From: a virus
Taxonomy: Duplodnaviria; Caudoviricetes
Reading direction: 5' to 3' (one strand)
DNA length: 32,297 nt
IMG/VR virus record: IMGVR_UViG_3300029825_000758
Span: 1-32,297 of that record
Position 1 is the first letter of the stretch. Each line of letters opens with the position of its first letter. Shown piece after piece: positions 1 through 32,297 of the stretch. A program made the translations under genes and the position numbers. The notes beneath the pieces were generated by a model. That model had not been told where the DNA came from and did no database searches. It worked only from the letters and a program-made list of their open reading frames with translations.

Positions 1-936
1 ATGAATGTTTTAACGAATATAACGAGTTTATTATCGACGGAAAAGGAGTCTTTAACTAATGGACTATATCAATTAAAATTGCTTGCCTCAAGAATTAGAA
101 ATAAAGAATTATTGAGTTGGATAAATAAAGAGTTAAACGGATATGAGGACGATGACAATCTTCCTGAATATCGTATAGCTCCCGCATTGCTACAAGGAAC
201 GTATTCTAACGGTTTCTATTCAATACGGGATCAGATAATATCTACCCTTCATTTTCCAGAAGAATTAAAAGAGAATCTCAACAAAATAAGAATAAAACAG
301 GGTATATCAATTATTGAGGATGCTGCAAAAAATAAAGAAGACACTATCGCTTTTGTAGTTCCAAGCGAAATTAGTGCATTTATTATGCAAATTATTAGAG
401 ACCATAACCCTACCTATAAGTTATATTCCCTGTTTGATACTCGTCAAGTCACAAGCCATACGGTCTATAAGAATATTCTTATAAAGGTTCGGAATCATGC
501 TTTGGATTTGGCTCTAAATTTAGAAACAGAAATGGGATATGAAGTTGAAATAGAAGAGATAATAAAAAATAGAAACGAAGCAAACCAAATAATTCACAAT
601 TACCTTACACAGAATATCACAAATATCGGAGATGGAAATCTAATAAATACTGGAGACAGTAATACAATTTATCAAAAGCCCACTATACAGAAAGGAAATT
701 TCGATCAGTTAAGAGACGAATTAAATCAATTAGGTTTAGAAAAATCTGATATTGAAGAATTATACCCAATAATAAATAGCGAAAACACAGAAAAGCAGCC
801 TAAACAACTTAACGAAAAAACTCAAAGTTGGATAAAGAAAATGTCAAACAAACTTATAAAAAATGGTCGAAAGATAACAGTAGAACTGGGCATTTCTATT
901 TTAACGGAACTAATTAAATCATATTTGGGATTCTAA
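1..936 (+). CDS. AbiTii-domain protein (putative abortive infection/defence)
   Basis: N-terminus LTNGLYQLKLLASRIRNKELLSWINKELNGYEDDDNLPEYR matches the AbiTii pattern; GDGNLINTGDSN low-complexity linker; AT-rich; the start is at the window edge. Confidence 0.75.
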   Translation: MNVLTNITSLLSTEKESLTNGLYQLKLLASRIRNKELLSWINKELNGYEDDDNLPEYRIAPALLQGTYSNGFYSIRDQIISTLHFPEELKENLNKIRIKQGISIIEDAAKNKEDTIAFVVPSEISAFIMQIIRDHNPTYKLYSLFDTRQVTSHTVYKNILIKVRNHALDLALNLETEMGYEVEIEEIIKNRNEANQIIHNYLTQNITNIGDGNLINTGDSNTIYQKPTIQKGNFDQLRDELNQLGLEKSDIEELYPIINSENTEKQPKQLNEKTQSWIKKMSNKLIKNGRKITVELGISILTELIKSYLGF

Positions 937-960
937 CTCAATAAAAATGAATTATAAAAC

Positions 961-991
961 AAAAAACGCGAACAGTCTGCTCACGTTTTTT
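961..991 (-). terminator. Rho-independent terminator downstream of the methyltransferase (possibly bidirectional)
   Basis: Minus-strand RNA AAAAAACGUGAGCA-GAC-UGUUCGCGUUUUUU pairs fully with two G-U wobbles; lies between convergent genes. Confidence 0.75.
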
Positions 992-1020
992 ACACCCGTT
1001 AAACACAGTTTAAATCCTCA

Positions 1021-1845
1021 TTAAACGTGCATTTCAAATAAATTCAAAGCTTGTTGACTGATCGGCGTGGCATAATTGCAGGTGATCCATTCTTCCTGTT
1101 TACGCCTGTTTTCCTTGCAGGCAGATATCTGTCGCTCTACCGAATGAATAACCCAACCGTTTTGCTCGGCATATAACTGAATATTGTCATTCGGGTACAT
1201 CGTAAGCATGAATTTGCCCTGAAGGGTGACGCATAGTTGTAATAATCTCTCGAGATCCGCATCATCGAACATGCCGGTGTAATGGCCCATGTCGGAACCG
1301 ACATACGGCGGATCAATGAAATGAAACGTCTCGGGAGTATCATACCGGGTAATAACACGGAAAGCGTCATCGTTCTCAATCGTGGCTATCTCGAGCCGCT
1401 TACGTAACTCGACCGTGAAGGCTTCCTTGGCGAAATCGACTTTCCGAGCCTGACGGCCTTCGGACTTATCGAAGCCGAACGAGTTGCTGAACTGCCCGGC
1501 AAAGCCCAATTTACTCAATACAAATACTGACCAGGCACGCTGAATGTTGGTAAAGTCATCGGGATGGTTGTATATGAACCAGGCACTTTCGTGCTGCGTT
1601 CGACTGTGCAGCGTCCGGTTAATCTCCCGTTTCAGTTCTTCATAATTACAGACAATCGTCCGGTAAAAGTTGATGAGTTCGCCGTTCAGGTCATTGATCA
1701 CATCCATCTGCGATGGCTGCTTTTCAAAGAAAACAGCCGCGCCGCCGGCAAACGATTCACAGTAGATCGTATGCGCCGGGATCAGCGGCATGATGTGCTT
1801 CAGCATGTTTTGTTTGCCGCCATAATATGTAATTGGAGTTTTCAT
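1021..1845 (-). CDS. D12-class N6-adenine DNA methyltransferase (Dam-like)
   Basis: YYGGK, ESFAGGAAV (SAM-binding motif I), INDLN, DPPY catalytic motif. Confidence 0.95.
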   Translation of the reverse strand: MKTPITYYGGKQNMLKHIMPLIPAHTIYCESFAGGAAVFFEKQPSQMDVINDLNGELINFYRTIVCNYEELKREINRTLHSRTQHESAWFIYNHPDDFTNIQRAWSVFVLSKLGFAGQFSNSFGFDKSEGRQARKVDFAKEAFTVELRKRLEIATIENDDAFRVITRYDTPETFHFIDPPYVGSDMGHYTGMFDDADLERLLQLCVTLQGKFMLTMYPNDNIQLYAEQNGWVIHSVERQISACKENRRKQEEWITCNYATPISQQALNLFEMHV

Positions 1846-1867
1846 ACTGTAATTTTTAAAAGTGTAG

Positions 1868-1895
1868 TTTGTTTCGTTTATTTATTGTATTTTTG
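1868..1895 (+). promoter_or_regulatory. Bacteroidota sigma70-type promoter pointing away from the methyltransferase
   Basis: TTTG (1868-1871), 16-nt spacer, TATTTTTG (1888-1895) = TAnnTTTG; the spacer is shorter than the typical consensus. Confidence 0.5.
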
Positions 1896-1899
1896 TTTC

Positions 1900-2030
1900 T
1901 CTCACGTCATAATAAAATAGGTGCACACACACCATAAAGGCATAAGCCTCTGTCTTGGTGTGTGTGCACCTTTATCGTTTCAACCGGTGACGTGAGAAAT
2001 TAGCGGTTGGCGAAGGCGGGGGCTTTTTTA
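1900..2030 (+). ncRNA. Putative structured small RNA, antisense to the methyltransferase leader
   Basis: Perfect 16-bp stem 1919-1934/1956-1971; 10-bp stem 1900-1909/1988-1997; 6-bp stem 1981-1986/2004-2009; 13-bp pairing 1944-1956/2013-2025 with three G-U pairs; U-run 2024-2029; upstream promoter. Confidence 0.6.
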
Positions 2031-2041
2031 CGCCTGCCCCC

Positions 2042-3685
2042 TCAAACGGGTGATAAACCTTCACATAAGATTGGAAATGAAAAATAAAAATATCCAGATA
2101 AAGCATCTGTGTCTACGTGCAATCCTACAGGCTCATAGGCTGGTGGCTGGGAATAACCAAATACTCGCACCCATTTTTCTTTATTGTCGTTGGACATAAA
2201 CAGAGGTATATACATCCCCTCTATAATTGAAATTGAGACGTATGTTCCGTCAAAACCCGCTGGAATATATATCCAGGCCGACGCTGAATATTTCTTAAAT
2301 CTATCTGCTATTACATCTGACAAAATTGAGAACCTTCTGACATAATTATCATTCACTATTTCTATTTTTCGAGCACTTTGTTCAGTTGTATAGAGACCCG
2401 GCTGATGAATATCAGTCTCAACAATAGACATGGTATTCATATTTATTGTAACATTGTCATACCATGGCCCTGATATTTTATTATTAAATTTTCCGATTTT
2501 CAAAAGATCATAATCGCCCATTATTTTTGAGACTTCCCCTCCAGGCGAGAAATTTATTTCATTGCCAAGTCCACAGTCTTGTATAGGGTAATCAGAATAA
2601 CGAACCGATCCCGTAATTTGATAGTCTCTAAAGCTACCCCTATAATCAATCATATTATATTTTGAAGTAGCTTTAAGAAGAATTAATTTTGCCGTTGTAT
2701 TGGTATCTCCTATCTCTACCCTGTTTCCTTCCCCTTCTATAATCATCATGTAATCTTGTGGCTGATCAGCATAATTCCAGTGCCAGTCACAATTAATGAA
2801 TTTATTTTTTGAATCAAGTACAAACCACGTCTTTTTAAAATCAGCATGTAATAAATTGAACCTCTCAAATCGACAATTCTGAAAAGTATTATTATTTCCT
2901 ACATATTGGGTATTACTTGCAGGTTCAATATCTATATTTATAAAAAGGTTTCTTTCTGAGCCGACGCCTCTTAAATCAAGAGAGGAATTCCTAATAACGC
3001 CATTATAAAAAGTATTACCATTTGAGCCTCCAACAGTTTTTACCCCCCGATAATTTGATTGAGAAAAATAATTTATAAAGCTATTGAGATATGACTCTTC
3101 TAAAATCAAGGCATCTAAGAAATTTTCTATATATACATCATAAAATAAAGAAGAGTGCATATGACTGCACAATACGCCTATCCCTTTCATTGTATCATTT
3201 GGAAACGAAACGTCATTAACTATATTTATTATTCCTAATTGAGAAATATCAAATTTGGAAATTGATAAATCAGAAATGATGCTTGTGTACTTAAGAGCAG
3301 CATTATTATGATTTATTCTTAAAATTGAATTTTTTGACCCGTCACCCTGTATTTGGATACCGTCTAATTCTATAGATAATGTATCTGACAATACATAGTT
3401 GCCAGTCGGGATGTATAATTTACCAGTGCCCATATTTTTGAGAAAGGCAATGGCTTTTTTAAATGCAATCGTATCATCATTGCTATTATTCCCTATTGCA
3501 CCAAACCATTTTACATTAAGACTCGAAGAATAAGCCCTTCTATAATACAGGCCCCGCTTTTTTCGATAAATAACGCCATCGCATTTTTCATCGTTCATTT
3601 CAGTCCCATCATGCCATGATTGGGTTTGTTCATAGTTGACGTTTTCTTTTGTGTGACTGTCTAAGAGTTTAATAATTTGTGCCAT
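2042..3685 (-). CDS. Tailspike/receptor-binding protein with pectate-lyase-3-like beta-helix (putative depolymerase)
   Basis: LNVKWFGAIGNNSNDDTIAFKKAI...LYIPTGNYVLS...IQGDG motif, Asn-rich beta-helix repeats, last tail gene; start reassigned to ATG 3685 (MAQIIK), just after the upstream stop. Confidence 0.85.
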   Translation of the reverse strand: MAQIIKLLDSHTKENVNYEQTQSWHDGTEMNDEKCDGVIYRKKRGLYYRRAYSSSLNVKWFGAIGNNSNDDTIAFKKAIAFLKNMGTGKLYIPTGNYVLSDTLSIELDGIQIQGDGSKNSILRINHNNAALKYTSIISDLSISKFDISQLGIINIVNDVSFPNDTMKGIGVLCSHMHSSLFYDVYIENFLDALILEESYLNSFINYFSQSNYRGVKTVGGSNGNTFYNGVIRNSSLDLRGVGSERNLFINIDIEPASNTQYVGNNNTFQNCRFERFNLLHADFKKTWFVLDSKNKFINCDWHWNYADQPQDYMMIIEGEGNRVEIGDTNTTAKLILLKATSKYNMIDYRGSFRDYQITGSVRYSDYPIQDCGLGNEINFSPGGEVSKIMGDYDLLKIGKFNNKISGPWYDNVTINMNTMSIVETDIHQPGLYTTEQSARKIEIVNDNYVRRFSILSDVIADRFKKYSASAWIYIPAGFDGTYVSISIIEGMYIPLFMSNDNKEKWVRVFGYSQPPAYEPVGLHVDTDALSGYFYFSFPILCEGLSPV

Positions 3686-3689
3686 ATTT

Positions 3690-4292
3690 CTAAATGTCAA
3701 AATAGTTATCGGTAAAATCCATGGAAGTAATCGAATCGAGTTGCCCCATATAGGTCCAGCCGGATCCAGTCCATGCGTATATCTTGCCATTATCCAGATC
3801 GCCGGTATCTGCCGGGTTGGATATCGCGGCCAGTTCGCCAATTTGCAGCGGCTCCCCGGTACTTTCGTTCACAGGTGAATCATCGGCCTGCATATCGGCA
3901 ACGGAGGCGTAAAAACAGGCTATTTTCAACGAAGAAAGGTTCTCCTTTAACCATATCAGGCTGTCGTTGTACCGGAACACCAAATCCCATCCAGGTTCGA
4001 GATATCGGTATACGCCGTTATTGGCACTCACCGGATCGCTCGTAACGGATACCGTCTGTCCATGTTTCAACGGCTTGCCGTCGGTACCGACCGGAGCCTT
4101 ATCGGCTTCCATATCCGCTTTCGTGGCATAACTGCCGAGTATGGCCATCGAGGCGGCATTATAGTCCACGCCCTTTGTTTTGCCAAGCATGTCCTTCATC
4201 AGGTCGAATGTTTCTTCCGGAGAGATGGACATACGCCCCGTTCGCGATTTCAATTCTTCTATTCTTTCTTCCAATTCTGTATAAGTTGCCAT
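3690..4292 (-). CDS. Tail fibre/adaptor protein with an internally duplicated domain
   Basis: Position between baseplate and tailspike; two copies of Y-x-[ST]-x-ADM-x-AD-x2-PV...G-x-PL-x2-G...NG...GW. Confidence 0.6.
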   Translation of the reverse strand: MATYTELEERIEELKSRTGRMSISPEETFDLMKDMLGKTKGVDYNAASMAILGSYATKADMEADKAPVGTDGKPLKHGQTVSVTSDPVSANNGVYRYLEPGWDLVFRYNDSLIWLKENLSSLKIACFYASVADMQADDSPVNESTGEPLQIGELAAISNPADTGDLDNGKIYAWTGSGWTYMGQLDSITSMDFTDNYFDI

Positions 4293-4298
4293 AATGTT

Positions 4299-4559
4299 TT
4301 AATAATACGGTTCGTTGGTTTGTACTTCACTAATATTCAGTCCGAATTCCTGTAATTCTACGTATGCAATGAAAGCAGACAGACGGGATTGATATAGGCT
4401 CACTGCCATCATCGAGAATGTTTCCGCATCAATTGCCGGATAATCCGTTCCATTATACGAGAATGCCTGCATTCCGTAATAAGTGCGCGGGTACCCTTCC
4501 GCCATGTCGCCGGAGAGCGTTTTTGTAACTTTTAATGTCAAACTGCGTTTCTTTGCCAT
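4299..4559 (-). CDS. Hypothetical tail-region protein
   Basis: Tightly packed co-oriented ORF in the baseplate/fibre cluster, A-rich start context. Confidence 0.7.
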   Translation of the reverse strand: MAKKRSLTLKVTKTLSGDMAEGYPRTYYGMQAFSYNGTDYPAIDAETFSMMAVSLYQSRLSAFIAYVELQEFGLNISEVQTNEPYY

Positions 4560-4563
4560 ATCG

Positions 4564-5334
4564 TTAATACTTTAAATCATAAAAATGATGTTCATCTACC
4601 TCAGGAGAAAACGTCACGTCCTGAATCCTTATCACGAGTGAATTGTTATTGTAATATTTCTCGTTAATATTCTTAATCAGCCAATTTTCGCCGGAAGCAA
4701 GAACAAGTGTCTCTTCTATAGGGATTGTAATTGTAGTAAAACTATTAAAAACTTTTAATGAAACTGTAAATTCCAAGTCACTTGTTACAGGCTCCGATGC
4801 CTCAATATTTATCGCCCATCCGCGCGTAAGCTCCGGAAATTGTCCGTATGCCATATTATTCCAAGTCAAACTGAGATTTAACTCTATTCCACGCGAGTCG
4901 ATGTATTCAGTCCATTCTGCTGAATACTCTTCTATTAGATGCTCATCGGTATGACTAAGCCAAGTAACCGAGAATGCCGCATCGCCCAGCTTAAACAAGT
5001 ACGACTTGCCGGCAAGTTTATGCTTATCGATAAACTCGCGTATGGCATTCAGGTCGGTACTTCGGTCGATGGAAATAAGGAAGTCATACGGCTTGCCGTC
5101 TAACTCGGTTAGTTCTGCCACACAGTCGAAGGTGCGTTCAATGGCGTGGATCAGGGAGATCACCTGCGGGGATACGCTTGCCTCGTAACGTGATTTCATC
5201 CGCCACAGATGGAACTTGACGAATAGCTGCTGCAAGGGTTTCGCAACCAATACGCGCAGGAAGGCGAGTATACGGTCTTTGCGCAGAAAGGTCGGCAAAA
5301 GTTGCTCTATCAGTTTGTAAAAATCTATTCTCAT
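4564..5334 (-). CDS. Baseplate wedge protein (gpI/gp48-like position)
   Basis: Follows the baseplate J-like gene with a 4-nt overlap; IDFYKLIEQLLPTFLR N-terminus and ...HKLAGKSY motif typical of this position. Confidence 0.65.
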   Translation of the reverse strand: MRIDFYKLIEQLLPTFLRKDRILAFLRVLVAKPLQQLFVKFHLWRMKSRYEASVSPQVISLIHAIERTFDCVAELTELDGKPYDFLISIDRSTDLNAIREFIDKHKLAGKSYLFKLGDAAFSVTWLSHTDEHLIEEYSAEWTEYIDSRGIELNLSLTWNNMAYGQFPELTRGWAINIEASEPVTSDLEFTVSLKVFNSFTTITIPIEETLVLASGENWLIKNINEKYYNNNSLVIRIQDVTFSPEVDEHHFYDLKY

Positions 5335-6161
5335 ACCGTGTAAGTTATTATTGTATGATCGATGTCAAAGTCGAATGACCCGCCGGGTGATTCGATGTTC
5401 TGCGAGGTGACCGCCTGCCCGGCGATCCGGACTTCGTTCAGGATCACGTCCGACACGCCATCCGCCTGCTGGATGGCATCTGTTAGCTTCGTCCGGTTAA
5501 ACACGCCCCCATAGATGATATTGTCCAGATAATTGGATATCGCCTCTTCCACCGGCTTGCCGCCTCCGGACAAGCGGTTCCCGTCCATATCGAGCACCAT
5601 TGCATTTCGGACTACCTGGAGGGTAAATTCGAGCGATGTCGGAGCCTGGGAGATGATCTCGAAGTGCGTACCGGCCGCGCCGATTTCGGTGATGTATGCC
5701 CGGAAGGCTTCCAGTTCCGACGCCGATAATGGTTGCCTGTCGTCTTTGGAAACATAGATGCGCAGTTTCGTAACGCCTTCAACCTCTAACTGTCTAACCG
5801 CAGCAAACCGGATAATTTGTGATTCTTCATCCACTTCGGGATATTCAAACCCGTATGTGAGGGGATTAAACTTGACGAAATGGCCCAATTGAAAGGCCAT
5901 CGAACGGGTGTGGTACCAGGGAATGGAGCACACGGCATTCTTCGTAATAGCCGCATCAATATCGGACTGATGCCGGTTCATAAGCGATTCAAGCGTGAAG
6001 ATCGCGACGGCAACGATATACGTCAATATTGCCTCGATGCTCACTTTCGAGAATTGCTCATCGAAGGTTTTCGATCTATCAAGTCCATACATCTGCTGCA
6101 ACGTTGAATTCGCCACAAAATCGGCGCGGATTGCTTGTACTATTTCGTTAAGAGTCCTCAT
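5331..6161 (-). CDS. Baseplate J-like wedge protein
   Basis: C-terminal AISNYLDNIIYGGVFNRTKLTDAIQQADGVSDV typical of baseplate J; synteny. Confidence 0.75.
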   Translation of the reverse strand: MRTLNEIVQAIRADFVANSTLQQMYGLDRSKTFDEQFSKVSIEAILTYIVAVAIFTLESLMNRHQSDIDAAITKNAVCSIPWYHTRSMAFQLGHFVKFNPLTYGFEYPEVDEESQIIRFAAVRQLEVEGVTKLRIYVSKDDRQPLSASELEAFRAYITEIGAAGTHFEIISQAPTSLEFTLQVVRNAMVLDMDGNRLSGGGKPVEEAISNYLDNIIYGGVFNRTKLTDAIQQADGVSDVILNEVRIAGQAVTSQNIESPGGSFDFDIDHTIITYTV

Positions 6162-6430
6162 GCGAACGTGTTGTTAAAAATGTCCTCGAAAATCTGACCT
6201 TTGTCCGTGATGTTCGTCGCCGGTTTAATGGCGTTTCGTTCGTAATAACCGGCTATGGATTTGTTTACCGTGGCCGATGCTTTTATCGTATTGAGCACAT
6301 CGATATCGTCCGTCACAGAAATATCATTCCCGGCGGCGATATCAATGGCCGCCTCGGTGCTTCCAGCCGTCTGCACGGCAATGTCGAATACCGACTGTCC
6401 TTCTAAAGCCTGAATGTCCTTTTTAGCCAT
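6158..6430 (-). CDS. LysM-like/tail X baseplate protein
   Basis: GQSVFDIAVQTAGS...IAAGNDISVTD LysM-like pattern; start reassigned to MAKKDIQ at 6430. Confidence 0.7.
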   Translation of the reverse strand: MAKKDIQALEGQSVFDIAVQTAGSTEAAIDIAAGNDISVTDDIDVLNTIKASATVNKSIAGYYERNAIKPATNITDKGQIFEDIFNNTFA

Positions 6431-6924
6431 ATCCTGATTATTAGTGTCAACGCGGCTCCGGCAAGGATAGCAACGATGTACGTCCATACCGGCGGGCGCG
6501 TGGTAGTTGTTATTTTCTCCGAGAGCGAAGCATCCAGCTTCGTCCGAAGCTGCGAAGTAACGAGTGTCAGGCGATCAATTTTGTCCTGTTGTTCGCTGAT
6601 GATACGCTCATTCTGTTCATTGATGACTGCGATATCATTCAGCGTTTCGGTCGTGCGTTCGCGAGTCTTATGTTGCCGGCCGGTCGAAGAATCCGGAGCG
6701 GAATATTGCGTATCGGTCTGGCGGGTAACGCTTTTATCGGACACGTTTGTCCTTGCATCTTTCATGATGTTGTCAATTCGCTTTTGCGATCCGGACTCCT
6801 TTACCGTTACATCGACATTCGAGACCTGATCCGTTTTGAACGCCTGTCGCTTATCCGTTTTTATCGTTCCGCAAGCTGTCAGCAGGAACACCCAAACGAG
6901 TAGCAGTATCTTCTTTTGCTTCAT
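6403..6924 (-). CDS. Putative unimolecular spanin (lipoprotein with C-terminal TM helix)
   Basis: Signal peptide with lipobox LTAC; C-terminal hydrophobic WTYIVAILAGAALTLII followed by a basic tail; located in the lysis cassette. Confidence 0.7.
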   Translation of the reverse strand: MKQKKILLLVWVFLLTACGTIKTDKRQAFKTDQVSNVDVTVKESGSQKRIDNIMKDARTNVSDKSVTRQTDTQYSAPDSSTGRQHKTRERTTETLNDIAVINEQNERIISEQQDKIDRLTLVTSQLRTKLDASLSEKITTTTRPPVWTYIVAILAGAALTLIIRIWLKRTFRL

Positions 6925-7279
6925 GTTGAATCTCCGTTTTAATTTGTTCTACAATAGCCTCCATGTTCTCGGGGGTGATCTTATCGAGCAGTTTCATGAT
7001 CTTCGTATTGATACGATTCAGCCGGTTGACTTCCTTTCGTAGCTTTTCCAACTCAACCAATACCAAGTCATATTTCACGCTCATATCTGTTGCAAGATCA
7101 CGCCAGATCTTTATTGCACTGTCCACATTGTCAATCTCGGTTGTTTTAGCTTCCGCGCGGGCTTTTTGTGCATCCGCCTCGGCTTTTGTTTTGGTTGCCC
7201 TGAGGGTTACAACCGTAACGATAAGACTGCCTCCCAAGCCAACATTTAGGACAATGGACAATATTTCAAACCAATTCAT
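6851..7279 (-). CDS. Putative holin (single N-terminal TM plus coiled coil)
   Basis: Hydrophobic N-terminus ILSIVLNVGLGGSLIVTVVTL; lies between endolysin and spanin. Confidence 0.6.
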   Translation of the reverse strand: MNWFEILSIVLNVGLGGSLIVTVVTLRATKTKAEADAQKARAEAKTTEIDNVDSAIKIWRDLATDMSVKYDLVLVELEKLRKEVNRLNRINTKIMKLLDKITPENMEAIVEQIKTEIQHEAKEDTATRLGVPADSLRNDKNG

Positions 7280-7284
7280 AACCG

Positions 7285-7725
7285 TTATTTTGAAAAGTAT
7301 ACATCACTCTCGGCCTTCCGGCGACGGACTAATCCGGGCAAGACCGTGAGCACACCGTTTACACGCGCTTTATTCCATCTTTCGAACTCGCCGGCTATCG
7401 ACGGATCATTCGTATTTACCCGGACTTTCTTCAGTAAGGTTGAACGGGTAAAATTGCCCGATCCCACGTTGAAGACGAAACTTACCAGGGCATCGAATTG
7501 ATTTTGCGACAATGGCAAGCTGAGCGCATTAATAACCTTTTCGGAGGCGGCAAGATCTTCCCGCAAAAATTGCTCTCCCTGTCGCTCCGAAATCGTGTCG
7601 CCCGGCTTCACGCCTTTGGTATGCCCGTAGCCGATCGTCGGGATGCCCGCCGGGCACAAATAGGCTTTCGGCCGAAAGCCTTCAAATTCTTTTATCAGGG
7701 CAATGCCCCGGGTTGATGTTTTCAT
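7285..7725 (-). CDS. Endolysin, GH24 phage lysozyme
   Basis: IKEFEGFRPKAYLCPAGIPTIGYGHT, QFDALVSFVFNVG, GLVRRRKAE; Cys at the usual catalytic Asp position (E-x8-C-x5-T). Confidence 0.95.
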   Translation of the reverse strand: MKTSTRGIALIKEFEGFRPKAYLCPAGIPTIGYGHTKGVKPGDTISERQGEQFLREDLAASEKVINALSLPLSQNQFDALVSFVFNVGSGNFTRSTLLKKVRVNTNDPSIAGEFERWNKARVNGVLTVLPGLVRRRKAESDVYFSK

Positions 7726-7748
7726 AAATCAATTCCTTTCACTTTTTG

Positions 7749-8072
7749 TTATTTGTACTCGGCATTTACTTGAATATTTTGTCCCGAAATTTCCAGATGG
7801 TTTATTTGCATTCCTTCAATATCCAATTGCTGTCTGATTTTATGTTTATACAGCAAGTAATCGTGATCTAACAACATATTTCCGATACCGACACCCACTA
7901 CAGGATTTTCTTTCAATTCACCGGGATGCATCGTTAAGATGGAAGCAATATTTTGTTTTGTTATATCGCCGATCTGAACTCCCTGCAAAATCTTCCCATT
8001 CGAATCGCGGAGAACAAGGATATCTAAATCATTCGTTTCCATATTCAATAATATGCCTGTTTCTTTACCCAT
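7749..8072 (-). CDS. gp25/gpW-like baseplate protein
   Basis: GELKENPVVGVGI motif, 107 aa, follows the spike gene. Confidence 0.7.
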   Translation of the reverse strand: MGKETGILLNMETNDLDILVLRDSNGKILQGVQIGDITKQNIASILTMHPGELKENPVVGVGIGNMLLDHDYLLYKHKIRQQLDIEGMQINHLEISGQNIQVNAEYK

Positions 8073-8605
8073 TAGTGTTTTACTTTTTCGTCTTCAAATG
8101 TCGACTGATTCGGATTGGGAGTCGATGAATTAAATATCAATGCTAATGGAGCGCCATTGCCCGAAACCGGATGTGATTGTAATTGATTTTTCAAAGCCTG
8201 AAGGTCATTGTAAACCTTTTTCATCCACTCAACCAGTTCTTTTATTTTAACCGAACCTCCATTTTCACCATCATTTATTATAATCCCGTTTTTATCCAGT
8301 TTAAATGATATTTCATCAACGTTTAAACGGATATCACTATAGCTATTTGCATATACTATAAACAGATTGCTATAGTCCCCAGATATAGAACCTACCAATA
8401 CATCACTTGCGATTTCGGGTGTCATTAAAAACGCGTTGTCTGTATCCTCTGTCGTGGGCTTCAATCGGACATCAGAAATAGAAAGGCCATCAGCTACCAC
8501 AGTGCAGGTATTGCCCTCAACGCTTTCAACTGTCGCAGGGAAAAATGCCTGTCCGTTTTGCTGAAAGCCTTTCATTAATTCTGATATCTGTCTATATTTA
8601 TCCAT
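8072..8605 (-). CDS. Baseplate spike (gpV/gp45-like)
   Basis: OB-fold-like N-terminus (ATVESVEGNTCTV...DVRL...PEIASDVLVG); C-terminal His; follows the hub gene. Confidence 0.7.
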   Translation of the reverse strand: MDKYRQISELMKGFQQNGQAFFPATVESVEGNTCTVVADGLSISDVRLKPTTEDTDNAFLMTPEIASDVLVGSISGDYSNLFIVYANSYSDIRLNVDEISFKLDKNGIIINDGENGGSVKIKELVEWMKKVYNDLQALKNQLQSHPVSGNGAPLALIFNSSTPNPNQSTFEDEKVKH

Positions 8606-9558
8606 TACCGGTAAGTTTACGCCCTAATTCCACTTTTCGCACGCCGCCGTTTTCGTCAAAAGTCGTAGTTACAGAAACCACATAATACGATCCCGTCTTA
8701 AACTCATATTCCGCATCGTGTATATGTGCCGAATAAGTAGGTTCCACATAAGGCACCAGCCAACCGGTAATACTACCTTCATATCCAGTGTATGAAAGGT
8801 ATTTTATTTCTTCTTGTCCACGTTTTTTCAAATCGCTTATAGACATGGGGGATTGTACTTTTACCGTACGCTTTTCGCCTCCAGTAACGCCGACATTTAC
8901 CGACTTTTTTTTTACCGTCAAGTCCTACACCTTCAACGACAACTTCGAACTTCCGATCATCGGAGTTACGATATTTCAGATCAGAAGATTCGATATTGAC
9001 AGCAAAATCATAATTAACGTCTCCACCTTTTTCTACGTATGCAGGATGAATATTCAGTTCTGCCCCCTTCATGTAGATATTCGCTTTTGTTTCATCCTGA
9101 ATTTTTTTCAATACGTCATAAGCATTTGCACTTTTGATTATAAACTTTTCATAAGTAATATCATACGTACAATTCAGTTCCGATAGACCTATTTCAGAAA
9201 GGCAATATTGCGCAATAGCTTTCACTGTTGTTTTATTGAACTGTTTATCTTTTACCGGCTTACGTGTCTCATAAATTCCATCTTCACAATTAAATATCAA
9301 ACTACTATCATCTGTGTCAATACGCTGTAAAAAGCCGGTAAATTCTGTGACCAGGTTATCATCATAACCCAGTTTTATTGTAACCTTATCACCAATCTTT
9401 ACTTTTTCTTCCACGTCTAACGATTGGTTGTATACCACACCCGGAACGACAATAACCGCCGTATCTGCCAATAAGTCGACAGATTTATGTATTTCCGCCG
9501 ACTCCAATAATGCAAGTCGGTAATTACCTATAACTATGTCGTAAACCATGTTAAACAT
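8598..9558 (-). pseudogene. Baseplate hub (late control D/gp44-like), frameshifted at an A9 tract
   Basis: ORF 8779..9558 carries the N-terminal part and 8598..8921 the C-terminal part (GYEGSITGWLVP...GSYYVVSVTTTF..GGVRKVELG). Deleting one A at 8905-8913 gives one 319-aa ORF. Confidence 0.85.
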
Positions 9559-10060
9559 TTTTCACTTCAATAAATAGTTCAAATAAATCATCGGAAAATG
9601 CATCAATGGAAAAGTTTTGTATGTTTTCGCCTTTCGAAAAAGGGAACGAATAATTTTCGATAACTATCTGGTGTATATCCAGCATAGCGAGCAATTCGTT
9701 TTTTACATTTAAAGCCCTTTTTTGCTTTACGTAATACATGAATTTTTGCACGTCGTTTTCTGGATAAATATTCAAATCCGGATGCACAAATTTCCCCTGA
9801 ATATTAATAGAGAAATCATCCTGAGCCCAACGTTCTTTTACGGTACCCCGTCTTTCCGATTTGGAAACATTCCGTTTGATTATCACATTTTTTCCGGTAA
9901 TGGAAATAAGCGGTTCAATAGGAAACATCCATTCCGGATTTTCTTTAATACCTATCCACAACGGGAGCACCATCGATACCGGCTGACCTGATTGTATGAG
10001 GTTGCTTGCATCGCGCACGGTGATATTATTATTCTTTGTGAATATTGTATTAAAATTCAT
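9551..10060 (-). CDS. Tail tube initiator-like protein (DUF6046-like)
   Basis: EPLISITGKNVIIKR...GTVKERWAQDDFSINIQG motif; lies between tape measure and hub. Confidence 0.75.
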   Translation of the reverse strand: MNFNTIFTKNNNITVRDASNLIQSGQPVSMVLPLWIGIKENPEWMFPIEPLISITGKNVIIKRNVSKSERRGTVKERWAQDDFSINIQGKFVHPDLNIYPENDVQKFMYYVKQKRALNVKNELLAMLDIHQIVIENYSFPFSKGENIQNFSIDAFSDDLFELFIEVKNV

Positions 10061-10063
10061 AAT

Positions 10064-11854
10064 CTAAATAGTTTGTCCCTGTGCCATTGATAATATTCGC
10101 GTCAGTTCATCTAAGAGTACATCACGCATATTTTCCGCACTTTCCCTAAATCCGCTTTTGTTTATATTAATCGAGCCGACCAATTCACCGAGATTAATGG
10201 TGATATGTGTCGTCTTGGTTCCACCGGTAGCGATACTTTTCGCCGTTTCTTTGCCAACGCCGGTACCTGTTCCCGATCCGTTTACGCCCGTACCTGTTCC
10301 GCTACCAGTTCCTGCAACGGGCGATTGAGTACCAGGGATAGCCGGTTGAGAAATTCCAATTTTCGCCATTTTGTCGGAAACCCAACCGATGGGATCGAAA
10401 CGGTTTCCATTTTCAACCCCGGATTGATAGCCTTTCGACCATGTTTCTCCCACCTTCTTTCCATTCTCAATAGCCGACATCATCGTCCCGCCCCCCATGA
10501 ACCCCTGAACATAACCGGATGCCGCCTGCTTGGCGCCGTCTTTCACGCTATCCCAGTCTAACGAAAAAATGCCTTTGATGATTTTACCGAGCCCATCAAA
10601 TGTATCAACCAGGCCCTTTACCGTATTGATTACGGAATCCTTCAGAAATTTCACAAACAGCTTGAATGTTTCCCACACTCCGGTCACCACGCCCCGAAAG
10701 CCATCGAATTTATTCCAAGCCAACGTGATTATGGCTACCAATCCCGCAATAGCCCCTACAATCAATCCTACAGGATTAGCGTTAAGAGCGACTGTTAAAA
10801 GCCACTGCGAGGCCGTCCAAAGGTTCGTTGCATTACGCACTGCAAAAACAATGATTTCGAAAGCCGCCAACGCGCCTTTAATTCCGGTAATTATTGCCTG
10901 TACACCTGCAAGTCCTAACATTGCGACTTTGTAGCCGATAGCTGCGCTCGCTGCGGTAATGATAATCCCCGTTATGACCGGGAAATCTGATGTTATTTTA
11001 TCCGTTAGCCGTTGTATGGTACCAATGGGATCGTCTAAAAATCGGTTGAATTTTTCCAATGCCGGCAGAATTATCGGCTGCAAGACATTATTATACAGAT
11101 TCAACATCTTTTCATTGATATTATCCATTGCCATAGCCCATTGCCCGGACACGGTATTGTTAATCCTGTCAATCATCCCGTGATACAAACCGCCTTCTTC
11201 GGTTGCCTTCTGAAAGGCTTGGGTAACCATATCAGCCGATATGGCTCCTTTGGACATATCATCTCTCAATTGGGAGATGCTTTTACCGGTCGTCTGCGAT
11301 ATTTTATTCAATGGGTTAAAGCCCGAATTAATCATTTGCAACAAGTCATTGCCGGTAAGTTTACCCGTTGATGACATTTGAGAAAAAGCCAATGTCATTA
11401 GCTTCATTTTATCACGATTACCCATTGTGATATCCCCGATGGCCTTTAAATTCGGCATGATTTTATCCTGGGCAATCCCGAAACCGGCCATCGTCTGCAC
11501 AGCTTCGCTTAATTCCGCCTTCCCATAAGGGGATTTTGCCGCATAGTTCGAAATATCATCGATCATACGCTTGGCATTATCGGCACCCCCGAAAAGGACT
11601 TCGAAGGAAGTATTTCGTATTTCCTGTTCCATCCCATTCCGGATTGTTTTGCCGATGAATGCTCCCACACCTAACGCGGCAGCCACCCCTTTCAGCTTTG
11701 TGATGATACCGCCTAAATCGACCTTATTCAAGCTTTCGACTTCGTTTTTCAATCCACGCACATTCGACCGGGACGCGCCTGATGACGCGCCGATTTTATC
11801 CAGCATTGTTATCGCATTGCCGTTGATGTTGAGTATGTATTGTAAAACATTCAT
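10064..11854 (-). CDS. Tail tape measure protein
   Basis: Tape-measure domain (AFSQMSSTGKLTGNDLLQMINSGFNP), ALNANPVG hydrophobic segment, W/F periodic repeats. Confidence 0.95.
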   Translation of the reverse strand: MNVLQYILNINGNAITMLDKIGASSGASRSNVRGLKNEVESLNKVDLGGIITKLKGVAAALGVGAFIGKTIRNGMEQEIRNTSFEVLFGGADNAKRMIDDISNYAAKSPYGKAELSEAVQTMAGFGIAQDKIMPNLKAIGDITMGNRDKMKLMTLAFSQMSSTGKLTGNDLLQMINSGFNPLNKISQTTGKSISQLRDDMSKGAISADMVTQAFQKATEEGGLYHGMIDRINNTVSGQWAMAMDNINEKMLNLYNNVLQPIILPALEKFNRFLDDPIGTIQRLTDKITSDFPVITGIIITAASAAIGYKVAMLGLAGVQAIITGIKGALAAFEIIVFAVRNATNLWTASQWLLTVALNANPVGLIVGAIAGLVAIITLAWNKFDGFRGVVTGVWETFKLFVKFLKDSVINTVKGLVDTFDGLGKIIKGIFSLDWDSVKDGAKQAASGYVQGFMGGGTMMSAIENGKKVGETWSKGYQSGVENGNRFDPIGWVSDKMAKIGISQPAIPGTQSPVAGTGSGTGTGVNGSGTGTGVGKETAKSIATGGTKTTHITINLGELVGSININKSGFRESAENMRDVLLDELTRILSMAQGQTI

Positions 11855-11979
11855 CGTTTTTTAGCTTCTTGTGATCTGATCCAGTTTAGTGTTTCTGCGT
11901 AGGCTGCCCACTCTTCATCCGTCAGCCCATCGGGATCGGAAATATGCAGATAGTACCGAAGTTGCGTATTAATAAGCAT
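11851..11979 (-). CDS. Tail assembly chaperone downstream ORF (gpT-like), not in the supplied track
   Basis: Manual translation MLINTQLRYYLHISDPDGLTDEEWAAYAETLNWIRSQEAKKR*; ATGA overlap with tape measure; the frame is open upstream to about 12036, in the -1 frame of the chaperone. Confidence 0.75.
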   Translation of the reverse strand: MLINTQLRYYLHISDPDGLTDEEWAAYAETLNWIRSQEAKKR

Positions 11980-12011
11980 GATCCCATTTTGAGCAGCATT
12001 TTTGGCTGACT

Positions 12012-12314
12012 TTAGAGCTTTGTTATTTCGGCCTCCTTAATCTGAACGATTTCTGCCAGCTTGGCAGAAACGCCGAAGAACTTTTCGTCATCGGTTTTGA
12101 TGCTTTCATCGCCTCCGAGCCAACAGTTCTGTAACAAAGCCTCATTCGCCCTAATCGGATTATTTCCGAGCGTGGCCACATACGACATCGTTTTCCTATC
12201 CGGCTTTTTCAGGTAACATACGGAGTCACCGACTTCCACCTTAAAGATATCACCCTGCTTTTTCTTCCACTCTTCGATTTGCCCGGCCGTAGCCTGTCCT
12301 CTTAATTCTTCCAT
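12012..12314 (-). CDS. Tail assembly chaperone
   Basis: 100-aa ORF between tube and tape measure; YLKKPDR and NCWLGGDE motifs. Confidence 0.8.
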   Translation of the reverse strand: MEELRGQATAGQIEEWKKKQGDIFKVEVGDSVCYLKKPDRKTMSYVATLGNNPIRANEALLQNCWLGGDESIKTDDEKFFGVSAKLAEIVQIKEAEITKL

Positions 12315-12325
12315 TTTGAACTATT

Positions 12326-12763
12326 TTAAGCGTTTTTGATGTCCAATGCCAGAAAAGGCATTGCAATTTCCATAAACTTATCACCCTGAGCCATTCCCTT
12401 TTCGTACTCGGTGAATTCTGCCCCGATAATTATATCTGTTGAAATAGCAGAAGAAGCGACTGATGTTGCATTCATTTCCGCTCCGTACGAAACAATAATA
12501 TCGACCTTTGTCGTTAGCACGTTTCCGCCGGTTGCCGCTTCAATGGCTTCAAACTGACTTTGGGTAAATGTAATGTTACCCGTTATTAATTCGTTACCGC
12601 TCTGAATGCTGTGCGCTTTGCGGCCTTTTGCAAACATGGCTTCTTTTTCACACTCACGTTTATAAGAGACGGCACGGAACCCCACAATAGGCACACTACC
12701 CACAATAAGGCTGATATCCGCCCATTCGTATTCACGTCCGTTGATTAGATATACGTCTTTCAT
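12326..12763 (-). CDS. Tail tube protein
   Basis: INGREYEWADI N-terminus, 145 aa, directly after the sheath gene. Confidence 0.85.
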   Translation of the reverse strand: MKDVYLINGREYEWADISLIVGSVPIVGFRAVSYKRECEKEAMFAKGRKAHSIQSGNELITGNITFTQSQFEAIEAATGGNVLTTKVDIIVSYGAEMNATSVASSAISTDIIIGAEFTEYEKGMAQGDKFMEIAMPFLALDIKNA

Positions 12764-12764
12764 T

Positions 12765-13958
12765 TTAATTTTCGTTTACAGTGAAACCCAATAATACGTT
12801 GATATAACGTGCGTATCCGAAAGGACGGACACGTATTTCCACATTAATAGTGCTGGTAGCCAATACATCTTGTACCGGATCAATATACACCACTACACCA
12901 TTGTCGCCATTTTCGTCTGACAACTCGTTACCCGCGGTCATGTTGGATGCAATTGCATTAGTAATGACCTGCTTCCAGGATGCAATTACAGGTTGGAGCA
13001 TGGTACCGTCTGACTTTACCTGTACTTTGTCCAACAATTGCTGAACCAAAACGGCATAAGCAATACGCGCCGCTTTGTCGATAGTCCTGACAGCTGTCAG
13101 ATGGTTATAATCATCCGTTTCTTTCGTGGCCATTAAATCATCGGCGATGTAATAGCCGGCGATTCCGGTAAATGTCCTGAAGGTAATGTAGGATTTGTTG
13201 TAGATGGCTTCCATGTCGGCCATTTCAATTTGATTGTTTCCTGCAAAAATCTTTAATACATTCAACTCACCATCTGACACACGACCGATATTTTGCTCGA
13301 CACTAACCGATGCGATTCGGCCGGCAACCAAACCGACCGCCTGGTTCGCCGATCCCGCGGAAGTCGATCCGATAACAACGGCAGCCCGATAATAGGAATT
13401 CGCTTTCAAGTCTTTCAGTTCCGTCGCGTTTCCGCTAAAGTTCAGTCCGTCAAGAATGACAAATACCGGCGCATATTTCGCCGCACGCGCCCATTCGCCA
13501 AGTTCATGTGCGTTCAATAAGGCTTGCGGGATATCGCTATCCAATCCATCGGTAACAACGGGATTAGCCCCCGGCACGGATGTAACCACCACCCCCCGCA
13601 ACTCGCCATTCGTCGTTTCAATCACGCTTCGCAAATAAGGATTCTCCTTATCGAGCACATCCGACATTTTGAGAGTTTCGGGATACCCGACGATATACAC
13701 TTGTGTTCCTTCTTGTGCTTCCGCATAGAATTCTTTCACGGTTTGATACAACAGCGGGTTATTATCATCCGTAACGCCCAGTGTTGCCAAATCCGACAGT
13801 TTTCGAACACTGTATAGCTTTGCAAGTGAAAACATGTCTGCAACGGCTACAGCCCCGCAAACGGCCAGACATAGCAGCCCATCCGCGCTGGAGATAGTTT
13901 GCCCCAACGCACCGTTGCCATAGTCTATTGTTACTTTAGGTAATCCGTTCAGTGCCAT
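12765..13958 (-). CDS. Tail sheath protein (DUF2586-like)
   Basis: RTIDKAAR...IDPVQDVLATSTINVEIRVRPFGYARYINVLLGF sheath-type C-terminus. Confidence 0.9.
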   Translation of the reverse strand: MALNGLPKVTIDYGNGALGQTISSADGLLCLAVCGAVAVADMFSLAKLYSVRKLSDLATLGVTDDNNPLLYQTVKEFYAEAQEGTQVYIVGYPETLKMSDVLDKENPYLRSVIETTNGELRGVVVTSVPGANPVVTDGLDSDIPQALLNAHELGEWARAAKYAPVFVILDGLNFSGNATELKDLKANSYYRAAVVIGSTSAGSANQAVGLVAGRIASVSVEQNIGRVSDGELNVLKIFAGNNQIEMADMEAIYNKSYITFRTFTGIAGYYIADDLMATKETDDYNHLTAVRTIDKAARIAYAVLVQQLLDKVQVKSDGTMLQPVIASWKQVITNAIASNMTAGNELSDENGDNGVVVYIDPVQDVLATSTINVEIRVRPFGYARYINVLLGFTVNEN

Positions 13959-13959
13959 T

Positions 13960-14412
13960 TTATTTCCGGTTAATGGTTACGATTGTATCATTCTTCAGTG
14001 TATTGGAGCCATGCCTAAAGGCGTCGCTTTTACTAAAGAACGGGATCAAATCAGCCGTGAAGTGCAAAATTTTGCATTGCGGATTCTTATCAAATACATC
14101 CTTTGCGATCCGGTTTCTATTTTCGGTTGTTTCGACCGGCTCACCGAGGATTAACGTATCAACATCGTCACTCCCTTTTTGGCCAATTTCTTCTTGTGAT
14201 GGTTCAGTATCCAGTTCGGGATCCCCTTCACCATCCGTTTGCTCACTATCACCCTGTCCTGACTCAATTTGATGTGTTTCTTCATTGACTTCAGGTTGCG
14301 TCGTCGCTGTCTGCGCGATATCGGTGTTTGCTGTTGTTTCCTGTACAGGTTGAACATCAACCTGAGGCTGTTCAACTGACTCTTCATTTGTTTTAACATT
14401 TCTCTTTGCCAT
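13960..14412 (-). CDS. Hypothetical protein with acidic disordered N-terminus
   Basis: Co-oriented ORF between capsid and sheath; E/Q/T/D-rich first ~95 aa and a compact C-terminal domain. Confidence 0.75.
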   Translation of the reverse strand: MAKRNVKTNEESVEQPQVDVQPVQETTANTDIAQTATTQPEVNEETHQIESGQGDSEQTDGEGDPELDTEPSQEEIGQKGSDDVDTLILGEPVETTENRNRIAKDVFDKNPQCKILHFTADLIPFFSKSDAFRHGSNTLKNDTIVTINRK

Positions 14413-14426
14413 ATTTGTTTAATTTG

Positions 14427-14466
14427 AAAAACAGGCTTCAAAACCGGGGCCTCGAAGCCTGTTTTT
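14427..14466 (-). terminator. Hairpin/terminator after the major capsid gene
   Basis: Perfect 13-bp inverted repeat AAAAACAGGCTTC (14427-14439) / GAAGCCTGTTTTT (14454-14466). Confidence 0.75.
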
Positions 14467-14487
14467 AATGATTATGAAAAAAGTAAT

Positions 14488-15342
14488 TTATGCTTTATCG
14501 CTGTATACTGCGCCATAACCGAATGCCCGGAAAGGAAGCGCTACAAAACGCATTTGAAAGCCAAGCAGCCAACCACGGTAATCGGACCAACGCTTTTCAG
14601 GCTCTCCTTCGATATCCCCCATTGCACGCATGGCTTCACTCGTCACGATAGCGACCGATGACGGATTTCCGGTAGCCGATCCGTAGGGCATCTTTGTCCC
14701 ATCCGTAGCATTGTATTTGGGATTTCCGGTGAACGTGTAGATTTTAAAACCGTCGATTTCCTTATCGGTCATCATTTGTTTGTACAGTTTAATGTTCTCA
14801 TTCTTCAAGTCCTTCTTGTGTTGCGGACAAAGAAGCAGTATACGTCCTTCCTGTGGCAGGTCACCATTATCGAAAGCCAGTGACAAATCGGTGATATCGT
14901 TATAAGTTAAAGCTTTGTAACCGCTGCTATTCGCGGCACCGGTTGTCTTTAATACCGGTGTGTTTGCCGTATGAGAGGCGGGCGATATATTGAATGCCGC
15001 CGAGGTACACGCTTTTTTGTATAATGTATTGGCATGTTGCCGGGAAACGGATTCCGCTTTGTTATACTGGGTCTCCATTTCTTCTACGTTCGTTATATGC
15101 ACCGGCTCAGTGTCGAAGGTCGCCAATGGAATCCTGATCCCCGTATCGGTTCGTTGCGACGGCGTCAGCGGCCATGTGTTATTGTTTTCCACGACTTCGG
15201 GATCGGCCCCGCACTGAGATAGGTTGATTGCATTATTATCAACCATGTGATCCATACTGGTCAGTTCTTTCAACCAGGAAGCATCCGGATAGAACAACGA
15301 CAGTATGATGTTTGTAAAAATTTCTTTAAATACTCCAGCCAT
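14488..15342 (-). CDS. Major capsid protein
   Basis: 284 aa directly after protease/scaffold; DLPQEGRILLLCP...IDGFKIY HK97-fold-like motifs; followed by a hairpin. Confidence 0.85.
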   Translation of the reverse strand: MAGVFKEIFTNIILSLFYPDASWLKELTSMDHMVDNNAINLSQCGADPEVVENNNTWPLTPSQRTDTGIRIPLATFDTEPVHITNVEEMETQYNKAESVSRQHANTLYKKACTSAAFNISPASHTANTPVLKTTGAANSSGYKALTYNDITDLSLAFDNGDLPQEGRILLLCPQHKKDLKNENIKLYKQMMTDKEIDGFKIYTFTGNPKYNATDGTKMPYGSATGNPSSVAIVTSEAMRAMGDIEGEPEKRWSDYRGWLLGFQMRFVALPFRAFGYGAVYSDKA

Positions 15343-15350
15343 TTTGTTTG

Positions 15351-16262
15351 TTACTTTTTAATTGTTAGTTGTAATCTTTCGAACTCTTTTGGGTTTTCAG
15401 CGCGAAGCTTTTCAAGCCCGGCGGAATCTTCCTTCATCCATTTCAGGTAATCCCAGTTTTCACGCCCTGCCGTAATGCTTGATTTGTTCACCTTGTCAGC
15501 CAACGTTTCCGTTGCTGTTTCCGCTTTCGCGTCAATCATTGTTTTCACGTCCTCAAAGCATCCTTTTTCAGCCATTTTCTCAAACGACAAACGTTCTACT
15601 GCTGAAATTTTGCCGGCTTTCTCAGCATTGTTCAGGTAATCGGTTTGCGATTGTTTTTCAACAGCCTTTAAATCAGCTTTAAGTTTTTCGATTTCTTTGT
15701 CCTTTTCCGCTACAGCCAGTTCCACGTCTTTCGGCGTGTAATCGGCTTCCAGTCCAAGAATTTCCACTGTCTTATGGGACAGTCTAAAAACTACTTCTGC
15801 CATTTCATTTGATTTTTGTTTGTTATTATTAAAATTGAAGTTTACTTTCACCTGGTCGAATGACAACTCTTCCAGTTTTTCGTTATACAGCCTGATAGCG
15901 CCTGCATCAGAAGGAATGGGTACGATACTGGCCTCCATCAGTTCGCTTTCAACCAAGACGAATTCATCATTTATATACTCAAGCCGTAGAGGCATAATAC
16001 CAATAGAAGCCGCACGAAGGAAGTTTTTATCCACTTTCCGCGCCACTTCTTTTCCCTGAGGATCATCTAAATCGAAAACAGGTGTTGCCATAAGCTTGTC
16101 ATCTTCGATACGTATATTTTCCCACCTGCCGATCACCTTACCGGTATCGTGATCAAAAAGCATCACCGGATTAGCTTTAAACCTTTCGAGCAAAATGCCC
16201 AGGACGTTAGTCCGGTAACCTTTCGTATTTGTACTTTTCCCGTCTGAGAGTATAAAATCCAT
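15351..16262 (-). CDS. Prohead protease (HK97 family) fused to scaffold
   Basis: NPVMLFDHD...IGRW...LRAASIG...ELMEASIVPIPSD protease motifs, followed by a charged helical C-terminal half. Confidence 0.9.
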   Translation of the reverse strand: MDFILSDGKSTNTKGYRTNVLGILLERFKANPVMLFDHDTGKVIGRWENIRIEDDKLMATPVFDLDDPQGKEVARKVDKNFLRAASIGIMPLRLEYINDEFVLVESELMEASIVPIPSDAGAIRLYNEKLEELSFDQVKVNFNFNNNKQKSNEMAEVVFRLSHKTVEILGLEADYTPKDVELAVAEKDKEIEKLKADLKAVEKQSQTDYLNNAEKAGKISAVERLSFEKMAEKGCFEDVKTMIDAKAETATETLADKVNKSSITAGRENWDYLKWMKEDSAGLEKLRAENPKEFERLQLTIKK

Positions 16263-16303
16263 TATCTTTTATTTTGAATTTTCGCTAAAACTAATTGCGA
16301 AGG

Positions 16304-16392
16304 CAAAGTTGGGAATACGGCAATAGTTCACAAAAAAACACTGACATAATGTCATTCTTTTTTTAATATGTAATAGTAAATAAGCACTTTTG
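16304..16392. promoter_or_regulatory. Divergent late promoters with a central dyad (putative activator site)
   Basis: CAACTTTG on minus (16311-16304) and CACTTTTG on plus (16385-16392), each starting 37 bp from the centre (16348) of TGACAT-A-ATGTCA. Confidence 0.7.
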
Positions 16393-16414
16393 CAGTGATT
16401 TTAAAACTGTCAAT

Positions 16415-16864
16415 ATGGCAAAAGAATTGAATAGAGAAGCAAAAAAGAAACTGGCGAAAGAGCTTTTCCTTACCGGTAAGCACCAACAAAAGGAAATCGC
16501 CCGGATGGTGGGGGTTTCGGAAAATACGATTGGCCGGTGGGTGAAGGATGAAAAATGGGAGTATCTGCGCGCCAACCTCACAACCACGAAGGAAAATATA
16601 CTTTCCAACTGGTATGCTCAACTGGCGGAGATGAACAGAACTATCGCAGAAAGAGATGAAGGAAACCGTTATCCGACATCTTCGGAATCCGACCGTATGA
16701 TTAAAATATCCGCAGCAATCAAGAAACTCGAAACGGAAACCGGCATCTCTGAAATTTCAAGCGTTTGTTCCGGATTATGCGAATTTGTACGGCAGTATGA
16801 TTTGCAAAAGGCACAGGAAATTAGCGATCATTTTCAAGCCTATATCGAAAGTAAAATGAGATAA
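16415..16864 (+). CDS. Terminase small subunit-like HTH protein (DUF1804/Mu gp27-like)
   Basis: HTH QKEIARMVGVSENTIGRWV; immediately upstream of TerL. Confidence 0.8.
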   Translation: MAKELNREAKKKLAKELFLTGKHQQKEIARMVGVSENTIGRWVKDEKWEYLRANLTTTKENILSNWYAQLAEMNRTIAERDEGNRYPTSSESDRMIKISAAIKKLETETGISEISSVCSGLCEFVRQYDLQKAQEISDHFQAYIESKMR

Positions 16865-16865
16865 T

Positions 16866-18407
16866 ATGGCAACGATCAATCAAAAAGATAAAAACGCCTT
16901 TATCGAATGGCAGGCTTATCGTGAAGCTTTAAAAAGAGCCACGACAACTGAAACAGACGAAACATTCGGCGAAAAACAAGCGCGTATCAAACGGCTTGAG
17001 TCGGATGATGAAGCCTGGTTTGCTTACTACTTTCCACATGTCTCAACCAATCCTGTAACCAATGAGGCCATACCGCCGGCGGATTTTCATATTCGGGCAA
17101 CCAAACGCGTCATGAAAGATAGAAACTGGTTCGAATGCAGATGTTGGTCTCGCTCACTTGCGAAATCGACACGCACGCGTATGGAAGTCCTGAAGCTGAT
17201 CCTTACCGGCCGGAAAAAAAACATTTTGATGATATCCAACTCTTTTGATAACGCTTGCCGGCTCATCGAACCTTATCGTGCGGAATTGGATTCAAACCAG
17301 CGCATCATTGCCGATTACGGGAAACAGCGCGGTTTTAAGAAATGGAAAACAGGCGATTTCATCACAAAGAAAGGCGTTGCCTTCCGGGCGGTCGGTGCCG
17401 ACCAGTCACCCCGTGGAGCAAACGAGAACAATATACGGCCGGATACCCTACTGTTTGATGATATTGATACGGATCAGGATTGCAAGAATCCCGACATCAT
17501 AAAAGAGCGGGTTAAATGGATATTCGGTGCCGTTATCGGAACCCGTGAAATTTATATCAAGTTGTTAATCATCGCCTGCGGAAATATTATTGCGGAATAT
17601 TGCTGCATGACGGAAATGATGAAGAAAGCCAACTATGTGGATATCGTCAATATTCGTACACACGGAGTCAGCAGTTGGGCAAAAAACAGCGAGCAGGATA
17701 TCGATGAGGCACTTGCTATTCTGCCGCATTCTACCATACAGCAGGAATATTACAATACCCCGGTGACGGAAGGCCGTATTTTCTTCAATCTCGAATACGG
17801 TACCATTCCAAAGCTTTCAACCATGGAACAGTTGATCGTTTACGGCGATCCGTCCACATCGAACAGGGAATCGCAGAACAGTTCTTTCAAGGTGGTGGCA
17901 CTCCTGGGCCGCAAAAAGGGCATTACGTACATCATAAAAGTATTTTGTAAGCAATGCGCCCAGGCAGAGTTTATCCAGGCATATTATGACATGTACACCC
18001 TTGTTTCCTCGGAAGAAGCAACCGCACAGTATTACATGGAGTGTAACAGTCTTCAGGAAGGTTTCTTCGATTCGTTTTATGATCCGGAATTTAAACGTAT
18101 CAGCCGGATGAAAGGAATACCCTTGTTTGTACAAAAAGACCAACGGGCAAAAGTTAACAAATATACGCGCATTGAAGCCACATTGCACCCGCCATATAAA
18201 CTGGGATGGCTCATCTTTAATAAAAATGAAGAAACGAACGAGCACATGAAGGAGACTGAAGGCCAGTTCAATGCCGTTTCACCCACCTACAAGGGGGCCG
18301 TGGATGCTCCGGACTGTATTGAAGGCGGGTATAAGATTTTAGATAAGAAGGGCGGAATGGCCCTGAATAAATACCGTTTTCAAAAACGGAGTTCACGCAG
18401 GTATTAA
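16866..18407 (+). CDS. Terminase large subunit
   Basis: Variant Walker A RSLAKST, Walker B LLFDD, nuclease YGDPS and C-terminal DAPD. Confidence 0.92.
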   Translation: MATINQKDKNAFIEWQAYREALKRATTTETDETFGEKQARIKRLESDDEAWFAYYFPHVSTNPVTNEAIPPADFHIRATKRVMKDRNWFECRCWSRSLAKSTRTRMEVLKLILTGRKKNILMISNSFDNACRLIEPYRAELDSNQRIIADYGKQRGFKKWKTGDFITKKGVAFRAVGADQSPRGANENNIRPDTLLFDDIDTDQDCKNPDIIKERVKWIFGAVIGTREIYIKLLIIACGNIIAEYCCMTEMMKKANYVDIVNIRTHGVSSWAKNSEQDIDEALAILPHSTIQQEYYNTPVTEGRIFFNLEYGTIPKLSTMEQLIVYGDPSTSNRESQNSSFKVVALLGRKKGITYIIKVFCKQCAQAEFIQAYYDMYTLVSSEEATAQYYMECNSLQEGFFDSFYDPEFKRISRMKGIPLFVQKDQRAKVNKYTRIEATLHPPYKLGWLIFNKNEETNEHMKETEGQFNAVSPTYKGAVDAPDCIEGGYKILDKKGGMALNKYRFQKRSSRRY

Positions 18408-18431
18408 ATAACATTTAAACAGCATTTAAGT

Positions 18432-18908
18432 ATGTTTTTGACAACAGAAGAAATGAAAGACGTCCTTTACAGCTATCAGGCAGATGAAATAGCGGAAGGG
18501 GACGAACAAATTATTGACAACGGCATTCTGGCAGCCATATCTGAAGTAAAAGCCTACTTCACCGCTTCCAATCAAAAGAAATGGAATGACGGCCGGCCCA
18601 GGTACAACATTGATAAGATATTCGGAGTGACGGGTACGGAACGCGATCCGTTCGTTCTGCGTATGTGTAAAACCGTGGCGGCATGGAATATCTGCGAACT
18701 CTCGAATGTCGATATTATCTATGATCACGTCAAAGAACGGTACGATAACGTTATCAAAACACTTGAAAAGATTGCAGGTATCGGCGACTATGACAACTCA
18801 TCGGTATTGACACCCGACCTGCCAACCATCCAACCTGGGCCGGATGAAGGTAACAGTATTCAAAAGCCTTTCCGTTACGGATCACGCGTTAAGTTCAGAC
18901 ACGAATAA
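18432..18908 (+). CDS. Head-tail adaptor (Mu gp36/DUF1320-like)
   Basis: MFLTTEEM...AISEVKAY...RYDNVIKTLEKIA pattern; lies between TerL and portal. Confidence 0.85.
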   Translation: MFLTTEEMKDVLYSYQADEIAEGDEQIIDNGILAAISEVKAYFTASNQKKWNDGRPRYNIDKIFGVTGTERDPFVLRMCKTVAAWNICELSNVDIIYDHVKERYDNVIKTLEKIAGIGDYDNSSVLTPDLPTIQPGPDEGNSIQKPFRYGSRVKFRHE

Positions 18909-18912
18909 CATT

Positions 18913-20151
18913 ATGAAAACAAAAGAAAAAAAACTCACACAGGAGCAAGTTACAGCTATTTTAAGCAGAGCGCATAGCATAGGGCTTGAAAGAGTCGAAC
19001 GCCTTTACAAAGAGAAGCAAGAACAAAGCAAAACGGCGAACCATGCACCGACGCTGGCTCCCCGAATCACACAAAAGTCAATATCGCAAACGCGGCGTGA
19101 TATACAGGACTGGAAATGGAGCAAGCAACTGGCGACTTCACCGACCGAACCTAAAGTATACCTTTTACAGGACGTATTCAATGATATCGCCGGCGACGCT
19201 TTATTATCCTCACAAATGAATAACAGGCGGGAACAAACCATTTCCGCCCCTTCAGAGATGATAACGCCTGACGATAAAAAGGATGAAAAGTTAACGAAAA
19301 TAATTCATGAAATCCCCGTGTTTACTGATGTCTTGGGGCACATATGGGACAGTGAATGGTATGGTGGCTCAGTAGTCGAGCAATCGGTTGATAAAGGCGT
19401 AAAAAAGGCGACTTTGATTAACCGACGCAATACCGTACCGGCAACCGGCCGGTTTTATCCCGACACGTCAATGAACAATTATATCGAATACCGTGATACA
19501 AAAGAGTTCGGAAAATGGATACTCGAATTCAACTCCGACCACATCGGCCTGTTGGATAAGCTTGTTCCATACGCTTTATTTAAAAAATTCGCCCTCAGTT
19601 GTTGGTCGGAGTTGTGCGAAATATACGGCATCCCGCCGCGTGTAATGAAAACAGAAACGCGCGATCCAGAAATGCTCGACAGAGCCGAAGCCATGATGCG
19701 TGACGTAGGCGCGTCCGCCTGGTTTATCATCGACAATACCGAAGACTTTGATTTCGCAAAAGGAGTTAACACGAATGGTGATGTTTTCAATAACCTGATT
19801 AATCTTTGTAATAACGAAATCAGTATGTTTGTTTCAGGAGCCGTCATCGGCCAGGATACCAAAAACGGAAATGAAAGCAAGGAAAAAATAAGCATTGCTT
19901 TATTGGACCGTCTGGTAGATGCCGATAAGCGTATGACGGAAATGTATATGAACAGCATCGTTATACCATCATGGATCCGCATCGGATGGATTCCTCCAAC
20001 AGCGTCACGTTTCCGCTTTCAAACGGTAGAAGACACTGATAAACTTTGGGCGTTTACAAAAGACTTACTACCCTACAAAGATGTAGACAATGATTTCATT
20101 GAAGAAAAATTCGGTATCAAAGTAAAAGATAAGCCGGCAAATTTTCAGTAG
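18913..20151 (+). CDS. Portal protein (Mu gp29/DUF935)
   Basis: GLLDKLVPYALFKK...WSELCEIYGIPPRV...CNNEISMFVSG motifs; start reassigned to ATG 18913. Confidence 0.92.
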   Translation: MKTKEKKLTQEQVTAILSRAHSIGLERVERLYKEKQEQSKTANHAPTLAPRITQKSISQTRRDIQDWKWSKQLATSPTEPKVYLLQDVFNDIAGDALLSSQMNNRREQTISAPSEMITPDDKKDEKLTKIIHEIPVFTDVLGHIWDSEWYGGSVVEQSVDKGVKKATLINRRNTVPATGRFYPDTSMNNYIEYRDTKEFGKWILEFNSDHIGLLDKLVPYALFKKFALSCWSELCEIYGIPPRVMKTETRDPEMLDRAEAMMRDVGASAWFIIDNTEDFDFAKGVNTNGDVFNNLINLCNNEISMFVSGAVIGQDTKNGNESKEKISIALLDRLVDADKRMTEMYMNSIVIPSWIRIGWIPPTASRFRFQTVEDTDKLWAFTKDLLPYKDVDNDFIEEKFGIKVKDKPANFQ

Positions 20152-20162
20152 GTGCACCGGCA

Positions 20163-21041
20163 GTGTCATCACCGGATAAACTGTCACTGCACAAACTCTA
20201 TGATTGTAAATGTCCTAATTGCGGAGGGCACATCGATTGTCTGTCGATTTCCGAAACAGAATATGAAGAATTGCAACGAGCCTTTAATAAAGCAGTGCGA
20301 TGGATTTTCCGTAATAAGAAAACAGCCATTGAACCCGGCGATATAGATGTCAAGTCTGTAAAACCATTATTGGAAGTAATAAATTCCATTCTACAGGATG
20401 GTTTTAACCGTGGCATCGGGCAAGATGTCCCGGATGTCATGCGCCGAAAGCTTACGGAAAATGTATATATCTTTTCCGGAGCAAAAACGTATGCCGAATT
20501 AAAAGAACTCACCGGTTTACTACTTGACAAAAACGGCAATATAAAACCTTTCAGCAAGTTTTGGAAAGATACTCAGGAACTCTATCCGGAATACAACCGT
20601 ACATACCTGGAAGCCGAATACATCTTTGCAACACAATCGGCGCAGATGGCCTCAAAATGGCAGGATATCGAACAGGATGGCGACCGGTATAACCTGCAAT
20701 ATCGGACGGCCGGTGATGACCGGGTACGCGAATCGCATCGGATGCTGCATAACATCACCCTTCCGCCATCCGATCCGTTTTGGTCGGAATACTATCCCCC
20801 TAATGGTTGGCGATGCCGGTGTACGGCCGTTCAGGTTCGAAAGTCGAAATACCCGGAATCGAATAGTGCCGATGCCATTCGCTTGGGAGCAAACGCCACC
20901 GAAGGGAATGATACGATATTCCGATTCAATCCCGGAAAGCAACAGGTTATATTTCCGGAACAACATCCTTATATAAAAACCCTTTCAAATGAAGAACGGG
21001 AAACGATTCAAAAGAATGCAAAAGCAATACAGGGAATATGA
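20163..21041 (+). CDS. Mu gpF-like minor head protein
   Basis: LQYRTAGDDRVRESH...YYPPNGWRCRC motif; start uncertain (GTG, or entry by frameshift from portal). Confidence 0.92.
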   Translation: MSSPDKLSLHKLYDCKCPNCGGHIDCLSISETEYEELQRAFNKAVRWIFRNKKTAIEPGDIDVKSVKPLLEVINSILQDGFNRGIGQDVPDVMRRKLTENVYIFSGAKTYAELKELTGLLLDKNGNIKPFSKFWKDTQELYPEYNRTYLEAEYIFATQSAQMASKWQDIEQDGDRYNLQYRTAGDDRVRESHRMLHNITLPPSDPFWSEYYPPNGWRCRCTAVQVRKSKYPESNSADAIRLGANATEGNDTIFRFNPGKQQVIFPEQHPYIKTLSNEERETIQKNAKAIQGI

Positions 21042-21607
21042 AAACGTATCATCGTTTATTTGCTCAATTGCTAAAGGATATCAAAGTGGAATTGGATGAT
21101 GAATTCGATCGAAATTTTGAGCGTAAAGCCTTTTTTTCAACTTCATGGGAATCCGCTAAACGCAACAATACGGGATCGTTGATGATTCGCACCGGGGCAC
21201 TGCGTAAATCGGTGAAATCCGAAATATCCGGGAAGAATTCCATTCAATGGACATCATCATTACCGTATGCCGACATCCATAACAGGGGCGGTAAGATTAC
21301 GGTAACGCCGAAGATGAAAGGATTTTTTTGGTACCGTTACCGACTGGCCACCGGCGAGGCAAATACATACAGCATCCGGACACGCAAAAAAGTGAATAAT
21401 GCTTCCACCCGGAGACTGAACGTTGATGCCGAGTTTTGGCGGGCGATGGCGCTCAAACCTGTCGGATCGGAAATAATTATTCCCAAACGTCAATTTATTG
21501 GCGATCATCCCGTCGTTCGGCAAAGAATTCAAAAGGTTACCGAAGAGTGGTTCCAAAACGACGTAAGAGCATTTACATACGACCAACTTAATAAATTGAT
21601 AAAATGA
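21038..21607 (+). CDS. Virion morphogenesis protein (Mu gpG-like)
   Basis: TGALRKS...PYADIHNRGG...IPKRQFIG motifs. Confidence 0.9.
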   Translation: MKTYHRLFAQLLKDIKVELDDEFDRNFERKAFFSTSWESAKRNNTGSLMIRTGALRKSVKSEISGKNSIQWTSSLPYADIHNRGGKITVTPKMKGFFWYRYRLATGEANTYSIRTRKKVNNASTRRLNVDAEFWRAMALKPVGSEIIIPKRQFIGDHPVVRQRIQKVTEEWFQNDVRAFTYDQLNKLIK

Positions 21608-22110
21608 AACAGGTTATTCAAAACATTCAGGACAAGCTAATGAATGAGGTTTCCACGTTGAAATACGTCGATCAGGATTGGGGGCAAATGGATTTTTATA
21701 CCAAGCCGCCTGTGAAGTTCCCGTGCGCGCTTATCGACATCCAGGCTGCCCAATATTCCAATATCGGAGATTTCACCCAGCAGGGGGTGATAACGGTTGT
21801 TATCCGGTTATTCGACATGAAGTTGAGCAATAGCAGCAATGGTGCACCGGATAATCAGAAAGAGAACGCGCGGAAGATTTGGAGCCTTATTGAGGACGTA
21901 AATAAAGCCCTGCACGGACAAAATTTCTTGCAGGAAGGTTACGGCCTGCCAATACGTGAACAAATGCGCAGGACGAAGCGAGACGACGGTTGTTATCAAA
22001 CTGAGCTGTATTATACTATTCAGTTCCGGGATGATACTTGCGCCGCAAGTCCGATACCGGTATCACCGGTGGCGCCGGATATAAAAACAGTAAGTATTTC
22101 GAAGTTGTAG
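21604..22110 (+). CDS. Tail terminator-like neck protein (Mu gp37-like)
   Basis: YVDQDWGQ...PVKFPCALID...VNKALHG pattern; synteny. Confidence 0.7.
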   Translation: MKQVIQNIQDKLMNEVSTLKYVDQDWGQMDFYTKPPVKFPCALIDIQAAQYSNIGDFTQQGVITVVIRLFDMKLSNSSNGAPDNQKENARKIWSLIEDVNKALHGQNFLQEGYGLPIREQMRRTKRDDGCYQTELYYTIQFRDDTCAASPIPVSPVAPDIKTVSISKL

Positions 22111-22114
22111 AAAT

Positions 22115-22142
22115 AAAAAAAGCCGTTGAATAAACGGCTTTT
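22115..22142. terminator. Bidirectional Rho-independent terminator
   Basis: AAAAGCCGTT-GAATA-AACGGCTTTT between convergent operons. Confidence 0.85.
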
Positions 22143-22185
22143 AAATTATATTTAAATGGGGCTTCCAAATTAGAAATAAATGGGA

Positions 22186-22935
22186 TTAATCCACTCTCTT
22201 TGTTTCGACGACCATATTATTTTGGATATAAAACCATGCATTTTCAGTTACAGTTCCCCCAAGCGCATTTGCACCTTTATATTTACAACGTACAATCCAA
22301 TATTTACCTGCAGGACTTACTTTAGTCCACTCGATAAATTTGACACTTGAAGCATCATGTGCATTTTCTTTGATATAGTCTTTCACAACCCGAACGGAAC
22401 CAGTGATTTCGTCTTGCTGTGGTTTTTCGCCAGCTTCTTTTTGAATATTATCTCCACTATCAAAATCATATTTTGAATCTTTACAGTAGTTTTCAATCGA
22501 ATAAAAACTCTTTTCTCCATTTTTTAGAAACTCAGACAAACAATTAGGATTTATATTTGAATAAGCCTCAACAACATTGTTTTGAGTGTATATTAATTTT
22601 AATTCACCCTTAAGTTTATTGTAGTTTATCTTCATTGGCATATCCGGATATTTGGGTGAGGAATCCCAAATCCATACGATTTCGATAACATCACAAGTGT
22701 CATTTCTAAGTTGTTTTTGGAGTTCGGTTAATTCAGTATCATTTCCAATCGAATTACCGTCTTGATTCATTTTCAACCTTCCTTTATCAATAGTTACAAC
22801 ACGCAAAGGAGGCATTTCATCTTGTGTTATCAGTGTTTCTTCTGAATCTTCTGATTTAGTATCATTTTTTGCTTGATAACAGCCCGAAAATAAAAATGCA
22901 GTAACAATAAGTAGAATAAACAGTTTAGCTTTCAT
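22186..22935 (-). CDS. Lipoprotein moron of unknown function
   Basis: Signal peptide with lipobox FSGC, then a K/D/E-rich segment; AT-rich; own promoter element. Confidence 0.8.
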   Translation of the reverse strand: MKAKLFILLIVTAFLFSGCYQAKNDTKSEDSEETLITQDEMPPLRVVTIDKGRLKMNQDGNSIGNDTELTELQKQLRNDTCDVIEIVWIWDSSPKYPDMPMKINYNKLKGELKLIYTQNNVVEAYSNINPNCLSEFLKNGEKSFYSIENYCKDSKYDFDSGDNIQKEAGEKPQQDEITGSVRVVKDYIKENAHDASSVKFIEWTKVSPAGKYWIVRCKYKGANALGGTVTENAWFYIQNNMVVETKRVD

Positions 22936-22958
22936 ATATTTATATATTTAAATTCCGG

Positions 22959-22966
22959 CAAAGTTA
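22959..22966 (-). promoter_or_regulatory. Consensus Bacteroidota -7 element for the lipoprotein gene
   Basis: TAACTTTG (TAnnTTTG) 23 nt upstream of the ATG. Confidence 0.65.
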
Positions 22967-22970
22967 ATAA

Positions 22971-23207
22971 TTATTTATTAAACAATTTCAATTGTCTCGG
23001 ATCATCTTTCAGACTTTGATTTTTGTCTTTCACATCAGTGTTCATATAACGCCAGAAAGTACGTTCGGACATCGGATATACAGGCATCACATTCCTTCTA
23101 AAAGCCTGCAACTTGCATTTGCTCTGGTTGCCCGGCTCATAGTTTTCTTCGACAATGCGCTGTACATTCTCAATGCGCTTCAGTAAATTTTCCTTTCTTG
23201 CCGTCAT
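22971..23207 (-). CDS. Small basic HTH-like protein, candidate late-gene activator
   Basis: VYPMSERTFWRYM recognition-helix-like motif; last gene of the early/middle operon (Mor/C-like position); QLKLF C-terminal motif. Confidence 0.55.
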   Translation of the reverse strand: MTARKENLLKRIENVQRIVEENYEPGNQSKCKLQAFRRNVMPVYPMSERTFWRYMNTDVKDKNQSLKDDPRQLKLFNK

Positions 23208-23213
23208 CGATAA

Positions 23214-23921
23214 CTAATATCTAATACTTTTTTGAAGATTCGTTTTTTTACCATCTGCAAAACCTTTTAAATAGGCAGATTCATGTAGCTTTGTCTGCTT
23301 TATTGGTTTTGATTTTACATTCAGCTTTTCTGAAATATAATCCTCGATCAGTTCATCATGCCTAATGGCTACTGCTGTACATTCCTGAGATCGTATTTCC
23401 TGCAATTTTACGGATAGCCCAATAGAACAGCCCAATAAATATGACGTGATATATTTACGCTTGTACTTTTCAGTCAATCTTCCACCCTTAAAATACCTTT
23501 TATCCTGTTCATATTGTTTTTTGCCATTATAGAAGTAAACAGATTGCAGAGTATTGAAGAAGTCAATGACAGCCGTTGCATTGACTTTTGTGCCAAGTAC
23601 AAAAACTTTGTAGGAACATCTGACTACCTTGCAGTAATTATACATGCACAATGTCATCAATAATCGTTCTTTCCATAACCGGCCATAAGGATTCTGAACG
23701 GAAATCAAATCACTTCTTTCTATCTCAATGGATGGTTTGCTATTATCAGTATCATCAGTATCATCAATATCCATCAATGAAAGATTATACTTTGTCAATA
23801 AATTATTCATCAATAATGCTGCGGCTTCAGACTCAGCAATAGAATTGACTTTTGCAGCACCCTCACTAAGTGCTTTCAGTTTCTTAATTTTATCCAATAT
23901 TTTCTGTGTGGCTTCCATCAT
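23214..23921 (-). CDS. DUF2786-domain protein
   Basis: KILDKIKKLKALS...ESEAAALLMNNLLTKYNLS N-terminus; AYLKGFADG C-terminus. Confidence 0.85.
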   Translation of the reverse strand: MMEATQKILDKIKKLKALSEGAAKVNSIAESEAAALLMNNLLTKYNLSLMDIDDTDDTDNSKPSIEIERSDLISVQNPYGRLWKERLLMTLCMYNYCKVVRCSYKVFVLGTKVNATAVIDFFNTLQSVYFYNGKKQYEQDKRYFKGGRLTEKYKRKYITSYLLGCSIGLSVKLQEIRSQECTAVAIRHDELIEDYISEKLNVKSKPIKQTKLHESAYLKGFADGKKTNLQKSIRY

Positions 23922-24282
23922 TATTTGCTTTATAATTAGCCTCCATTAAACAAACTTCATCATATATCTCTGTCCACATAGGTAATCCGCCCACTTGTCT
24001 ATCATCAATATAAAGATGTGCATGTACTTTACGAGCATTAGAGCCATAAATCCGGCTTTGCCCCGGCAGGTTATCATTAATCCGGTCAAAAGGAATATCC
24101 TTTTCAAGTAACCAATTAACCATTTTCGTTTGTTGTTCACCTTCCCTGCACGTCCAAATAATCAAGGTGTGTCCATCCTTTTTCAATCTTTTCATTGTTT
24201 CGATTGCATAGGGTACCGGTGATCCTATTCCGGGCCATTTGCCGGAATGCAATGTTTCATCAAAGTCTATAGCTATAATCAT
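23890..24282 (-). CDS. HAD-superfamily phosphatase-like protein
   Basis: IIAIDFDET (motif I), IIWTCR (II), RKVHAHLYIDDR (III/IV). Confidence 0.9.
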   Translation of the reverse strand: MIIAIDFDETLHSGKWPGIGSPVPYAIETMKRLKKDGHTLIIWTCREGEQQTKMVNWLLEKDIPFDRINDNLPGQSRIYGSNARKVHAHLYIDDRQVGGLPMWTEIYDEVCLMEANYKANNDGSHTENIG

Positions 24283-24566
24283 TCAGTTACGTTATTAAAT
24301 ATTGGGGATTCATATCTAAATTTTATGCCTTCCATATCTTGCCGGAATCTTCTAAAAAGTAACTTTCCCTGATATCGAAGAGTGTATATACCAACGCCGT
24401 AATGTCTCACATGTTCATATTTAGCAGCTATATCTTCGTCCTTTATATCTCCTGTGATACCGTGATACTTAATAGCCGCTTCTAAAATTTTCAACTCGTT
24501 TTTACATCTCGCATTTTCAATCAATGAAGAGAAATCTACTTCTTTTTTTGCTATACCTTTTCCCAT
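24279..24566 (-). CDS. Hypothetical protein
   Basis: Translationally coupled ORF (overlaps of 1 and 4 nt). Confidence 0.7.
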   Translation of the reverse strand: MGKGIAKKEVDFSSLIENARCKNELKILEAAIKYHGITGDIKDEDIAAKYEHVRHYGVGIYTLRYQGKLLFRRFRQDMEGIKFRYESPIFNNVTE

Positions 24567-25126
24567 TATTGTTTTCGTTTTAATTGTTTTTCTAATCTTT
24601 CGAATTGTTTTCCAATCCGTTCCGGCGTCATGTTACCGCCTTTGTCATAATTCGAATCATGAACTCGCAACGATAAATTTGCACCGGCCAAGCATCTGTC
24701 ATTGAAATAATCCCAAAACCACTTCATAACTTTTGGCATGTCCAGGGATTCGTATAATTCACCAAACTCTCCGTTTTTAGCTTTTCTAAAAATCACATGT
24801 ATGTCGGCAATCGTCATCGAATAATATCGTGATACAACTTCCTGAGCAATCGCGTCGATCTGCTTTTCCGTCAAAGGCCGCTTAAGGTTTACCAGTTCAC
24901 AGAGTTCAACCAGATAAAGCTTAATAATTGCTTCGACTTTTTGCGAACCGTGATCCTTCCTGATTACGGCAATAGATGGGAATTGTTCCTTATTCGATTC
25001 TGATAACACCAGGGCATCATCTACGTTCCTAATTTCCATCAACTGCCGGTTAAGGATATCAGGACTGTAAATCTCTAAGTAATTTTTCTTTGTAGCTATT
25101 ACTAATGCTTGATTGTCCTTTGCCAT
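24566..25126 (-). CDS. Hypothetical protein, possible helicase-loader-like (DUF6633-like)
   Basis: MTIADIHVIFRKAKNGEFGELYESLDMPKVMKWF resembles proteins found downstream of phage replication initiators. Confidence 0.55.
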   Translation of the reverse strand: MAKDNQALVIATKKNYLEIYSPDILNRQLMEIRNVDDALVLSESNKEQFPSIAVIRKDHGSQKVEAIIKLYLVELCELVNLKRPLTEKQIDAIAQEVVSRYYSMTIADIHVIFRKAKNGEFGELYESLDMPKVMKWFWDYFNDRCLAGANLSLRVHDSNYDKGGNMTPERIGKQFERLEKQLKRKQ

Positions 25127-25526
25127 TGCTTTGTTTGATGCTCGAAACTATTTCGTTAAACTTCTTATTGATTACCGGAATGCTGAAGGCGTTCTTTCGG
25201 TACCAATCCGGCAACTTTTCCAACAACAATCCAAACGTGATTACAACCATTTCATCTGTTGCCGGAAAGTTTACAATTGATTCAACTTTGGCTATAAGTT
25301 CCTTCAATGCTTTTGCATCCTGCCCGGAAAAAGAATAGGTCAATCCGGTTTCATTAGCATAAAAACGGAAAAAATGAGCCTTACATTCGTTAAAAATGCT
25401 CTCTTTTTTCTCCTTTGATGCCGGCACGTATTCCACGCCTAAAGAGGTAGCAAGCGCGGAGCGTAATTGCTCCTTGCTTGCTTTGGAATTATTCAATATC
25501 CGGCACATCTCTTCATAATCCATCAT
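25059..25526 (-). CDS. Hypothetical protein, resembles a replication-initiator C-terminal domain
   Basis: DWYRKNAFSIPVINKKFNEIV helical motif; overlaps the next gene. Confidence 0.5.
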   Translation of the reverse strand: MMDYEEMCRILNNSKASKEQLRSALATSLGVEYVPASKEKKESIFNECKAHFFRFYANETGLTYSFSGQDAKALKELIAKVESIVNFPATDEMVVITFGLLLEKLPDWYRKNAFSIPVINKKFNEIVSSIKQSNGKGQSSISNSYKEKLLRDLQS

Positions 25527-26046
25527 TGTCGTTTATTTGACTGTTAAACAAACCTCTTTTTCCATCATCAAATGTAAAAAGCAAATATGCTAAATATTGC
25601 GAACTCCAATCCATGCGTTTGTTTTTATACATTTTGCGAATTAACTCCCGACATTCATTAGCTGAGTACCCCGTATCAAGGCGAGCGATATGTTCGTTTA
25701 TACTTTCCAGTTTAATACGTTTAATCGAAAGCAACACGGCACGTCCCCGGAATATATCGTTCAGATAGATATCATATCCCATTCCGATGGTATATTTTCT
25801 GTCATTCCACAGTCGTATTGAAGTGAATGCTTTTCCGTTAAGCTTACTATTCCAATTATATGAAAAGTTTAAACGGTAGTCTATCCATCTATTCAGCCGG
25901 AATACTTCTTTGCGTGCCTCTTCTTTTAGTATGAAAGTATTGACCTTTTCACCGGTGAATCCGTTTGAATTCTCCGATTTTCGCCAACGTAACACACACC
26001 AGATTGTGCCGTCACGCTCAAAAGTATATTCCGGCTGTTGATTCAT
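25513..26046 (-). CDS. ASCH/PUA-like domain protein
   Basis: LNFSYNWNSKLNGKAFTSIRL...ARLDTGY resembles the ASCH GxKxxTxR and AxxDG elements; extra N-terminal module. Confidence 0.5.
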   Translation of the reverse strand: MNQQPEYTFERDGTIWCVLRWRKSENSNGFTGEKVNTFILKEEARKEVFRLNRWIDYRLNFSYNWNSKLNGKAFTSIRLWNDRKYTIGMGYDIYLNDIFRGRAVLLSIKRIKLESINEHIARLDTGYSANECRELIRKMYKNKRMDWSSQYLAYLLFTFDDGKRGLFNSQINDNDGL

Positions 26047-26564
26047 GCTTCCTGTTCTTCTTTTTTCAACTCAATGAAAAACGTTTCATCTTGCACCACA
26101 GAGATACCGCATTTTGAAAAATTCGCAGAAACTTCATCCGATTCACGATCGGCAAGTAACTTATCTTTTGCAGGTTCTTCACTTACGCGTACGTATTCCG
26201 GCATAAATTCCTTTAAAAGATTTAATACAGCCCCCCAGGTGAAACCTTTGAGGGTTTTCAATTTAGGTGTACCCGTCCGGAACCCGAACATTCCATGCGA
26301 TCCTTCCATCGATTTCTTCTTTGAGAAAAGATCATCTTTGTGTTCAACCGCAAATGCCTGAATGATTTCGAAGGACTTATCCTTTTGCTCTGTCAATCTC
26401 GATACTTCATCTGCATTCCGCTCTCGGATTTTCGTAATCTGCACATCCATTTGCGCATTAATCTTTTGCAGCTTTGCGTCGGAAGTTGCATACTCGGCAA
26501 ATGCCGTTTCCATTTGTTCACTCGATACACCGGTGTGTATCACTTTTTTTACTCTTTTTGCCAT
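26043..26564 (-). CDS. gam: Host-nuclease inhibitor Gam
   Basis: 173 aa, coiled-coil N-terminus, KKKSMEGSHGMFGFRTGTP, GISVVQDETFFIE. Confidence 0.92.
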   Translation of the reverse strand: MAKRVKKVIHTGVSSEQMETAFAEYATSDAKLQKINAQMDVQITKIRERNADEVSRLTEQKDKSFEIIQAFAVEHKDDLFSKKKSMEGSHGMFGFRTGTPKLKTLKGFTWGAVLNLLKEFMPEYVRVSEEPAKDKLLADRESDEVSANFSKCGISVVQDETFFIELKKEEQEA

Positions 26565-26575
26565 AGAATCATCAT

Positions 26576-26740
26576 TTAATTTGTTTTCAATTTTTTGACC
26601 TTAATTTTTAATTCGACTTTATATTCTTTACCTTCTTCATAAGTTATTATACTTGATACTTTTTCATAGTATTCATTGCTCTCTAACCATAATTGGAGAA
26701 ATGCTCTCATTCCTATTGCAATCCCTTCTTTAACTTTCAT
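26576..26740 (-). CDS. Small hypothetical protein
   Basis: Fills the gap in the operon; start reassigned to MKVKEG at 26740. Confidence 0.55.
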   Translation of the reverse strand: MKVKEGIAIGMRAFLQLWLESNEYYEKVSSIITYEEGKEYKVELKIKVKKLKTN

Positions 26741-26954
26741 AACCAGGCATATTTTGAATAGTAAAAACCCCGTATTTCTTATCTTTCCGTTCCCCGGCAA
26801 GGCAGGGAATCAAATTACAATCAACTTTATCATTTCGTACCCACCAGCACTTATTGCACGTATATTTATTCATTTTTTTTGCCTCGAATGTCGTTGCGAT
26901 TCCGTCAATGTTTACCGTGTTCTGATCTGCACTTACCTCTATTTCCATATCCAT
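26730..26954 (-). CDS. Small Cys-containing hypothetical protein
   Basis: CNKC...C...C.. ERKD motif; operon packing. Confidence 0.65.
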   Translation of the reverse strand: MDMEIEVSADQNTVNIDGIATTFEAKKMNKYTCNKCWWVRNDKVDCNLIPCLAGERKDKKYGVFTIQNMPGYES

Positions 26955-26958
26955 AAAA

Positions 26959-27420
26959 TCAATTTTGATTCTCTTTGCGCAATGCCGGCCATATAAGGCC
27001 CCGTTTCAATTCCGTCCATTCTTTCGTGTTTTTAGTGCCGAAAGTTCTGTACAAAGCCTTTAGCTTATTTAAGGGGATATTGTTGAAATTAGTGACCTTT
27101 GCAGCATGGCAGGCAACGGACTTGACATATTGCATGGTGGGCTTTTCTTTATTATCCTTCAGAAAGGAGAATAATACAGCAATTAGCCGTTTCCGGGCAA
27201 TATTCAGTTCTTCCGTCGATTTCCGGATTAGTTCCTGCTTCATTTGCCGATACTCAGATGGATAGTTGGTATACAGTTCCGAAAGGCTTGCCGTCCGACC
27301 ACAAGAGTATTCCATAATGATCCCCTCACGGATCACCTTTTCATAGTCTTTATTAAAACCTTCCATGTTCTTCACACAGAGGAAAAACCATGCATGTAAT
27401 TTTGTTGTTTTAGTTTCCAT
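26959..27420 (-). CDS. Hypothetical protein, GemA-like position
   Basis: RKRLIA...VKSVACHAA...FNNIPLNKLKALY pattern; start reassigned to METKTT at 27420. Confidence 0.6.
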   Translation of the reverse strand: METKTTKLHAWFFLCVKNMEGFNKDYEKVIREGIIMEYSCGRTASLSELYTNYPSEYRQMKQELIRKSTEELNIARKRLIAVLFSFLKDNKEKPTMQYVKSVACHAAKVTNFNNIPLNKLKALYRTFGTKNTKEWTELKRGLIWPALRKENQN

Positions 27421-27431
27421 ATTGTGAATCT

Positions 27432-27632
27432 TTAGTAATTGTCTTTCCCAACCAATTCGGCATGTACCCTTTTCGTTTTTCCGGTTAATCCGGATATATT
27501 CCGCAATTCCCTCGACCAATCCCTAAGCATTGTAAATGCTTTGCCACCACTCACATATCCGTTCCTTTCCAAATCATTGATTATTTCCTGAATAAATAAT
27601 CTGTCGTTAATGTAATCTTGAATCTGCATCAT
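27432..27632 (-). CDS. Small hypothetical protein
   Basis: Co-oriented, fills the gap, A-rich start context. Confidence 0.65.
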   Translation of the reverse strand: MMQIQDYINDRLFIQEIINDLERNGYVSGGKAFTMLRDWSRELRNISGLTGKTKRVHAELVGKDNY

Positions 27633-27642
27633 TTTTTAAATA

Positions 27643-28272
27643 TTAAATAATTGAACCATGATATATTTCACTTTTTTCTTCATCAATCACAATTTCACCA
27701 CCAGGTGAAAATCGTGAGGTAACGAAAGCTTTCAACCCCTGAACATGGAAGATTACTTTCGACATCTTCTTTGCCATCCGTGCAATAGCCGGATAAGCTT
27801 CTTTCCTTTCTTCGTGAGCCACGAAAATGATCAGCTTGGACGGCAGTGCATCTACAAGCTTTCTTTTTATTTCCGATGGTTTTATTTCGTCGGAATACAT
27901 TGTGAGGTTGTCGATCACTATGATATTGGCCGATCGCTGCTTTTTGAATTTGTCTATGATTTCATCTATAGATAAATACTCATCCCATAAGATATCGTCT
28001 GCCGTGGTAATCTCGGCACGCCTGATGGCGCCGGTGAAACTATCATCCAAACCCTCTTCAGCGGATATATAGGCAACGCGCTCATGCTTGGCGATCTCTT
28101 TTGCCAACTTCAATGCAAACCACGTTTTACCGTTCTTTTCGTAACCGTAGATAATCCAACATCCCTTGCGTTCTGCATTTCCGATAACCGATTGGAACAC
28201 CGGATCAGAAAAATAAACCAACGCGTTTTTTTTCTTTTGAAACAGGTCTGATGTTGTCTTACTCCGAGACAT
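27643..28272 (-). CDS. RecA/RadA-like P-loop ATPase
   Basis: Walker A GYEKNGKT, YISAEEG, Walker B IIVID, IFVAHE. Confidence 0.88.
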   Translation of the reverse strand: MSRSKTTSDLFQKKKNALVYFSDPVFQSVIGNAERKGCWIIYGYEKNGKTWFALKLAKEIAKHERVAYISAEEGLDDSFTGAIRRAEITTADDILWDEYLSIDEIIDKFKKQRSANIIVIDNLTMYSDEIKPSEIKRKLVDALPSKLIIFVAHEERKEAYPAIARMAKKMSKVIFHVQGLKAFVTSRFSPGGEIVIDEEKSEIYHGSII

Positions 28273-28278
28273 ATACCT

Positions 28279-29172
28279 TTATGCGTTATGCAGTAACAGC
28301 AGCGATTCGGCACGCCTTAACCCCGAAACGGCACCATTGATGTTTACCAGGCTTTTCTTCACCAATTCGTTCAACATGCTTTTGTCTTTTATATTGGCGG
28401 AAAGAACATCGCGAATCAGTTTGTCGTAAAAAGCGTATTTCTCGTTTTTCTCGACCGGGACAATTGAACTGAAGTTCTCGGAAAAGCGGGAAAACAGTTC
28501 CGCATAATAATCCTTATCCTTCGATACGCCTGTGCTGATCTTATTGCGCAGTGCGTTGGCCCCTATCATATACCAACCGACCAGCCCTTCGGTTGCATTC
28601 CAATATTCTTGAACCAACCCCAGTGCATCCTTATCCAAAGCGCCGGCTTCATCAATGATGATTACCGGGCTTTCCAACATGGATAAGTAGTATTTTGTAT
28701 TTTCTTTGATATCTACGAATTTTCCTTTGACTTCAACCCCAACAATACGAGCCAAAGCTTTGATAAACTCGTTTTTTTTCTTCGATTGCGTACAATCGAC
28801 ATAAAAGCAGTTTTTCAGCTTTTTAGAAAGATATTTAGCCGTAAAAGTCTTGCCTATACCGCAATTATCCACAAAAATCCGGCTTTTCGAATACTGTTTG
28901 CAGAACATCACCTCTTCGCGTATCTGAAGGAACACATCCGTTTCGACGATATTCCATTTTCGCGTATTGGTTGTAATCCCCATTTCCCGGCCAAGCCTTA
29001 ACCATGTTGTATTAGGCAGCAGCTTTTCCCGTTCGCCGTTTTTTAGCCTGTTGAATACCGACGGATTGATATCCATCGAGCGTGCAAAAGCAGTATCGGA
29101 ACCACCAAAATTATCACGCAGCGTTAATAGTTCGGAAACTACCTTGTCTTTGAATGAATTTGTTATTTCCAT
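28279..29172 (-). CDS. MuB-like transposition AAA+ ATPase
   Basis: N-terminal HTH (FARSMDINPSVFNRL), Walker A CGIGKT, Walker B IIIDEAG, ELFSR arginine finger; follows the transposase. Confidence 0.92.
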   Translation of the reverse strand: MEITNSFKDKVVSELLTLRDNFGGSDTAFARSMDINPSVFNRLKNGEREKLLPNTTWLRLGREMGITTNTRKWNIVETDVFLQIREEVMFCKQYSKSRIFVDNCGIGKTFTAKYLSKKLKNCFYVDCTQSKKKNEFIKALARIVGVEVKGKFVDIKENTKYYLSMLESPVIIIDEAGALDKDALGLVQEYWNATEGLVGWYMIGANALRNKISTGVSKDKDYYAELFSRFSENFSSIVPVEKNEKYAFYDKLIRDVLSANIKDKSMLNELVKKSLVNINGAVSGLRRAESLLLLHNA

Positions 29173-29174
29173 AT

Positions 29175-31247
29175 CTAAAATGTATTTAATAATGAGCGTT
29201 TAAATGACGTTTGATTGTTATTTAAAACGATGCCGTTCTCCGGTTCATCGTTTACACTTTCCAGTACTTTTGCCGGATTGGGATTAGGCACATAGCCGGC
29301 GGGCGAATAGCCGTTCGGATCGACAATTTTGAATGAATTTCCAATGGTTACCGGTCGATTGTCTATAATCGTCAGTTTGTCCAATTCATTTTTCTGTCTT
29401 CTACCAAAGCTTTCGATAGTATTGACATATTTGGACATTAGTTCCCGGTTCAGTAAATCTTCTTTGGTTTGTTCTATTCGTGCACGTTGGTATCCCGGTT
29501 GCGGAATGGCTTCACAAACAAACCGCCCGTCAATATAAATGTGCGCTTTCAATACGGCCCCGAAATTATCATCCAACCAGTAAATATTTACATTTCTTCC
29601 TTCTACTTGCTGCATCATCTTGATCAGTTTGTCTCCGGTACAGATCACACCATCCATTCCCAAAAGAAATTTATCGTTTCTAAAGCGGACAATACCGGTA
29701 TTTACGGATGATTCTTCTTTGAATCCCAGATAAGGAAGTATTCCGTGATAATTGATAGGACGAAGGTTGGGGTTTTGCATCGCCAGAAAGACATCCCATC
29801 GCGACAGGCCTTTTATTTTACTGTGTTCGGTATTGTTCCAGCTCTGAATGTCGTTCAAGCAACCTTTTACAATCTCATCGAAAGGAACGATTGTCTTTTT
29901 ATCTGTACGTGCCTGGTTAGATTCGTTCAGGGCGAATGGCCGCGCCAACCAACCTTCCCGCTTTTTTTCGTATTGATACCTCAAAGGCCTGTAATATTGT
30001 TCTATCCGTTTGCCTCGTGCATTGTTCGCCTCAATCCTTACAAACTGGAACATATTACCTTCCTTAAGGAATGTGTCGGTAAAGCTGGCGTTCAGGTTCA
30101 ATTCGCCTTCGAGTTCCGCCGGAAGGCTAAGCCCCCACATGGCATAGTTCCGCACCATCTGACGGTAAAATTCCTGTATAATTCCTTTCTTTGACGTTCC
30201 GTACACCCAGCACGTGAATGCTTCACTACCCAAGTCGATTCCATTATAAAACCACATCCTTTTGCCGTCCTCGTATTCAAAAACTGGATTCCGGTCATCT
30301 ACTGAAATGATTGATCCAGCAAATTGGGGTTGCAATAATTTGTGATAAGGTTTGAACATAGCCATATATCGTTGACGGTCACCGCTACGTGCGAGATAGT
30401 TTCCTATTTTGTTTTCCCATTTAGATAAATGATTGTAAACTGTCGCCGGACTCAACTTTTTGAAGTCTTTCGGGTTATACACCTCACCGGTTGTTTCGTT
30501 GATTACTTGTACGTAACCCGCTAAAAAGCCATCGTAAGTTTGCGCTACTTCAGCGTACGTTGGTTTATGTTCCATTTTTCCGAACATATTATTAAGTAGA
30601 TCAAGATGTTCATCATCTACCTTAAGCGCATTTACTTGCCGATGTCCTTTATGGATAAGGAAGCCATATCCTTCTTTTTGGTACCCATTGTATTTATCAC
30701 GTAAACGTCGTTCATTATCCGGGAGATCATGACCAACGACTTCTTTGAACCGTTTGCATTCGGTATTGATAATTGTCCATATAGGTCTCACCTCGCCTTT
30801 CATTTCTTTCCGTAATTTTCGGCGAAGGCTGTAAATTTTTCCGCACGTATTCAATACGGAAGCATTAATCGTGTATTCATCGATTTTGTCGCGATCTAAT
30901 CCGAATTGGTCTTCAAATTTGTATGTTGAATAAAAGTAAAATGCATCCATATCCCGGATATAGTATTTTTCAAAAAGTGTCTGTAAGGCTTGTTTTTCAG
31001 CCTTACCCCATATATTGACAATTGCTGCTTGCCATTTATGAGGCAAACTGTCAAAGGAAACCAACATTGGGGTATTTGGTGCCTGAGGCCTTATTCGTAT
31101 TATTTGTTCACGCTCGATTCTCCTTTGAAATCCACGTTCACCAATCAGGCATAAACTATCCGGATGAGCGTTTTTGCCGCTGAACAAGAAGCGGCCTTGT
31201 ACGCCTAATTTGTTTTCGTAATATTCGTATGGACTTTCTTTTTGCAT
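29175..31247 (-). CDS. Mu-like DDE transposase
   Basis: 690 aa; ISVDD...GIDLGSEAFTCW...NARGKRIE integrase-core pattern; upstream of the MuB-like gene. Confidence 0.88.
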   Translation of the reverse strand: MQKESPYEYYENKLGVQGRFLFSGKNAHPDSLCLIGERGFQRRIEREQIIRIRPQAPNTPMLVSFDSLPHKWQAAIVNIWGKAEKQALQTLFEKYYIRDMDAFYFYSTYKFEDQFGLDRDKIDEYTINASVLNTCGKIYSLRRKLRKEMKGEVRPIWTIINTECKRFKEVVGHDLPDNERRLRDKYNGYQKEGYGFLIHKGHRQVNALKVDDEHLDLLNNMFGKMEHKPTYAEVAQTYDGFLAGYVQVINETTGEVYNPKDFKKLSPATVYNHLSKWENKIGNYLARSGDRQRYMAMFKPYHKLLQPQFAGSIISVDDRNPVFEYEDGKRMWFYNGIDLGSEAFTCWVYGTSKKGIIQEFYRQMVRNYAMWGLSLPAELEGELNLNASFTDTFLKEGNMFQFVRIEANNARGKRIEQYYRPLRYQYEKKREGWLARPFALNESNQARTDKKTIVPFDEIVKGCLNDIQSWNNTEHSKIKGLSRWDVFLAMQNPNLRPINYHGILPYLGFKEESSVNTGIVRFRNDKFLLGMDGVICTGDKLIKMMQQVEGRNVNIYWLDDNFGAVLKAHIYIDGRFVCEAIPQPGYQRARIEQTKEDLLNRELMSKYVNTIESFGRRQKNELDKLTIIDNRPVTIGNSFKIVDPNGYSPAGYVPNPNPAKVLESVNDEPENGIVLNNNQTSFKRSLLNTF

Positions 31248-31272
31248 AATTATTAGCGCTCCTATATAACCT

Positions 31273-31695
31273 TTAGGAAAACATTTTTTCTAATTCATCG
31301 TAGCTACTAATGATGCCATCGTAAATTTTATACATTAGTTCAGGTTCCTCAGACGAAAACTGAAGGACATAAACAACTTTTCCGGCTCCCTTCATCCAAC
31401 CGGCCTCAGTATGTGCTGATCTTCCACAAGGAAGAACCATAATACAGATGTTTGCCCATTCCATCGCGTTAAAATCTGATTTAAATCCAGAAACAGCTAA
31501 GGGATGATTTAATGCTTCTCGATATTGTTTTGTATTCCAATTTTGCCAATTTTTATCTATCCATGCCCACGAAAAACCGGTGCGACCCGATGGATTTTTA
31601 AAATCATAGACCTCATGTCCCCAACGCTGAAGGGCTTGGACAACGATATTCTGAATCTCATTTCTCCAACTACTGGCTACGTAAATTTTACACAT
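31273..31695 (-). CDS. Nucleoside 2-deoxyribosyltransferase (NDT)-fold protein
   Basis: KIYVASSW...GHEVYDF...DFNAMEWANICIMVLPCGRSAHTEAGW; putative catalytic Glu retained. Confidence 0.75.
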   Translation of the reverse strand: MCKIYVASSWRNEIQNIVVQALQRWGHEVYDFKNPSGRTGFSWAWIDKNWQNWNTKQYREALNHPLAVSGFKSDFNAMEWANICIMVLPCGRSAHTEAGWMKGAGKVVYVLQFSSEEPELMYKIYDGIISSYDELEKMFS

Positions 31696-31706
31696 ATCTT
31701 ATTGGT

Positions 31707-31907
31707 TTAAAGCTGATCGTTGTATATTTCAAACTCAGGGACTTCATCACCAAAAAAATTGGGAAATGCCTTTACAAGTTTCCGCTTATTACCATTGTCC
31801 GCCTTATAGAAAAGTTCGGCCAGTGCCATATTGAAAGAACCTTCACCGGTTCTTGTGCCATTTCGCATTTGCATGAACACGCTCTCTCTTTTAGTTTCAG
31901 TTTTCAT
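31707..31907 (-). CDS. Small hypothetical protein
   Basis: GSFNMALAELFYKADNGNKRKLVKAFP; operon packing. Confidence 0.7.
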   Translation of the reverse strand: MKTETKRESVFMQMRNGTRTGEGSFNMALAELFYKADNGNKRKLVKAFPNFFGDEVPEFEIYNDQL

Positions 31908-31914
31908 AATTCAT

Positions 31915-32097
31915 CTATTTAAAATTACGTTTCAAATTATCCATTGTCCCTTTCCGGTCTGCATGAATCAGTATCAAGGTAGATGCCGCAAACCAAGCAA
32001 ATCCAACCATTACCGCCCAAAACGGCGATCGTTCCGCATCAACGCATAGTCCGAAGATGCTCAAACTCCAATTAAATAGAATGATCTTTGCTTTCAT
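31915..32097 (-). CDS. Small membrane protein
   Basis: Two hydrophobic segments; ATGA overlap with the upstream gene. Confidence 0.65.
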   Translation of the reverse strand: MKAKIILFNWSLSIFGLCVDAERSPFWAVMVGFAWFAASTLILIHADRKGTMDNLKRNFK

Positions 32098-32297
32098 GCT
32101 GTTATCAATGTTTTTCGTTCGATTATTTCCAATGCGTCAATAGCATCTTTCACTATACTTTGCGCGAGCTCTGTGTTTCGCTCACGATCTCCTTTTAATA
32201 CCCTCCGAACGTAATCGTCAGAGCATTTGTATTTCCGGGCCAATGCCGCAACTTTCAAATCTTTAATTTCTGTACTTGTAAAAATTTTTGTCGCCAT
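32094..32297 (-). CDS. Ner/Cro-like HTH regulator
   Basis: VAALARKYKCSDDYVRRVLKGDR HTH; first visible gene of the early operon. Confidence 0.7.
   Translation of the reverse strand: MATKIFTSTEIKDLKVAALARKYKCSDDYVRRVLKGDRERNTELAQSIVKDAIDALEIIERKTLITA

Follow-up and report, generated by a model that had tools for sequence, protein, structure and literature searches.

What occupies the gap between the tail spike gene and the DNA methylase gene of this Mu-like prophage, and does it act on the gene that lies behind it? The window (the whole stretch of 32,297 nucleotides analysed here) comprised most of a Mu-like transposable prophage, with transposase, Gam, Mu portal, MuF and tail genes recognised by domain and phrog matches. 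A gap of 196 bp (1846-2041) separated a tail spike gene from the gene of a D12 adenine methylase, both of them on the minus strand (Table 1). The closest named relative of this methylase was that of Proteiniphilum (80% identity), and we therefore infer that the host was a Bacteroidales bacterium. A second, different Mu-like prophage was located in the same genome (G000:C1, about 1176000-1198200); its head and tail proteins were distant from those of the window (22-39% identity), and window positions 1072-7726 were shared at 99.7% with an identical element. This common block (lysis-baseplate-tail spike-RNA-methylase) points to a recent module exchange between the two resident prophages. Hankyphage-like prophages are common in gut Bacteroidota, and literature searches returned nothing on the control of their Mom, Dam-like and ThyA-like genes, a matter for which the family described here offers a testable answer. 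The family would also be relevant to the question of gene regulation by small RNAs in a phylum that has no Shine-Dalgarno signals.

The element folded far better than shuffled sequences on both strands (z = -5.6 on the plus and -7.0 on the minus strand), and its longest perfect stem reached 16 bp versus at most 12 bp in 200 dinucleotide shuffles. An earlier reading of the same letters (the original prediction) had proposed a small RNA running against the methylase leader, in which this stem (P2) is nested in a 10-bp stem (P1), a 6-bp hairpin (P3) holds the 3' arm of P1 in its loop, and the loop of P2 forms 13 bp, with three G-U pairs, with a stretch just ahead of a U-run (P4). The four helices were recovered at the places given for them (Table 1), as were the U-run after the 3' arm of P4 (2024-2029) and the TAnnTTTG box just upstream on the plus strand; the simultaneous formation of 16 plus 13 bp did not stand, base 1956 being common to P2 and P4, which leaves 15 + 13 or 16 + 12. 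On the plus strand the arms followed the order P1a, P2a, P4a, P2b, P3a, P1b, P3b, P4b and U-run, with two interleaved pseudoknots in which the P3 loop takes up the 5' end and the P2 loop the 3' end. Three features had been overlooked: a hairpin within the P2 loop that is complete only on the minus strand (P6), a U-rich tail behind the long stem on that same strand (read from 1918 to 1910) and a hairpin over the G-run (P5). Short ORFs starting with ATG appeared in 36/100 and 38/100 homologues on the two strands, and the reading as a small peptide was dropped as no conserved frame was evident in the homologue alignment.

Table 1. Features of the element and its flanking genes, in window coordinates (-, mRNA strand; energies in kcal/mol).
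Feature	Positions	Strand	Basis
TAnnTTTG, -7 promoter box of the Bacteroidota primary sigma factor, pointing against the methylase and 42 nt away from its ATG	1888-1895	+	box conservation, published consensus
Possible -33 TTTG, 16 nt ahead of the -7 box; TTTG not conserved in the family	1868-1871	+	position counts
Small RNA of about 130 nt (predicted), its ends placed by means of the promoter box and the U-run	1899-2029	+	covariance model R1
P1 5' arm, partner 1988-1997 in the P3 loop	1900-1909	+	covariation
U-rich tail behind the P2+P6 hairpin, terminator-like	1910-1918	-	80/100 homologues
P2 5' arm, partner 1956-1971; same stability on both strands	1919-1934	.	double changes at 12/13 pairs
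P6 hairpin in the P2 loop (1936-1941/1946-1951); G-U-complete only on the mRNA strand, extending P2	1936-1951	-	
P4 5' arm within the P2 loop, partner 2013-2025	1944-1956	+	-18.2 on + vs. -7.6 on -
P2 3' arm	1956-1971	.	helix search
P3 hairpin (1981-1986/2004-2009), loop = P1 3' arm 1988-1997	1981-2009	+	covariation
P4 3' arm (G-run) and U-run, predicted RNA 3' end	2013-2029	+	
P5, G-run hairpin (2018-2023/2036-2041), adjoins the tail spike stop codon	2018-2041	.	
D12-class adenine DNA methylase, gene behind the element on the mRNA strand	1021-1845	-	PF02086 (E 9e-27), phrog_56
Tail spike/depolymerase gene, precedes the element on the mRNA strand	2042-3841	-	PF12708, phrog_2234

Homologous loci were fetched by alignment of the methylase (80 viral and 80 genome loci); a single-protein search of the viral contigs had given no matches, and the alignment search succeeded. 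By means of a DNA profile, the element was found antisense and at most 75 nt from the methylase start codon in 67/80 viral loci, in agreement with the antisense placement first proposed, and in 32 of those 77 genome loci whose flanks were long enough; as 53 of the same sequences had served to build the profile, the counts depend on them. With a pattern restricted to the 3' part, 120 further viral loci were obtained, and about 670 such stretches were estimated in the collection. The covariance model R1, which contains 10 pairs because the automatic consensus fold retrieved only P4, matched the window at 1888-2031 with 68.4 bits (the window itself being in the training set). It also matched 17/151 genomes in a Bacteroidaceae-centred sample, 14/150 other Bacteroidales genomes (13/150 after removal of one false positive) and 2/150 genomes in a sample of the phylum, one of them outside the order. 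L313, a plain terminator, was removed from the order-level count. Statistics were calculated on 100 of 105 representatives, L131, L136, L137, L139 and L154 being left out as they had no anchor, and 29 non-redundant whole-genome matches of the model were used as a hold-out set (4 of 33 were dropped as redundant). The distance from box to G-run was 118-145 nt across the family (10th-90th percentile), which supports, as a prediction, the RNA length of about 130 nt put forward originally. At least five U in 8 nt were present at the 3' end in 99/100 homologues, a count partly built into the anchor, and in 29/29 hold-outs.

Covariation was analyzed on a sequence-only alignment of 53 sequences, whose kinship means that counts against shuffles are not probabilities. 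Across all four helices 35 of 38 pairs presented double changes, a figure reached by 0/500 shuffles, and paired cells amounted to 86%, as compared to 69% in shuffles and 40-44% with slid partners. P4 was paired in 97% of cells with double changes at 9/9 pairs, and P2 displayed them at 12/13. When the windows were set by anchors and not by pairing (n = 99), cognate arms exceeded swapped arms in P1 (31 vs. 17), P2 (29 vs. 15), P3 (17.5 vs. 12.5) and P4 (23.4 vs. 19.9). The sequence of P2 was free to vary and P4 retained its C-run and G-run. P1 reached a median of 3 bp into the P3 arm, so that P1 and P3 partly compete. A conserved, covarying structure at homologous methylase loci, which the original prediction had named as its own check, was therefore found. 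The Rfam comparison that it had proposed was also run, and neither the window nor 20 homologue loci gave an Rfam 15 match at the gathering score. Ten weak matches at E <= 10 lay far below threshold; the D12-methyl and C4-type motifs, which we take to be among the Rfam families, were not among them.

The two strands differed in the helices that they favour. Helices were chosen in the 100 representatives by a score in which G-U and A-C count the same; P4 then contained, on the plus strand, 116 G-U vs. 7 A-C positions and P3 50 vs. 7, with 89 vs. 33 in P1 and 72 vs. 49 in P2. P4 was more stable on the plus (antisense) strand in 93/100 homologues and P3 in 82/100; among the hold-outs, P4 was favoured on the antisense strand in 19 and on the mRNA strand in one, with 9 ties. 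This G-U asymmetry, along with the conserved TAnnTTTG box on the same strand, supports the plus strand as that of the pseudoknot, as was initially claimed. The contrary was observed for P6, which is formed by the C-run with the purine-rich linker that precedes P4a: on the plus strand it contained 100 A-C and 4 G-U positions, the A-C positions becoming G-U on the mRNA strand, where P6 was more stable in 87/100 homologues and in 27 hold-outs vs. 2 for the plus strand. On the mRNA strand P6 reached -7.3 kcal/mol, as compared to -4.0 for shuffled linkers and -6.1 (sd 0.13) for swapped partners; this advantage was clearer on the mRNA strand, which base composition also favours for P6. P2 and P6 together form one long hairpin on that strand, followed by at least five U in 8 bases in 80/100 homologues, in contrast with 8/100 ten bases further on and 40/100 upstream of the box. 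A hairpin directly before a U-run, as in intrinsic terminators, is accordingly predicted there, and this selected, terminator-like fold of the mRNA strand was absent from the original prediction. Judged from these alignments, each strand has a preferred fold of its own, P4 of the pseudoknot being favoured on the plus strand and its rival hairpin P6 on the mRNA strand, and the element is a real, widespread family of predicted structured RNA whose two-strand design is unusual and for which Rfam has no model.

TAnnTTTG occurred at 130-168 nt in 57 of the 60 loci found by the 3' pattern alone, as the initial proposal of a promoter anticipated, and in 0/60 of each of two sets of control windows. 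TAnnTTTG corresponds to the Bacteroides -7 promoter consensus (PMC7366714); a sigma-70 promoter scan was set aside as addressing the wrong promoter type. On the opposite strand, an ORF began 5-60 nt beyond the promoter in 53/57 loci, the distance from box to next start codon being mostly 15-25 nt in the family, and an ORF after the RNA on the RNA's own strand was found in 0/57.

A role specific to the methylase, as originally suggested, did not hold. In 116 viral loci found by pattern, which were not dereplicated, the commonest next gene in gut phages encoded an 80-aa Mor-like HTH protein (87/116); this protein displayed weak HTH/Mor similarity and was usually followed by ThyA-like and methylase genes. 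Of the 13 order-level loci, 7 had a D12 methylase as next gene (mostly recognised by N-terminal sequence), and one each had a ThyA-like gene, the HTH protein gene and a Mom gene; of the remaining loci one had lost the box, one stood among host genes and one was at a contig edge. A modification gene lay within about 1.2 kb downstream in 10/13 of them. In 19 Bacteroidaceae loci a modification gene followed in 15 and nothing clear in 1; in the other 3 a small gene and an unrelated glycine-rich, non-modification protein followed, which counts against the gate preferred below. In L334, L335 and L336 the element stood before a small, partly HTH-like gene and a glycine-rich protein of 290-360 aa with no modification gene in view, and these loci may belong to another group of phages that employs the same RNA. 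True Mom homologues (PF25680) were located behind the element in L214 and L306, which agrees with the proposed equivalence to the position of the Mu mom locus. The upstream gene varied as well (tail spike, DUF4376, lysis genes, or MuF in mid-prophage in L317), and the element travels with its downstream genes rather than with the upstream one. The variety of downstream genes indicated that the element is linked to the beginning of a downstream sub-operon, usually one of DNA modification, and not to this methylase alone.

From sequence, then, covariation in four helices, conservation of the promoter box, a constant antisense orientation and a split of G-U pairs between the strands were established. 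The explanation that we prefer, tentatively and at somewhat under an even chance, is that the element is a two-strand cis gate on the gene behind it. Late read-through from the upstream gene would meet the long P2+P6 hairpin and its U-run and mostly stop, the mRNA strand carrying a leaky terminator. At the TAnnTTTG box, whose position overlaps the start region of the next gene, host polymerase would interfere with the remaining transcription. The antisense RNA would end at its own U-run, with P4 (P2 loop and G-run) acting as terminator helix, and termination made in this way would keep it out of the upstream late gene. P1 and P4 would tie both ends into loops and stabilise the antisense RNA, which could also pair with the leader. 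The net effect would be a low expression of the Dam-like, Mom, ThyA-like or HTH gene in the lysogen, and the gate would do the job of C/Com control in Mu. The motive for gating modification genes would be that of mom by analogy: expression of mom does harm and is held under tight control, and in other Mu-like phages methylases take the place of mom (PMC3299994). The covariation, promoter box, orientation and strand split described above speak for this gate, as do the modification genes that mostly follow the element.

Several observations argue against such a gate. Related methylases were found without the element in 11/80 viral and 42/77 genome loci (L167 being counted as a carrier). A double pseudoknot is more than interference by itself requires, and an RNA whose two loops are closed would make a poor antisense probe. 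In hankyphage, whose copy (PV107405.1, 40550-40693) sits between a gene annotated as Avd and hp44, per-gene counts (S6 data file, PMC12135933; 12 samples) were equivocal. From Avd to hp44, that is, across the element, they dropped 2.7-7.7-fold in 9/12 samples, with flat counts from RT to Avd, which speaks for the gate, and by no more than 1.1-1.4-fold in 3, which speaks against it; the short hp44 gene may bias these counts. They fit a leaky terminator and show no switch. The drop persisted after induction (2.7-6.1-fold), and it was exceeded by the drop from ThyA to the methylase (6-16-fold in 12/12 samples), two results at variance with a gate, the second of which suggests that the hankyphage methylase has further control. 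The 95-bp gap between ThyA and the methylase in hankyphage (L292:5670-5764; PV107405.1) may hold a second control element. The hankyphage copy was present in 10 RNA runs; the three examined consisted of contigs without strand or level, and a single raw-read run over the copy gave 2 partial reads. A 185-nt contig from run X2 corresponded to a diverged copy extending 96 nt past the predicted 3' end, and is uninformative on RNA ends.

P2 and P4 were both at least 10 bp long in 79/100 homologues, wobble and mismatch positions included, and reached 15 + 13 in the window. Two interleaved helices of at least 10 bp each are the published mark of a knotted-RNA candidate (PMC4829277), and by predicted helix length the element would belong among such candidates; a first RNA trefoil has since reportedly been observed (PMC11218946). 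A bolder version of the gate, in which the element is a new class of phage small RNA whose G-U wobbles encode two folds, whose P4 brings about its own termination, whose ends thread through the hairpin loops into a knot or slipknot and which replaces the Com/C control of modification genes in Bacteroidota phages, is to our mind unlikely.

A covarying antiterminator for P2 was not found, cognate pairing of the P2 arms with the upstream mRNA equalling swapped pairing. The main weakness of the gate is thus that no finding accounts for its opening or for the need of the antisense RNA for two pseudoknots, which leaves other readings to be weighed. The plus-strand RNA might act independently and in trans by binding a protein, be it a product of the cassette, the Mor-like HTH protein or one from the host, with the mRNA hairpin as a mere insulator. 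Four helices with both ends locked exceed the structure that interference needs, the element is retained before unrelated genes, and one copy stands in a non-phage host context (L310/L318), all of which would suit such an RNA. The tight spacing to the next start codon does not, nor does the scarcity of conserved bases beyond promoter and P4; moreover, a search of the prophage gave no target of more than 13 nt, matches in prophage and genome were not beyond chance, and the 80-aa HTH protein had no homologue in G000. Overall, we consider a trans-acting RNA rather unlikely.

An mRNA switch is a weaker proposal. In it, a ribosome stopping at the end of the upstream gene would open P5, P4 would form on the mRNA and block the terminator, and the antisense RNA would set the balance, as in the Inc/repZ control of IncI plasmids. 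P5, which masks the other arm of P4 near the upstream stop codon, began 0-20 nt after that codon in 67/88 loci, and from -3 to 12 nt from it in 42/88; compactness of the genomes was uncontrolled in these counts and may itself account for the nearness. P5 also beat shuffles on the mRNA strand, where P4 still averaged -17.9 kcal/mol. Against this, the wobble pairs favour P4 on the other strand by 116 to 7, the mRNA-strand P4 was weaker than -10 in 13/100 homologues (-7.6 in the window), and P5 hardly covaried (17.0 vs. 15.9) and presented no strand bias in the hold-outs. We regard a ribosome-coupled switch as improbable.

Still less credit is given to a simple bidirectional terminator (P2) with an antisense promoter, in which the other helices would be by-products of folding and no stable RNA of importance would be made. 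P2 was equally stable on both strands, with A/U flanks on its two sides in 80/100 and 60/100 homologues, and the minimal variants L312 and L310 have no P3, as such a terminator would lead one to expect; the covariation of P1, P3 and P4, both on the sequence-only alignment and in the fixed-window swaps, and the concerted change of P4, P5 and P6 in L320, outside the order, make it very unlikely. A DNA structure or protein-binding site (cruciform, operator or phage-end signal), suggested by the perfect inverted repeats and the usual place near the right end of Mu-like prophages, is barely credible in view of the G-U asymmetry, which is a signature of RNA, the free variation of the stem sequences and the mid-prophage copy after MuF in L317.

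Among known systems, the cis gate that we favour would work most like RnaG-icsA, at the Mu com-mom locus, and the element lacks a defining feature of each. RnaG of Shigella is a cis-encoded antisense RNA that acts on icsA from a convergent promoter, by interference and by termination of the sense transcript in its leader (PMC2879508). The element likewise has a convergent opposite-strand promoter, predicted to read into the sense leader, a predicted antisense RNA and a terminator-like fold in that leader. In contrast, RnaG pairing induces the terminator, whereas the terminator-like hairpin of the element is the default fold, with no alternative found, and its antisense RNA is predicted to be doubly pseudoknotted. 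An antiterminator fold for the antisense RNA to disrupt, as in an RnaG-type attenuator, was looked for and not found. With Mu com-mom the element shares the position in a Mu-like phage and the class of the controlled gene (Mom, PF25680, or D12 methylases follow it), and it differs in being a predicted RNA structure with an antisense promoter. A pattern search for a Com-like zinc-finger ORF (CxxC-CxxC, 30-121 aa, ATG start) found none in the window, beyond which the prophage extends.

In the Inc RNA-repZ system of IncI and IncL/M plasmids, an activating pseudoknot forms on the mRNA and the antisense Inc RNA is a simple hairpin. The pseudoknot helices of that system are of 18 + 10 (PMC4829277). 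The element resembles it in a long stem with long-range loop pairing, a predicted antisense RNA encoded opposite the mRNA and a stop codon close by, and is unlike it in that its pseudoknot is favoured on the antisense strand; the stability of P4 (more stable antisense in 93/100; Table 1) does not agree with an activating pseudoknot on the mRNA strand. ToxI of type III toxin-antitoxin systems is a pseudoknotted RNA of repeated units, with a terminator, before a potentially harmful gene. The element is also predicted to be pseudoknotted and terminator-bearing, ahead of a potentially harmful gene, and is unlike ToxI in being single-copy, about 130 nt long and antisense to a gene of several unrelated kinds; a type III system was rejected on account of the single unit and of the 0/57 loci with an ORF behind it on the RNA strand. 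A ribozyme or riboswitch core was discarded as well, invariant columns being confined to the promoter box (11 columns at >=90%) with no Rfam match. We class the element as a putative leader RNA of the cis-antisense type with a predicted function.

Part of the family may already be listed among anonymous candidates, as compared by table description and not by sequence. HMP2_1881 and HMP2_1560 (PMC8040213) are described from Bacteroidales near Mu genes and D12 methylases, the former also near thyA, and DNAVirus_549, 909, 2851, 3104 and 3131 (PMC10690425) at most 25 bp upstream of D12 methylases. The words pseudoknot, methylase and methyltransferase are absent from the main text of PMC8040213, no matching motif appears in those of PMC5737381 and PMC11109978, and a term search of the hankyphage paper gave no mention of the element. 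No description of it was found in the full-text literature, the coverage of which leaves out most subscription journals. The feature that is new here is the preference of its two strands for different folds. The predicted structure is unusual for an RNA, with two interleaved pseudoknots, a non-nested predicted terminator helix and a different selected fold on each strand, and it would provide a short, free-ended RNA of the length published for a physical knot.

Some copies departed from the common form. L312:1501-1625 and L029/L105 were short forms that kept the promoter box, P2 and the G-run, with P3 absent. In L310:1501-1644 (also L318; G224) the box and P1 were intact and P4 was perfect, P2 had decayed and there was no P3; this copy stood among host genes, with 12 kb free of phage homologues, and was possibly captured by the host. 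In L320:1501-1638, outside the order and before a ThyA-like gene, P4, P5 and P6 had all changed together to a different sequence. At the prophage end of the window, a gene with an AbiTii domain (PF18864, E 1e-32; 1-936, plus strand) faced the methylase, with a hairpin at 959-993 between the two; other genes occupied this place in the second prophage. Many gut-phage copies (L172, L179, L187, L192, L201 and similar ones) carried, just past the U-run and immediately behind the upstream stop codon, a small hairpin with a UUCG-type loop when read on the mRNA strand, which overlapped P5.
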